Of a DNA stretch of 64,000 nt, positions 1 through 64,000 are shown piece after piece. The notes under the pieces were generated by a model that was given only the letters and a program-made list of their open reading frames with translations, did no database searches and had not been told where the DNA came from. Position numbers and translations under genes: made by a program. Every line of letters starts with the position of its first letter. Position 1 is the stretch's first letter. Location: contig JAITCI010000003.1 of NCBI GenBank assembly GCA_031283155.1, positions 18,205 through 82,204 on the forward strand, given 5' to 3'. This stretch comes from Spirochaetota bacterium (GTDB lineage: Bacteria; Spirochaetota; JAGLSM01; JAKPMW01).

Positions 1-1383
1 GAGGCCAAGCAGGAACTCGCGGAGGTGGTCGATTTTCTGGTCGAGCCCGGGAAGTACCGCAAGCTCGGCGCGCGGATACCCAAGGGGGTGCTGCTTGTCG
101 GGCCTCCGGGTACGGGCAAAACCCTGCTTGCGCGCGCGGTCGCGGGCGAGGCGGACGTGCCTTTTTACAGCATCAGCGGTTCCGATTTTGTGGAGATGTT
201 CGTGGGCGTCGGTGCTTCCCGTGTGCGCGACCTCTTTGAGCAGGGCAAGAAAAAAGCGCCCTGCATCTTGTTTATCGATGAACTGGACGCGGTCGGGCGC
301 GCACGCGGCGCGGGCTACGGCGGCGGGCATGACGAACGCGAGCAAACCCTGAACCAGATGCTCGTGGAGATGGACGGCTTTGAGGCGAACGAGGGTTTGA
401 TCGTGCTCGCCGCGACAAACAGGCCGGACGTGCTCGACCCCGCGCTCCTGCGCCCCGGACGCTTTGACAGGCAGGTCGTGGTTGACGCCCCCGATATTAA
501 GGGGCGCGAAGAAATTCTGAAGGTGCATACCCGAGGCGTTCCGCTGACTTCCGAGGTGAATTTAACCGTCATCGCGCGCGGGACCCCGGGTTTCACCGGT
601 GCCGATCTCGAAAATATGATCAACGAGGCTGCGCTTCTGGCCGCGCGCCGCAACAAGATGAAGATCAGCCAGGAAGAACTGGACGAGGCGAAGGACAAGG
701 TGCTGATGGGACCCGAGCGGCGCAGCCTTGTGATATCCGAAGAGGAAAAGCGCAACACAGCCTGGCATGAGGCGGGGCACGCGCTTTTGGGATATATGCT
801 GCCCTACGCCGATCCGATACACAAGGTAACAATAATCCCGCGGGGCCGCGCGCTCGGCCTGACCCAATCCCTCCCGATAGACGAGCGCCGAACCTATTCG
901 CGCGAGTATCTTCTCGCGCAGATCACGCTGCTCATGGGCGGGCGCGTTGCCGAGGAGCGCTACTCTGCCGGAAACGTCACCACGGGCGCGTCCAACGATA
1001 TTGAGCGCGCCACGCATCTCGCGCGCTCCATGGTATGCGAGTGGGGGATGAGCGAGCGCCTTGGCCCGCTTTCCTATGGCCAAAAGGAGATGCCAATCTT
1101 CATCGGCAAGGAGATATCGCGGCACAAGGATTACAGCGAACGCCAGGCCGAGGCCATCGACGCCGAGATAAAGGCGATAGTCGATTCCTGTTATGACGAA
1201 GCGGTCAAGCTCCTGCATAAATACTCGAAAGCCCTCGAGACCATCGCAAACGCGCTGATTCAGCAGGAGGTTCTGGAGGCGGGCGATCTGGAAACCATCG
1301 CGCGCAAACATGGACTCTCGAGACTCGACAAGCGCTCATGGCATATCGGTAAAAAGAATGCGTCCTTGCGGCGAAAGGCGTAG
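1..1383 (+). CDS. ftsH: ATP-dependent zinc metalloprotease FtsH (5' end outside window)
   Basis: Frame open from base 1; Walker A GPPGTGKT, Walker [28 protein letters not shown], zinc motif HEAGH. Confidence 0.98.
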
Positions 1384-1385
1384 CT

Positions 1386-2810
1386 ATGACGCCTTTCCTG
1401 GCGGGGATCAAGGCGTCGGTTTCGGGCATACGCGGTATCGTTGGCGAGAGCCTTACCCCGCCGGTCGTTATGCGCGCTGTCATGGCTTATGCCCAATGGC
1501 TCGCGGCGTCGGGGGCGGTCGGTAAGCCGCAAGTGGCGATTGGCCGCGATACGCGATCCAGCGGCGCCTGTATTCAGGGGCTGGCCGCAAGCCTGTTGCT
1601 CGCCTGCGGGATCGACGTTATCGACCTGGGCGTTGTACCCACACCCACCCTGCTCCTGTATGTGCGGCGGAAAGCGCTTGATGGCGGCATTCTGATCACC
1701 GCGAGCCATAATCCCATCCAGTGGAACGCGCTCAAGCTCGTGAAGCGCGGCGGGCAATTTCTGAACGAAGAGGATTTCGCGAGTGTCGCGCGCAATATGG
1801 CCGACGAAACGCCGCTTTATAAACCCGCGCATCTCCTCGGAAAAATAACTTCCGATGATACCGCCTGCGCCTTGCACGTGGAGACTTTCGCGCGCACCCT
1901 GCCGCTGGACGCCATCCGGCTCCGCAAATTCAGGGTCGCGATTGATCCGGGCAACGGGGCAGGGGCGGTCATGGACGCGCTCTTTCTGAACCGGCTCGGC
2001 TGCAGCATCCATACGGTGCATGGCGCGATCACCGGCGATTTTGAGCGCCCGCCTGAGCCGAAACCGGAGGCGCTGGGCGCGCTCTCCGCATTGGTCGTGC
2101 GCGAAAAATGCGCGGTCGGGTTTGCGCAGGATCCCGACGCGGATCGCCTGGTATTGGTTGACGAAAATGGAACCGCGCTCTCGGAGGAAATGACGCTCGC
2201 GCTCTCGGCCTGGGCGTATTACCTGCCCAGCCGCAGCAAAAAGCAGGAGGGCGCGTCCGGCGATATAGTGGTGAATGTTTCCACCTCGCGCCTGGCGATG
2301 GACGTCGCGCGGCATTTCGGGAAGGTGTGCCATCTTGCGAAAGTAGGGGAAGCGAATGTGCTTGCCGCGATGACCCGGCATAACGCCGGATTCGGCGGCG
2401 AGGGCAATGGCGGCGTCATATATCCGCTTATCAATCCCTGCCGCGATTCCTTTGCGGGTATGTATTGCATTCTGAAGCTCATGACGTATTTGCGCGAGCC
2501 GCTCTCCCGCATTGTGGAGAGATTACATACAGATATCGCGCCGCGCTATACGATGCTGAAGGAAAAAACGGAATTCGCCGGGGATCTCGAGCGCGCGTAT
2601 GCCGGACTCCGTAAAGGCTGCGCAGCGCGCGGTACGGTCTGGACTGAAAATTTGCTGGACGGATTCAGGATGGATTTCGCGGACGGCTGGCTCCATATCC
2701 GCGAGTCCAATACCGAGCCTGCGGTACGCATCATCGCGGAGGCAAATGACGCGCAAACGGCGCGGGATCTCATGGCGATGATGCGGGCGGCTCTCGCTGA
2801 TGGCGTCTGA
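1386..2810 (+). CDS. Alpha-D-phosphohexomutase (phosphoglucosamine mutase / phosphomannomutase)
   Basis: TASHNP phosphoserine loop, DPDADR metal loop, GGEGNGG sugar loop, RESNTEP. Confidence 0.93.
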   Translation: MTPFLAGIKASVSGIRGIVGESLTPPVVMRAVMAYAQWLAASGAVGKPQVAIGRDTRSSGACIQGLAASLLLACGIDVIDLGVVPTPTLLLYVRRKALDGGILITASHNPIQWNALKLVKRGGQFLNEEDFASVARNMADETPLYKPAHLLGKITSDDTACALHVETFARTLPLDAIRLRKFRVAIDPGNGAGAVMDALFLNRLGCSIHTVHGAITGDFERPPEPKPEALGALSALVVREKCAVGFAQDPDADRLVLVDENGTALSEEMTLALSAWAYYLPSRSKKQEGASGDIVVNVSTSRLAMDVARHFGKVCHLAKVGEANVLAAMTRHNAGFGGEGNGGVIYPLINPCRDSFAGMYCILKLMTYLREPLSRIVERLHTDIAPRYTMLKEKTEFAGDLERAYAGLRKGCAARGTVWTENLLDGFRMDFADGWLHIRESNTEPAVRIIAEANDAQTARDLMAMMRAALADGV

Positions 2811-2846
2811 TTATATTTGGATAACCGGGCTTAAGGAGGAATAGAT

Positions 2847-3305
2847 ATGCGAATGCGCATTGCGCTTGCGAGTGATCACGCGGGGGTGCGGCTCAAGGAA
2901 GAACTCGCCCGCTTTCTCGCCAACAGCGGATATGAAATAGAGGATATGGGGCCGCATACCGAGGAGTCGGTCGATTATCCCGATACGATAGCGCCGGCCG
3001 CCCGCGCGGTTGCCGGAGGCAAGGCCGACCGCGCCGTTATCATCTGCGGCTCGGGGATAGGCGCTTCGATAGTCGCCAACAAGATTCGCGGTATCCGCTG
3101 CGTACTCTGCCAGGACGCCTTCGACGCCGAATATTCGCGCCTGCATAACGACGCCAATGTGATCGCCTTCGGCGCGCGCAAACTTGGGATTGAAAAAGCA
3201 ACGGAATGTCTCGTGAAATGGCTCTCCACGCCGTTTGAGGGCGGGCGGCACGCGCAGCGCGTCGCGAAAATCACAAAGATCGAGGATGAAGAGGCCGCAA
3301 GGTAA
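2847..3305 (+). CDS. rpiB: Ribose-5-phosphate isomerase B
   Basis: SDHAG, DYPD, CGSGIG, ANK, HNDAN, FEGGRH motifs; RBS AAGGAGG. Confidence 0.97.
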   Translation: MRMRIALASDHAGVRLKEELARFLANSGYEIEDMGPHTEESVDYPDTIAPAARAVAGGKADRAVIICGSGIGASIVANKIRGIRCVLCQDAFDAEYSRLHNDANVIAFGARKLGIEKATECLVKWLSTPFEGGRHAQRVAKITKIEDEEAAR

Positions 3306-3321
3306 GGCGGGTTCATCCGTT

Positions 3322-3350
3322 GCCCCGCGCCGGTCGCAACATCCTGTTGC
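3322..3350 (+). repeat. Left arm of 29-bp inverted repeat containing hairpin GCAAC-ATCCT-GTTGC
   Basis: gccccgcgccggtcgcaacatcctgttgc matches the reverse complement of 6272-6300 at 26/29. Confidence 0.9.
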
Positions 3351-3441
3351 ACCCGCAGGGGGCATAAACGCGCGGGGTGCTTGCATTGTGCAAGCACGAA
3401 TGAAAGATTAAAAAATTTTGAGGGTAAGGACGACTATCTTG

Positions 3442-5025
3442 TCATGTCCGGGCGATCAAGTTGTATGAGCGGGAAAATAAATCGGGCTGACGTGAGGATA
3501 ACGCAGAGCGGTAATTTTCAAAATCCGCCGGGGATAATACTGCGTCAGGGAAAGTGGATCGAATAAAATTATGTATATGCGCAAAACCAACACAGTCCGC
3601 CAGCTTTTCCAAATCAATTCTTTGCAGTATTTCTTTGGTATAGGGGCGTTTGGAATCCAAAAACGCGATTGACTTGAGAAAATCCAGACATTCAGAGCTA
3701 TTCAGCAGCGAAAGCGTGATGAGAGCGTCGCAAAACTTCTCAAAAGCAAGAAAATAGCATGTATCATCCATCATCATCGGATATTCTCCCCAAATAAGCG
3801 CAAAAAAGGGTTCCTTGTAGAATCCAGAAACACCTACCTTATATTTGGCAAAGGAGTAATCGCCTATTCCAAAAATGGAATATTTCGGGGCGCTTTTATA
3901 AATGGCTGATCGGCGGGCGGCAAAATGGTGTTCATGCCTTTGCAGATATTCCCAAATGTCCGGATCCTGAAATTGAATTTGCGCAGTATCGTCATGTACA
4001 CGGCGCTGCGGAACAATAACAAATTTATGCGTTTGGATAATAGAGTACGATTTCAAGTCAGAACTTTTCACCAATGGAAAAACGTACCGCCCGGGCTGAA
4101 ATTTTAATACTTCACCCAGACCATTCTGAAAAAGCATGGAATCGATTGTTTGCAGCTCCATTACTTTGGAACAGTCATGTTTTACGCCCTGACGCCATTC
4201 ATACTGGCACTTGCCGTCAATATTGGCGTGTAACCCATAATACTGCGTATCAGAATAAAAAGCGTCATCACACCATCCAAATTCTTTTTGTTTTTCGCTG
4301 GTATAAAAATCATAAACAGAACACGTTTTAGTTTTTGGATACCCCAAACGCACCACAAGCAAACCAGCGTCGCAATTAACTCCAAAAATTTCGTTTGCGT
4401 TAAAAATAAATAAGTCCATTGAAGCCATAGGGAAAGCATATTTACGTATTTCCTGAATGATGTTTTTTGCGACAATGGTTTTGCAAAGCATTGCCAAAGT
4501 ACAGTTGTAATCAGAGAAATCATTCAGGAGTTTGAGAATAATATTTTCAGCTATATCAAAGTTTCCCTTTCCGGTCATGGCAGCCAAACCGGCGTGCTTC
4601 TTGAAATTGCTCTTGGCGGGGATATTGGCGCTGCGTAAAGATGATAATTGAGCGCTTGTTACCCATGGGGGATTCCCGATTATCAAAAGAGATTCTTCTG
4701 CGGAAATATTTTTTTTAATATCCCCGAAATCAAAATTAAATACATCGGAATTAAATAATTTGACCTTTGTTGTATTTGCCAGCCGCAATGCCGCATTGTA
4801 ATAATCCTTGTTTATCTCAATACCATAAAGTGAATGTGCGCCGGGAAAGGCAATCAATGCCTCATGGATGAAATTTCCTGTACCAAAAGTAGGTTCAAGA
4901 ATGACGTCAACAGGCAGTTTATAAAAATGTGCCAGCTTCCCGCAAACGGCTTTTGCGAAATTTGCAGGCGTCTGATAATCGCCGTATTCCATGATGCTTT
5001 TTGTATTTCTATCTGGCAATATCAT
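3442..5025 (-). CDS. Type II DNA amino-methyltransferase (gamma-class motif order), M.NspV-like
   Basis: GDYQTP, motif I EPTFGTGNF, motif IV GNPPW, QGVKHDC; overlaps the end of the endonuclease gene; true start may be MEYGD at 4992. Confidence 0.9.
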   Translation of the reverse strand: MILPDRNTKSIMEYGDYQTPANFAKAVCGKLAHFYKLPVDVILEPTFGTGNFIHEALIAFPGAHSLYGIEINKDYYNAALRLANTTKVKLFNSDVFNFDFGDIKKNISAEESLLIIGNPPWVTSAQLSSLRSANIPAKSNFKKHAGLAAMTGKGNFDIAENIILKLLNDFSDYNCTLAMLCKTIVAKNIIQEIRKYAFPMASMDLFIFNANEIFGVNCDAGLLVVRLGYPKTKTCSVYDFYTSEKQKEFGWCDDAFYSDTQYYGLHANIDGKCQYEWRQGVKHDCSKVMELQTIDSMLFQNGLGEVLKFQPGRYVFPLVKSSDLKSYSIIQTHKFVIVPQRRVHDDTAQIQFQDPDIWEYLQRHEHHFAARRSAIYKSAPKYSIFGIGDYSFAKYKVGVSGFYKEPFFALIWGEYPMMMDDTCYFLAFEKFCDALITLSLLNSSECLDFLKSIAFLDSKRPYTKEILQRIDLEKLADCVGFAHIHNFIRSTFPDAVLSPADFENYRSALSSRQPDLFSRSYNLIART

Positions 5026-5671
5026 GATTGATAACTCCGGAAACGCTATTGGACAAGGATATAACCCGTTGGTATTGCAGCCGCCATTGAAGCGCGTTGG
5101 ATATGGTTAAATATCCCTGCGGGACGCCTTTTTGCAGAACTTCGTCAGCCAGTAAACCAAGCGTGATCTCGTCTCCGGGGATACATCTGTCTGCGAAGTA
5201 GGAAAGAATATCTTCTTTATTGCCGCCGTCTTTCAATATTTCCTGAATTCGTTTCGTCGTTGTAAAATCCGCCGTCCTTGACTTATCCACAAATGTACAA
5301 TTAAGAAAACGAAGGTAGCTGCTCTCTCTTGTATCCTCTTTATCATAAACCAGAACGAGCAAATTGTAACCCAAACCGAATATTTTCTGATGCGAAGACT
5401 TATATGGACAAGATGATTGAGGCTGTTTTATGGAGGTTACTTTTATATCTGTATTTATATCCTCAGACGGTAAATCAATACCCGATGCGCTGCTGCCGGG
5501 AGAAACATCAAAACGCTCTCTCAAATAATTTTTCAATCTGTGTTCAACAAAAGTCCCCACTGCTTTTCCGTCTGTAACGCCGATAAGCTGCGGAAAATTT
5601 ATTTTACTCTCAGTAATGCAGAATGCCTTTGCTGCGGCAAAAAGTTTTTTATGGGTAAGATTTTTTTTCAT
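5009..5671 (-). CDS. Type II restriction endonuclease, NspV-like
   Basis: GVTDGKAVGT, SASGIDLP..DIKVTS (PD-(D/E)XK core), QPQSSCP, TISNALQWRLQY; 220 aa; recalled similarity to R.NspV; coupled to the MTase. Confidence 0.85.
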   Translation of the reverse strand: MKKNLTHKKLFAAAKAFCITESKINFPQLIGVTDGKAVGTFVEHRLKNYLRERFDVSPGSSASGIDLPSEDINTDIKVTSIKQPQSSCPYKSSHQKIFGLGYNLLVLVYDKEDTRESSYLRFLNCTFVDKSRTADFTTTKRIQEILKDGGNKEDILSYFADRCIPGDEITLGLLADEVLQKGVPQGYLTISNALQWRLQYQRVISLSNSVSGVINHDIAR

Positions 5672-5754
5672 TGAAGAGCAACTCTCGCTTTTGAATAATG
5701 ACTCAGGTATTCATTGTACATCCTGTGTCGGCAATAACGATAAATATAAGCACC

Positions 5755-6082
5755 GCTTCGTATTGGTCAAAGGTGCAATAAAAGATGCGTTCCGCGCCCG
5801 CCGGGTCGCTGGCATTCGGTTTAACGCGCGTGTCATATACCGCGAACTCCCTGAAATTGGTGGCAATCGAGAGCGCGAGCCCAGCGGTGTAGGCGTAACG
5901 GCGGAGTTGGTAGGCGGATTTGGCGGACTCCCTGATATATATGGGCGGCTTTTTGGCCTCCACAAAAATTTGCGCGCGCCGCCAATACGAAAGCTGTAGT
6001 CCGAGCCGATGCGGACTTTATCCTTGCGCACCACCTCGCGGTAGCTCTCCGCAAAACCCTGATCGTTGGCTATATCCCAGCC
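5755..6082 (-). pseudogene. Remnant of the N-terminal nuclease domain of a type IIG (Eco57I/BpmI-like) R-M enzyme
   Basis: GWDIANDQGFAESYREVV..DYSFRIGGARKF, a 1-nt frameshift in the A5 run at 5964-5968, then VEAKKP..AYQLRRYAYTAGL..TNFREFAVYD; truncated at both ends. Confidence 0.85.
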
Positions 6083-6271
6083 CTTTGGCCACGAATCACA
6101 CGAAAGGAAAGATCGAATAAAAGATTAAAAAGGCAAAAACAATGATTGGGGTAAATACAAACCAAAACTACCATATCGGTGGAACTGCAACCTCCATCGG
6201 GATGTCAACATTTTCGTCTTTTTGGTCTTATTCGATCTTTTATTCACTTACACGATGTAAGCGTCCCGCGC

Positions 6272-6300
6272 GCAACAGGATGTTGCAACTGACGCGGGGC
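6272..6300 (-). repeat. Right arm of 29-bp inverted repeat
   Basis: gcaacaggatgttgcaactgacgcggggc; see 3322-3350. Confidence 0.9.
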
Positions 6301-6484
6301 GTGAATTTCGTGGCTCAAATGTTTTTGGTCTTTTTTCTGCACCGGCGGGACGATTTTTTGGAGGCAAGGCTCTTCGGTTGAATAGAAGAACGGAAGAACA
6401 TTATTTATAAAATACCGGCATTTTCGATATATCTCTGTATGCGGTATATGTTCCCTCGCAAAAACGCGCGGCATCCTTGCCACT

Positions 6485-6510
6485 GCTCGGGACGCAACAT
6501 CCTGTTGCAG
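6485..6510 (+). repeat. Hairpin repeat copy gctcgggacGCAACatcctGTTGCag
   Basis: 23/26 identical to 35307-35332; same core as 3336-3350. Confidence 0.85.
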
Positions 6511-6550
6511 CCCAAAGAAAAAAAGAAAAAAAATATGCGCTCGCGCAGCC

Positions 6551-8017
6551 TCAGGCCCGGCCATACACGTCGTCAAACCGGATGATGTCGTCCTCGCCGA
6601 CGTAGCTTCCGTTCTGCACCTCGATGATCTCAAGCGGAATATCTTCGGGATTCGCGAGCCTGTGCCGTACGCCCGCCGGAACGAAGGCGCTCATATTTGT
6701 TGTAAGAATTTGCCGCTCGCCGCCGATGGTCACCTCGGCGGTACCCGCGATCACCACCCAATGCTCGCTGCGCTTCTCGTGCATTTGCAGGCTAAGATGC
6801 CCCTTTGGATTGACGACTATGTGCTTGATCTTGTAATGATTTGCGGAATGTTTGCCGGTATATTGGTTTCCTTCTTTCAGGATCGTAAAGCTCCCCCAGG
6901 GGCGGTGCGTGGTTGCGGGCGTTTCGGTCAGCGCGGGATGCGCCGCGGCAAGCCGGCAGGTTAAATCCTTCACGCGCTGCGCCTCGCTGCGCGGACACAC
7001 CAGAAGCGCGTCACTTGTATCGACGACGGCGAGATCGCGCACACCCAAAAGCGTGATGAGCCTGTTTTCCGCGAGCGCGAGGCAGCCCGAACTGTCCATG
7101 CAGGCCGCGCTTCCCTGCACCGCGTTTCCGGCGGCGTCATGCGGGATGGCCTGGTACACGGATTCCCATGAGCCGATATCGCTCCACGTGATATCAAGCG
7201 GGACGCACAGGATGTTCTCCGCCTTTTCCATGATCGCGTAATCAATGGAGAGCCGCGGGAGGTCGGCATAAAATTTGATTATGGTTTTATAATCTGTTCC
7301 AAGGGCTTTCGCTATTTCCGGGCAGTGTCGCGCAAAGGCGCTCATGAGCGAGCCGACGGAAAACAGAAACATCCCGCTGTTCCAGAGAAATTGTTTATTT
7401 GTGCCCGAATGGGTACTTGTGCCCGAATGGGTACAAGCAACAAAGCGCTCGGCGGTTGCGCGGTCGGGCTTTTCGCGGAAGGAGCGCACCCCAAGCGGCG
7501 CATCCGGTTTGTGCGCAGAGGGCGCGTTAATCTCAATATAGCCGTAGCCCGTTTCCGCTCTGTCCGGCACAATCCCGAAGGTGATGATGTGGTCTTTTGC
7601 CCAGGGCGACGCCTGGAATATTCGTTCCTGGAATATACTCTCGGGATGGATGATGTGATCGGAGGGCGAAAAAAACAGGAGATCATCGTCCTGCGCACCG
7701 CAGTCCAGGAGATAGCGCAGCGAGAGCGCGATAGCGGGCGCGGTGTTTCTGCCCTCGGGTTCGGGAATCAGGCGGTCGAAGTTTTTACTGAAAACCGCGC
7801 CGAGCTGATTGATGATGGTAAAACGGTGCTGCTCGTCGCTGACCACATACACCTGCTCTTCGCCCGAGAGAGCGGCGAGGCGGCGCGCGGTGGCCTGGAT
7901 GAAACTCTCCTCGCCGAAGAGCCGCATGAACTGCTTGGGCGCGGAGGTTCGCGAGCGCGGCCAGAGCCGTGTCCCGCTCCCGCCGGCCATGATGACGCTG
8001 ATGATTTTTGGTTTCAT
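6551..8017 (-). CDS. manC: Mannose-1-phosphate guanylyltransferase / mannose-6-phosphate isomerase (bifunctional)
   Basis: MAGGSGTRLWPRSR..PKQF, EPEGRNTAPA, PSDH, TGYGYI, FREKP, WNSGMF, SIDYAIME, WSDIG, cupin RPWG..LSLQMH..RSEHW; start taken at ATG 8017. Confidence 0.96.
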   Translation of the reverse strand: MKPKIISVIMAGGSGTRLWPRSRTSAPKQFMRLFGEESFIQATARRLAALSGEEQVYVVSDEQHRFTIINQLGAVFSKNFDRLIPEPEGRNTAPAIALSLRYLLDCGAQDDDLLFFSPSDHIIHPESIFQERIFQASPWAKDHIITFGIVPDRAETGYGYIEINAPSAHKPDAPLGVRSFREKPDRATAERFVACTHSGTSTHSGTNKQFLWNSGMFLFSVGSLMSAFARHCPEIAKALGTDYKTIIKFYADLPRLSIDYAIMEKAENILCVPLDITWSDIGSWESVYQAIPHDAAGNAVQGSAACMDSSGCLALAENRLITLLGVRDLAVVDTSDALLVCPRSEAQRVKDLTCRLAAAHPALTETPATTHRPWGSFTILKEGNQYTGKHSANHYKIKHIVVNPKGHLSLQMHEKRSEHWVVIAGTAEVTIGGERQILTTNMSAFVPAGVRHRLANPEDIPLEIIEVQNGSYVGEDDIIRFDDVYGRA

Positions 8018-8019
8018 GC

Positions 8020-8058
8020 CCCGAAAGATAGGGAAAAATGAACGAGCGGGGAATACGG
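8020..8058 (-). promoter_or_regulatory. Putative sigma70 promoter TTCCCC-N17-TATCTT, copy 1 of a 39-bp duplication
   Basis: 37/39 identical to 34513-34551; the -10 box ends 7 nt before the manC ATG. Confidence 0.6.
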
Positions 8059-8227
8059 ACACAAGCGCGAGGGGATACATACTGCGATCACATTTGCTGT
8101 ACCACAGCCATATTTCCCGTCAGCGCCTCACGCCGCTGCCATATTCTCGCGGCTGGATTTTCTTTTGAGGCGTCACGCTATCTGAGTATTTTTGAATACA
8201 AGAGACGCGGACAAGGAGAGGGATCCC

Positions 8228-9895
8228 ATGAACGATCTGTGTTCCAATCTGCAAAAAGAACGATACGCCTATATGCCCAAACTTCCGGAAAACATAGCCG
8301 CTGATTTTCAGGATATTCTGGCGGAATACGGCGAACCCACGGAAGCCATAGCCGATCAGGGCGAACTGAAAAAGATATTCCCCCATACCTACGGGAAGCC
8401 TGTCGCGCGCTTTCTGCGCCGGAAGGGGAAGGGGTCGATCAAAAGCGGAGTTCTGAATGTCGGCGTCATTCTCTCCGGCGGGCAGGCACCGGGCGGACAC
8501 AACGTGATTGCGGGACTCTTCGATGGATTAAAAAAAATTCATTCCGAGTCCAAACTCATCGGCTTTTTGGGCGGTCCCTCGGGAATACTCAAAAACAATT
8601 TTACCGGGATTACCGAAGAGTTCCTTGCCCCCTATCGCAATACCGGCGGGTTTGATATCATCGCGTCGGGACGCACCAAGCTGGAAACCGAAGAGCAATT
8701 CGCGGAATGTGCCCGCGTACTGGAATCGCATTCCATAAACGCGCTGGTGGTGATCGGCGGAGACGACTCCAATACCAATGCTGCCCTGCTTGCGGAATAT
8801 TTATTACGCGAAAAACACGCCATACAGGTCATAGGTGTTCCGAAAACCATCGACGGCGATCTGAAAAACCGCGAAGTGGAGATCTCGTTCGGCTTTGACA
8901 CCGCTTGCAAGGTCTACAGCGAACTGATTGGCAACATAGCGCGCGACGCGAATTCCGCCAGAAAATACTGGCACTTCATCAAACTCATGGGGCGCAGCGC
9001 GAGCCACATCGCGCTGGAATGCGCATTGCAGACCCAGCCCAATATCTGCCTGATCGGCGAAGAGGTTGAAAGCAGGTGCCTGACGCTGCGCGACATCACC
9101 GATCAGCTCTGCGACGTCATCTGCAAGCGATCAGAGGCCGGCGCGAATTTCGGGATCGCGCTGATTCCCGAGGGTCTGGTGGAATTTATCCCCGAGATGC
9201 GCGCGCTGATCGCGGAGATTAACGAGATCCTCGCGGAAAACGCCAAATATTTCGCCACGCTCTCGGGGTTTGATGAGCAGAGCGAATTCATCAATCCCAG
9301 GCTCTCGCGCGACGCTTCCTGGACGTTTTCATCCCTGCCCTGGAGCATCCAGCGCCAGCTCCTGATGGATCGCGATCCTCACGGCAACGTACAGGTATCG
9401 CGCATCGAAACCGAGCGCTTGCTGATTGATCTTGCAGAAAACAGGCTCCAGGAACTCGCAGTCAAAGGGAAGTTTAATGGCGCATTTACTCCGCAGAACC
9501 ATTTCTTCGGGTATGAAGGCCGCTGCGCCGCTCCGAGCAATTTCGATGCGGATTATTGCTATGCCCTGGGCATAACCGCCGTACTCTTAATCAGCTCGGG
9601 ACTGACGGGCTATATGGCAAACGTGCGCAATCTGCATAAGGGCACTTCCGGAATGATGGCCGGCGGTATTCCGCTTACCATGATGATGAATATCGAGCAG
9701 CGTCATGGCAAAAAAAAGCCGGTTATCAAAAAAGCGCTGGTGGATCTTGACGACAAGCCATTCAAAACCTTTAAGGCAAAGCGGGAGGAATGGGCGTCGG
9801 CAACCATGTACCGCCACCCGGGTCCGATTCAATACTTTGGTCCCGCAAGTCTGACCGAGGCGAGTACCATCACTTTGCAATTAGAGCAGGAGTAA
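8228..9895 (+). CDS. pfp: Pyrophosphate-dependent phosphofructokinase (long clade)
   Basis: SGGQAPGGHNVI, GGDDSNT (Asp typical of PPi-dependent enzymes), PKTIDGD, MGRSASH, GYEGR. Confidence 0.97.
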   Translation: MNDLCSNLQKERYAYMPKLPENIAADFQDILAEYGEPTEAIADQGELKKIFPHTYGKPVARFLRRKGKGSIKSGVLNVGVILSGGQAPGGHNVIAGLFDGLKKIHSESKLIGFLGGPSGILKNNFTGITEEFLAPYRNTGGFDIIASGRTKLETEEQFAECARVLESHSINALVVIGGDDSNTNAALLAEYLLREKHAIQVIGVPKTIDGDLKNREVEISFGFDTACKVYSELIGNIARDANSARKYWHFIKLMGRSASHIALECALQTQPNICLIGEEVESRCLTLRDITDQLCDVICKRSEAGANFGIALIPEGLVEFIPEMRALIAEINEILAENAKYFATLSGFDEQSEFINPRLSRDASWTFSSLPWSIQRQLLMDRDPHGNVQVSRIETERLLIDLAENRLQELAVKGKFNGAFTPQNHFFGYEGRCAAPSNFDADYCYALGITAVLLISSGLTGYMANVRNLHKGTSGMMAGGIPLTMMMNIEQRHGKKKPVIKKALVDLDDKPFKTFKAKREEWASATMYRHPGPIQYFGPASLTEASTITLQLEQE

Positions 9896-9911
9896 CGCGG
9901 TGGCTGCACGT

Positions 9912-10874
9912 CTACAGATGTTCCAGGACAGGTCCGATGCTCCGGATCTTCTCGAGACGCTTCTCCACAAGGCGATGCCTGGGCAGGCGTGAGAGTTCGC
10001 TCAAATTACGCAGGATGGATTGCTTCAGGTTTTCCGCCATCGCAAGGGGATCCCGATGCGCGCCGCCCAGGGGTTCGGCAAGGACTTCATCCGCCACTTT
10101 AAGGCGGCGGAGTTCCTTTGCGGTTATACCCAGCGCGTTCGCGGCCTCCTCAGCCTTCCCCGAGTCATGCCAGAGGATGGAGGCGCAGCCCTCCGGCGAA
10201 ATAACCGAATAGATCGAATTTTCGAGCATGATAAAACGATCCGCAATGCCTATCGCAAGCGCGCCGCCCGATCCCCCCTCGCCAATAACAATCGAAACAA
10301 TGGGAGTGGCAAGCATCGCCATCTCGCGCAGATTGCGCGCTATGGCCTCGCCCTGTCCGCGCTCCTCTGCGTCCATCCCGGGATACGCGCCCGGGGTATC
10401 GATAATTGTTACCAATGGAAGGCGAAATTTCTCCGCGAGCTTCATTACGCGCAGAGCCTTGCGATACCCCTCGGGGCGCGGCATACCAAAATTGCGCGCT
10501 AAATTTTCTTTAACGTCGTTCCCCTTTTGCTGCCCTATCAGCGCCATCTGCACGCCGGCTATGGCCGCGAATCCCGTCACGATGGCTTTGTCGTCGCCGA
10601 AAAGCCTGTCGCCGTGCAGCTCCTCAAAATCGTCGCTCATCATACGCACATAGTCGAGAAAGTAGGGGCGCTGAGGGTGCCGCGCGACCTGTACGCGCTG
10701 CCAGGGGGTAAGCCGTGTATATATATCTCCCAGAAGCTGATCCCGCCGCGCGCGGAGTTTCGATAATTCGGCGGAAAAATCCACTCCATCGGCGGCAGGA
10801 AATGTGCCGAGTTCCTGGATGCGCTGCTCCATTTCAGCTACCTGTGCTTCAAAATCGCAATATTTAATATCCAT
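9912..10874 (-). CDS. accA: Acetyl-CoA carboxylase carboxyltransferase alpha subunit
   Basis: VARHPQRPY, ELHGDR, RNFGMPRPEGYRKA, DTPGAYPG, GEGGSGGA, YSVISPEGC; start at MDIKY after GAAGGA. Confidence 0.97.
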   Translation of the reverse strand: MDIKYCDFEAQVAEMEQRIQELGTFPAADGVDFSAELSKLRARRDQLLGDIYTRLTPWQRVQVARHPQRPYFLDYVRMMSDDFEELHGDRLFGDDKAIVTGFAAIAGVQMALIGQQKGNDVKENLARNFGMPRPEGYRKALRVMKLAEKFRLPLVTIIDTPGAYPGMDAEERGQGEAIARNLREMAMLATPIVSIVIGEGGSGGALAIGIADRFIMLENSIYSVISPEGCASILWHDSGKAEEAANALGITAKELRRLKVADEVLAEPLGGAHRDPLAMAENLKQSILRNLSELSRLPRHRLVEKRLEKIRSIGPVLEHL

Positions 10875-10962
10875 ACATCCTTCCGAAGGTATGCCGGAGA
10901 CCCGTTGGTATACCAGGGCGCAAATTTGCGCATAGCCCGGTTTACCGGTCAAGGCATAAGTT

Positions 10963-11826
10963 TTAATTGGTCTGATTGCCCATTTGCGGAACGTAGAGCG
11001 GGTCCAGGGCATTTTCATGCGCATACGGGGTACGCTCCGCGCGCGCAATCAAAAGTCCATGCGGACAATAACGATATTCGGTGATTTTCGCAAGCCTGCC
11101 CCAGAGGTATGTCAGTTCTCTGACCGGGCGGCCGGTAGAATCGCTCTCAATCAATGTGCGGCCAATAACAGCATTTCCGTTATTCCGGATAAGATGCATA
11201 AACAAGAACCCGGATGGATGATAGCGAACCTCGCTCACACGCTCAAGCACCCCCTTCCGGTATACACGGATGAGCATCAATTTACCGCTTTGATCATATA
11301 TATACTCTTCCATCTCGTTATTATTCTGGATGTCCCGAAAGCGCGTAAACCGCAGGATGCGCCCATGGTTTCCGTACTCCGCGAGATCATAGAGCGCCTG
11401 CCCTTTGCGATGCTCGGTGTGCCGCCATACTCCTTTCGTATTATAGACGCTCTCCCAGCGTTCCGCCTCGCGTCCATTCGCCATACGAAGAACAAGGGTC
11501 GCGCGGAAATAAGCGTCAAAAGAGACACGATAAGCGTTTGCGATCTCCGGGTCGTCCCCGGCAAGACGCCCGCAAAAAGCCTGCTCGCGCGGCTCATATT
11601 CGCGAAAGAACGCATAAGGCGCTGCCCGGACGCCGAGAGGCAAAAAACAGAGTATCGCGAGAGGCAGAAGAAAAAACCGGGATTTGAAACACCGCAAACT
11701 ATATTTCAGAACTCCAACCGCGCAGTGCCTGGGTTTCCGCCGGAAAAAAAGCATACGCCCAGGCAGATACTCAGGCACGTACGTCAAGTTCTCCGCCATA
11801 GGCGTTCTGCCCGGGAGCAGGTTCAC
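10963..11826 (-). CDS. Hypothetical exported protein with YD/RHS- or MORN-like repeats
   Basis: Hydrophobic signal-like FFLLPLAILCFLPLGVRA; repeats EEYIYDQSGKL, EVRYHPSGFL, ESDSTGRP, EYRYCPHGLL; start uncertain. Confidence 0.65.
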   Translation of the reverse strand: MNLLPGRTPMAENLTYVPEYLPGRMLFFRRKPRHCAVGVLKYSLRCFKSRFFLLPLAILCFLPLGVRAAPYAFFREYEPREQAFCGRLAGDDPEIANAYRVSFDAYFRATLVLRMANGREAERWESVYNTKGVWRHTEHRKGQALYDLAEYGNHGRILRFTRFRDIQNNNEMEEYIYDQSGKLMLIRVYRKGVLERVSEVRYHPSGFLFMHLIRNNGNAVIGRTLIESDSTGRPVRELTYLWGRLAKITEYRYCPHGLLIARAERTPYAHENALDPLYVPQMGNQTN

Positions 11827-12393
11827 TGACTGTCTCGGGCTGCGGTTCCGCAGCAGGAGACGCCGGAGCCGCGTATTGAGAAGCGTAGGGCTGCGTTGCC
11901 GCCGGACTCATTGCGCTGGGCGCTATTTGCATATTTTCCTCCATGAATGAGCATATTTTTCATTCCTTGCCTTTGCATCCTACACCACCGGCGGACGGAG
12001 GTCAAGCGGCACACACGAGGCTGCGTTCCTGAGCCAATTTCCATAAGCTGTTCCTTGCAGCCGCAAGCGCGCAAGGCAGAAAAAAAACAGGCGGACGTTT
12101 TTCGCGGCCGCCTGCACATCGGGATGGTAGGGTGTTTTGTTCCAGTAAGCAACGCTTACTGTATACTTAATAAAGCAAGCACCGTGCCAATATGGATAGA
12201 ATTGAAAAAAATCTGAAAAATAACCCAAAATACCTTCAAAAGTGGTTCTCGGGTGCGCAAAAAATTGGCTTGCGGTTTGAAAATGAATTTTTTGGGATAT
12301 GCGCAGCGCGGACGCCGGAAGAGAAAAAGAATGATGTGCCGGACTGGCAAGGTTTTGCGGATTGAATTTGAAGATTTGTCATTTTGGCGCGCC

Positions 12394-15300
12394 CTATTCC
12401 ACGCTCACCTCGGCGATGGAGGGAAATTTTTGAAGACGGGAGATGAGTTTTTCGGTGGGTTTCACACGCAGGAGAGCGCGGATAACCGTTTCCTTGTCGG
12501 CCGCATCGATATGAAAGAAAATGCCGGAATCCCCCCGGTACTCTTCTGCAAGCAAAAGTTTCTGGATCGCGTCCAGTTCCACATTGTCTGTTTCCGGACT
12601 CAGGGTAATATGCAGATCCCTTTCCAGGAGATCATCGAATAACCCGATATTCTGTATGGTCAATCGAAGATCCCCACGATCCTTTTGGCGCGTCACAAAA
12701 ATGTGCATGATGTATGCTCTGCCGACGGCAAGGAGGGAACGAAAGAGATCGTAGGTTGGCGAAAAAAGGAAAATGGTATATTTCCCGTCGAAGTCCTCGA
12801 AATCCAGGACGGCGTAGTTTTGCGCGTTTTTTGTCTGTTTATCCTGAAGAGAGCGAAGCATCCCGCCAATGCGCGCCGATGCTTTCAGCGCAAGCCCCGT
12901 GTGCTTCCGTGAAGAGACGAGCCCCAGGCGCTTCCAGGTGTGCTTATACCGCGCAAGCGGATGCCGGGTAATATACGCGCCCAGGAATTCCTTCTCGTAC
13001 GTAAGGAGCATATCCTCTGGCCAGTCTGTTTCTGCTTCCCTGCGCGGACTCTCTTTTGCGATGGGCGCGGTTTCATCGGCGAAGGTGTCGAAAAAAGTAT
13101 GCTGGCCGCTTGCGGTATCGCCCTTCTGCATATTGCCCTTTTCGATTGCACCCTCCATCGATTCAAAGAGCGCCTTCCGGGGCTTGCCTGTTGAAGCAAA
13201 GGCACCCGCCTTGATGAGAGCCTCGAGTACCCGTTTGTTCGCGCTGCGTAATTCACTGGCGGCGCAAAAATCCTCCAGATCGCGGAAGAAGGGGTGCCTG
13301 GCGCGCGTGTGCACTATCGTTTGGGCTGCAATTTCACCGATGCCCTTTATCGCGGAGAGACCATAGCGGATAGCGTTTTTTTCAACGGCAAAATTGACGG
13401 CGCTGTGGTTAATGTCCGGCGGGAGCAGGGGAATCCCCATGTTCTGGGTTTCATGGATATATACCTCCAGTTTGTCGGTATCGGTTCGCTGCGAGGTTAA
13501 AAGAGCCGCCATATATTCCAAAGGGTAATTTGCCTTGAGCCAGGCTGTTTGATAGGATATGACCGCATAGGCGGCGCTGTGCGACTTGTTGAATCCATAC
13601 TCCGCAAACTGAGCCATGAGTTCATAAAGCTCTTCCGCCTTGCGTTTGTCGAATCCGCGCTCTTTTGCTCCCGCAAGAAACTGTTTGCGCATTTGCGTGA
13701 TGGTATGTTTTTGCTTTTTCCCCATCGCTTTACGAAGTTCATCCGCTTCCGCCATACTGAAACCGCCCACAACCTGGGATATTTGCATCACCTGTTCCTG
13801 GTAGATGATGATCCCATGGGTGTCCTTCAGGATATTTTCCAGTACAGGAAGGAGGTATTCCACGCGCTCGCGGCCGAATTTACGGTCGCAAAAATGCGTA
13901 TGCATACCCTTTTTGAGCGGCCCCGGTCTGTGCAGGGCGTTTAAGGCAATGATCTCGTTAAAAACGTCCGGTTTCATGGTGCGTAAAAGCTGCTGCATCC
14001 CGGGAGAATCCAGCTGAAAGATCCCAAGCGATTGTCCCTTTTGCAGCAGCGCGTAGGTCGCTTTATCGTCGTAGGGAATTTTTTCAAGATCGATTTTTAT
14101 TCCGCGGTTTTCCTGAATCAGACGCAGACACTCTTCTATGGTGGTCAGGTTTTGCAAACCAAGCAAATCCATTTTGAGGAGGCCGACCTTCTCCAGATGC
14201 GGCCCGTCGTATTGTGTGATCACCTGATCGCTTTTTGTGTCCTTGTGGAGCGGAATGATATCGATGAGCGGCTTTGAGCTTATGACCACGCCCGCCGCGT
14301 GTTTGCCCGTACCGCGGATCACGTCTTCCAGTTTGAAGGCATTGCGAAAGAGGGTCTCGTAATTACCGCCCTTTGCCCGGAACTCCTGCAACTTAGGCTC
14401 AAGCTTAAAAGCTTCCTCCAGATTTCCGGCCATTCTGGAAACGAGGGAAGTCATTTCATTGCTCTCGGCAAACTCAAAATTCAGAACGCGCGCGACGTCT
14501 TTTATAACGGCCTTGGATTTCAGATACTGATAAGTGACAATCTGCGCTACCTGCGCCGTCCCGTATTTTTCGCGGATATAGCTGATGATCTGTTCGCGTT
14601 TTTCCACGCAAAAATCCATGTCTATGTCCGGCATGGTTATGCGCGAGGGGTTCAGGAAGCGTTCAAAAAACAGATCGAATGTGAGCGGATCAATGCTTGT
14701 GATTCCAAGTGAATACGAAACAATCGAGCCGGCGGCGGAACCCCTACCGGGACCCACCGGAATACTATGCCTCTTCGCGTAATCCACGAGATCCCAGACT
14801 ATCAGAAAATAGCCGGAGAATCCCATTTGCTCAATGACCGAGAGTTCATACTCCAGGCGCTTTTGGATTTCCGGCGTGATCTCTTCGTACCGCTTCCGGA
14901 TGCCTTCCTCGCAGAGCGCGCGGAGATATTCATTTTCGCTGCGGCCATCGGGCGCTGTATACGCGGGGATCAGGTACTTTTGCCCTTTGGGATGATCCTC
15001 TGTGGTTTCGATGACGCCCTGGCAGCGTTCCGCTATCCTGACTGTATTTGCGAGCGATTCCGGTATCTCCCCGAAGATCGCGTTCATCTCATCGGCGGAT
15101 TTCAGATAGAAATTATCGTTATCCAGCAACGCGCGGCGGTTTGGGTTGGAGAACTTATCAGCGGTTCCGATGCAGATCGCTATTTGCGAGGCTTCATAGT
15201 CCTCGCGCTCAAGGAAGTGTACGTCGTTTGTGGCAATCAGCGGAAGCTGCATCTCTTTCGCAAGTTCTGTCAGAGCCCGGTTGACCTGCTTCTGAGGCTC

Positions 15301-15834
15301 GATACCATGATCCATCAATTCGATAAAAAAATTATCTCTTCCCGCAATATCGATATAGCTCATCGCTGCCGCCCTGGCCTGCTCCTTCCTTCCATTTCTG
15401 AGGTGCCAGGCTATTTCGCCCTGAAGGCAGGCGCTCGAGAGGATGAGACCCCGCGAGTGTTCTGCGAGCAGTTCCTTGTCGATGCGCGGCTTATAATAAA
15501 AACCGTCCAGATACGCCATCGAAGCGAGCTTACAGAGATTGCTGTATCCCTCGTTGGTTTCGGCAAGCGCGATCAGGTGAAAGGTTTCGTCTTTTGGATT
15601 GCGTACCTTCATTGAGCCTTCGGCCAGATAAAATTCGCAGCCCAATATGGGATGAATGGCATTTTTTTTTGCTTCTTCCTGAAAATCGAGCAGACCGAAA
15701 AGATTCCCGTGATCGGTTATCGCCAGCGCCTTCATTCCCAGTTCGCCGGTTTTTTTGAGGAGCCTGTCTATGGGGATAATGCCGTCCAGCATACTATAAT
15801 GGGTATGGACGTGCAAATGAACAAATTCAGGCAT
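12394..15834 (-). CDS. dnaE: DNA polymerase III alpha subunit
   Basis: PHP domain HLHVHTHYS..TDHG, GRGSAAGS, MPDIDMDF, HAAGVVI, YGFNKSH, OB fold. Confidence 0.98.
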   Translation of the reverse strand: MPEFVHLHVHTHYSMLDGIIPIDRLLKKTGELGMKALAITDHGNLFGLLDFQEEAKKNAIHPILGCEFYLAEGSMKVRNPKDETFHLIALAETNEGYSNLCKLASMAYLDGFYYKPRIDKELLAEHSRGLILSSACLQGEIAWHLRNGRKEQARAAAMSYIDIAGRDNFFIELMDHGIEPQKQVNRALTELAKEMQLPLIATNDVHFLEREDYEASQIAICIGTADKFSNPNRRALLDNDNFYLKSADEMNAIFGEIPESLANTVRIAERCQGVIETTEDHPKGQKYLIPAYTAPDGRSENEYLRALCEEGIRKRYEEITPEIQKRLEYELSVIEQMGFSGYFLIVWDLVDYAKRHSIPVGPGRGSAAGSIVSYSLGITSIDPLTFDLFFERFLNPSRITMPDIDMDFCVEKREQIISYIREKYGTAQVAQIVTYQYLKSKAVIKDVARVLNFEFAESNEMTSLVSRMAGNLEEAFKLEPKLQEFRAKGGNYETLFRNAFKLEDVIRGTGKHAAGVVISSKPLIDIIPLHKDTKSDQVITQYDGPHLEKVGLLKMDLLGLQNLTTIEECLRLIQENRGIKIDLEKIPYDDKATYALLQKGQSLGIFQLDSPGMQQLLRTMKPDVFNEIIALNALHRPGPLKKGMHTHFCDRKFGRERVEYLLPVLENILKDTHGIIIYQEQVMQISQVVGGFSMAEADELRKAMGKKQKHTITQMRKQFLAGAKERGFDKRKAEELYELMAQFAEYGFNKSHSAAYAVISYQTAWLKANYPLEYMAALLTSQRTDTDKLEVYIHETQNMGIPLLPPDINHSAVNFAVEKNAIRYGLSAIKGIGEIAAQTIVHTRARHPFFRDLEDFCAASELRSANKRVLEALIKAGAFASTGKPRKALFESMEGAIEKGNMQKGDTASGQHTFFDTFADETAPIAKESPRREAETDWPEDMLLTYEKEFLGAYITRHPLARYKHTWKRLGLVSSRKHTGLALKASARIGGMLRSLQDKQTKNAQNYAVLDFEDFDGKYTIFLFSPTYDLFRSLLAVGRAYIMHIFVTRQKDRGDLRLTIQNIGLFDDLLERDLHITLSPETDNVELDAIQKLLLAEEYRGDSGIFFHIDAADKETVIRALLRVKPTEKLISRLQKFPSIAEVSVE

Positions 15835-15874
15835 GGGAAATTTCTCTCTTTACAAAGTACACAAAACGCACATT

Positions 15875-16774
15875 TCAAAGCGATACGAGAAGCCTTTCTT
15901 TTGCGGGAAAAATAACGAGGTGCTTGTCTTCATTCTGCATTCGCTGCCGCAGACCGGTGTGCAAGGCATTCAGTTCCTCGTCGCTTCGTGTGGGATCGTG
16001 ATGGAATATCGCAAGCTGCTTTGCGCGGGCGGCAAGGCAGTTTGCGATGGCTTCTTCCACCGAGGAATGTCCCCAGCCCCTGTGAGAATCGAGTTCCTGT
16101 TGTGTATGGTATTGGGCGTCGTATATGACGAGATCGGCATTCTCAATATGCCGCAGCACCTTCTCGCTCGCCATGTCCACGGCCTCCTGCGCCTCCCGTG
16201 CTTCATCGGAGTCTTCGGGATTGCCAAAAATATTCACATACGGTTCATGATCATAAACCGTACAAATAACGCGATCATCCGCTTCCACGCGGTAGCCCAG
16301 GCAAAGAATGGGGTGGTTCAAGTAACAGGTCGTCACCTTTGCGCCGCCGAGGGTTATGGTACCTTCCTTGAGTTCATTAAATCTGACCTTGGCACCGGCG
16401 TCCTCAAGTTTGATGGGGTAGTAGGTATAATCCATTTGGGCGGAAAATATCTTCTCGAGATTTCCGGCGTAATTCACGGGACCATGAATTGTAAATTCAT
16501 TGCTCTTGATATAGGCCGGCACGAAAAACGGATACCCGTGAATATGATCCCAGTGCGTATGCGTCAGGAGTATATCCGTTTTTAAGGGACCCTGTTTCTG
16601 ATCGTTGGCGAGCAGCCAGAGTCCAAATTCGCGAATCCCGGATCCGGCGTCAATGATCAGCAGCTGCCCGCTTGCGAGGCGGATCTCGATGCAGGAGGTA
16701 TTTCCGCCGTAGAGTACTGTTTGGGGACCCGGAGCAGGGATGGAACCGCGTACCCCCCAGAATTTAGCGTACAC
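15875..16774 (-). CDS. Metallo-beta-lactamase-fold hydrolase (phosphodiesterase-like)
   Basis: FWGVRGS..YGGNTSC, THTHWDHIHG, GWGHS, FHHDP; GTG start after AAGGAG. Confidence 0.92.
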   Translation of the reverse strand: MYAKFWGVRGSIPAPGPQTVLYGGNTSCIEIRLASGQLLIIDAGSGIREFGLWLLANDQKQGPLKTDILLTHTHWDHIHGYPFFVPAYIKSNEFTIHGPVNYAGNLEKIFSAQMDYTYYPIKLEDAGAKVRFNELKEGTITLGGAKVTTCYLNHPILCLGYRVEADDRVICTVYDHEPYVNIFGNPEDSDEAREAQEAVDMASEKVLRHIENADLVIYDAQYHTQQELDSHRGWGHSSVEEAIANCLAARAKQLAIFHHDPTRSDEELNALHTGLRQRMQNEDKHLVIFPAKERLLVSL

Positions 16775-16814
16775 AAATATTCTCCTTAAATATCCGCCCA
16801 AACGGGAAGTATGT

Positions 16815-17675
16815 TTATCCGCCCATTGTCAGGAAGATCGAAGCCTTCATGATTTCTTCATTGATGGTTTCTTCTATGCCGAAGAGATCCTCTTCAATCA
16901 AGCCGAGGGTTTTCCAGCTTTCGTCAGAAAGTATATCGGGAGTACGGTTTCCGGCAAATCCCGTCGCGTTTTCCACGCAGAACATATCCGCAGCGGCCAC
17001 CGCCGTCACAAGGGTGCGGTTTTCCTGCGACGATTCCAGCGGTCTGTGGTGAAAACTGATGACCTCCGCAAGCGACTGCGTGAGACTCCATTTATCCGCG
17101 ATGAGTTTGCCCGTACCCGCATGATCGATATCAAAAACCGCGCTCTCCTCCTTCCAGAGCGAGACGCGTTTGCTGTCGGCAGACTGGATGATCTGCAGAT
17201 ACTGCGCGGCAAAATGCTCGTTGATCACGATCTTGCCGATGTCATGCAGCATCCCCGCGATGAAAAATTCCTCGCGGAGCTTTGGATCGATCCCGATTTT
17301 CACCGCGATGCTGCGCGACGTCACCCCCACCGCAAGACAGTGCCGCCAAAAGCCATCCATATCGAGGGTGCTTGTTTTGCCCTTCGTTTTCATTGTACCC
17401 AAAATGGCGGTACTCACGGCAAGATTTTTAATGGTATTCAGTCCGAGCAAAATAATGGCCTTCACGATGCTCGTAACGCCATTGGAGATGCCATAGTACG
17501 CGGAGTTGACGAGTTTGAGTACCTTGGCCGTGAGAACAGGATCCAGGGTGATAACCTTATTGAGATCCGCAGGGGTAGACGACGGATTTTTGGTTATTTC
17601 CGTGATTTTGGCCACAGTAATCGGAAGGCTGGGCATGGAATCGATGATTCTTTCAATATTTCCGCTCAAACGCAC
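16815..17675 (-). CDS. HDOD domain protein
   Basis: MPSLP, DPVLTAKVLKLVNSAYYG, FWRHC, GMLHDIGK, DHA, HH. Confidence 0.95.
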   Translation of the reverse strand: MRLSGNIERIIDSMPSLPITVAKITEITKNPSSTPADLNKVITLDPVLTAKVLKLVNSAYYGISNGVTSIVKAIILLGLNTIKNLAVSTAILGTMKTKGKTSTLDMDGFWRHCLAVGVTSRSIAVKIGIDPKLREEFFIAGMLHDIGKIVINEHFAAQYLQIIQSADSKRVSLWKEESAVFDIDHAGTGKLIADKWSLTQSLAEVISFHHRPLESSQENRTLVTAVAAADMFCVENATGFAGNRTPDILSDESWKTLGLIEEDLFGIEETINEEIMKASIFLTMGG

Positions 17676-17920
17676 ACCGACTACCCCTTTATTTTCACAT
17701 ACACCGAAAGATAATTCTACTTGGCAGAAGGGGGGAAATCAAGGCGATTACAGGAGACGAAACCTTATGGAGGATGTGTACGCACGCATACATTATATTA
17801 AGCATATAGGTTCAATATGTTTTTTAGTGCAGGCGCGGAGATTGGGGAACAGGCGGCAAGGTCATTTCACGCCATGACCGGGACGCGCGGTACATTTAAC
17901 GGTAATCGCGGGAGGGCGTT

Positions 17921-19072
17921 ATGCTTGATATACCATCGCCCGATCTGGAGCGCGGGGAGTACACGCGCTATTCGCGGCACCTGCTGCTGCCTGAGATCGG
18001 GCTTCCGGGGCAAAAAAAACTCAAAGGCGCCAAAGTGCTGATCGTCGGCGCGGGAGGGCTTGGCTCGCCGCTTGCGTTATACCTTGCGGCGGCAGGCGTC
18101 GGCACAATCGGGCTTGTGGACTCTGACGCCGTGGAAGAATCGAATCTCCAGCGGCAGATCATCCACTCCACGCGCGATATTGACCGCCCGAAGACGGCAA
18201 GCGCGGGAGACAGGCTGCGCGGGATAAATCCATATATTACGGTTAATACGCACGACCTGCGGCTGACCGCACAAAACGCGGCCGATATTATCAAAGACTA
18301 CGATATCGTCGCCGACGGCACGGACAATTATCAAGCGCGGTATCTGATCAACGACGTGTGCGTATTCCTGAAAAAGCCGAATGTCTTTGGTGCCGTGTTC
18401 CGGTTTGAGGGGCAGGCAAGCGTGTTTGACGCCGAAAGAGGGCCCTGCCTCCGCTGCCTGTTCCCCGCGCCGCCGCCGCCCGGACTTGTGCCGGGCTGTT
18501 CCGTCAGCGGGGTGATGGGGGTTTTGCCGGGGATAGTCGGCACAATACAGGCTTGCGAGGTCATAAAGCTCATCGTCGGCGCGCAGGATACGCTGATCGG
18601 GCGGCTGCTCATCTTCGACGCCTGGAAGATGCAATTCCGCGAGCTGAAACTCCTGAAAGAGCCGCATTGCCCCGTGTGCGGCGTAACGTCGCCCGGGCAG
18701 GTTGACTATGAAGAGTTCTGCGGGCTGCGTAAGCATACCGGGGAAGCGCCGGCAGAGACCATCACCGCCATCGAGCTGAAAGCGCGATTGGACGCGGGCG
18801 AGAAAATACAGCTCGTGGATATCCGCGAACCGCATGAGCAGGCGATCTTCAGGTTCCCCGGCGCGAGGGTCATGACGCTCGGGCAGGTTGCGCGGCGAAT
18901 CGGCGAGTTTACCCCCGAACACGATATCGTCTTTCTCTGTAAAACCGGGGTACGCAGTATATACGCGATTCAGGCCTTGCGCGAGGCGGGCTATACCGGA
19001 CGCGCGCTGAACCTTCATGGCGGCGTATATGCCTGGGTGCGCGATGTGGATACAACGCTGCCACTGTATTAA
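17921..19072 (+). CDS. moeB: MoeB/ThiF-family adenylyltransferase with C-terminal rhodanese domain (MoeZ-like)
   Basis: RYSRH, GAGGLG, SNLQRQ, CLRC and CPVC zinc pairs, rhodanese CKTGVRS. Confidence 0.93.
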   Translation: MLDIPSPDLERGEYTRYSRHLLLPEIGLPGQKKLKGAKVLIVGAGGLGSPLALYLAAAGVGTIGLVDSDAVEESNLQRQIIHSTRDIDRPKTASAGDRLRGINPYITVNTHDLRLTAQNAADIIKDYDIVADGTDNYQARYLINDVCVFLKKPNVFGAVFRFEGQASVFDAERGPCLRCLFPAPPPPGLVPGCSVSGVMGVLPGIVGTIQACEVIKLIVGAQDTLIGRLLIFDAWKMQFRELKLLKEPHCPVCGVTSPGQVDYEEFCGLRKHTGEAPAETITAIELKARLDAGEKIQLVDIREPHEQAIFRFPGARVMTLGQVARRIGEFTPEHDIVFLCKTGVRSIYAIQALREAGYTGRALNLHGGVYAWVRDVDTTLPLY

Positions 19073-19138
19073 GGACAAAAAAATTCCAAAACGGCGTCCG
19101 GCATAGTATTTTGAGAGAATTGTATCGGTTGAGCGCCG

Positions 19139-19600
19139 ATGAGGAAGGTGTCGCAAATGACGAGAAATAGACTTGTATATATTATTGCCGCCGTATGTGT
19201 ACTGGGCGCGGTTCTCTTTATTGTCGGCTCTCCGCCCAGTTCCGCGAATATTGCTTCCGCAGCCGAGGGCGCGCATGGATACGTCGTCCTGAATGATTCC
19301 AATTTCGCGCGCGAAACAGCGGGCAAGCTCGTGTTCATCGATTTTTACGCCGACTGGTGTCCGCCCTGCGTCGCTTTCGCGCCGGTATTCGCCGCCGTTT
19401 CCGCAGAGGTGCAGGATGGGTTTTTTGTGAAGGTGGACGTGGACGATTCGCCGAAAGTCTCGGCGCAGTTTGGCATTCAGTTCATCCCCTATATCGTTGC
19501 TGTAAAGGATGGCAAGGTACTCGCGCAATTTCAGGAGAGGCGCACTGCGGAAAGTTACGCAGCCTGGTGCCGCGAACAGATGCGGAAGCAGGATCCGTGA
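19139..19600 (+). CDS. Membrane-anchored/exported thioredoxin
   Basis: N-terminal hydrophobic helix, DFYADWCPPC, IQFIP cis-Pro loop. Confidence 0.9.
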   Translation: MRKVSQMTRNRLVYIIAAVCVLGAVLFIVGSPPSSANIASAAEGAHGYVVLNDSNFARETAGKLVFIDFYADWCPPCVAFAPVFAAVSAEVQDGFFVKVDVDDSPKVSAQFGIQFIPYIVAVKDGKVLAQFQERRTAESYAAWCREQMRKQDP

Positions 19601-19680
19601 GGTAATGCGCGTACACGTGTACTGGACAAGACGCTGCTTTTGCCATAAGCTTTCCGCAAGACCACGGAATGGGGGACGCC

Positions 19681-20793
19681 ATGCTCTATGGTGATTTTCA
19701 GGGGCTGCGGCTTTCGCGGCTCGGGATGGGGAATATGCGGCTGCCCGTCCGAAACACACGGCAGGATGGACCGATACATCGCGCGGAAGCGCAGAAAATG
19801 ATAGACCACGCCCTCGCCGGCGGCATCAATTATTACGATACCGCCTACGTGTATCATAATGGCGAGTCGGAAGAATTTTTAGGCGATGCCCTCGCGCGCC
19901 ACCCCAGAGAGTCGTATTACCTTGCAACGAAATACATTCTTTTTTCAGGTGTCGATTATAAGGCAATCTTTGCGGAGCAGCGGCGGCGTCTTAAAACAGA
20001 CTGCATAGACTTTTACCTGATCCACGCCATCATGGATAGTAATTATAAGCAGTATCTCGATTCCGGCTGCATCGATTATTTTCTGGAACAAAAGGAAAAG
20101 GGCGCGATCCGATTCCTGGGGTTCTCGAACCACGCAAGCCCGGACGTACTCGCGCGCTTTGCCGATCACCATGCCTGGGATTTTGCGCAGATCCAGCTCA
20201 ATGCCTACGATTGGATTCTGGGCAGCGCGAAGCAGGAACACGCCATATTATATGAGCGCGGGATACCCATCATGGTCATGGAACCCGTCAGGGGCGGAAA
20301 GCTCGCAACACTCTCGCCTAAGGCATTGGCGATCATTGAAAAAGCGGCGCGCCCGGACTGGAGTCCGGCATCCTGGGCGTTTCGCTGGATTCGGCGGTTT
20401 CCGGGCATTCAGGTGATAATAAGCGGGATGTCCACCATCGCACAGATTGAGGAGAATGTTGCGCTTTTTTCATCGGAGGCAAGCCTCGGTGATGAAGAGC
20501 AGGAACTATTATTTGCTGCCTGCCGCGCCTTCCATGAGGAGGTTCGCGTCGCCTGTACAGAGTGCCGTTATTGCTGCGGTGAATGTCCTGCCCGTATTAA
20601 CATTCCCGAAATTCTGAAAGTTTATAACCACTATCAAACCGACGGTGCCTGGGCGCTGAACGAGATGAAGGGGGTCACATCGGAAAGCAAAACAAGCGAT
20701 TGTACCGCTTGCAGCGCCTGTACCGCCCGTTGTCCTCAGGGAATCGATATCGCGCCCATCATGGCGGAACTGACCGATTTGCTTTCAAATTGA
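19681..20793 (+). CDS. Aldo/keto reductase with C-terminal 4Fe-4S dicluster
   Basis: LGMGNMRLP, YYDTAYVY, MEPVRGG, CTECRYC..CP and CTACSACTARCP. Confidence 0.93.
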   Translation: MLYGDFQGLRLSRLGMGNMRLPVRNTRQDGPIHRAEAQKMIDHALAGGINYYDTAYVYHNGESEEFLGDALARHPRESYYLATKYILFSGVDYKAIFAEQRRRLKTDCIDFYLIHAIMDSNYKQYLDSGCIDYFLEQKEKGAIRFLGFSNHASPDVLARFADHHAWDFAQIQLNAYDWILGSAKQEHAILYERGIPIMVMEPVRGGKLATLSPKALAIIEKAARPDWSPASWAFRWIRRFPGIQVIISGMSTIAQIEENVALFSSEASLGDEEQELLFAACRAFHEEVRVACTECRYCCGECPARINIPEILKVYNHYQTDGAWALNEMKGVTSESKTSDCTACSACTARCPQGIDIAPIMAELTDLLSN

Positions 20794-20858
20794 CCTCATT
20801 ATCAGGGAAATCTGCGGCATTTGTTTTCAAACCGGGTGCGTAAATATGGATTTGGCTG

Positions 20859-22031
20859 TCAAAATTTACCTTTTTTTGCAAGAATATCGGCTTCCGGCAG
20901 ATTCTTGCGCCCATTGTTATCGGCGGAATCAGCGGAAGTTCCGCTCGCCATTTCCATGAGCATCTGTTTTGCGGTATAGTCATCAACCTGCTGTACGGGC
21001 GACTTAAAGAGGTAACAGGCCGCTTCGAGAATCGGCCCGGAGAGCTTGCGGTCAAGGGCTACCTTTGCGGCGCGAATGGCATCGGTGATCACACCGGCGG
21101 AATTGGGAGAGTCTTCTACTGAAAGGCGAAGTTCAAGGTGCATCGGAACGCCGCCATATTGCTCGCCCTCGATACGGATAAAACAGAGCTTATTATCGTT
21201 GAGCCAGGGTACGTAGTCCGAAGGACCCACATAAATATTTTCGGGATCAGGCTCGACACTCATCTGCGAGGTAACAGATTTGGTTTTGGAAATCTTTTTG
21301 CTCTCGAGGCGTGAACGATCCAGCATATTCAGAAAGTCCTGGTTGCCGCCCACGTTGAGCTGATAGGTTCGGCGGATCTTCTGCCCGCGATCCTCAAAGA
21401 GCTTTGTGAGGACGCGATGCACTATGGTCGCGCCGACCTGGGACTTAATATCATCCCCGAGGATCGGAAGCCCTGCCTCGCGGAATTTGTCACCCCATTT
21501 TTTGGATACAAACACAGGGATCGCGTTTACAAAGGCGCAATGCGCTTCGAGAGCGCATTCGGCATAGAAAAAAGCAGCCTCTTCGCTGCCAACCGGAAGA
21601 TAATTCACGAGAACCTCAACCCCGGCACCGCGCAAAATCCCAACTATCGCTTTTTTGGCCGCATCCCTGCTTTTGTAAATATCGTCCAGAGCGTCAAAGC
21701 GCCGATCAAGCGGGTAATGAGTAGTATGATCGGCGATACTGTCAAGCCGATACCCCATTTTGACTTCACAGCCAAGATGCGGTATTTCCGGCTGAAAAAT
21801 CTGGGTGCAATTTGGCTTTTCAAATATCGCTGCGGAAAGATCCTTGCCTACCTTGCGCCTGTCGACATCAAAAGCAGCGGTGAACTCAAAATCCTTTGGG
21901 GTATATCCGGCAAAATTCTGCGTTATGAGACCAGGAACTTCCTCAGTCCTGCTTCCATAATAAATCGTACCTTGCACAAGAGACGATGCGCAGTTGCCAA
22001 TACCGACCAGGCCAACCTTAATCCGACCCAT
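20859..22031 (-). CDS. ino1: myo-Inositol-1-phosphate synthase
   Basis: GIGNCASSLVQG, NYLPVGS, GDDIKSQVGAT, QLNVGGNQDF, SKKISKT, DSPNSAG. Confidence 0.96.
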   Translation of the reverse strand: MGRIKVGLVGIGNCASSLVQGTIYYGSRTEEVPGLITQNFAGYTPKDFEFTAAFDVDRRKVGKDLSAAIFEKPNCTQIFQPEIPHLGCEVKMGYRLDSIADHTTHYPLDRRFDALDDIYKSRDAAKKAIVGILRGAGVEVLVNYLPVGSEEAAFFYAECALEAHCAFVNAIPVFVSKKWGDKFREAGLPILGDDIKSQVGATIVHRVLTKLFEDRGQKIRRTYQLNVGGNQDFLNMLDRSRLESKKISKTKSVTSQMSVEPDPENIYVGPSDYVPWLNDNKLCFIRIEGEQYGGVPMHLELRLSVEDSPNSAGVITDAIRAAKVALDRKLSGPILEAACYLFKSPVQQVDDYTAKQMLMEMASGTSADSADNNGRKNLPEADILAKKGKF

Positions 22032-22351
22032 AGATTCTGCTCCTTTTGACACTCAGAAAAACGATCAAACACACACGATCCTCCAAATATACATACAAGA
22101 TCAAGCGGAATGAAAATGTTTTTCCTCTTTTTCAACCAGGACTTATGCGCATTGCGCCCTGCATACATAGATATTATATATCATAATCCGGGCAAAAGTG
22201 TGCCAAAAACGGAAAAGAACCTGTTTTTCGCATTATGCCGCACAGAAAAGATACCGATTGTAAAACTGTGGGAAACTCCTGAAAATACTGCGTGTTCTCG
22301 GGAGTCCTTCGGAGGCGGTCCTGAGGAAGCGACTGCCCATGGGAGGTCAGG

Positions 22352-23395
22352 ATGCGGCATATTTTCAGTATACCCGGCGGGTGCGCGGCGTTTATCTGCA
22401 TAGTTTTCCTGCAAACAATGCATGCAAGCGATCCTGCAGGCGCGCTCCACTGGACGAGTGAGGTGGATAGCTGGTTTGTGAACAAAAAATCCCCCTGGCT
22501 TATGCCAGGCTCGCGAAACTCAACCTTTACGCTGGATGGAAAGCAGGCTGTACTCTCCCTGACCAACGGCGGACTGGCAATAGTGGATCTGCGGGATCAG
22601 ATGGTACGAACCGTGATTGACTTTTCGCTGATTCTGGGGCATGACGGAGCGGAACCTGACTCCATCGCGGTTTCCCCCCTGGGCTTGATTGCTGCAGCCT
22701 TTCCGAACCGGCATGAGGTGCTTCTGATCGATCAGAAAAAAATGCGCGTACTTGAGCGAATTAAGACGTCGTTCATTCCGATGGGACTGCGCTTCTCTCC
22801 GCTCGGCAAATTTCTTTTTATGGGCGAACAGCGGGATAAGCACGCCTGGTCATCGATCTATTCCATTCAAAAACGCGAGTATCTGCTTTCCCGCATAACC
22901 CCCATGGTATGCGATATAAGCCGCGACGATCGCTACATCTATTTATACGATGAAACAAAAAACAGCCTGCGCTGGATCCTGACGGACACCCTGCAGACCG
23001 TGCGTGATTGTAATCTCTCCGCCATCGCGCCCGTGGGAGAACCGCATACCATTAAGGTGCTGCGCGATCACAGAATCGCGATGGGCTTCCTGGGTTCGCT
23101 GGTTATCAGTGATCGCTACCTGGAGCGCGTCGTTCTCACGCATATCGCGCCGGAGAACGCAGGCGCGGTTTCATTTATCGAACCGAGCCATGATAATCGA
23201 TTCCTCATTTTCGGCAGCAGGGGATCGCTCTCTGTCCTTTCATTGGTCAATAATCTTTCGGAGCCGCTCTCCATTCCCGCCGGTGCGGGTTCGGTCAGCA
23301 CCTACCCAAACGGGAATTATATCCTGTACACCGATCAGGCGAGCGGAAGCGCGCGGATCATGCGCATAACCATCCCCTCGCGCTACGGGGATTAG
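22352..23395 (+). CDS. Hypothetical exported beta-propeller (YncE/WD40-like) protein
   Basis: Signal-like N-terminus; blade motifs AVSPLG, RFSPLGKF, ISRDDRY, PSHDNRF, TYPNGNY. Confidence 0.7.
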   Translation: MRHIFSIPGGCAAFICIVFLQTMHASDPAGALHWTSEVDSWFVNKKSPWLMPGSRNSTFTLDGKQAVLSLTNGGLAIVDLRDQMVRTVIDFSLILGHDGAEPDSIAVSPLGLIAAAFPNRHEVLLIDQKKMRVLERIKTSFIPMGLRFSPLGKFLFMGEQRDKHAWSSIYSIQKREYLLSRITPMVCDISRDDRYIYLYDETKNSLRWILTDTLQTVRDCNLSAIAPVGEPHTIKVLRDHRIAMGFLGSLVISDRYLERVVLTHIAPENAGAVSFIEPSHDNRFLIFGSRGSLSVLSLVNNLSEPLSIPAGAGSVSTYPNGNYILYTDQASGSARIMRITIPSRYGD

Positions 23396-23428
23396 GGACA
23401 CGCCCTAAGCATTCATAAGCTGCATATA

Positions 23429-23465
23429 ATACAAAAACTCCCCCAAAGCGGGGGAGTTTTTGTAT
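23429..23465. terminator. Bidirectional intrinsic terminator
   Basis: Perfect 16-bp stem atacaaaaactccccc / gggggagtttttgtat between convergent genes. Confidence 0.9.
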
Positions 23466-23480
23466 GCGTTTCTTGCTGCG

Positions 23481-25082
23481 CTATTTGCCCGAAAAACTCC
23501 TGAAGAGATTATATAAAACGTCTATCTCCGCCTTGGTAATAAGCGCGGAACCCGTCATCGAATTTTGCGCCAGTTGGGAAATACCGTAGATACCTCCGCC
23601 GGCGGGAATTCTTCTCAATTTGTTTACAGCGGACTTAACTTCATTCCCGCCGATATCATACGCCGAAACGATGCGCACGATTTCTTTTATCGTATCTCCG
23701 ATGGAGATGTAGCTTACTCCGTTTTTGGCATACTGCCCGTAATTCTGCCCAATGGCTTTCCAGGCGGCGGTTGAGGAGAATCCGGATTTCGTGCCGCCCA
23801 CAAGATCGGCAAGACGGCTCTGCGCGCCCGTGCCGATGGCCATATACTCAACCCCGTTTTTCGTAACGATATACGCGGTCAGCGAATCCAGGAGCTTATC
23901 GAGATTGCGCGCGCTGCCCCGGAAATTCTGGGGCGCGCCCGATTCAAATCTGACAAGGTCGTAGGAATCCGCGCCCATCCTGCCGGCGTTTTGGGTATAG
24001 ACAATTCTGCCCTGGATATTCTTCAGCGCAGGGAGAGCGTTGATGCGATCAGTGTATTTGGCCATAAGCGCCTTTGAATCCTTGCCGGGGGCGAGCTTCA
24101 TGGCGGCAACCATCGCGAAAGCGCCCTCTCCGCCGGGTACCAGGGCGCAGGCAAAGTCGTCGCCGTAGATATCTGCGGCTTCCTTCATGGCGTCCGCGAG
24201 TACCCCGCCAAGACCGCGCGCAAACTCATCGTAAAAACCAACAAGGATTTCGCCGAATGACGACTCTATCCATTTCAGCTCCATTTTCGCTCCGGTAACG
24301 AAATAGCTGTCGGCGGGCATCTTTGCGACAAGAGCAGGTTCGCCCCGCGAGGCGGATTTGAGAAGCGCCGAATAGGCGCTTTCGGGCTGCACTTCGACAG
24401 CGCTTATAAATTCGATTCCCTGCGGCGTAAACGAAAAGCCAAAGGACATTTCCTGAATGCCGCCGATGAATCCGGAATGGAATTTACGCGCGAGCTGATT
24501 GATCGCGTTTGAGTTCCCGTCGATCATGGAACCTATATCGTCCGCTGAATTTTTCAGAAAAGCGCCGTCTATAAACACAGCAATGTGTGCATCGGGCAGT
24601 TTGGCTATCGTTTTTTTGGCACCCTTTTCAAAAAGGGTCATAGCATCCGCATCGGATGCGACGATCAGATAGCGATCACGGTACCGGACCTTTTGCGCGT
24701 CTGCGCCGTCAAAAACGCCCTGCTGGCTTAAAAAATTGCGCAAGGTATTTGGATCAGTCACGGGAACCATAACCACAAACCCTTCCGATTCATCCTGGCT
24801 TTTCAGAAGAAAAACGCCGGTTGGCCGTGAAAGATCAAACCCGGGATATCCGGTTCTGCCCGTGAGCTGCATCGAAATAAGCATATCCAGCTGCCCCTTG
24901 CTGAGTCCAAGACCGTACCTGACCGCATAACTCTCAATTTCCTTTACGATTTCAGGAAACTTTTCGAGCTGAACAAAAACAACGCAATCCTTTGTGATAT
25001 ATCTCTGCAGGGCGGAATCGGCCGCGCCTAACGGCAAAACGCAGAGCAGAATAAGAAAAACCGGGAGTGCCAATCGTTTCAT
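23481..25082 (-). CDS. Hypothetical exported protein (DUF3352-like architecture)
   Basis: 533-aa ORF, signal peptide MKRLALPVFLILLCVLPLGA, RBS AAAGGA; family call tentative. Confidence 0.75.
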   Translation of the reverse strand: MKRLALPVFLILLCVLPLGAADSALQRYITKDCVVFVQLEKFPEIVKEIESYAVRYGLGLSKGQLDMLISMQLTGRTGYPGFDLSRPTGVFLLKSQDESEGFVVMVPVTDPNTLRNFLSQQGVFDGADAQKVRYRDRYLIVASDADAMTLFEKGAKKTIAKLPDAHIAVFIDGAFLKNSADDIGSMIDGNSNAINQLARKFHSGFIGGIQEMSFGFSFTPQGIEFISAVEVQPESAYSALLKSASRGEPALVAKMPADSYFVTGAKMELKWIESSFGEILVGFYDEFARGLGGVLADAMKEAADIYGDDFACALVPGGEGAFAMVAAMKLAPGKDSKALMAKYTDRINALPALKNIQGRIVYTQNAGRMGADSYDLVRFESGAPQNFRGSARNLDKLLDSLTAYIVTKNGVEYMAIGTGAQSRLADLVGGTKSGFSSTAAWKAIGQNYGQYAKNGVSYISIGDTIKEIVRIVSAYDIGGNEVKSAVNKLRRIPAGGGIYGISQLAQNSMTGSALITKAEIDVLYNLFRSFSGK

Positions 25083-25242
25083 GGATGTGTCCTTTCAAAA
25101 AAAATTTTCCGAAGGGTTCCTGAGAATATGCGGCATTCCCGGGAGTTTCCTGTCACATACCAAGATATACACCCGATGGCCGAAAAGAATCATTAAATCT
25201 GCGATGCCCAAAAGTATGGAAGGCGTTGCATGGGGAAACTCC

Positions 25243-25992
25243 TCACTCCGGAGAGGCGAGGCGGAATTCGCGGAGGCGAAAGGCATAAATTATTGCATCC
25301 ATCTCCGCTCTGGCCTCTTCGCGCGGTCCTGCGGCTTCGCCGGGCAGCTTCGCCTCGGCGGCAAGAAGCGCCCCCAGGAGATCGGATATAAGATTACACA
25401 AAAACCCGGATTCCTTCAGATACTCCTTGCAGAAGCGCTCCCGCTCGCGCTCGCCGACTGTGATCCGCCCGAGCGATAAAGCCAGATCCGCGAGGATCCT
25501 GGGGGGAGCGCCGGCGCGCACCGGCTCAAGCTGATGAAAGATCCGCTCCCAGGCGGTATGCGCGAGCCGCGCGGCGTCGGTTCCGGGCGGGAGAGAGCGT
25601 GCGCCCGGCAGAATCTGCCCCCAGCGCTCATAAAACGCGGAGAGAGCGCCGGCGAGCCGTTGGGTTTCCTCATCCGCGCGATCCGAAAATTCCATGCGCG
25701 GATACGCCTGGATGCGCTCCGCGAATTCCTCGAGCATACGGTCGGCATTGGTCGGGAGAACCTCCGGCGGGGGCGCAAACATCTCTTCCGCTTTTTTCTC
25801 CAGCTCTTTCAGGATACGCACCTCGTTGGCGAGAAAATGCTCCGCCGGAAGACGCTGCTTCAGCGACTGCATATAGCGTTCATCCACGCGCGTCCAGGAA
25901 AAAATATTGCTCCCATATTTTGCGGCGAGGGTATCGTACTGCTTCCGGAGTTTTTCGCGGGCTGTTTTTATTTCACGATCAGAGAGCGCCAT
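25243..25992 (-). CDS. Hypothetical alpha-helical protein
   Basis: 249-aa ATG-started ORF with charged helical composition. Confidence 0.75.
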   Translation of the reverse strand: MALSDREIKTAREKLRKQYDTLAAKYGSNIFSWTRVDERYMQSLKQRLPAEHFLANEVRILKELEKKAEEMFAPPPEVLPTNADRMLEEFAERIQAYPRMEFSDRADEETQRLAGALSAFYERWGQILPGARSLPPGTDAARLAHTAWERIFHQLEPVRAGAPPRILADLALSLGRITVGERERERFCKEYLKESGFLCNLISDLLGALLAAEAKLPGEAAGPREEARAEMDAIIYAFRLREFRLASPE

Positions 25993-26241
25993 GAAAATAT
26001 TCTAAACCACTGGAGAGTAATGTTCAAGGCTGCAATATGGGAAGGTGAAGTTTTTGTTTTTTCCCGCGCAGCGGAACGGTTCTTCGGAGGTGGGTGCTTC
26101 GGTTCCACCGAAGAACGGCAAAACACATACCAAAAAATTCAGGCTCGCGGCTTACAGCAGTATGAATCAACTGTTCCCAAAATAATGTTTTGATTTTATC
26201 CTGCCGCATCCGTGGCTAATTTTTCAGACAAGGAGCAAACC

Positions 26242-26646
26242 ATGAAAGCACAGATTGAAGTCGCGACACACACACGCGCGGAGATGATAGACGTCACCCA
26301 AAATCTTACCGCGCTTGTCAAACAGAGTAGAATACAAGAGGGATTTTGTTATATATGGAATCCGCATACGACCGCCGCGCTGACCGTCAATGAAAACGCG
26401 GATCCAGACGTCACGCGCGATATACTTGCCGGTCTGGAACGCTTTGTGCCGCGCAACGGGGATTACCGCCATGCGGAGGGAAATTCCGCCGCGCACATCA
26501 AGGCAAGCCTCTTCGGGCCGTCATTGCAGATCATGATCGAAGACGCGCGCCTTGTTTTGGGAACCTGGCAGGGCGTGTATTTCTGCGAGTTTGACGGTCC
26601 GCGCCGGAGACGCCTCCAGGTGCGTATCGTACCGCTGCCGGAATAG
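26242..26646 (+). CDS. yjbQ: YjbQ/UPF0047 family (secondary thiamine-phosphate synthase)
   Basis: PHTTAALTVNENADPDV, YRHAEGNSAAHIK, LGTWQG..EFDGPR; RBS AAGGAG. Confidence 0.95.
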   Translation: MKAQIEVATHTRAEMIDVTQNLTALVKQSRIQEGFCYIWNPHTTAALTVNENADPDVTRDILAGLERFVPRNGDYRHAEGNSAAHIKASLFGPSLQIMIEDARLVLGTWQGVYFCEFDGPRRRRLQVRIVPLPE

Positions 26647-26752
26647 AGCAAAATCATAATAGAAATATTTATAAATAGTTGTTCCTATATGGATATATAT
26701 GGAAAGCGTATTCCTCGGCGAAGGCATATGGCAAAATACTGTGATTTATGGC

Positions 26753-26781
26753 TTGACGCTTTTGAGGCTTTTTGATATTCT
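26753..26781 (+). promoter_or_regulatory. Sigma70 promoter upstream of nrdD leader
   Basis: TTGACG-N17-TATTCT. Confidence 0.65.
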
Positions 26782-26786
26782 TGTTT

Positions 26787-26968
26787 CGGGAGAAATACCG
26801 AGGGAATCCCGGGAACAGACCATGTTCCGGAGAGCGCCCCAGCCTATGCGGCTGTATTTCCCGTAATGTTTGCAATCCACAGTCCGGTTATCATGCAGCC
26901 GGGCTTCATAAATTTCACTCGCAGGATGCGAGTGCCCTGCGTGGCACTTGGCGAAGTACCCTGGGGGT
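26787..26968 (+). ncRNA. Structured RNA leader of nrdD (cobalamin-riboswitch-like; 6S-like alternative)
   Basis: Ordered motifs AGGGAA, CGG..CCGG, CGCCCC, CTGTA, AGTCCGG; several hairpins; starts at the predicted TSS. Confidence 0.4.
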
Positions 26969-27087
26969 AATGGTGCCGTATTTACGAGGGGCTACTTGCA
27001 GGAAGCTCCGGGTGCGCGGCTTTGCTATGGATATTGTCATGTACGTATGTAAATAATCACTAAAAGCGGCAAAGGGTGGGGGAGAGC

Positions 27088-29205
27088 ATGCAGTACACGG
27101 GTACGCTTATTCAAAAGGTGATCAAGCGAAGCGGCGAAGCGGTCGCTTTTGACGCGCAAAAAATCACAAACGCGATTGCGAAAGCCGGGAAAGCGAGCGG
27201 GGAATTTGAACGCGAGACCGCCGAGGCGCTCACGCAGCAGGTGGCCGCCATGCTGGAAGAAATATGCGATGAGAGCGGCGTGATTCCCGACATTGAAAGC
27301 ATCCAGGACATAGTTGAACAGGTTCTCTTCGCGTCCAGATACAAAAAAACCGCGCGCGCGTACATCATCTACCGCGATCAACATGCGCGGCTGCGCGAGT
27401 TTATGGCCGAGCGAACGGTGCATCTCGTTGACGCCTATCTTGAGCGCGAGGATTGGCAGGTCAACGAAAACAGCAATATGAGTTTTTCGCTGCAGGGACT
27501 GAACAACTATATATCATCCGAAATCAGCAAAACCTACTGGCTGCATAATATCTATCCCGAAGAGCTTCGCCACGCGCACACAGACGGCGATCTGCATCTG
27601 CATGATCTCGGCTCGCTCTCTGCGTATTGCGTGGGGTGGGATCTCTACGATCTTTTGCGCAAGGGCTTTCGCGGCGTCGCCGGCAAGGTGGAAGCGGGTC
27701 CCGCAAAGCATTTCCGGAGCGCCCTCGGGCAGATCGTCAATTTTTTCTATACCTTACAGGGCGAGGCGGCAGGCGCGCAGGCCTTCGCCAATTTTGATAC
27801 TTTGCTCGCCCCCTTCATCCGCAGCGACAAACTCAGCTATACCGAGGTGCGGCAGGCGATGCAGGAATTTATGTTTAACGTGAATGTTCCGACGCGCGTG
27901 GGTTTCCAGACGCCGTTTACAAATATTACGCTCGATCTGACCGTACCGTCGTACTATAAGGATCAGCCGGTGCTGATAGGCGGCAAACCCACAAGCAGCA
28001 CATACAGCGAATTTCAAAACGAAATGGATATGCTCAACACCGCCTTTCTCGAGGTAATGGCCGGAGGGGACGCGCGCGGGCGGGTATTCACCTTCCCGAT
28101 TCCCACCTATAACATCAGCGAGGATTTTGACTGGAATAATCCGCATATCGAAAAGCTCTGGGAGGTTACAGCGAAATACGGCATCCCCTATTTTGCGAAT
28201 TTCGTCAACTCCGACATGAAGCCGGAAGACGCGCGCTCGATGTGCTGCCGTCTTCGGATCGACAACAGGGAACTCAACCGCCGCGGCGGCGGACTCTTCG
28301 GCGCGTCTCCGCTCACCGGATCAATCGGCGTTGTTACCATCAATCTCCCGCGAATAGGCTATCTTGCCGAAAACGAAGAGGATTTTATAAGCCGCCTCGA
28401 CCGCCTGATGTGTCTTGCCGCCGAAAGCCTGGATATCAAGCGCAAGGTACTGGAAAAATTTACCGATAACCGCCTTTATCCCTATATGCAGTATTATCTG
28501 CGCGACGTCAAAAAACGCTTCGGCAAATACTGGCAAAACCATTTCTCAACGATTGGCATCATCGGGATGAACGAGGCCTGCCTTAATCTGCTCGGCTGCG
28601 ACATCACCACCCCCGGGGGGAATGCTTTCGCGCTGCGCGTGATGGATTATATGCGCGCCCGCCTCGTTGATTTTCAAAAGGAAAGCGGCAATATTTTCAA
28701 TCTCGAGGCGACCCCTGCCGAGGGAACCAGTTACCGGCTTGCGCTTTTGGATCAGAAAAAATATCCCGACCTTGTCCATGCCTCCCGCGAGGAAGTTTCG
28801 CCCTTCTATACAAATTCAAGCCAGCCGCCGGTTAATTACACGGATGATCTCTTTGACCTGCTCGATATGCAGGATGAACTCCAGAAGCGCTATACGGGGG
28901 GTACGGTGGTGCACCTCTTCGCCGGAGAGCGCCTCTCCGATCCGAAAGCCGTGCGCGAGTTGGTGCGCACAGTCTGCGCGCGCTATCACCTTCCGTATTT
29001 TTCCATCACCCCCACCTTCAGTATCTGCCCGCAGCACGGCTATATCGACGGCGAACACGCCGAGTGTCCCGAATGCCATAGCGACTGCGAGATCTATTCG
29101 CGAGTGGTGGGCTATCTCCGGCCGGTCAAACAATGGAACAACGGAAAACAGAGTGAATTTACGCAGCGCAGGATGCTGCGGCTCGAAGCGGCGCGCCCCC
29201 AATAA
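27088..29205 (+). CDS. nrdD: Anaerobic (class III) ribonucleoside-triphosphate reductase with ATP cone
   Basis: VIKRSG ATP cone, SMCCRL, EATPAEG, CPQH..CPEC, glycyl-radical YSRVVGYLRP. Confidence 0.97.
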   Translation: MQYTGTLIQKVIKRSGEAVAFDAQKITNAIAKAGKASGEFERETAEALTQQVAAMLEEICDESGVIPDIESIQDIVEQVLFASRYKKTARAYIIYRDQHARLREFMAERTVHLVDAYLEREDWQVNENSNMSFSLQGLNNYISSEISKTYWLHNIYPEELRHAHTDGDLHLHDLGSLSAYCVGWDLYDLLRKGFRGVAGKVEAGPAKHFRSALGQIVNFFYTLQGEAAGAQAFANFDTLLAPFIRSDKLSYTEVRQAMQEFMFNVNVPTRVGFQTPFTNITLDLTVPSYYKDQPVLIGGKPTSSTYSEFQNEMDMLNTAFLEVMAGGDARGRVFTFPIPTYNISEDFDWNNPHIEKLWEVTAKYGIPYFANFVNSDMKPEDARSMCCRLRIDNRELNRRGGGLFGASPLTGSIGVVTINLPRIGYLAENEEDFISRLDRLMCLAAESLDIKRKVLEKFTDNRLYPYMQYYLRDVKKRFGKYWQNHFSTIGIIGMNEACLNLLGCDITTPGGNAFALRVMDYMRARLVDFQKESGNIFNLEATPAEGTSYRLALLDQKKYPDLVHASREEVSPFYTNSSQPPVNYTDDLFDLLDMQDELQKRYTGGTVVHLFAGERLSDPKAVRELVRTVCARYHLPYFSITPTFSICPQHGYIDGEHAECPECHSDCEIYSRVVGYLRPVKQWNNGKQSEFTQRRMLRLEAARPQ

Positions 29206-29208
29206 ACC

Positions 29209-29919
29209 ATGCTGCTCGCGGGTTACGTCCCCAGTTCGCTGATCGATTTTCCGGGCCGCGTATCCGCCGTCGCTTTCAGCCAGGGATGCACCCTGCGCTG
29301 TCCCTGGTGCCATAACGCGCCGCTTGTACACACGGGCGAAGCGGCTGCCCACACGCAAACGCAGGACACAGGTGAACACGAAGAGCGTCTCCGGAATTTT
29401 TTTGCCTTTCTGGAACGCCGTCGGGGGCTGCTCGCGGGCGTGGTGATCTCCGGCGGAGAGCCCTGCATCCATGCCGATCTCGCGGAGTTCCTGGGCAGGA
29501 TCCGATCAATGGGCTTTTTGACCAAGCTGGATACCAATGGGACGCGCCCCCAAATGCTCGCCTCCCTGCTGGAGGCGAAACTCGTGGATCTGGCCGCGAT
29601 GGATATCAAGGGGCCGCGCGACCGCTATGCCGAATTGTGCGGCGTGGCGGAATCAGCGCTCCCCTGGGATGCGATTCGCGAGAGCATCCGCATTCTTGCC
29701 GGGCGGCAAGAGCCGCATCTCTTCCGCACAACCTGCATGGAGCCGCAATTCGATACCGAGGCCGTTATGCGTATGCGGGAGCTTGTCCCCAAAGGGATAC
29801 CGTGGCATTTGCAGCCGTATAAAGAGGGTTCCGCCGCTCTGGATCCCGCGTTTACAGCGCGCGCGCCCGCCCCGCAAATCCTTGAGGATTGGCAGCGGCG
29901 CATAGACGAGCGAGGGTGA
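29209..29919 (+). CDS. nrdG: Anaerobic RNR activating radical SAM enzyme
   Basis: SLIDFPG, CTLRCPWCHN, SGGEP, LDTNG, AMDIK; directly after nrdD. Confidence 0.95.
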   Translation: MLLAGYVPSSLIDFPGRVSAVAFSQGCTLRCPWCHNAPLVHTGEAAAHTQTQDTGEHEERLRNFFAFLERRRGLLAGVVISGGEPCIHADLAEFLGRIRSMGFLTKLDTNGTRPQMLASLLEAKLVDLAAMDIKGPRDRYAELCGVAESALPWDAIRESIRILAGRQEPHLFRTTCMEPQFDTEAVMRMRELVPKGIPWHLQPYKEGSAALDPAFTARAPAPQILEDWQRRIDERG

Positions 29920-30026
29920 TTGCGGGAGGAATGCCCGCGTGTAAAAGCGCGGAAAATTATGAAATACGCATAACAGATCGGAAAATTACTTGGACTAATT
30001 TTTTATTATAAGACTGGTATGGATCG

Positions 30027-30165
30027 TGAGAATTGCGAATCATATGCAATAGAGAGGTAAATTACATTATCTGATTTTTCTCGTATATAGCGTATAACAG
30101 CGCTCAATAGAGCTGAGAATTGCGGATCGTCTGTAGCGGCGCGGCAAATTACCTTATCTGATTTT
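30027..30165. repeat. Imperfect 52-bp direct repeat, period 87
   Basis: tgagaattgcg...aaattac(a/c)ttatctgatttt at 30027 and 30114. Confidence 0.75.
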
Positions 30166-30179
30166 CCAAACTATCCCTT

Positions 30180-30770
30180 TTACGCCCGCGCCGCGAGGCG
30201 CTCCTCGACCAGCTCGCAGAGAATATGCCCGATCAGTACATGGCATTCCTGGATACGCGGCGTAACAGTGGAAGGAACGGAAATTATAATATCCGCGCGC
30301 GCCGATACGCCGCCCGCATCACCCGCTCCGATCAAAGCGATGCGCCGTATACCCAGTCTGTCCGCCTCCTCGAGCGCGAGAATGATATTGCGCGACTTCC
30401 CGGAGGTGGAGATGCCCACCAGTACGTCCCCCCTGCGTCCTTTGGCCTGCACCAGCCGCGCGTACGCGCCCTCGTAGGCGTGATCATTCGCGAAGGCCGT
30501 GATAAAGCTCGTATTCACGTGCAAGGCCTCCGCGTCGAGCGCCTGCCGCTCAAGATAAAATTTTCCGGCGAGTTCCGCCGCGAAATGCTGCGCGTCGGCG
30601 GCGCTCCCCCCGTTCCCGCAAAAGAGCGCCCTGCCACCCTCACGAAAAGCCTGGGTGAGCATATCCGCCGCCCGCGCGACGCCCGTAAGCGTTGCCTCAT
30701 CGTTCAGGAGAGCATCGGTAAGCGCTGCGGATTCCCGCATGATCGCCTGAATTTTATCCTCTGTTCGCAT
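30180..30770 (-). CDS. gmhA: D-sedoheptulose-7-phosphate isomerase
   Basis: CGNGGSAADAQH, AND, STSGKS, PRIQECH..GH. Confidence 0.96.
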   Translation of the reverse strand: MRTEDKIQAIMRESAALTDALLNDEATLTGVARAADMLTQAFREGGRALFCGNGGSAADAQHFAAELAGKFYLERQALDAEALHVNTSFITAFANDHAYEGAYARLVQAKGRRGDVLVGISTSGKSRNIILALEEADRLGIRRIALIGAGDAGGVSARADIIISVPSTVTPRIQECHVLIGHILCELVEERLAARA

Positions 30771-30786
30771 AAGTTAAGCATCCGCA

Positions 30787-31049
30787 ATATATATTTACAT
30801 AAGCTAATTTTCCGCAGCATCGCCGTTCATCGCCGCTTGATCGTTTACAGCAACTTAACCGTTTTCCGCAGCTTAATCGTTTAACTCCGCTTAATCGCTT
30901 GCTTCCATCCATTCCTCTGGCTTTGCAAAATTTATGTGCAATCATATATATTTACATAAGCTAATTTTCCGCAGCCCAGCCGTTCATTGCCGCTTGATCG
31001 TTTAACTCCACTCAGCCGTTTTCCGCCGCTTGATCGTTTAACTCCGCTT
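30787..31049. repeat. 106-bp duplication (period 157) built from degenerate 18-bp units
   Basis: 30787-30892 vs 30944-31049; unit approx. cgcttgatcgtttaactc. Confidence 0.9.
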
Positions 31050-32193
31050 CCCCGCCAAATTTGCGCGCTATCGTTTGCAACAGATCCGCTATCCCGCCCT
31101 TTTGCTCATGGGCATACGGGAACTCGTCCGAAAACAAAAACGTCTCCAGATACGGTAGCGCGATGCGGTCGCTTTCGCTGTCGCCCGCCATAAGGGAACG
31201 CGCGAGATCCAGATGCAGCGCCTCCGCCGCAAGCAAAAGCATACCGGGGCTGGGTTTGCGCCGCAGGCTCCCCCGCGAAAGCTCGGGAATCTCCCCATCC
31301 TCGTGATACGGGCAGTACCATACCCCATCAACCGCAAGTCCAATCTCCTGCATATGCGCGCACACCCGCGCGTTGACCGCTTCCGCCTCTTCCCGCGTCA
31401 CCAATCCTTTGGCTATACCCGCCTGATTGGAAACGATAACGATGGCGGCACCTTTGCGCAGGTAATCGCAGTCCGCAAGCGCCTCGAGCAGCGCATCGTT
31501 ATACACAAGGGTTTCGGGATCGTTGATGTACCCGGTATCCTCAAGCAGCACCCCGTCGCGATCCAGAAACAACGCCGGAAGCGGCGCATCCTCGCTGATT
31601 TTCGCCGGATCATGGTTCCACATCGGTATGGGAAATCCATGGAGCTTACCGACATCGAACACCTGCCTGAAATATTCCGTATCCAAATTTGCCTGCGGAA
31701 CATTCTCCAGAAAAAACGCGCGCGTCCCCGCGCAGAGCCCGCCATAGACATACCGCTCCTCCGAACAATTCTCCCGCATCATAAATTCGATTACGGAGGA
31801 ACCCCAAAACACATAGCGCGTGTCCGGCGTTTTCTCTTCGCTGTACCGCAGTGCCAGAAGCAATCCATCGGCGCACCGCGCGCACTGCTCAAAAAAACAG
31901 GAGAGTTCCATTCCAAAAGGGAAACCCGCCTGTATCATCACGCAATGCGCGGATTCGGCGTCCTCAAGCGCCGCCGCAAAGGCGTCTTTGCCGATGTACG
32001 CGCGCAGGGCGAGTTTCTGCCCGAGTTTTTCAGTTACGTCCGTATCCGCATCCCGCGCGTCAATCAGCACCGCTTCCCGGCAGCCCTGCCCTCTAAGCCA
32101 TTCGATTTGCCGCGAAAGCGCGGAGGCGCAATCCTCTTCCGCGCGTATCCTGGAATATAATTCGTCAAGCAAAATATAGACTGTTGTATCCAT
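31012..32193 (-). CDS. gmhB: Heptose-1,7-bisphosphate phosphatase fused to a degenerate N-terminal nucleotidyltransferase-like domain
   Basis: ALFLDRDGVL, VSNQAGIAKG, CPYH, RKPSPGM, MAGDSESD in the C-terminal half. Confidence 0.85.
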   Translation of the reverse strand: MDTTVYILLDELYSRIRAEEDCASALSRQIEWLRGQGCREAVLIDARDADTDVTEKLGQKLALRAYIGKDAFAAALEDAESAHCVMIQAGFPFGMELSCFFEQCARCADGLLLALRYSEEKTPDTRYVFWGSSVIEFMMRENCSEERYVYGGLCAGTRAFFLENVPQANLDTEYFRQVFDVGKLHGFPIPMWNHDPAKISEDAPLPALFLDRDGVLLEDTGYINDPETLVYNDALLEALADCDYLRKGAAIVIVSNQAGIAKGLVTREEAEAVNARVCAHMQEIGLAVDGVWYCPYHEDGEIPELSRGSLRRKPSPGMLLLAAEALHLDLARSLMAGDSESDRIALPYLETFLFSDEFPYAHEQKGGIADLLQTIARKFGGEAELNDQAAENG

Positions 32194-32410
32194 ATTTCTC
32201 CTTTCGGAATGGACGCCTGGCTGGACGTCTTTCTGTACACATTGATCGATTCCCAGAGTACTGCCGACTTACGGGCGCAATCTATATGAAATATAGCTCT
32301 TTCAGGGAATCTTTTTCAAAAGTATCAGGGATATATCCTGGGCATAAAATGAATTTCGTTTTTTGCTGCGCTGAATAAAGAGCGTTATTTGCCAAAAGAG
32401 AATCGCACTT

Positions 32411-33256
32411 TCAGCAGGACGAAATAATCGCAAAGATGATGACCACTGCTATGACCCCTAACAACAAGACCAGATCCCAGCCCCCTGCATCTTTTATATC
32501 CCAATCCAATCCTGGTTCTCTTACATCCCAGCTATACCCGCAGCTATTACACACAGCGTACTTGTGGTTCCTGACCGTTTCTTTTCTTTTCCGTACCAAC
32601 ATCCAGAGCAGCCACAGACCGCCCGTGAGCAGAATCCAAAACAGATTCCAAAGGCAAGAACGATGTTGCGACTGGACAAATGTATTGACGCCCACGTTCA
32701 CCCTGTCGCTGTTACACTTTGGACATTTCATACCATACATCTGCTGAGTAATTCCTCGCGATTCCGAAAGCCGGTGTGCCGGAGGCATACCGCCAAGCAT
32801 GGATCCGCAGTGTTTGCACTTAATAGCTCCATCAGCTATTTCTTCTTTGCAAAATGGACAAAACATCTGCTGAGTAATTCCGCGTGACTCCGGAAGCCGG
32901 TATACCGGAAGCATCTCGTTCTGCTGAATAATTTTGTGCGATTCCGGAAGCATATAAGCCTGTGGAATCTCGTCAAGCATAACCCCGCAGCGTTTACACA
33001 GAATAGCTCCATCGTCGATTTCTTCGTTGCAAAATGGACAAAACTTCTGCTGCGTAACTTCGCGCGATTCCGAAAGATTGTTCTTTCCCCTCTGGATTTT
33101 TGCGGTTTCCGTTTTGTCCCCCACAAAATTGTTCTGAATGAGTTGCCGCAGTTCCTTTTCGTCATTCTCAAACTGGTTTGCGGGAGATATGCAAGCCTGC
33201 GGCATCTCGCCAAGCATGGATCCACAGTGTTTACACTTAATAGCTCCATCAGCTAT
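32411..33256 (-). pseudogene. Zinc-ribbon repeat membrane protein, apparently 5'-truncated
   Basis: Repeats CPFC.EEI.DGAI.CK.CG (two complete, one half), CPKC..CNSC ribbon around a TM segment, C-terminal TM; repeat homology stops abruptly at 33256; ORF remains open to 33322. Confidence 0.65.
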
Positions 33257-33403
33257 CAAGAAAAATTGGAAAAAGAATATCCTGGCAGAAATGGAAACCG
33301 TGATCCAAAAGCATATAGACAAAGAAAATTAAGGATGTCGCTTTTACGAGAGCCGAGGCGGGTGAAATCCTTCCCGCCCGAAGCTCCAGAAGGAGAATAT
33401 GCT

Positions 33404-34414
33404 TTACAATTTTTTAATCAGCAACCTGTTATATATTTTTTTCCCGCCGATTATTGTACAGCATTTATAACCAATCCATCGCGCGGAATTCGCAATTCCC
33501 AAAATTTCAAATTGTTCCGGATTATATTTATCTGCAAATGTAATGGGAACGCCCATGACCCCATCGTAATCTACAGGTATATCTTTGTAAGTGGATACTT
33601 CGATCACATCACAATTATCATATTTTGGATATTCTCCGGGATTATATTTTTTATACAATACCAGCTTTTCGTGCCTTTTGGCATGATCCAGATTTGTGAA
33701 CCACATAATACTGCCTTTACTGAAATACCGGATACCATTTTCAACTTTTTTTCTTGATTCCGTTTGTATTTCATAATGCGGAGGAACCTGAAACCACTTT
33801 GTACCGCCGTTATCGACTCCCGGCCAGATTTTATTTTCTTTAATGAGCAAAAAAGTTTCTTTATATGAAAGCGCGTTTACGTCGCCAATTATAATAAACT
33901 TCTTTTTATGCTCAATGAGCTGCGCGACATATTCCCGGAATAATGAAAATGGCGGGTTTGTCACCACAATATCAGATCGCTGCAACAGCTCTATACATTC
34001 CGGCGAACGAAAATCGCCGCTCATGGATCGCGTGGGCTCGTTCGTGAATAAAACGCCCTGTTCACCCTGCTCAAAATTCTGCTTCAGCGGCTTTTTCCTG
34101 CTTTTGATAATCGCCTTCTGCACTACTGCCTGCTTATCACCCCGCGCGTCGATACCGCCTTCGTATTCCAGCATATAGCTGGGCTTGTCCAGCTCAAAAT
34201 GGGTGGTGATGAGCTTTTTCAAACCAAGCCGCTCAAAGTTGACGATAAAATAATACCAGAAATTGGAAGTTTCGGGATCGTCGCAGTTACAAAATACCAC
34301 CTTGCCCTTAAAATGCTTTGTATAATGCCCAAGTTCCTTTTCAATATCAGAAAGCTGCGTGTAAAATTCGTCGACTTTTTGCCGCCTTGCGTTGGATAAA
34401 CTCATATTTGCCAT
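33404..34414 (-). CDS. Adenine-specific DNA methyltransferase, EcoRI family (orphan)
   Basis: DEFYTQ, VFCNCDDP, GDFRS.EC, VVTNPPFSLFREY, YPKYDN, GVMGVPIT. Confidence 0.93.
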   Translation of the reverse strand: MANMSLSNARRQKVDEFYTQLSDIEKELGHYTKHFKGKVVFCNCDDPETSNFWYYFIVNFERLGLKKLITTHFELDKPSYMLEYEGGIDARGDKQAVVQKAIIKSRKKPLKQNFEQGEQGVLFTNEPTRSMSGDFRSPECIELLQRSDIVVTNPPFSLFREYVAQLIEHKKKFIIIGDVNALSYKETFLLIKENKIWPGVDNGGTKWFQVPPHYEIQTESRKKVENGIRYFSKGSIMWFTNLDHAKRHEKLVLYKKYNPGEYPKYDNCDVIEVSTYKDIPVDYDGVMGVPITFADKYNPEQFEILGIANSARWIGYKCCTIIGGKKIYNRLLIKKL

Positions 34415-34512
34415 GATATACGTGCTTCTCCCTGTACATTGCGCTCGCCGCTATTGGTGGAGTATAGCATCCTACTCCGGCGGCGAGTACCCCCAAAAAA
34501 GAAGTGCTCAGC

Positions 34513-34551
34513 CCGTATTCCCCGCCCGCTCATTTTTCCCTATCTTTCGGG
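34513..34551 (+). promoter_or_regulatory. Putative sigma70 promoter, copy 2 of the 39-bp duplication
   Basis: ccgtaTTCCCCgcccgctcatttttcccTATCTTtcggg; 37/39 to the reverse complement of 8020-8058. Confidence 0.6.
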
Positions 34552-34581
34552 TGCCAAGGGCAAACCATTTCCGGAGGAGTT

Positions 34582-35094
34582 ATGGCAAGGATCGTACTCA
34601 TTATTGCGCAGGAAGGTTTTCGGGATGAGGAGTACGCCGTCCCCAGGCGCATTCTGGCCGATGCGGGGCATGAGGTACGCACTGCGTCGCGCGCGCGGGG
34701 GGTAGCAATGGGCAAGCTCGGTATGCGCACCGAGGCGGAATTTGCGCTGGACGAACTCAAGGCGGCGGATTTTGGCGCGATTATATGCGTGGGCGGACCC
34801 GGTTCCACGCAGTTTTGGGACGACGCGCCGCTGCATACGCTGCTTTGCGAAGGCCTGGCGCAGGGGAAGATCATTGGCGGTATTTGCAGCGCGGCGGTCA
34901 CGCTTGCGCGCGCGGGCGTACTCCAGGGCAAACGCGCGACGGTTTTTCCGGGCGACGCGGACGAATTCAAACCGTATGTCGGGCAGTACACCGCCGGAAC
35001 CTGCGAACGCGATGGTCTGTGTGTTACCGCAAACGGTCCTGCCGCTGCGGAGGAATTCGGCAACACGATTCGGGATGCGTTACAGCGTACATAG
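34582..35094 (+). CDS. DJ-1/PfpI family protein
   Basis: GFRDEE, VGGPG, nucleophile GICSA, TANGP; RBS GGAGG. Confidence 0.93.
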   Translation: MARIVLIIAQEGFRDEEYAVPRRILADAGHEVRTASRARGVAMGKLGMRTEAEFALDELKAADFGAIICVGGPGSTQFWDDAPLHTLLCEGLAQGKIIGGICSAAVTLARAGVLQGKRATVFPGDADEFKPYVGQYTAGTCERDGLCVTANGPAAAEEFGNTIRDALQRT

Positions 35095-35245
35095 CCGCCG
35101 GTAAGCAGTGGAACTTCGTCTTCCTCCCAGGTAAAGCGCCTGTCTGGGGAGGGATCGGAATACAGCCTTCCGCGCAAAAAATTTTACGGCTGAACGCACA
35201 TTCTCATGTTTCAAATGCCCCCTCGCCAAAATCGCCATTACCCAT

Positions 35246-35341
35246 TTATGCCCTGTGGGTACAGGGCATAAGCCGTTCCCGAAGCACGTACTCCTACTTC
35301 GGAAGCGCTCGGGACACAACTTCCTGTTGTAGGAGGTGCTT
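35246..35341. repeat. Cluster of intergenic hairpins including the ACAAC-TTCCT-GTTGT family copy
   Basis: 11-bp perfect stem 35246-35271; aagcac..ctcctac / gtaggag-gtgctt; 35307-35332 matches 6485-6510. Confidence 0.8.
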
Positions 35342-35422
35342 CCCGTCCGGGGAAGCAGGCGCAGCCCCCTCGCGCTGACCTTCCGCGAATAAAAACACAA
35401 CGCTCTGCGTCCATGTACTTGA

Positions 35423-38182
35423 CTACTCGTCCTTAACCAGAATGAATTCCACCCGCCGGTTGCGGGCGCGGCCTTCCTCCGTGGCATTGGACGCGACCGG
35501 CACAGATAAGCCAAGACCCTTTGCGATCATCCGCTTGTCCTCAATACCGCGCCGCAGAAGATAGCGGAGTACGGTACGCGCGCGTCTCGTGGAAAGCATC
35601 AGGTTGTATTCCTCGCCGCCGATGCTGTCGCTGTGGCCTTCGATGATGATTTTGTAGTCGCCGTAGCGCTTCAAAACTTCGGCGACGCGGTTTAATACAG
35701 GGCTCTCTTCCCGTTCAAGCTCCCATTGGTTATACGCAAATTCGATGTTCGTCAGCAGGATCTTTAACCCTCGCGGCGTACGGATGACCAGGATATCTAT
35801 ATCGACGGACACGATGTTCGATGTACCCGCATTGCCGATGATATCTCCTGCCTTCGCCTCAAGGGTATACGTAGCGGCGCTTTCGACCAATTCCCCGGAG
35901 TCGCCCTTGCCGTCCCATTGAATGGAAATGGTTTTTGTTTTTGGACTTTCGCCGGAGAATGATTTGAAGATCTGACCGCTGTTTTTGATATCGATCCGCC
36001 AGTTGGAAATGACTTCGGCTTCCGCAAAATCGAGACTGATCCGAAGCCGCTTATTGTCCCCGCTGTCGTCCGGCGCGTAGAGCCTGGGCTGGGCGTCGAG
36101 CTTCAGGAGAGGTGCCTGGGTTAATATCCGGATTGGCTGCGTTTTGGTGCGCGGCGAATCACCATCCATGTATTCCGCCTGAAGGGTGTAATTGTATATC
36201 CCGTCGGGAAGGATGGCACCCTCCGCATTGCGGCCATCCCAGGCGATCTCGCGCGGCGGAGCGCTCTTGCTCTCAAAGCTCCTCTGTACCGAGCCTTCGC
36301 GGTCGGTAACTGTCAGCTTCCAGTTCTCGAGGAGATCGCGCGTTTCGAGTTCCGGACTGAAACGAACGCTGCCAAAGCCCGAATCGCTGCCGGGCGCAAA
36401 GATCTCCGCAGAGGCGCTCACCTTGATCGCGCGTACGCGCGTGGAAAGGACAATGCCGCCGGATTTGCGGGAAACGCTGTTGCCTGCGGGCTCTCTCCCC
36501 TCCAGCCTGTATTCGTAATTGCCGTCTGCGGCTGTCCTGCCGTTATCATCCTTGCCGTCCCAGGTGAACCGCGAAGGCGCGTTCTCTCCCCAGGAGAAGG
36601 TGCGCACGACTTTGCCGTTCGTGTCGGTTATATATCCCGTCCAGCGCGTATCCCGCCCGGTGAGCGTCTGCTCAATCGTAAGGAGATCCCTGCCTTTGCC
36701 CCTGTTCGGCGAGAAGAGCGAGAGCTTGATATCAACCTCCGCTTGGGGCTGCGCCGTTCTGATTTCAACGGGTTTGATTTGCGAAACCCCCTCGTTGCCG
36801 CGCGCGTCCTGTACCTTGAGCTGGTACAGATATGTGCCGTCACCGAGAATTTTACCTGCGTCGTCGCGCCCGTCCCACTCCCAGGATGACGGCACCGAGA
36901 CGTTCCTCCGCGATGAAAAGAGGATGGTAAAGAATTTTCCCGGGGTAAGGCGCTGCCCTGTTTCGTCTTTGTTGCCGATCTGGCGCACCACGCGGTTATT
37001 GGCGTCCCTGATGGTGACTTGCCAGCCCGCGATCTCCTGTTTGGCGTCCGCAAGCAAATCAAAGGTGGTGGTATCCTGTATGCCGTCATCGTTCGGCGAG
37101 AAATACCGGTAACGGCTCTTGATATCCGGCGCGGGCGGCACATAGTCGCGCGAACCGAATATGAGGTTCATGGTCAGAAAGTGTCCAACCTCGCGGGTTC
37201 CGTTATAAGAAAACGGAACCATCGCCCAGGAAAGATCAAAGCCGAAAGCGGGAAAGACGCTGCGCAGATCCAGTCCGAGACCCAGCGAGAAAGGACCGAG
37301 ACCGCTGTTCCCGAGCATGAGACCGAGATGCAGGCGCGCGATACCGAATGCGCTGCCGCTGATACCTCCGGAATAGCGCACCGAGGCGTCGTCAAAGGAA
37401 AACCCGAGCGCGTGATTTGTCTCGAGCCTGAATATCTTGTCCTTGAAAAAAGTAAATTCAAAACCGGCCAGCGCCTGCGGATCGGGATATTGCTTCCAGT
37501 TTTCCCAGGTGATATTCAGTCCGATGTTGTTGAGTGAAAACGAAAAAATCCGGTCAAAAAATCCGAAGCCCTCCTCGCGCTGCGAAGCCGCGATCTCCTG
37601 TACGGTTCCGTTTTGAAGAATGATAAAACCAAGATCGATCCCGGTACCCAGATGCGCTTTGGCTTCTCCCGAAGAATCGGGATGGCTGTTCGCGAAAAAC
37701 AGACCCGCTCCTAATCCGAAGTGAAAATTGGGCGTGATGAGCTTCGATAGATTTCCTCTGGCCGCAACGCCCGCGCCTGCGTTCCGGTTGGTGACGGTGC
37801 CGGTATTTCTGACAAGCAGATTAAACGTCAGTACGCCGAAGTCTTCCGGGAGGGAGAGGCCAATATCCGCCAGGGAATCGGGCGTCCCGAGCGCCCCGTA
37901 TCCCAGCCCGATCAGCAGATTCTCGGAGAGGGCAAGCGCGGCGGGGTTGCGGATAACGTCAAATACGCTTCCGCGTCCCGAACCGCCCTCTCCGCCCAGC
38001 GCGAGATTTGCCGCGCCGCTGCCGGTGTAGAACCACTGGGAGCCGGGCAGTCTGGGATCTGCCGCATCCGCCATACAGGGCAGGGAGAGCGCGATGACTG
38101 CGAAAGTGAGTATGCGCAAGCGAAAAAGCAATTTCCCACGGAGGAAATTTTCGGTTCTGCGCGGGATTGTATCCGAAATCAA
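35423..38182 (-). CDS. Outer-membrane protein: N-terminal beta-barrel, four FlgD-Ig-like domains, C-terminal OmpA peptidoglycan-binding domain
   Basis: Signal peptide; NPAAL barrel motif; four F(S/A)P..WDG.D..G..DG.Y.Y repeats; IEGHSD..YN..LS.RRA..NRRVEF; start uncertain. Confidence 0.9.
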   Translation of the reverse strand: MISDTIPRRTENFLRGKLLFRLRILTFAVIALSLPCMADAADPRLPGSQWFYTGSGAANLALGGEGGSGRGSVFDVIRNPAALALSENLLIGLGYGALGTPDSLADIGLSLPEDFGVLTFNLLVRNTGTVTNRNAGAGVAARGNLSKLITPNFHFGLGAGLFFANSHPDSSGEAKAHLGTGIDLGFIILQNGTVQEIAASQREEGFGFFDRIFSFSLNNIGLNITWENWKQYPDPQALAGFEFTFFKDKIFRLETNHALGFSFDDASVRYSGGISGSAFGIARLHLGLMLGNSGLGPFSLGLGLDLRSVFPAFGFDLSWAMVPFSYNGTREVGHFLTMNLIFGSRDYVPPAPDIKSRYRYFSPNDDGIQDTTTFDLLADAKQEIAGWQVTIRDANNRVVRQIGNKDETGQRLTPGKFFTILFSSRRNVSVPSSWEWDGRDDAGKILGDGTYLYQLKVQDARGNEGVSQIKPVEIRTAQPQAEVDIKLSLFSPNRGKGRDLLTIEQTLTGRDTRWTGYITDTNGKVVRTFSWGENAPSRFTWDGKDDNGRTAADGNYEYRLEGREPAGNSVSRKSGGIVLSTRVRAIKVSASAEIFAPGSDSGFGSVRFSPELETRDLLENWKLTVTDREGSVQRSFESKSAPPREIAWDGRNAEGAILPDGIYNYTLQAEYMDGDSPRTKTQPIRILTQAPLLKLDAQPRLYAPDDSGDNKRLRISLDFAEAEVISNWRIDIKNSGQIFKSFSGESPKTKTISIQWDGKGDSGELVESAATYTLEAKAGDIIGNAGTSNIVSVDIDILVIRTPRGLKILLTNIEFAYNQWELEREESPVLNRVAEVLKRYGDYKIIIEGHSDSIGGEEYNLMLSTRRARTVLRYLLRRGIEDKRMIAKGLGLSVPVASNATEEGRARNRRVEFILVKDE

Positions 38183-39765
38183 TTGTCCAGATCCTGATGA
38201 AAATAGCGTTCAATGTCCCTTCGCTTGGGATTCAGGCTGATCTGCGAACGCGCAAGCCGATCCAGCGCTTCGAGCTGATCTTTTAAGATATTTTTTGCCA
38301 GATCATTTTCCTGAATGGTCTTTTGTTCCATAACAGCCTTGTAAATCCCGATGGCTTTCAGATAATTCCGTTGCGTTTCCGCGCCCTTTGCGCTGTTCAG
38401 CATATGCCGGAAGTGCAGGAGGGGCGAGGCAATGGGAAGCATATCCCAGTTGTACGGAGCGAGGTTGGGACTCTCGCGAAGGATGAGGTCTTCCTCTGTT
38501 TTGAATTTCTGCTCTTCCTTTTGATCCATGGCAATGGTCATGACGGGCGCGCCGCCATATCCGGGCATACCCGCCTGTGGATATGGCGGCATTTGCCCCG
38601 CGCCATGCGTGAACGGAGAGGATGGCGGCGGATGACCCCCGCCCATCATCGGAGGCGGCTGCATGGCTGCACTTCCGGGAGTTTGTCCTTCGGTTTGCTG
38701 TTTTGCCGTCATCTGCGAAGAGGGCGGGGATGGAGGCTGCTGCGGTGGTTTTGGTGAAGCGCTTTCGGCGCCGCCTGCGGCATTGCTCCAGGCCTCTTCC
38801 AGAAATTCCGTGAGATCATCGAGACCGTCTGCGCCGCCTCCTCCTTTGCCGCCTCCTCCTTTGCCGCCTCCGCCTGCGCCGCCTCCGCCTGCGCCATCTC
38901 CGCCCGCGCCGTCTCCGCCTCCGCCGTCTCCGCCTCCGCCTTCACCGCCTGCGCCGCCTCCGCCTTCACCGCCTTCCCCCTCGGAATCTTGATTTCCAAG
39001 CTGTTCCTGGAACAGGCGATCGAGTTTCGGCGTGGAGGCAAGCTGGATGTTCACATTTTCGATATTGTGAATGACCGTCGAGGCGTCATGGCTGCGCGAG
39101 CGATACTCGTTTGCGAGATCCTCCGACTGGGACAGCAGATCCTGGAATTCGCTCATCTTTCGCGAATCCAGAATGGGCTGGTTGGCGTTGAGATCCAATT
39201 GACTCAGGGCTTCCTGCAGATCCACAAGCGCTTTACGGATAAAGAGGCGCGACTTGACCTGCTTTTCAGAGATACCATGGATCATGTTCTTATAATACTG
39301 CTCCACCTCGGAGAGCTTGCCCTCAAGCTTATCCTGGTTACTGCGCATACGATCAAGGATCTGCTCCCCGCGCTCATCGCGTTCGTGGAGTTCTTTTGTG
39401 ACCATGTCGCGGATCTCGCCGACGGAATGGCTGATGTTGTCCTTGTATTCGTCAACGGCGAGTTTGAGCTGTTCCAGGCGGAAACCATGTGTGGAGGAAC
39501 GCTCAGTATTCAGCGAGAGCTTCTCATCCCGCGCCTGGACTTCTTTTTCAAGCTTTCGCACCTTTGCCATGAGTTCGTTGATGCGCTTGAGTTTTTTCTC
39601 GTTGTCTTCGGAGAGCAGGCTTATCTGATTTTCGTTGATCTTGTCATTCTGCGCAGCCGACTCCTTCAGGGTACTGATGATTTTGTCTTTTTCCCTGATG
39701 ATGTCCAGCATTGCGCTCGAGTCGCTGCCTGCTTCCTCTTCGATAAAATCATTATCTTCCGGCAT
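38179..39765 (-). CDS. Coiled-coil protein with Gly-rich and Pro/Gln/Met-rich low-complexity regions
   Basis: Charged heptads over the first ~250 aa; GGGGA/GGGGD/GGGGK repeats; PPQQPP, helical C-terminus. Confidence 0.85.
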   Translation of the reverse strand: MPEDNDFIEEEAGSDSSAMLDIIREKDKIISTLKESAAQNDKINENQISLLSEDNEKKLKRINELMAKVRKLEKEVQARDEKLSLNTERSSTHGFRLEQLKLAVDEYKDNISHSVGEIRDMVTKELHERDERGEQILDRMRSNQDKLEGKLSEVEQYYKNMIHGISEKQVKSRLFIRKALVDLQEALSQLDLNANQPILDSRKMSEFQDLLSQSEDLANEYRSRSHDASTVIHNIENVNIQLASTPKLDRLFQEQLGNQDSEGEGGEGGGGAGGEGGGGDGGGGDGAGGDGAGGGGAGGGGKGGGGKGGGGADGLDDLTEFLEEAWSNAAGGAESASPKPPQQPPSPPSSQMTAKQQTEGQTPGSAAMQPPPMMGGGHPPPSSPFTHGAGQMPPYPQAGMPGYGGAPVMTIAMDQKEEQKFKTEEDLILRESPNLAPYNWDMLPIASPLLHFRHMLNSAKGAETQRNYLKAIGIYKAVMEQKTIQENDLAKNILKDQLEALDRLARSQISLNPKRRDIERYFHQDLDN

Positions 39766-39957
39766 GGGGTACCTTTATCCTGCAAGAATTGCGTCCCTGA
39801 AGCAAACCTCCGGCAAAAGCGGCTGTCTGCACTCCGGAACTTTCCACATCAAATATCGGCAGAAGTATACCATGAAAAAACGCTTTCATTCCAGAGCGCT
39901 CTGTTTGCGTATCTTAAAGGGAATGGTTCACCAGTAATCTGCCCGGGAGACGGATTC

Positions 39958-40614
39958 ATGTCTGTGCTTCGTTCGATCATCCATGCCTTTTGCGAAGCGC
40001 CCGTTTTATGTCTAGCTTTATTTGCCCTTATTCCGCTCGGATTTTTGCTGCATATTCTGGCCGCCTGCATTCCCGCGATCCTGTTTGTTCTGGCGCTCTT
40101 TTTTTTCCGCGATCCCGAACGCGCGACGCCCCGGGACGATGCTGTTCTGTATGCGAGCGCGGACGGAAAGGTACTGCGTATGGAGGAAGCGGAGTATGCG
40201 GGCATATCCGGAGGGAAGGGCTGGCGTGTGCTTATTTTTATGTCGCCGCTTAACGTGCATCGGAACAGAGCGCCGATGCACGGGCGGGTTCAGGAAGTCC
40301 GGTATAAAAAAGGTGAATTTTTGCCCGCCTTTCGGGAGGGAATGCACCTTGTGAATGAGCGGGCAAGCGTGGTATTTCAAAGCCCGGATGACGCCTCCCG
40401 CCGTGTTGTGGTGACGCAGATCGCGGGAATTCTGGCACGGCGAATCGTCTGCCGCGCCGAGGTCGGCGTGGAATATGCGCAGGGCGAACAATTTGGTCTC
40501 ATACGGTTTGGTTCCGCGAATGAAATGATTTTTGATTCCGAATGGCAGCCTTTGGTTCAGGAAGGGACCCGCGTTCGCGCGGGAGTAACGGTTATAGCGA
40601 GGAGAAAAGCATGA
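39958..40614 (+). CDS. psd: Phosphatidylserine decarboxylase proenzyme
   Basis: FFFRDPER, SADGKV, IFMSPLNVH.NRAP, NER, QIAG..ARRI, IRFGS autocleavage site. Confidence 0.95.
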   Translation: MSVLRSIIHAFCEAPVLCLALFALIPLGFLLHILAACIPAILFVLALFFFRDPERATPRDDAVLYASADGKVLRMEEAEYAGISGGKGWRVLIFMSPLNVHRNRAPMHGRVQEVRYKKGEFLPAFREGMHLVNERASVVFQSPDDASRRVVVTQIAGILARRIVCRAEVGVEYAQGEQFGLIRFGSANEMIFDSEWQPLVQEGTRVRAGVTVIARRKA

Positions 40615-41405
40615 GCCTGACCTGGATTCCAAACTCTTTCACATTGGGCAATCTCTTCTTTGGTTTTGTCGCCATGCTGGCCGCGCTTCGCGGGCGGTTT
40701 GATCTTGCCTCTCTCTTTATTTTCGCCTGTATGCTCCTGGATATGTTTGACGGCAGGATCTCGCGCGCGATCAAGGGAGAGAATCCCATTGGGAAGGAAC
40801 TCGATTCCCTCGCGGATATGCTCTCTTTCGGGGTCGCCCCCGGGGTCATTTTTTACGCCGCTTTTTTGGGCAACAATCCCATATACTCCGATATTGCGCC
40901 GCTTGTGACCGGGGGCGATCTCTTGCAGCTTACCGAATATAATTCGACGCATATCCTCTTTGGGGCACTTGCCTTTCTCTTTCCCTTTGCGGCGGCTCTT
41001 CGTCTTGCGCGGTTCAACCTGGGCGGGAGCGATGCGGCGTATAGCGGCTGCCCCTCAACGACTGCGGGCGGACTTGTGGTTGTGCTGACCTGTTTTTCCA
41101 AGATACCGCATATGTTTTTTATGGAAGACTATAACTTCGAGATACCGAGCGTTCTTCTGATCATTCTTTTTGTGTGTATTGCTTTTCTGATGCTTGTCCA
41201 TATACCCTTTTCAAAACCGCAAAAATCGCTGTTTCGCAAGTCAAGCTTGTCACAACCCCTGTTTTTGGTGTACAATCTGATGATAATTGCTGCGCTGATA
41301 TTGTTTTTTAAGCATTTTTTGCTTCTGGTCGGGATTATGTATGTGATCTGGTCGCTTGTACGGGGAATTCAGTCCGCGAAGGCTTCCATACAGGCACGTA
41401 AATGA
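40611..41405 (+). CDS. pssA: CDP-diacylglycerol--serine O-phosphatidyltransferase
   Basis: IPNSFTLGN, DMFDGRISR..GKELDSLAD..SFGVAP, LRLARFN; ATGA overlap with psd. Confidence 0.93.
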   Translation: MSLTWIPNSFTLGNLFFGFVAMLAALRGRFDLASLFIFACMLLDMFDGRISRAIKGENPIGKELDSLADMLSFGVAPGVIFYAAFLGNNPIYSDIAPLVTGGDLLQLTEYNSTHILFGALAFLFPFAAALRLARFNLGGSDAAYSGCPSTTAGGLVVVLTCFSKIPHMFFMEDYNFEIPSVLLIILFVCIAFLMLVHIPFSKPQKSLFRKSSLSQPLFLVYNLMIIAALILFFKHFLLLVGIMYVIWSLVRGIQSAKASIQARK

Positions 41406-41414
41406 GGCGGGGTC

Positions 41415-42272
41415 ATGGATTCACCACAATTGGCCGGGATCATCAGAAAAGCGGCGAGCGAATCCGGTCGTTCTCCGATTGTAGCATTTGTTGATAAAAG
41501 CGGCTTGCCGCAGCTTGCGGTTTTGCCCTTTGCGCATATGAATCGTAATTGCACACTGGTTTTGCTTATGCCCGAGGCGCATCCGGCTACAGCGGTATTG
41601 CGCGCGCAGCCCTGGGTTGAGATCCATTTTGCCTCTGTCAAGCGGGATTGTTTCGCGCGTTTTGGAGGCAGAGCATTCATAAAGCAAATGGATGGTACGC
41701 TGGACAAGCTCATCGAGGGGTATCCCTGGCTGGGATCCTGGTTTCAGGACGCCAGAAGGCAGGATTATGTGCTGATGCAGCTCCATACCCAGATCATCGC
41801 AATGGAGATGCTGGAAGGCGATTCCCCCTGGTATCAAACCTCGTATTATCGTGTTCAAAACGGAGAAGTCGTTCCGATCAACGCCGCGAGTACCGAGGCA
41901 ATGCAGGAGATGGAAGCGGGGCAGCTTGAGACCGTACGCCGTATCATCACGCAAAACCGAAGCGAAATGATCCAATGCGTCGCGAAAAATAATTTCAGGG
42001 GTTTTGCGAATCATGTCTCGGAGAGCTTTAATCCGCCCGAGGGCATAACCGTGGACGACTGGATCAATGCGCAATGGAAACTCTATAAGTCCATCAAACC
42101 GGGCAAGACGTCGTATAACTGGGGGCTGAACGGTTTTACGCACAAGCGTGACGGCAGTGTGGAATGCCGCTTCTTTCTGGAGATAACCGAAGGCACCGAA
42201 AAAAGGGCAAGTCAGCATCAGGAAATCTGGCTGCTTGAAGATACGGGATGGAAGCTGATTCGGGTTATCTGA
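41415..42272 (+). CDS. Hypothetical two-domain protein (PNPOx-like split barrel plus NTF2-like C-terminus)
   Basis: AFVDKSGLP..LRAQPWVEI..GRA pattern; C-terminal EIWLLEDTGWKL typical of NTF2-like folds; both fold calls tentative. Confidence 0.6.
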   Translation: MDSPQLAGIIRKAASESGRSPIVAFVDKSGLPQLAVLPFAHMNRNCTLVLLMPEAHPATAVLRAQPWVEIHFASVKRDCFARFGGRAFIKQMDGTLDKLIEGYPWLGSWFQDARRQDYVLMQLHTQIIAMEMLEGDSPWYQTSYYRVQNGEVVPINAASTEAMQEMEAGQLETVRRIITQNRSEMIQCVAKNNFRGFANHVSESFNPPEGITVDDWINAQWKLYKSIKPGKTSYNWGLNGFTHKRDGSVECRFFLEITEGTEKRASQHQEIWLLEDTGWKLIRVI

Positions 42273-42273
42273 G

Positions 42274-44001
42274 ATGGAAAACAGGATTATCGCTTCGCCG
42301 ACGGACGCGAAAGCGCGGCTCGAAAAATACAGCTCCGCCTATACCCTCTCCGATATGGAAGTATTCATCTTCCCCCAATTGCTTTACGCCCTCGTACTCG
42401 CGAATATCATGAGCCCGAGGCTCTGGGCATGGCGGGATCTGCCGTGGTTCTCCGGCATGGAAGAGTTTTCTCCCGAGAAGCGCGCCATGCGCCTGAAGCA
42501 ATACATCATGGATCACTACACATTTAATCTCGATCTGGAAACCTGGGGGCTTACCACAAAAGAGAAAGAACTCGCGCGCTTCAGTGATTTCGTGGATCCC
42601 GATTCCCTGCGCGAGAGCAATGCTCTTTTTGGGTACGAGGGAGATAAATACTATTTCTCGATTGATATCCGCCGCCACTTTGGGCTGGACAAATACACGA
42701 ACGATATTATTCCCTATTGGAAAACTGAAACCCTGGAGGCCATGGACGCCTTTGCCCATAAGCCGGGCTGGCAGACCGGCGGCGGGGAATGTGTTTCGCT
42801 TGCGTGCCTGTATGCTGCGGCGCTTTTTGTGGTTGCGCGAATTCCGCTTGAAGACATATTCATTTATACAACGCCGCTCCACTCCCAGAATTTCATCGTG
42901 ATCGGCGAAGGGGTATTGACCAACAACCGCCGCATAGTTACGAAGGCGATGTTTTTTAATGGAAGCGAGATCTCGCAAAAGGCAAGGCGCGCGCTCGAGA
43001 ATGAACGGATTATCGTGGCGGCACACGCAAGCGGGTATATCCACTATTTCTACGACGGGATGAGCATTGATCCCGCGCAGTATATGCGGTTTTGCGGGAA
43101 TCTCCGATCCTATCTGACCACGCAATTAACCCCGGAACTCTTTGGGAATTTCATTCGCTGTCATCTGGATTTTCAGCGCTGCTTTTGCTACCGGTATCAC
43201 GCCGAGGGTGGGCGGGAACTCTACATCGAATGTGAAAAGGCTCTGCGCTATGAAGAGTCCACGAAGCTGCGGGTGAGCGACGCCTCGCGCAAGAAGCTCT
43301 TTGGGATGATCGACCGCGATGAGTATTATCCGCATCCCATCCCCGGGCGGCTGATAGTGAATGATATAGAAGATTTTTTGCGCGGCGGAGGAGGCAAGCA
43401 GGGCGATATCTGCGCGCGGCTCCACGCGGAATTTTGTTCCTCGTGCCAGGATACCTGCTCCATCGTGCAGGCTCTTCGCGAATTTGCGCATATCGCGCCC
43501 CGCCTGCCCGGGATCGCGGGCAAGACCAGGCTCGCCGAGCCTCCCATTGTACTGACGGGCGATATGGATCGCATTGCGATCATCCGCGCGCTTGAAACCG
43601 GGCGTACGCAAAACGAAACTATCGATCTCGCCTTTCACGCGGCGCGGCTTCCGGGGGATTGGTTTGCGCCCTATTGGCTTGCCGCCTGTACGCGAAATCC
43701 GATATGCGTGAGTCTGGCCGCGCGCTATTCCTGCCTGGACGAGGTGTACGTCGCCTTGCAGTCTTTTCCGAATGAATCCATTTATGACGAGGCGCGGCTC
43801 GCGCAGCCGGATGAGGTTTGGAATTACGCGCGCGGCGACGGCTTTGAAAAGGCAGTCTCCTTTGCTGCGATTGCGCTCGCGCGCGGGCAGGCGGATATGC
43901 GGCTTGCGAAACGGGGCGGTGAGGTTACTGTCATTTGCGCGGGCGCGGAGTGGAAATTTGCAAGTACGAAAGATATTGGTGAAATAACCTGGAGTTCCTG
44001 A
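42274..44001 (+). CDS. Hypothetical protein with transglutaminase-like cysteine motif
   Basis: 575-aa ORF; YWKTE..GGECVSLACLY, PLHSQN. Confidence 0.7.
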   Translation: MENRIIASPTDAKARLEKYSSAYTLSDMEVFIFPQLLYALVLANIMSPRLWAWRDLPWFSGMEEFSPEKRAMRLKQYIMDHYTFNLDLETWGLTTKEKELARFSDFVDPDSLRESNALFGYEGDKYYFSIDIRRHFGLDKYTNDIIPYWKTETLEAMDAFAHKPGWQTGGGECVSLACLYAAALFVVARIPLEDIFIYTTPLHSQNFIVIGEGVLTNNRRIVTKAMFFNGSEISQKARRALENERIIVAAHASGYIHYFYDGMSIDPAQYMRFCGNLRSYLTTQLTPELFGNFIRCHLDFQRCFCYRYHAEGGRELYIECEKALRYEESTKLRVSDASRKKLFGMIDRDEYYPHPIPGRLIVNDIEDFLRGGGGKQGDICARLHAEFCSSCQDTCSIVQALREFAHIAPRLPGIAGKTRLAEPPIVLTGDMDRIAIIRALETGRTQNETIDLAFHAARLPGDWFAPYWLAACTRNPICVSLAARYSCLDEVYVALQSFPNESIYDEARLAQPDEVWNYARGDGFEKAVSFAAIALARGQADMRLAKRGGEVTVICAGAEWKFASTKDIGEITWSS

Positions 44002-44052
44002 GATTGCAGTTCCGCGCCGATCGCGCCATCCAGGCGCGTACCCTTGCCCCCA

Positions 44053-44097
44053 CAGGGGGTAAAGGCATAAACGCGGAGTGAAAACATCCTTGTTTTC
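44053..44097 (+). repeat. Intergenic hairpin family copy (GAAAACA-TCCT-TGTTTTC)
   Basis: 7-bp stem at 44080-44097; caggggg..ggcataaacgcg shared with 3356-3372. Confidence 0.7.
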
Positions 44098-44216
44098 GAG
44101 CGCCGCAAGTAACGCGCCGCATATTGCGCCATCGCGGTTTTGTTTTCCATTGCGCCAGCGTCCCTTACTTGTACATAACGGCGGGGGAAGCCAAAAAGGA
44201 TGTACGGTGGGCGGGG

Positions 44217-44411
44217 CTACAAACGCAGTTCTTCTTTAAGCAATGCGATCTCTTCCATTATCGCGTCGATCTCTTCGCCGATGATTGTTCGAATCGCCGC
44301 ATCTTCGGTTTGCAGGAGTTCGGCGCGCGCGGCGTCGAGGCTTGCCTGGGCGTCGATGAGGGTCTCTTTGAGTTCCTGTGTCGTATCCTGCGGAGCGGGT
44401 TTCTCTTTCAT
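44217..44411 (-). CDS. Small acidic coiled-coil hypothetical protein (64 aa)
   Basis: ATG 4 nt after the uxs stop; clean heptad pattern. Confidence 0.6.
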   Translation of the reverse strand: MKEKPAPQDTTQELKETLIDAQASLDAARAELLQTEDAAIRTIIGEEIDAIMEEIALLKEELRL

Positions 44412-44415
44412 GGAA

Positions 44416-45354
44416 TTATCCAAAAAGGAGTTTCCGGAAATACGCGATGGTTGGCAGCAGTCCTTCGTCAAGCGATACAATGGGTTCCCACCCCAGCTTG
44501 GACCGCGCGAGCGTGATATCGGGACGCCGCTGCACAGGGTCGTCGGCGGGAAGGGGATGAAAACTTAATCCGGAGCGGGAACCTGTCATGGCAATGATCT
44601 TCTCCGCGAGATCCCGGATAGTAAATTCAACGGGGTTACCGAGGTTCAGCGGCCCATGAAAATCCGCATTCTCCATCATGCGAACCATGCCTTCGACGAG
44701 ATCGCTGATATATTGAAAAGAGCGTGTCTGGCTTCCGTCGCCGTAGATCGTGATCTCTTCATTTTTGAGCGCCTGGACGATGAAATTGGAAACCACGCGC
44801 CCGTCGTCGGCCTGCATATGGGGGCCGTAGGTGTTGAATATACGAATGATGCGCACATCCACCGCGCATTGGCGCATATAATCCATGCAGAGTGTTTCCG
44901 CGACCCTCTTTCCCTCGTCGTAGCAGGAGCGGATGCCAATGGGATTGACATTGCCCCAATAGTCTTCTGTTTGCGGATGTACGATGGGGTTGCCGTAGAC
45001 TTCTGAGGTTGAGGCCTGCAGGATGCGCGCATGGCAGCGTTTCGCGAGTCCCAGCATATGCACCATTCCGACCGTGGAGCATTTGATGGTTTTTATGGGA
45101 TTGAACTGATAATGGATTGGGCTTGCGGGGCAGGCGAGGTTATAGATCTGATCCACCTCGGCCTGGTAGGGCGAAACAATGTCGTGGCGCGCGAGTTCAA
45201 AATTCGGCGATTCGGCAAGACGGGCGACGTTTTTTTTGGTGCCCGTAAAGAAGTTATCGAGGCATATCACCTCATGCCCATCGGAGAGAAGGCGCGCGCA
45301 TAAGTGGCTTCCGATAAATCCGGCACCGCCCGTAACCAGGATTCGCTTAGCCAT
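44416..45354 (-). CDS. uxs: UDP-glucuronate decarboxylase (UDP-xylose synthase)
   Basis: [53 protein letters not shown]. Confidence 0.96.
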
Positions 45355-46759
45355 TATGATCCTCCCGGCGATCCTGCGCGCCGAATATGGGCGAACCCAC
45401 GGCGATCACCTGCATTCCCAGCGCTGCCAGAGTATGATACTGGCGCTCAAGCATCCGCCTCCCGTCCATGACCAGATAGGGTACCCGGCAAAATTCGGCT
45501 ATGTATTCGCCGAGCGCGCGGAACTGCGGCCAATCCGTACAAATGAATAACGCCTCGCTTCCGGTGATTGCTTCTTCGGCGGAATTATGGTATGTGATGC
45601 GGGGATGTTCTGCGGCAGGAAAGACAGCTTGCGCGGTTTCCTGTGCAGCCGGATCGAATGCGCGGATCTCCCGCGCGCCGTCCTGAAGCAGGCGTTGTAT
45701 GATCAGACTCGCGCCGGAATGCCGCATATCGTTTGTGTCCTGTTTGAAGGCAAGCCCCAAAACAGCCACGCGCTTTCCCGAAAAGGCATACCCCGCCTCG
45801 TTCGCGGCGCGCGCGTAAAAATGCTCCGCCTGATACCGATTCGCCGCAAGAGCAGAGCGTAAAAAATCCGCGTCCGCCCCGCGCGCTTCCATTTGGTGCG
45901 CCAGCGCCTCCGTGTCTTTGATGAGGCAGCTCCCTCCCGCGAAGAGGCTGTTATAAAATCCCCAGCGCCCGATGCGGCTGTCTCCCGTGATCCCGCGGCG
46001 CACATTTTCATAATTGAGGAAGGGAAAAATTTCACAGATACGCCCGACGGCGGAGAAGGTAAAAGAAAGACGCGCAAACAGAGCCGCGTTTGCGAGCAGC
46101 TTGACAGCGGCGGCTTCATAAGGGTTCATCTCAAGATATTGCACCGTAGAAGAATCGATGAAGCGCTGATACAGGCTGCGCATGGTTTCAAAATCCTGCG
46201 CGCTCTCCGCGCCGACAATGACGCGCTCGGGGTGGATCGAACCGTCAATCGCCTTGCCCTCCACCAAAAATTCGGGGTTGGAGGCGATGCCGAAATTTTT
46301 AACGCCGAGCGGATGCAGTATCCGCCTCGAAATATCAATCGCGTCAATCGGGACGGTGCTCTTGTTGACGATCAATACGCGCCGCTCCTGTTTTCCCGCG
46401 CTGCGCTTCGCGAGCAATCTTCCGATATCTTCCATACCGCGCATGAAATACGAGAGATCCACCGCGCCATCCGTTTGTTCGGGGGTAGGGAGGCATATAA
46501 ATATGACATCGGCTTTCTCTATCCACCCGGCAAGCACGGCGGGATTGTCGCTGAAGGCAAGGCGTGATTGATGCTTGATGATGAGTTCCGCGAGACCCTG
46601 TTCATGGATGCAGCTTTCGATGCGCTCCGCATCCAGCGAGGAAAGACGCGCGATGCGCTCGCTGTCTATGTCAAAGGCGAGAACCTGATGACCCGAATCC
46701 GCCGTTACCGCAGCGGAGCAGGCACCAACGAAACCCGCGCCCATATAAATTGTGTGCAT
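45347..46759 (-). CDS. ugd: UDP-glucose 6-dehydrogenase
   Basis: [45 protein letters not shown]. Confidence 0.92.
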
Positions 46760-46863
46760 CTTTACCCTCCGGAATAAATCTATGCAAATTTTATTTGTTT
46801 TGTGGTATAACTTCCATTTGAGCGGGTTATGTTTAAGTCATATTATGGGACGAAGAGGATTGT

Positions 46864-47850
46864 ATGAAAGAATATGTTCTTATTGTCGGCGGCGCGGGAT
46901 ATATCGGCAGCCATGTAACAAAATCCCTCGCAAAGGCAGGCGTACCCACGCTTGTTTTTGACAACCTCTCGTATGGGCACCGCGAATTTGTCCGCTGGTC
47001 GGATGATCTGCTCCTCGCCGATCTGCTTGACCGCGAAGCGCTGCGTCTTGTTTTTTTACGGTACCGCATTCGCGCGGTTATGCACTTCGCCGGTTTTATC
47101 AATGTTGGAGAATCGGTCACTGATCCCGAAAAATACTATCGGAATAACATCATAGGAACGCTCAATCTCCTGGAAGCGATGCGGGAGGCGGGTACGTGGG
47201 TGATCGTTTTTTCGTCTACCTGCGCCACCTACGGCGAACCGCTGGAAGTGCCGATTCCCGAGACGCATCCGCAAAATCCCATCAATTCCTACGGCGTGTC
47301 CAAGCTCGTTGTTGAGAAGGCTCTCGCCGATTATGGCAGCGCGTATGGGCTTGCCTGGTGCGCATTGCGCTATTTTAACGCCGCAGGAGCCGATCCGGAC
47401 GCTGAGATCGGCGAATGGCATATACCGGAAACGCATCTGATTCCGCTCATTCTGGACGCAGCCCTGGGGCGGCGTCCGGATATTGCCGTTTTCGGAACGG
47501 ACTATCCCACGAAAGACGGTACCTGTATCCGCGATTATATCCACGTAAACGATCTTGCGCAGGCGCACGTCCTAGCGCTCTCGTATCTGGACGCCGGGGG
47601 CGTGCCCCGCGCATTCAATCTTGGAAATGGCTGCGGACATTCCGTCCTGGAGGTTATCGAGGCCGCCAAAAAGGTGAGCGGGCGGGAGATAGCGGTTAAA
47701 TACGGGGGGAGGCGCGCAGGCGATCCCCCCGCGCTTGTCGGAACCGCCGATCTCGCGCGGTCGGTGCTCGGGTGGAAGCCGAAACACAGCGATATAATGG
47801 ATATTCTCGCGACTGCCTGGAATTGGCACCGGAAGCAATTTTCCGGTTGA
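46864..47850 (+). CDS. galE: UDP-sugar 4-epimerase
   Basis: GGAGYIGSH, HFAG...VGES, FSSTCATYG, YGVSK, RYFNAAGA, RDYIHV. Confidence 0.95.
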   Translation: MKEYVLIVGGAGYIGSHVTKSLAKAGVPTLVFDNLSYGHREFVRWSDDLLLADLLDREALRLVFLRYRIRAVMHFAGFINVGESVTDPEKYYRNNIIGTLNLLEAMREAGTWVIVFSSTCATYGEPLEVPIPETHPQNPINSYGVSKLVVEKALADYGSAYGLAWCALRYFNAAGADPDAEIGEWHIPETHLIPLILDAALGRRPDIAVFGTDYPTKDGTCIRDYIHVNDLAQAHVLALSYLDAGGVPRAFNLGNGCGHSVLEVIEAAKKVSGREIAVKYGGRRAGDPPALVGTADLARSVLGWKPKHSDIMDILATAWNWHRKQFSG

Positions 47851-47930
47851 TTTTTGACTGGTTTTCGTCTGGTTTTTTCGATAAGTTAAATCGCAGTCAT
47901 TTCAATGAAATTTTTTTAAGGAGGGGTAGT

Positions 47931-48461
47931 ATGCGTTCTATGCGGTTGTTTGGCCTGATTGTTATTGCAGCGAGTCTGTTCTTCGCTTGCGGGAGATCTC
48001 CCGTGGAAGAAGAAGTGCCTTATATGATTTTTTCGAAAAACTCAACCTTATGTTTGGATGTACCCGGTGCGCAGACGGGCAGGGGGGTGCAGATCATACT
48101 TTGGAGGGCGAGCGATCCAGACAATCCCGCGCCTCATCATGTCTGGTATTTCCGTAAGGCTCCGGGGGGGTACAAGATATTCTCGCGGCATTCCAACCTT
48201 TGCCTCAATGTGTCCGGCGGATCCTATAACAACAATGGAGCAGTTATTCAATGGACGGATTCCGGGGAAGAAGCCGATAACGAGATTTGGGAAATCTCGG
48301 GGAAAGACGACGAGGGGTATACGATAACCTCAATACGCAGCGAAAAACGACTCAGCGCACAGGACCTGGATGCACATCACGGTGCCAAACTCGTACAGCA
48401 TGAGTATGTAGATGCAGCGCGGGCGGATGCGCAAACCTGGATATTCAAAAAGCTGCAATAA
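47931..48461 (+). CDS. Ricin B (beta-trefoil) lectin lipoprotein
   Basis: Lipobox FFAC; CLDV/CLNV, IQW, (H/E/Q)xW repeats; RBS AAGGAGG. Confidence 0.88.
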   Translation: MRSMRLFGLIVIAASLFFACGRSPVEEEVPYMIFSKNSTLCLDVPGAQTGRGVQIILWRASDPDNPAPHHVWYFRKAPGGYKIFSRHSNLCLNVSGGSYNNNGAVIQWTDSGEEADNEIWEISGKDDEGYTITSIRSEKRLSAQDLDAHHGAKLVQHEYVDAARADAQTWIFKKLQ

Positions 48462-50495
48462 TTGAGGAGGAGTTTCATGCTCTCGGTTTCGCGCTTTTGG
48501 GCGGCGTGCTGCGTACCCTTGAGGCATCGTACGTCTCAAGGGTATCGTGTGCTTTTAGGGTGCATAGTTCTTGCTTTGCTTCTCATTTTTGCTCTTGTCT
48601 TTTCTGAATGGACGACTATTCGCGATGAACCGCAGATACGGTCAAGCCATTTGCTGCTTGAAGACGGTACGCGGCGCGATATCACTCTGCCGTTTTTTCA
48701 GAAGAGTCCGGTTCCCCATGCAGTGTACGAGTATGCTGTGGCGATTGAGTGGCACAAAGGAGCAGCAGCCCGTTTCCGGATTATTCCCGATGATTACCTT
48801 GAGAGTATTATTGTCAATGGGCAGCTTCTTCCCGGGGAACGGTATCCTGAGCCTGGGCGCAGTGATTACACATTTGGCCTTGTGGTGGATTTTAGTTCGT
48901 ACCTCCATGATGGGGTAAACGAGCTTCTCTTCAGGATTACCGATACCGGCGGCGCGTATGGCATGAATCTTAAGGTTATTGAACTTGCGTATTCTCCTTT
49001 GCGGATTGCGGCTTTTACGATCTGTATCCTGCTCGTACTCGCGATTGTTTTTCTGATTTTGCGCTATTTTAAGAATGTGGATTGGGTCATCATCATTTTT
49101 GTCATGACAGCGCTTGTCTGGCAGCTTATTTCGCTGGCTGTACGCGCGTATTACGAGTTTGGCTTCGATCTCCACTATGGTGCCGGTATAGGGCATATCG
49201 AATATATTCAGTATATTGCGGAAAAGGGTTCTTTGCCTTCTCCTCAAGGGTGGATATCCTATCATCCGCCCCTGTATTATATCACCGCCGCCGGGGTATG
49301 GATTCTCGCAAAAGCTCTGCATCTTACCGATCCATTCAAGGCTCTCCAGATCCTTTCACTTGCGTATTATTGGATATTTCTGGTCTTCTCGCTGCGTCTT
49401 CTGAAACAGGCCATCAAACAGCCCTGGTTTTACAGGATTGCCGCAGCGCTTTTGATTTTCTGGCCCCAGGGTTTTCTGGCCGCGACGCGCATTGGAAATG
49501 ACGTGCTTCTCTTCCCACTGTTTGTGATGACGCTCTTTTATGGACAAAGGTGGCTTTCGGGCGGGAAAAACCGCGACTTGCTTCTTGCTTCGATCTTTTG
49601 CGGTTTGGGTTTGTTCACCAAAATAAGCATCTTTCCTCTTGGGGTACTGCTCGGGTGTATTATACTCTGGCGCTTACTCCGCAAGCATACAACGCTCTCT
49701 CTGTGGTATGCGATTGCGGCCATTTTCATTCTTGCGGGAAGTTTTTTTCTCTCTGGATTGAATAAGTGGGTGTATACGATTAAAACCCATAATCCCCAAT
49801 GGCTCACTTCTCCGTTCCATAATCATTGGAACGTACGGCTGAATTCCGGCTTGTATGTGGATAACTATACAATGGATTTTGTATTCCCGGATACAAAATC
49901 CTGGTTTGAGGATGTTCCCCCTGACGTCTGGCGGGATGGGGCGCGGAAACGATCGAATTTCTGGAACCATGTATTAAAGACTTTGATGCATGGACAAATT
50001 GCGTATAAAAATAATTTAAGACCTAAACTCTTAATGCCATATATGAATATACTGTTTGTTTTCCTTGTTGTTTTGGCGTGCTATGGTTTCCCGCTGTTTT
50101 GGCGTCGCCGTTTGATTCCGTATATGCCATTCAGTGCCGGTTCCTCTGCTTTGGTTTCTCGCCGGAAAAATACAGGGCAAAAACGCCTCCGGCGGATTGG
50201 CAGATGTTTTGGGCAGGCGCGGACACACTCCAAAGAAACGGATCTGCGGTTTGTACTCGCAGGTTCGGCTCTTCTTTTGATATTTTGCATGATTGCGCGC
50301 ATCCTTAAACCTACGCCCACAATTAATGACGCCCGCTATCTCATGCCTATTATACCGGCCGTGGTTCTCGCAATAGCCTATGGTCTCGCGCGTTTGCAGG
50401 ATCGCCGCTGGTTGTATATTTCCGCAAATGCTGTTGTTCTGTGTTTCATCCTTTTGTCACTGATATTTTATTTTGCACTCCCTGGATATCTCTAA
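48462..50495 (+). CDS. GT-C (ArnT/PMT-like) polytopic glycosyltransferase with N-terminal soluble domain, paralogue 1
   Basis: D...GHIEYI, YHPPLYY, RIGNDV, GLGLFTK, DARYLMP; many TM segments; start 48462 or 48477. Confidence 0.85.
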   Translation: MRRSFMLSVSRFWAACCVPLRHRTSQGYRVLLGCIVLALLLIFALVFSEWTTIRDEPQIRSSHLLLEDGTRRDITLPFFQKSPVPHAVYEYAVAIEWHKGAAARFRIIPDDYLESIIVNGQLLPGERYPEPGRSDYTFGLVVDFSSYLHDGVNELLFRITDTGGAYGMNLKVIELAYSPLRIAAFTICILLVLAIVFLILRYFKNVDWVIIIFVMTALVWQLISLAVRAYYEFGFDLHYGAGIGHIEYIQYIAEKGSLPSPQGWISYHPPLYYITAAGVWILAKALHLTDPFKALQILSLAYYWIFLVFSLRLLKQAIKQPWFYRIAAALLIFWPQGFLAATRIGNDVLLFPLFVMTLFYGQRWLSGGKNRDLLLASIFCGLGLFTKISIFPLGVLLGCIILWRLLRKHTTLSLWYAIAAIFILAGSFFLSGLNKWVYTIKTHNPQWLTSPFHNHWNVRLNSGLYVDNYTMDFVFPDTKSWFEDVPPDVWRDGARKRSNFWNHVLKTLMHGQIAYKNNLRPKLLMPYMNILFVFLVVLACYGFPLFWRRRLIPYMPFSAGSSALVSRRKNTGQKRLRRIGRCFGQARTHSKETDLRFVLAGSALLLIFCMIARILKPTPTINDARYLMPIIPAVVLAIAYGLARLQDRRWLYISANAVVLCFILLSLIFYFALPGYL

Positions 50496-50516
50496 AGAGC
50501 GCTTTTACGGAGGAAA

Positions 50517-52502
50517 ATGATGTTTGTTTTGAAACCCCGTTTGTGGGCGGCGTATCTTATGCTCTTGAAGTATCGTTTTCCCCTGGTGTGCGCTGTTTTT
50601 GCCCTGCTTCTTTTTTCCGCCCTTGCTCTTCTTGAATGGACAGCCACCCGCGATGATCCGCAGATTCGGACAAGCTTTCTTCTTCGTGAAGATGGCTCGC
50701 GGCGTGCCATCTCCCTTCCGTTTTCTGAAAAGAGTCCCGAACCGCAGGCCGTATACAGGTACAGTGTGGCGCTTGAATGGCACAAGGGAGCAAATACCCG
50801 CTTTCGGATTATTCCAGACGATTACCTCGCTGGTATTGCCGTCAACGGGAACCCCCTTCCCGAGAAGCGATATTCGGGTCCGGGAAGAAGTGATTACAAG
50901 AATGGTCTCATAGTGGATTTTGGAGGTTCTCTCCGCGATGGGATGAACGAAATTATTTTTACGGTTAATGATACAGGCGGGGCGTATGGCATGGATATGC
51001 AAAGTCTCGGAATTATGGAGTCCTCTCTGCGGATAGCCGTGTTTGTGCTCTGCATTCTGCTTGTTCTCACGCTTGCGTATCTGGTTTTGCACCGTTTCAA
51101 AGCAGATAACATTCTCATCATTCTCATTTTGGTTGCTCTCGCCTGGCAGCTTATTTCGCTGGGTGTTCGCGAACACAAAACCTATAGCTACGACCTCTAC
51201 GAAGGTGGAAATGGTCATATCAACTATATCCAGTATATAGCAAATAAGGGTTCGCTGCCTCCTCCGAATGGATGGTCATATTACCATCCGCCGTTATACT
51301 ACATCACTGGCGCCGGGGTTTGGCTGCTCGCCAAAGCTCTCCAGATAGCCGATCCATTCAAAGCCCTCCAGCTTCTCTCGCTCATATACTACTGTGTCTT
51401 TTTGGTGTATTCCCTGCGTCTTCTGGCGCAAGTTATCAGGCAGCCCTGGATGTACAGACTTGCTGCCGCGCTTTTGCTTTTCTGGCCAGCGGGGTTTTTA
51501 TGCGCATCGCGAATCGGAAACGACGCGCTCCTCTACCCGCTTTTTATGATGACGCTTTTTTATGCGCATAAATGGTATGTGGGCGAGAAGGGGCGCGATC
51601 TTTTGCTTGCCTCCATCTGCTGCGGCCTGGGATTTTTTGTCAAGATAAGCATCTTTCCTCTGGGGGTTATACTTGGCTGTCTTGTACTCTGGCGGTTATT
51701 CAGAAAACATATAACGCTTTCTCTGCGCTATGCGATTGCGATCATCCTCATTCTGGCGGGTAGTTTTTTCTTCTCTGCGTTGAATAAGTGGGTGTATGGG
51801 CTTGAAAAACACAATACAAAATGGCTCACGGCACCTTTCAATAATCTGACTTTCATAAGAGTTGACCCCAGACTTTATACAAAAGACAGGGTGGTCAACT
51901 ATATTATTCCCGATACAAGAGCCTGGTTTGAGTCGCCGTACATCAGCTCCCGTGATGACACAACGGGTCGCGCAAATTTCTGGAACTACATGGGAAAGTC
52001 TTCGATGTATGGCGAATTTTCTTTCCATGAAGCGTATCGGGAAAAGCGGCTTGCGCCGATCATGAATATTTGTTACGTTTTTCTCATTATTTTGGTGTGT
52101 TATGGCATCCCCCTATTCTGGCGCCGCCGCCGGATTCCATATACGCCAATTTGGACTAACCTCGCCGCCAATATCGATTTGGGAAGCAATGAGAGCAGGG
52201 GCTATGTCCGCCGGATTGGGAGATATCTGGGAAGGGCGCGAGCCGACGCGAAGCAGACTGATTTGCGGTTTGTACTTACAGTCTCGGTTTTTCTCCTGAT
52301 CCTGTGCATATTTACCCGAATCAATACCGCTACACCCATGACGAGCGATTTTCGCTATCTTATGCCTGTCATGCCGATGATAGTGCTTGCGGCGGCGTAT
52401 GGTCTTGAGCGCCTTCGGGAGTATCGCTGGCGTTTCATCCTGGCGAATGCTGTTATCCTGTGTTTTGCTCTTGCTTCGCTTATCTTTTATTTTGGAATAT
52501 AG
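50517..52502 (+). CDS. GT-C (ArnT/PMT-like) polytopic glycosyltransferase with N-terminal soluble domain, paralogue 2
   Basis: Collinear with paralogue 1: GHINYI, YHPPLYY, RIGNDA, DFRYLMP. Confidence 0.85.
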   Translation: MMFVLKPRLWAAYLMLLKYRFPLVCAVFALLLFSALALLEWTATRDDPQIRTSFLLREDGSRRAISLPFSEKSPEPQAVYRYSVALEWHKGANTRFRIIPDDYLAGIAVNGNPLPEKRYSGPGRSDYKNGLIVDFGGSLRDGMNEIIFTVNDTGGAYGMDMQSLGIMESSLRIAVFVLCILLVLTLAYLVLHRFKADNILIILILVALAWQLISLGVREHKTYSYDLYEGGNGHINYIQYIANKGSLPPPNGWSYYHPPLYYITGAGVWLLAKALQIADPFKALQLLSLIYYCVFLVYSLRLLAQVIRQPWMYRLAAALLLFWPAGFLCASRIGNDALLYPLFMMTLFYAHKWYVGEKGRDLLLASICCGLGFFVKISIFPLGVILGCLVLWRLFRKHITLSLRYAIAIILILAGSFFFSALNKWVYGLEKHNTKWLTAPFNNLTFIRVDPRLYTKDRVVNYIIPDTRAWFESPYISSRDDTTGRANFWNYMGKSSMYGEFSFHEAYREKRLAPIMNICYVFLIILVCYGIPLFWRRRRIPYTPIWTNLAANIDLGSNESRGYVRRIGRYLGRARADAKQTDLRFVLTVSVFLLILCIFTRINTATPMTSDFRYLMPVMPMIVLAAAYGLERLREYRWRFILANAVILCFALASLIFYFGI

Positions 52503-52518
52503 CGTAACAGGAGGTCAT

Positions 52519-53292
52519 ATGAAGGTAGTCATTCTGGCAGGCGGGTTGGGTACCCGTCTTTCCGAAGAAACCGAACTCAAACCCAAGCCCATGGTGGAAA
52601 TAGGATTCCGCCCTATTCTTTGGCATATCATGAAGATATATTCTTCATATGGATTTAACGATTTTGTGATATGCACCGGATACAAAAGCTGGTTGATTAA
52701 AGAATTTTTCCACCACTATTATCTCCATCTCGCAGACGTCACATTTGATCTTGGCAATAACTCCGTCGAGTATCATCATTCGCATGCGGAGCCCTGGCGT
52801 GTTACGCTGGTGGATACGGGTATGCAGACCATGACCGGAGGGCGGCTCGCGCGGGTACGGAAATATCTTGATAACGAACCTTTTTTTATGACTTACGGGG
52901 ATGGTGTGGGGAACGTCGATATTCGCGCATTGCTTGATTTCCATAAAAAATCCGGACGTCTTGCAACCGTAAGCGCGGCGCAGCCGGCAGGCAAGTTCGG
53001 CGCGCTCGTCATTGAACGCGATCAGGTCACTTCCTTCCGCGAAAAGCCGCTTGGGGACGACGCCTGGATCAACGCAGGATTTTTTGTACTTGAGCCCGGA
53101 ATATTTGAGTACATCCAGGGTGGTGACGCGACTGTTTGGGAGCGGGAACCGCTTGAAAACATTGCACGCGATGGACAGCTTGGTGCCTACAGGCATACCG
53201 GCTTCTGGAAACCGATGGACACGATCCGCGACAAGATCGAACTCGAAACACTTTGGAACAGCGGACGGGCTCCATGGAAAATATGGGAATGA
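52519..53292 (+). CDS. rfbF: Glucose-1-phosphate cytidylyltransferase
   Basis: LAGGLGTRLSEET..KPKPMVEIG, TMTGGRL, TYGDG, GFWKPMDT; RBS AGGAGG. Confidence 0.97.
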   Translation: MKVVILAGGLGTRLSEETELKPKPMVEIGFRPILWHIMKIYSSYGFNDFVICTGYKSWLIKEFFHHYYLHLADVTFDLGNNSVEYHHSHAEPWRVTLVDTGMQTMTGGRLARVRKYLDNEPFFMTYGDGVGNVDIRALLDFHKKSGRLATVSAAQPAGKFGALVIERDQVTSFREKPLGDDAWINAGFFVLEPGIFEYIQGGDATVWEREPLENIARDGQLGAYRHTGFWKPMDTIRDKIELETLWNSGRAPWKIWE

Positions 53293-54404
53293 GAGTACGC
53301 ATGGAAGATTATCGCTTAGCCTCATGGTACCGCGGCAAAAAAGTGTTCGTAACAGGACACACCGGCTTCAAGGGTGCTTGGCTCACGCTCTGGCTGCTTT
53401 CGCTTGGCGCAGAGGTTGCAGGCTATTCTCTTGGCCCGCCCACCGATCCTGCGCTTTTTTCCGATCTTCACATTAAGGATCGTATCCGGCACACCCCGGG
53501 CGATGTACGTGACGGCGAAAATCTTACACGCGCGCTGCTTGATTTTGAGCCTGAGATCGTTTTTCACCTCGCGGCTCAGGCGCTTGTACGGGTTTCCTAC
53601 CGAGAACCGGTTGAGAGTTTTGAAACCAATATAATGGGGACAGCGCGCTTTCTGGAGGCGGTACGAAAGGTGCCATCGGTACAGGCCGCCGTAGTGGTGA
53701 CGAGTGATAAATGCTACGAGAATCGCGAATGGGTATATGCCTACCGCGAAAACGACGCGATGGGGGGGTACGACCCCTATAGCGCAAGCAAGGGCTGCGC
53801 TGAATTGGTGACGGCGGCATACCGCAATTCGTTTTTTCGCGAAGAGGGCGCTGGTATCGCGTCGGCGCGCGCGGGCAATGTAATTGGCGGCGGGGATTGG
53901 GCGCTTGATCGTCTTGTGCCCGATTGCATCCGTGCGCTTTCGAAGGGCGAAACCATTATTTTGCGTAACCCACAGGCAACACGGCCCTGGCAGCATGTGC
54001 TTGAGCCGCTTTCCGGTTATCTGACGCTTGCCTGGCGTCTTGCGCAGGATAAACAAAGATATGCCTCCGGCTGGAATTTCGGTCCGGCGGACGCCGATGT
54101 TCTTTCGGTTCTTGATGTGGTTAAACAGGTAATTGCGCTCTGGGGGCAGGGGGGCTATGAGGTGCGTTCGCAGGGGGAACCGCACGAGGCGCAGCTTTTA
54201 CGGTTGGACATCGGGAGGGCGCGCACTCTTTTGCAATGGAAGCCCGTGTATTCCGCAGCCCTGGCCATACAGGAGAGTGTTCGATGGTATCGCGCCCGCG
54301 AAGAGGCATATTCATCGCTACCGGAGTTTACTCTTGCCCAGATTGAACGCTATGTGCAGGCTGCGCAGACAAACGGGCTATTTTGGGCTGAATGTGTTTC
54401 CTGA
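53289..54404 (+). CDS. rfbG: CDP-glucose 4,6-dehydratase
   Basis: TGHTGFKG, HLAAQALVR, TSDKCY, YSASK, RAGNVIGGGDW, RPWQHV. Confidence 0.97.
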   Translation: MRVRMEDYRLASWYRGKKVFVTGHTGFKGAWLTLWLLSLGAEVAGYSLGPPTDPALFSDLHIKDRIRHTPGDVRDGENLTRALLDFEPEIVFHLAAQALVRVSYREPVESFETNIMGTARFLEAVRKVPSVQAAVVVTSDKCYENREWVYAYRENDAMGGYDPYSASKGCAELVTAAYRNSFFREEGAGIASARAGNVIGGGDWALDRLVPDCIRALSKGETIILRNPQATRPWQHVLEPLSGYLTLAWRLAQDKQRYASGWNFGPADADVLSVLDVVKQVIALWGQGGYEVRSQGEPHEAQLLRLDIGRARTLLQWKPVYSAALAIQESVRWYRAREEAYSSLPEFTLAQIERYVQAAQTNGLFWAECVS

Positions 54405-54460
54405 CAGATTGATATAGAAATTCACTCATGGAATATACAAATTAGATTAAGGAAGGAATC

Positions 54461-55768
54461 ATGCTCCACCCTGAGATTGCGAGACTTGTTAAAGAACATT
54501 ATCAGACCAAACTTGCGCATCGCGCCTTTGTTCCCGGCAAGGACAGGGTGCATTATGCGGGGCGCGTATTTGACGCAGAGGAACTCCTCCGGCTTGTGGA
54601 GAGCAGCCTTGATTTTTGGCTGACCGAGGGGCGTTTTGCGGAAGAATTCTCGGAAAAGATCGCCGACTTTCTCGGGCGCGAAGACGTCATGCTCACAAAT
54701 TCCGGCTCTTCGGCCAATCTCCTCGCATTCGCTGCGTTGTGTTCAAAGAGATTGGGCGCTCGTCGCCTCCAAACCGGAGACGAGGTAATCGCGGTTGCGG
54801 CAGGTTTTCCGGCCACCGTTACTCCGATTCTGCAATATGGACTCGTCCCGGTGTTTGTCGACGTTGATCTCGAGACCTGCAATATCGATATCGAAATGCT
54901 TAAGAAAGCGATAAGCCCACAAACAAAATGTATTTTTCTTGCCCACACTCTCGGCAATCCCTTTGATCTGGACGCCGTACACGCCCTTTGTGAGGAACAT
55001 AATCTTTGGCTCATTGAAGACAACTGTGACGCTTTTGGGAGCCGATATAAAGAAGCGCTCACGGGTACATTCGGGCATCTCGCCACGATCTCGTTTTATC
55101 CCGCGCATCACATTACCACGGGCGAGGGCGGGGCGGTTGTGACCAATGATGAGGAGCTTGCGCGTATCGTACGCTCTCTTCGGGATTGGGGTCGCGACTG
55201 CTATTGCAACAGCGGGGAGAATAACACCTGCGGAAAGCGTTTTTCGCAGCAATTCGGAAGTCTGCCGCGCGGCTATGATCATAAGTATGTATACTCCGAG
55301 CTTGGCTATAATCTCAAGATGACCGATATGCAGGCTGCCATCGGAAGCGCGCAAATGGATAAGCTCGCGCATTTCATCCTCCGCCGAAAGGAAAATTTTC
55401 TGGCATGGCAGAGGGTCTTCCGGAAGTACGAGGATTTTTTCATCTTTGAAAAGCCAACTCCGGGCAGCGATCCCGCATGGTTTGCCTATGTTGTTACTCT
55501 CTCGGAGAAAGCCCCGTTCACCCGTGATGAATTTGTGCATGAACTCAATGAAAATTTGATTGAGACGCGGTATCTCTTCGCGGGCAATATGATACGCCAG
55601 CCATTTTTTGAGGGGATGTCGTATCGTCTCGCCGATCATCTGCATAATACGGATTATATCATGAATAATACTTTCTTTCTCGGCACCTATCCCGGACTGA
55701 CCGAAGAGATGCTCGCCTGGTGTGAGAAAATTATCGATGGATTTATGCAGAAACGCCGGAAGGGGTAG
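54461..55768 (+). CDS. rfbH: CDP-4-keto-6-deoxyglucose 3-dehydrase (E1)
   Basis: NSGSSAN, EDNCD, SFYPAHH (His in place of Lys), Fe-S motif GRDCYC..NTC, YDHKY. Confidence 0.96.
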   Translation: MLHPEIARLVKEHYQTKLAHRAFVPGKDRVHYAGRVFDAEELLRLVESSLDFWLTEGRFAEEFSEKIADFLGREDVMLTNSGSSANLLAFAALCSKRLGARRLQTGDEVIAVAAGFPATVTPILQYGLVPVFVDVDLETCNIDIEMLKKAISPQTKCIFLAHTLGNPFDLDAVHALCEEHNLWLIEDNCDAFGSRYKEALTGTFGHLATISFYPAHHITTGEGGAVVTNDEELARIVRSLRDWGRDCYCNSGENNTCGKRFSQQFGSLPRGYDHKYVYSELGYNLKMTDMQAAIGSAQMDKLAHFILRRKENFLAWQRVFRKYEDFFIFEKPTPGSDPAWFAYVVTLSEKAPFTRDEFVHELNENLIETRYLFAGNMIRQPFFEGMSYRLADHLHNTDYIMNNTFFLGTYPGLTEEMLAWCEKIIDGFMQKRRKG

Positions 55769-55771
55769 GTC

Positions 55772-56461
55772 ATGCCGCTGGTTAAAAAATATCCCTCGCG
55801 TGTTACAAAAACCGGGAATCCGCTCGAGGGGCTGTATGACGTCACTCTCGAAAGCCTCGGCCGGTCATACAGTTATCTTCCGGGGCAGTTTTTGCATCTC
55901 GCGCTGGATACGTATGACCCCTCTTCCCCCTGGCCGGAGTCGCGATGTTTTTCGATGCGGAGCGCGGCGGCAAGCGGCTCTATCCGGCTTACCTTTGCGG
56001 TTAAGGGGAATTTCACGCGCCGTATGGCAGCAGAACTTCTGCCCGGGAAAGAGGTCGTAGTCAAGCTGCCTTATGGGGAGCTTTTTTCACGGGCGCATGA
56101 TCGCGCGCGCACTGTTTTTATTGCGGGCGGAACCGGGGTTGTCCCCTTTCTCTCGCTATTTTCTGATCCGTCTTTTGATGTATACGAGAACCCATGCCTC
56201 TGGCTCGGGGTTCGCGAGGAACGTTATCATATATACGGTGCAGAGCTTCAGGACGCCCGGAAGCGCAATATGAGTTTTCATGTACACACGGTTTGCCAGG
56301 ACAGGGAAGGTGTACTCGATATCGCAAAGATTTTTTCAAACCATGGGCAGGCTGCGACTTATTTTATTTCCGGTCCGCCAATAATGATTAAGGGTTTCAG
56401 AGACTATCTCCTCGCGCATGGGCTTACCGCAGAACAGGTGTGTACCGACGACTGGGAGTAA
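55772..56461 (+). CDS. Ferredoxin-NAD(P) reductase-like flavoprotein without Fe-S domain
   Basis: PGQF, RCFS, G.FT, LPYG, IAGGTGVVPF, ISGPP.M. Confidence 0.88.
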   Translation: MPLVKKYPSRVTKTGNPLEGLYDVTLESLGRSYSYLPGQFLHLALDTYDPSSPWPESRCFSMRSAAASGSIRLTFAVKGNFTRRMAAELLPGKEVVVKLPYGELFSRAHDRARTVFIAGGTGVVPFLSLFSDPSFDVYENPCLWLGVREERYHIYGAELQDARKRNMSFHVHTVCQDREGVLDIAKIFSNHGQAATYFISGPPIMIKGFRDYLLAHGLTAEQVCTDDWE

Positions 56462-56465
56462 TGCC

Positions 56466-57167
56466 ATGCTGCGCGCGGTTTTTCTTGATTTTGACGGTGT
56501 GATCAAGGAATCCCTTGGCGTTAAAACAGCCGCCTTTGCCGCGATCTTTGCGCCCTGGGGGAAAGAGGCATCTGCCAGGGTATGCGCGCACCATATAGCA
56601 AACGGCGGCATATCGCGCTATCGTAAAATTCCGATGTATCTTCGCGAATATTGCGCCGATCCAAGGGTGGGGACGCCGGACGAACAGACGCTTGTGGATG
56701 AGCTGCTTGCGGATTTTGCAAACAGGGTGTATGCTGGAGTTCTGGCTGCGCCTTTTGTTCCCGGTGTTGAAAATTTCATCCGCGATTGCAATACTCAGGG
56801 TATTCCGCTGGCGGTGGTAAGCGGTACCCCCGAGGAAGAGATGCGCTCGCTCATTGCGGATATGGGGATGCGCGTCAATTTTGCGGCGATTTATGGCTCT
56901 CCGCGCGGCAAGAAAGAACTCCTTCTTGCCGCTCTGCACGACTTTGCGTTACAGCCCGGGGAAACGGTTTTTGTGGGCGATTCCATAAACGATTATACAC
57001 CGGCTGTCGAACTGGGCATACCTTTTGCGGCGCGGATCGCAAGCGAGGACATGGATCCTTTTCCTGAAAATGTATTTCGCATATCTGATTTTACAGCGAT
57101 CACGGCAGTAGATATCCATAAGTCGGCAGTAAATGATGACTGTATCAGGTATCATTCAAGCTCCTGA
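56466..57167 (+). CDS. HAD-superfamily phosphatase
   Basis: LDFDGVI, VVSGTP, GSP..K, FVGDSIND. Confidence 0.92.
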   Translation: MLRAVFLDFDGVIKESLGVKTAAFAAIFAPWGKEASARVCAHHIANGGISRYRKIPMYLREYCADPRVGTPDEQTLVDELLADFANRVYAGVLAAPFVPGVENFIRDCNTQGIPLAVVSGTPEEEMRSLIADMGMRVNFAAIYGSPRGKKELLLAALHDFALQPGETVFVGDSINDYTPAVELGIPFAARIASEDMDPFPENVFRISDFTAITAVDIHKSAVNDDCIRYHSSS

Positions 57168-57182
57168 AGTAATATACGACAG

Positions 57183-59210
57183 CTATTTTTTTCCAGGAAC
57201 ACGCCCGATTGTGTCGAAAAAGAATGTATTTTTAACATATCCGCAAAAGTTATCCTGTGCCCCGGAGGACAAATCCACAGAGCCAGCTTCTATCTGTCTG
57301 CGGGCATGAAAATTCTGCACAGTGGTTGAAGTTGTTCTCACTATTTCCCGATATGGTGTTGAGGAACCGATTATCAGCAACAAAGCAAGTACGGCAATTA
57401 TCATTTTGTCTTTTGCGGCGAAGGCTTTAAGCAAGGTGTCAATTACCATGAAGAATAAAAGAACCAGGACAGGAATGGACGCCCTCATGCAAAAATCACT
57501 GAAATATCCAACTCTGATAAATGGAATTATCGCCAGCGATACTGCCGAAACGTAATACAAATAGCTGCCTTTCTGATATTTATAAATAGCTAAAATATAT
57601 AAACCCGCCTCGACCATAAAAAACAGCATCCACAAAAATAATATTCCCTTTGTTGAATGAGAAGACAGCAACGCGATTTTTGATCCAGCAATGTTTGTTT
57701 TCAGAAAAAAATATGACGATAAGCCTATAAGGCCTCCTCCAACAACATTCTCAAAAGAAAATAATCTATACATGGAGTCTTTGAATGCTGCCGCTGTGAT
57801 CCTGGGAGCGTTCTCGGAACAGATGTTTTTAATAATTATGGCACAAGCAATTATAAGTAAACCGACAAATGGCAATGTGCTTGATATCAGAACCAGTGCA
57901 ATAATGACTACGATGAATCTATTGTCCTTTTGGAGCAGCAAAAGAACCGCCGCCAGCCATGCAGGTAATGCTTGATTAAAAACCCAAAATATCTGCGTAG
58001 TTATACTTGAATATTGAAAAGGAGACGCCCACCATTCCAGATGTTCTGTAGAACCTACGGTACTGGTATCGCGGCCCAGCAGACGAATACCCAAAATATC
58101 CAGCCCGCTGAAGAAAATAAAAATTATTAATGGCCAGAAGACAATTTTCCTGACAAAAATAGCAAGAAAGAAACAGTAAAATATGAATATTCCCATTGCG
58201 GCCCAAAGCATTTGGGCAATGGAACCGGCGCTTATTCCAAAAAGTTTTCCAACAACTGCTGATGGAAGCCAAAACCCAAAATAGTACACAAGAGCGACAG
58301 GCTTATGATAATGCTCATTTGAAGAATAAATGACCGGCCAATCCTCTTCTACCAACGACTGAAAAACAGCATTTCTGTGAAGATGGTCTGTATTCTGCGC
58401 GACAGATGCGCCTATACCGGATATATACACCCAGAACAGGATCAGACAAAAAATGGCAATTAATTTCAATAAATTTCGTTTATGCAGCTCCGGCATCCAA
58501 AAATCCGGAAAAGACTTTTGCATTCTGAATAAGATGTACAATAGGACGGCAAACATTGGTATGGAAATAACAGGTTTTACCCAGCCTGCCAGGAAAATCA
58601 AAAATGGCAGAAATAAATAAGCCAGCGTAATGAGAGAAATGGACGATTGTACACCGGGCTTAAAACGGTAAAGGAGAAGCGAGGCAAGTGCCAGAACGAG
58701 CAGGGAAATCAAGACGAACAATAAACCCTGTAAAGACGATTTTAAAGGAATCTTTGTTTTAAGATCAATTCCGTATGCTCCACCATTGTCGGAAATCCTG
58801 AAGAGAATTTCATTGCTTCCCTCGCGAAGGTATGAAGCGAAATCGACGATCAAACCATTATGATAGTCGCTCCTCCCTGGGCCGGAATATTTTCCCTCGG
58901 GCATAAGCTGTCCGTTGACCGTTATGTTTTGCAGATAATCGTCAGGTATAATGTGAATTCGAGTATTGTCGTTTTTGCGCCATTTGAGTTCTACGATGTA
59001 CTCGTATGTATTTTTACCCGCAGCATTCCTTTCGGAAAAAGGGAGTGTGATGGCTCGGCGTTCGCCATTCTCCTGAAGAAGCCAGACTGCTTCGATTCTG
59101 GCTTCTTTTTGCGGGGTTGGTTTCTCAAGGACAAGGAAAATGAAGGAGGCAAGCAAAAGCAGAGAGAGAGCAGTACAAATCATCCAGAAATGAAATTTTG
59201 TAAACTTCAT
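57183..59210 (-). CDS. Polytopic membrane protein (putative GT-C of a second family) with the same N-terminal soluble domain
   Basis: IIPDDYL..GRSDY.NGLIVDF..GGAYG domain, then YLFLP..GW, QNTDH..RNA..WPV, YYFGFWLP, FFSGLD, SDFCMRASIP; start at MKFTK. Confidence 0.85.
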   Translation of the reverse strand: MKFTKFHFWMICTALSLLLLASFIFLVLEKPTPQKEARIEAVWLLQENGERRAITLPFSERNAAGKNTYEYIVELKWRKNDNTRIHIIPDDYLQNITVNGQLMPEGKYSGPGRSDYHNGLIVDFASYLREGSNEILFRISDNGGAYGIDLKTKIPLKSSLQGLLFVLISLLVLALASLLLYRFKPGVQSSISLITLAYLFLPFLIFLAGWVKPVISIPMFAVLLYILFRMQKSFPDFWMPELHKRNLLKLIAIFCLILFWVYISGIGASVAQNTDHLHRNAVFQSLVEEDWPVIYSSNEHYHKPVALVYYFGFWLPSAVVGKLFGISAGSIAQMLWAAMGIFIFYCFFLAIFVRKIVFWPLIIFIFFSGLDILGIRLLGRDTSTVGSTEHLEWWASPFQYSSITTQIFWVFNQALPAWLAAVLLLLQKDNRFIVVIIALVLISSTLPFVGLLIIACAIIIKNICSENAPRITAAAFKDSMYRLFSFENVVGGGLIGLSSYFFLKTNIAGSKIALLSSHSTKGILFLWMLFFMVEAGLYILAIYKYQKGSYLYYVSAVSLAIIPFIRVGYFSDFCMRASIPVLVLLFFMVIDTLLKAFAAKDKMIIAVLALLLIIGSSTPYREIVRTTSTTVQNFHARRQIEAGSVDLSSGAQDNFCGYVKNTFFFDTIGRVPGKK

Positions 59211-59469
59211 GGTTATGCTCCCAGAGATTATTGTGAAAGGTGCGGCGTGTTCCCGGATAAAATACTGAATACATATCCTAATCGACAAACTTTTCGATTC
59301 CGGCAAAATTGGGCAATTCCGAAACTGTGACGATATTATAAAGCACAGCGGATTTATCTTTTGTATTATATTTGGAGAATATCGATTGGGTTCCAATGGG
59401 GTTTTTATTATACACATATACGCAGGAATCATACAGAATTTTGAGCCAGATTTTGCGGGAAAGGCAGTC

Positions 59470-59925
59470 ATGTGGATAAACCGCATCATAACCAGTAACA
59501 AGCAGCTTATTTACGAGTTTTTGCGCTATGTCCTTGTGGGGGGCTTCGCGTTTGGCGTCGATATTTTGGTGCTTTACCTGACCAGAACTTTTCTTTTTCA
59601 GGACATGGGACACGATGGCATATTGCTCGCTACAGCGTTTGGCTTTATTGCCGGTCTTACCGTAAATTACATTTTGTCGTTTCTGTTTGTATTCAGGCAA
59701 ATTGACGAAAATGTGCAGCGGCATAAAATTCGCGCGTTTGTTTTATTTGCGCTCATCGGGGTTATCGGGCTTCTTATAACGGAGTTCTGTATGTATGCGG
59801 GCATAAATTTGTTTGGAGAAGAATATTATCTCTTTACAAAAGTCATTACTGCTGTAATTGTGCTCCTGTGGAATTATATTGCACGGAAGCTATTGATATT
59901 CAAAGGGGCGCAATATGAGCGATAA
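59470..59925 (+). CDS. GtrA-family lipid-linked sugar flippase
   Basis: [27 protein letters not shown]; four TM segments. Confidence 0.92.
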
Positions 59926-61465
59926 ATTTGTCGTTATCGGCGCGGGTCCCGCCGGTTTAACTGCGGCATACAAAATCCTTCAGGATATACCTGATGCGAG
60001 GGTTGACGTATTTGAGTCAACAGATCGTATTGGCGGTATCTCCACAACCGTTGAATACAGGGGGAACAGGATAGACATTGGCGGGCATCGGTTTTTTTCA
60101 AAGATGCAGGCTGTCAATGATTTTTGGTGGAGCATAATGCCCTTGCAGGGCTCGGGGTCAAGGGACGATATTATTCTCGGAACCGGGAAGGAATTTGCTG
60201 TTGGCGGTCCTGACCCTGAAAAAACCGATGCGGTTATGCTCCTTCGTCGGCGTGTTTCCAGAATATTCTATCGCCGGAGATTTTTTGATTACCCCATAGC
60301 GCTTAAGGCGCGGACATTTATAAATATGGGCTTTTTCAATACCATTCTTGCCGGGATAAGTTTTATGTATTCATCGGTTATCAAGCGTAAAGAAAATTCG
60401 CTTGAGGATTTTTATATAAATCGCTTTGGCAGGCATCTGTACAGGATGTTTTTTGAAGACTATACGGAAAAGGTGTGGGGTGTTCATCCATCAAAGCTAT
60501 CGGCATCCTGGGGCGCGCAGCGCGTAAAAGAGCTTTCTGTTGCCGCAGTTCTTAGGGAGGCTGTACGAAAGATTTTCAGAAAAAATTACAAGACAGACCA
60601 AACCTCTCTGATTGAACAATTTTTTTATCCCAAACTGGGACCGGGGCAGTTATGGTCTCTTGTCGCCGAAAAAATACAGGCAGCAGGCGGGCGCATTCAT
60701 TTTAATCAAAAACTACATGAAATTTTTCTTGAAAACGGCAGGATCACTGCGGTTAAAGCGTCTGACCAGGATCAGCCGTTCGCCTGCGATACAGTGCTTT
60801 CCACAATGCCCATTCGGGATCTTATATGCGCAATCAAACCTGCCGGGCAGGTACCTGGAGATGTATTTAAGGCTGCCGCAGCGTTGCCGTACAGGGATTT
60901 TATAACCGTTGGGCTTTTGGTAAAAAAACTCAAACTTGTAAATAAAACAAATTTCAAAACCCTCCAGAATATTGTACCTGACTGCTGGATATACATACAG
61001 GAACGAGATGTTCGCATCGGGAGGCTGCAATTATTCAATAACTGGTCGCCCTATATGGTAAAAGACGTTGAAAATACGATATGGATCGGACTCGAGTATT
61101 TCTGTACCGAAGGGGATGATTTGTGGAATTTGAGCCGCGAAGATTGTATCCGGCTTGGCATAGAGGAGTTGGTAAAGATTAGTATTATTGACAGGGAAGA
61201 CGTACTCGACGCGACGCACGTAAAAATAGAAAAGGCGTATCCGGCCTATTTCGGCTCCTATAGCGAAATGGACAGTATACGAAATTACCTCGACACAATT
61301 ACCAACCTGTACTGCCTCGGCAGAAACGGGCAGCATAGATATAACAACATGGATCACTCCATGCTTACGGCGATGCGAGCCATTGAACTTATCAAGGCGG
61401 GCGGTGGCGATAAAAGCGCTGTCTGGAATGTGAATGCGGAAAAAGAGTATCACGAAGAAAAATAA
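59915..61465 (+). CDS. FAD-dependent oxidoreductase, UDP-galactopyranose mutase / HemY-like family
   Basis: [51 protein letters not shown]...YNNMDH. Confidence 0.88.
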
Positions 61466-61489
61466 ATTTCAGTCATGATGCACTGAAAA

Positions 61490-62578
61490 TCAGAGCAGCT
61501 TGCGTTCTTTCCGTTTGCTGAAATTCTTTTCAATCCAGCGCAGATATTCGCCGCTTCTGATCTCCTCAACCCATGCCTGGTTGTCGAGATACCAGCGAAC
61601 GGTCGCCTCCAGTCCCTGATCCAGATTGAAGGCCTGCTTCCAGCTGAGTTCTTTTTTGATCTTGTCGCAGCCCAGGGTGGAGCGCAGCGGGGATTCCGCG
61701 CCGTCTTCGACAAAGGTGATGAGGCTCGCAAAATCCTTCTCCTGGCGATTGGTGGCGCGCGCGAGCACCCTGGAGATATGCTGCACCAGCTCGGTATTTT
61801 TGAGGGCATTTTCGCCGCTGATGTTGTACGACTCGCCGATACGCCCCCTGGTTAGTATGCGCCAGATCGCCTCGGCATGATCCGTGACATAGAGCCAGTC
61901 GCGCGTGTCGTCCTTCCTGCCAAAAACCGGCAGGGCTTTTTCGGAAAGCGCGTTTGTGATGATGAGCGGAATCAGTTCTTCCGGAAAATGATACGGCCCG
62001 TAATTTCTGGATGCGTTGGAGATCGTCACCGGAGTGCCGTAGGTACGGAACCACGCGCGCGCCAGGTGATCGCTTGCGGCCTTCGAAGCGACATAAGGGG
62101 CGGATGGATTATATGGCGAGTCCTCCGATATAAGCTCATGAGCCTCTGTGCTGCCGTATACCCCGGCTGTGGACACATGGTGGAAAAGCCCTTCGCGCCG
62201 TCCCTCCCACCACGCGCGCGCAGCCTGCAGGAGGGTGAGCGTACCATTGATATTTGTGGTTATAAAATCGCTTGTGGTAAAAGCGCTGCTGTCGATGCGG
62301 GACTCCGCCGCGAAATGCACAATACACTCAACGCCGTAGGTATTCAGGATGCGATCCATGGCGCTGCGGTCGCGGATATCGGCGCGCTCAAAAACGTAGC
62401 GCTTTGTTCCGTGGGCGTCTTCAACGTCGCGCAGGGAGAGCGGGTTGCCGGTATGGGAGAGCGCGTCTACGTTGATCACCCGCCCCGCAAATTCCTTTTT
62501 CCCGAGGATATGGCGGATAAAGTTACCGCCGACGAAGCCCGCGCCGCCGCTCACCATAATGGTATTCCATGATCGCAT
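61490..62578 (-). CDS. dTDP-glucose 4,6-dehydratase (RmlB) paralogue with substituted catalytic residues
   Basis: GGAGFVG, HFAAES, HHVSTAGVYG (canonical STDEVYG), YVASKAASDH, NYGPYHFPE, RDWLYV.DH; upstream TTGACT-N18-TAGCAT. Confidence 0.88.
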   Translation of the reverse strand: MRSWNTIMVSGGAGFVGGNFIRHILGKKEFAGRVINVDALSHTGNPLSLRDVEDAHGTKRYVFERADIRDRSAMDRILNTYGVECIVHFAAESRIDSSAFTTSDFITTNINGTLTLLQAARAWWEGRREGLFHHVSTAGVYGSTEAHELISEDSPYNPSAPYVASKAASDHLARAWFRTYGTPVTISNASRNYGPYHFPEELIPLIITNALSEKALPVFGRKDDTRDWLYVTDHAEAIWRILTRGRIGESYNISGENALKNTELVQHISRVLARATNRQEKDFASLITFVEDGAESPLRSTLGCDKIKKELSWKQAFNLDQGLEATVRWYLDNQAWVEEIRSGEYLRWIEKNFSKRKERKLL

Positions 62579-62694
62579 TATGCGCTCCCACAAACAGACT
62601 CCGTATCATGCTAGCATACGACAGGCGTATAAGTCAAATGCGCGCGCGCGCTCCAAGCGGGAATTTCGCAGAGCTGCTTGCGCAGGTATTTTTG

Positions 62695-63504
62695 GGAACT
62701 ATATACGTAACCGGCCAAAACCCGAAGCTGTTGGTTTTCAATAGAAAGCACTTCAAATAGTCATGTCAATACCATTGACCAACGGCAAAAACCCCTCCCG
62801 ATCTGACGCCCGGAATTCCGAAGGCGTTATTGTAATATTCCGGAGCAATGCCAAAAACATATTCATAATTATATTCCGATGAAAATGGAGTCAGCATAAT
62901 ATTATTATGAGCAGGTGAACTTTTCCACGCTGCAAAGAAATTGCTGGCGGTTGTTACCGGATCAGGGTGAAGAATGATTACGCTTGCGGCGCATTCTGAG
63001 GTATACCGTCGTTTGGGTGTGGTCTTTGTGTTATTCCATCCGCTTGCAGCATTGCCTCCGTCCGGTCTGGTATGGCCAAAGTGCGTCTTTTGCTCAGCCG
63101 CCCTAAGATCGGCATATTTTTCTAAATCCACATTGGCAGTACCGGGGAATGTTTCTAATTTATGCGCTTTTCTGTGATTGTTCAGAAGCTTGTAAAACTC
63201 CTGACGCACTGCTTTTGTATACTTTGCAGACTGCATATAGTGTATATCGGCGTCAGATACCTTGTATGAAGCAGGCTGAGCGCCGGTATCAGCAGATTTA
63301 TCTGAAGAGGGTCTGGAACGCATACACGCGGTGAAAAGCAGAAGAATGGTTACGCAGAAAGCGGCAGCCATATTCAGTACCTGAAAAACTTTTCTGCTGT
63401 GCATACATTTTCCACCTGAAAACAATATAGCAGCAAAAGTGGGGCAGTGAATACTGCCTTCCACGCAAGTCTTTTTAAGCTTGGCTGGTTACGTATATAG
63501 TTCC
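62695..63504. mobile_element. Single-gene cassette bounded by 24-bp inverted repeats, no recombinase
   Basis: ggaactatatacgtaacc(g/a)gccaa at 62695-62718 and, inverted, at 63481-63504. Confidence 0.6.
62766..63404 (-). CDS. CAP/SCP domain lipoprotein
   Basis: Lipobox LFTAC; LNNHRK, A..RA.E, FGHTRPDG, SE, WKSSPAHNNIML. Confidence 0.9.
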   Translation of the reverse strand: MHSRKVFQVLNMAAAFCVTILLLFTACMRSRPSSDKSADTGAQPASYKVSDADIHYMQSAKYTKAVRQEFYKLLNNHRKAHKLETFPGTANVDLEKYADLRAAEQKTHFGHTRPDGGNAASGWNNTKTTPKRRYTSECAASVIILHPDPVTTASNFFAAWKSSPAHNNIMLTPFSSEYNYEYVFGIAPEYYNNAFGIPGVRSGGVFAVGQWY

Positions 63505-63566
63505 ACAAAATTACACTTTACAGGAAACGTGGATAGATTGTAGATTCTTTACGAATGGAGGCCGTG

Positions 63567-64000
63567 ATGGCGAGACTCTGGGAAAATCCAAAAAGCCAAA
63601 CCGAGAGCATAGTCGCGGACTATACCGCTGCCGAAGACGCGCTTCTCGATAATCATCTCGTGCCGGAGGATCTCATCACCAACGCCGCCCACGCGCGGAT
63701 GCTCGCCGAACGCGGATACATCAGCGCGCAGGAATGCCGCGCCATACTGGACGAACTCGCGCGGATCCATGACGCCTGGCAAAGCGGCAATTTCATGGTT
63801 TCCGCCGCCGACGAGGACGTCCATACAAAAATTGAAAATGCAGTCACCATCGCTATCGGCGAACCGGGCAAAAAAATGCACACCGGCCGCAGCCGTAACG
63901 ATCAGGTGCTGACCGATCTGCGCCTCTATCTGCGGCGGCGGCTTGCATCGCTGGCGCTTCTGGCCGCGCGGCTCGCGCAGGATTTTCATGATTTTGCGGA
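63567..64000 (+). CDS. argH: Argininosuccinate lyase (3' end outside window)
   Basis: Manual translation: MARLW..AHARML..EDVHTKIE..GKKMHTGRSRNDQV.TDLRLY; RBS GGAGG. Confidence 0.95.
   Translation, partial: MARLWENPKSQTESIVADYTAAEDALLDNHLVPEDLITNAAHARMLAERGYISAQECRAILDELARIHDAWQSGNFMVSAADEDVHTKIENAVTIAIGEPGKKMHTGRSRNDQVLTDLRLYLRRRLASLALLAARLAQDFHDFA

Follow-up and report, generated by a model that had tools for sequence, protein, structure and literature searches.

Clusters of intergenic palindromes in inverted pairs, comparable to those described here, are familiar as BIME arrays. In Neisseria, dRS3/NIME arrays and minimal mobile elements set variable cargo between conserved genes, and the repeat arrays have been proposed as recombination points. 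Repeats are found beside restriction-modification (R-M) genes more often than beside genes of other kinds, according to the sections of Furuta et al. considered here (2010; PMC2853133). The classes of repeat-flanked R-M loci in those sections include a "transposon-like" class flanked by inverted repeats (IR) and a "substitution" class; the transposon-like cases were selected after high-copy repeats had been removed, and the two illustrated ones have empty sites and target duplications of 8 bp. In Pseudomonas, mobile or strain-specific genes fall in REP deserts, as described in the portion of PMC3390384 drawn on here.

We analyzed a stretch of 64,000 nucleotides (the window; contig C28, positions 18205 to 82204) from the genome of a termite-gut Spirochaetota bacterium (G000; ~2.5 Mb, 94% complete, 53.9% GC, home-made gene calls) and compared it with G001 and G002, of the same genus, and with G003. 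An earlier note on this DNA had read the R-M block between rpiB and manC as a nonautonomous unit that ends in 29-bp hairpin-bearing inverted repeats and is moved in trans, for example by a RAYT-type HUH transposase.

The Neisseria dRS3/NIME arrays share with this locus cargo between conserved genes and arrays as proposed recombination points, a likeness of arrangement. The locus also resembles the GxxExxY (TIGR04256/PF13366) palindrome elements, in that its family-B arms are of the same short-unit kind and flank the GxxExxY gene of G000; unlike in those elements, the arms here bracket an R-M pair, and one outer arm end is missing. Like the loci in the sections of PMC2853133 considered, the R-M genes lie between imperfect inverted repeats with no transposase. 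Unlike in the transposon-like class described there, the repeat is high-copy and nested, there is no duplication, and native genes have been replaced. The cassette resembles repeat-flanked or substitution-type R-M loci and falls outside the transposon-like class, as these are drawn in that part of the paper. With REP/REPIN-RAYT systems, to the extent that they are treated in the relevant parts of PMC3733652 and PMC3390384, the repeats have in common that they are species-specific short palindromes forming inverted pairs and intergenic clusters; unlike in those systems, no Y1/RAYT gene was found in the genome, and on inspection the motif lacks a terminal GTAG or CGTC tag. Unlike the Pseudomonas REPs of PMC3390384 (same portion), repeats of families H, B, and C border foreign genes more often than expected.

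RESULTS

Layout of the rpiB-manC interval

The interval and its two native neighbors comprise the following features (window positions; the basis of each assignment is in parentheses).

2847..3305, forward strand: rpiB, native left neighbor (Pfam PF02502)
3295..3321, forward strand: truncated family-C fragment over the rpiB stop, outer left breakpoint (gene-end 25-mer scoring)
3322..3398, forward strand: left hairpin module H, which holds the 29-mer at 3322-3350 (DNA fold, z -3.4)
3395..3428, forward strand: inner half of the family-B left arm (direct repeat of 6109-6131)
3442..5025, reverse strand: type II DNA methyltransferase (MTase), 527 aa, open frame (PADLOC PDLC03310, E 1e-120)
5009..5671, reverse strand: type II restriction endonuclease (REase), 220 aa (PDLC03454, E 4e-74; NCBIfam NF052465 above cut-off)
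5703..6083, reverse strand: type IIG R-M remnant (PADLOC PDLC03604; tblastx to the G001 IIG gene; six-frame translation)
6084..6319, no strand: complete family-B palindrome, with left arm 6084-6155, spacer, and right arm to 6319 (DNA fold)
6246..6300, reverse strand: right hairpin module H, 55 nt, which holds the 29-mer at 6272-6300, inside the right B arm (filled versus empty arm)
6343..6454, forward strand: complete family-C repeat, in direct orientation to the C fragment on the left (family comparison)
6453..6509, forward strand: family-E repeat with a third copy of the 15-nt core at 6494-6508 (family comparison)
6551..8080, reverse strand: manC, native right neighbor (Pfam PF00483/PF01050; position matches G002)

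On the left, RpiB ends in EEAAR before the stop in G000 and in EEAAK in both congeners; from this sequence comparison, repeat DNA appears to have overwritten the final rpiB codons. The C fragment spans these last codons and 16 nt after the stop, and one of 1864 gene-end 25-mers, in a set that includes rpiB itself, scores as high against 14 family-C segments. The left H module contains an extra 19-nt insert (3351-3369) and a second hairpin (3378-3396), and the half-arm of B, identical to 6109-6131 at 20 of 23 positions, ends 13 nt from the MTase stop. On the right, the complete B palindrome folds with a z of -6.6, none of 200 shuffles being equally stable, and an uninterrupted version of its right arm, without the 55-nt H insertion, is present on C36 of the same genome. 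An Rfam search of positions 3000 to 7000 gave no match at E ≤ 1.

The IIG remnant has been damaged by loss of its 5' end, an internal deletion, and a frameshift, as judged from six-frame translation and tblastx. The earlier note had described the whole block as AT-richer, which is right for the R and M genes (40.9% GC) and wrong for the remnant (54.5%, versus the genome mean of 53.9%). This difference between the R-M pair and the IIG gene suggests that they were acquired separately.

An inverted pair of an abundant motif

What the earlier note had seen in the letters around the 29-mer is there. Positions 3322-3350 agree with the reverse complement of 6272-6300 at 26 of 29 positions (34 nt at 85% match when extended), the rpiB stop ends at 3305 and the left copy begins 17 bases on, and the DNA enclosed by the two copies encodes a type II MTase, a type II REase, and part of a type IIG protein, with no recombinase open reading frame. 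No direct repeat flanks the ends at 3322 and 6300, and a target duplication is absent there; other definitions of the ends give flanking matches of 2 to 3 nt at two of four.

The interpretation of the two copies as block ends fares differently. Repeat DNA runs on outside both of them (3295-3321 and 6301-6509), and the cargo stops at ~6083; the right end proposed earlier lies 188 nt beyond the cargo edge, the right copy being inside the B palindrome. Copies of the 29-mer are internal parts of module H, which is itself nested in larger repeats.

The earlier note had named abundance of the repeat as grounds for abandoning a terminal role, and a genome-wide count found it abundant: 28 exact copies of the 15-nt core and 31 copies of the 29-mer at ≤5 mismatches in 2.5 Mb. 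Twelve other copies match the left copy more closely than the right copy does. The pair is not confirmed as exceeding chance: when the 31 copies were placed at random in 1059 intergenic gaps (5000 placements), the probability of at least one inverted pair 0.5 to 5 kb apart was 0.30, with 0.35 pairs expected and one observed. A second inverted H pair within 10 kb, on C59, is 7.1 kb apart and encloses DNA of host GC (0.55). Where H copies adjoin low-GC genes, the gene lies mostly 5' of the motif, the opposite of the orientation in the window.

An exact 14-mer of the motif matches 31 times in G000 and never in G001 to G003, and a 23-nt motif pattern was found in 0 of 400 other genomes of the phylum. 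A first scan of metagenomes for the motif gave no matches and a second gave two, both in coding frames of unrelated contigs, which we read as chance.

Nested repeats and breakpoints

The larger repeats are abundant as well. Family C, a repeat of ~110 nt, has 52 HMM matches in G000 and family-B arms have 53, and repeat clusters number ~550, or one per 4.5 kb. The left array runs C fragment, H, half B arm, with the C and B pieces truncated exactly at H; the right array runs B palindrome (with H inserted), C, E. The locus thus has direct C-C and B-B pairs besides the inverted H pair. B-C-E arrays at 64 to 76% identity occur on at least seven other contigs.

The two breakpoints that can be mapped lie at ends of larger repeats. 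Homology of the remnant to the G001 IIG gene stops within ~1 nt of the outer B palindrome end (tblastx), which gives one breakpoint; the other is within the C fragment. The gap between the B palindrome and the next repeat is only 23 nt, which leaves no room for the missing 5' part of the IIG gene.

Relatives at the site

In G002, rpiB, an aroE-like gene (so read from its translation), a gene for a 328-aa hypothetical protein, and manC occupy ~2.1 kb. G001 has rpiB, the aroE-like gene, and the hypothetical gene as in G002, up to the contig end, and in G003 a gene with an aroE-like N terminus directly follows rpiB. In G000, the nearest counterpart of the congener aroE is a 32% paralogue, and the 328-aa hypothetical gene has no match. 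The earlier note had looked to relatives for an empty or differently loaded site between rpiB and manC; the congeners hold aroE and the hypothetical gene in the gap, which points to a replacement and not an insertion into an empty site. By the gene order of these relatives, then, the R-M block replaces native genes. The congeners are distant, their RpiB being 82 to 83% identical to that of G000.

A search for a same-species strain in sequencing runs and metagenomes found none: the stretch was present only in one termite-gut metagenome run, and runs X2 and X3 gave short scattered matches only. Contig joints in this run, the probable source of the genome, were considered as candidate excised or circular forms; they are explained by paralogues and do not speak for excision. 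The joint from 6169 to 3324 carries 15 linker letters that are present on C56, and the joint from 3415 to 6219 fits gene-less B palindromes on C2, C39, C49, C83, and C87.

The R-M pair and its homologues

REase homologues were examined at the best 80 of 253 loci. Among these 80, the top five relatives (71 to 75%) are found in Holophagaceae, Defluviitaleaceae, and Victivallales metagenome-assembled genomes, a distribution that points to transfer across phyla; at ≤75% identity, none of the homologous loci is the donor. An MTase partner is present at 77 of the 80 loci. As in type II R-M systems, the REase and MTase genes are adjacent, their frames are open, and the pair is conserved. DNA similarity to the same best 80 of 253 loci is confined to coding sequences, and their contexts are unrelated; the IIG fragment, the hairpin motif, and the B arm were each found at 0 of these 80. 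The R-M pair is single-copy in G000.

REase homologues on Nostoc plasmids, at ~50%, are named only "restriction endonuclease." TTCGAA, the site that an NspV-like specificity would imply, occurs in G000 at 0.61 of its expected frequency and is outside the 14 most avoided palindromes.

Repeats at the borders of defense genes

Among the genes neighboring H or B repeats are some for NotI-like, BsoBI-like, IIG, MmeI-like, type I, and type III R-M proteins as well as Mrr, PIN, RelB, BrnT, and Rpn-like proteins, in a scan of 59 of 76 proteins from 20 regions chosen for having repeats. For an independent test, Pfam matches from four whole-genome searches yielded 50 defense genes; the window's own genes are not among them, four matches were dropped as housekeeping (two on C10, one each on C1 and C73), and duplicates within a gene were merged. 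An H, B, or C repeat lies within 600 bp of 17 of these 50 genes versus 144 of 1905 others, an unmatched odds ratio of ~5 that overstates the effect because most control genes are inside operons. The remaining 33 defense genes have no such repeat within 600 bp.

Matched for gap length, H, B, or C repeats are present at 16 of 72 defense border gaps versus 8.3 expected (p = 0.004). Without Rpn genes, the count is 12 of 49 versus 5.5 (p = 0.004), and without Rpn genes and the three IIG paralogues, it is 10 of 44 versus 4.7 (p = 0.008). The Rpn-like paralogues share mosaic, arm-containing flanks, so some cases of enrichment are not independent. Family C is the main source of the signal. In the same length-matched comparison, B arms alone give p = 0.06 overall and 0.03 without Rpn, the 29-mer alone is nonsignificant (5 versus 2.8 expected; p = 0.13), and a control repeat family is found at 0 versus 3.1 expected. 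Of 25 gaps that hold the 29-mer, 13 adjoin low-GC genes, where 5.5 would be expected (p = 0.00075 for this set, one of eight; window included). The suggestion in the earlier note that the repeats act as landing sites for defense cargo draws moderate support if it is moved to the larger composite arrays, with both mappable breakpoints at repeat ends and about 2-fold enrichment; for the 29-mer alone, the enrichment does not reach significance.

Candidate mobilizing enzymes

The RAYT/HUH enzyme that had been invoked did not turn up: PF01797 (Y1_Tnp) had no match at E ≤ 0.01 in the 94% complete G000, and as a positive control, it matched in 6 of 14 genomes. A search for Y2/IS91 enzymes found none in G000 and is uninformative, since its control also matched nowhere. 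An IS110 search gave a single marginal match of 30 residues (E 5.6e-4).

The only GxxExxY gene in G000 (C33, 5854-6249) lies in a layout of arm pair, gene, and reverse arm that is common to the window cassette and to two Rpn-like genes, one at the end of C28 and one on C80. On C10, C17, and C82, cargo lies between opposed B arms, and on C69, B arms bracket a host-GC gene of 705 aa. The B arms presumably resemble repeats near GxxExxY genes. Thirty GxxExxY loci were taken, of which 27 could be scored (two could not be placed, and the flank of a third was short); flanking inverted repeats scoring at least 12 were present at 17 of the 27 versus 0 of 29 rpiB loci. A literature search that covered few subscription journals turned up neither repeats linked to GxxExxY genes nor R-M cargo bracketed by REP sequences.

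DISCUSSION

We lean, with some reserve, toward arrays of native nested hairpin repeats forming a recombination and deletion hotspot around an ordinary foreign R-M pair; the block is probably not a self-contained jumping cassette. The repeats are nested, native genes are replaced, and the breakpoints lie at the B palindrome end and inside the C fragment. What we infer is the sequence of events and that the repeats had a causal part in them. Selfish nested palindromes would have colonized the rpiB-manC gap first, and recombination or deletion at the arrays may have accompanied the loss of aroE and its neighboring gene. The foreign genes would have come in stages, two at the least, the IIG gene being the older arrival and the R-M pair the later one, with the IIG gene being trimmed; the cutting may have occurred by recombination between direct copies (C-C, H-H, or B-B). 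The chimera of C fragment, H, and half B arm on the left is the product expected from deletion between such copies. The inverted arrangement of the 29-mers would then be incidental, H modules having inserted independently into B arms of opposite orientation.

Other observations count against a hotspot. The congeners are so distant that the loss of native genes may have nothing to do with the gain of cargo, the order of events was not observed, no same-species strain having been found, and the enrichment at defense borders is only ~2-fold. Capture by homology would require the incoming DNA to carry repeats, which were found at none of the 80 homologous loci (best of 253).

Alternatively, the selfish hairpins could be passengers that insert after foreign genes, favoring AT-rich or dispensable DNA, and have played no part in the arrival of the R-M genes. 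Their numbers fit such behavior (31 copies of the 29-mer; ~550 repeat clusters, one per 4.5 kb), as do the chance probability of 0.30 for an inverted pair, the A/T runs in which families B and C end, the modest border enrichment, and the R-M homologues, which at the best 80 of 253 loci lie in unrelated contexts with coding-only homology and no repeats. We nonetheless find this rather unlikely: passive insertion would leave the 5' part of the IIG gene beyond the palindrome, where there is no room for it; the left C and B pieces end exactly at the H module; and the other abundant repeat family shows no enrichment.

A third possibility is that the GxxExxY nuclease acts in trans, moving or swapping the DNA between outermost family-B arms, here the R-M pair. 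The lone GxxExxY gene has the arm layout of the cassette, which recurs at the two Rpn-like genes, opposed arms enclose cargo on C10, C17, and C82, inverted repeats flank GxxExxY loci (17 of 27) and not rpiB loci (0 of 29), and the IIG breakpoint coincides with a B end. Such movement would call for two complete outer arms, however, and the left arm lacks its outer end, with a C fragment in its place. The R-M pair occurs only once in the genome, and no arms accompany its homologues (0 of 80, best of 253); B-arm enrichment alone is borderline; the mosaic Rpn flanks could stem from ordinary duplication or gene conversion; the arms also bracket the host-GC gene on C69; and our literature search finds no activity for any GxxExxY protein. 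We consider it improbable here. By extension, GxxExxY nucleases might mobilize palindromes that capture and shuffle defense genes (R-M, toxin-antitoxin, Rpn), with the cassette as a cargo-loaded copy, a generalization that we regard as equally doubtful; likewise a long shot is the conjecture that this would amount to gene capture of a REP-like kind in which no classical transposase takes part.

The reading of the 29-mers as terminal repeats of a nonautonomous transposon moved by a RAYT/HUH enzyme is largely refuted and very improbable: the inverted repeat and hairpin are real, the absence of a target duplication agrees with it, and IR-flanked R-M units without a transposase are on record in the part of PMC2853133 considered, but the copies are internal to larger repeats, the left copy has 12 closer matches than the right one, PF01797 is not matched in G000 while its control gave matches in 6 of 14 genomes, native genes were replaced at the site, and low-GC genes lie mostly 5' of the H motif, opposite to the window.

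With a hotspot of native repeats as the favored account, there is little out of the ordinary in the cassette itself: its R-M pair is a common one, and the repeat on either side of it is abundant. The signal is at the level of the genome: nested hairpin arrays tend, modestly, toward defense-gene borders in this termite-gut bacterium, and one arm family is common to the cassette and the GxxExxY nuclease gene. If it were true that the GxxExxY nuclease moves arm-flanked cargo, this would give a function to a widespread uncharacterized family and a transposase-free route for the spread of R-M genes.

Small inserts in manC and in the hairpin modules

The hairpin of the H modules, which carry the 29-mer and a 15-nt core, holds short modules at one fixed point, where they nest to a depth of up to two levels.

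Short modules inside the H hairpin
Window 3351-3369, in the left copy of the cassette locus
G000 (the genome under study), contig C26, 3111
G000, contig C46, 4518
G000, contig C56, 85214

Because these modules nest at a single fixed point, repeated site-specific micro-insertion is suggested. A similar small unit lies in manC (minus strand), where a 16-nt hairpin-like sequence occurs twice, nearly in tandem, at window 7401-7436. The exact 16-mer was found nowhere else, and the two units lengthen ManC in frame by ∼12 residues compared with its orthologue in the congener G001. Elsewhere in the same stretch, window 26069-26177 and 44012-44090 hold one more copy of the ∼110-nt family-C repeat and one H-like copy.

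The rpiB-manC neighborhood in relatives and a homologous R-M locus

In the congener G002 and the further relative G003, an ORF of 638 to 665 aa lies between the phosphomannomutase gene and rpiB; G000 has no such ORF at the corresponding place (window 2810-2847).

The 638- to 665-aa ORF
L031, 3106-5019, opposite strand
L033, 5764-7758, opposite strand

Immediately past the manC stop, G002 has an unrelated hairpin of ∼66 nt (L031, 90-155), likely a terminator or a repeat of its own. At a separate locus, L055 (5001-7170), a homologous R-M pair apparently sits between two host genes with almost no spacer, the upstream one response-regulator-like as judged by eye; this arrangement would be an operon insertion.

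Restriction and other defense genes of G000

Two IIG genes (C46, 28139; C39, 15495) take their last codons and stop from arrays of palindrome arms (family B); on C57, by contrast, a related IIG gene terminates with no such contribution. At L138 (C29, 16706-19399), a methyltransferase and a BsoBI-like endonuclease lie between two divergently oriented family-C elements, the left one H-filled. Many 6-bp palindromes are strongly avoided in G000 (observed/expected, 0.11 to 0.3). Its defense genes are expanded relative to those of its congeners, with 18 Rpn/PDDEXK_2 matches versus 2 and 2 and 17 N6_N4 methyltransferase matches versus 3 and 2.
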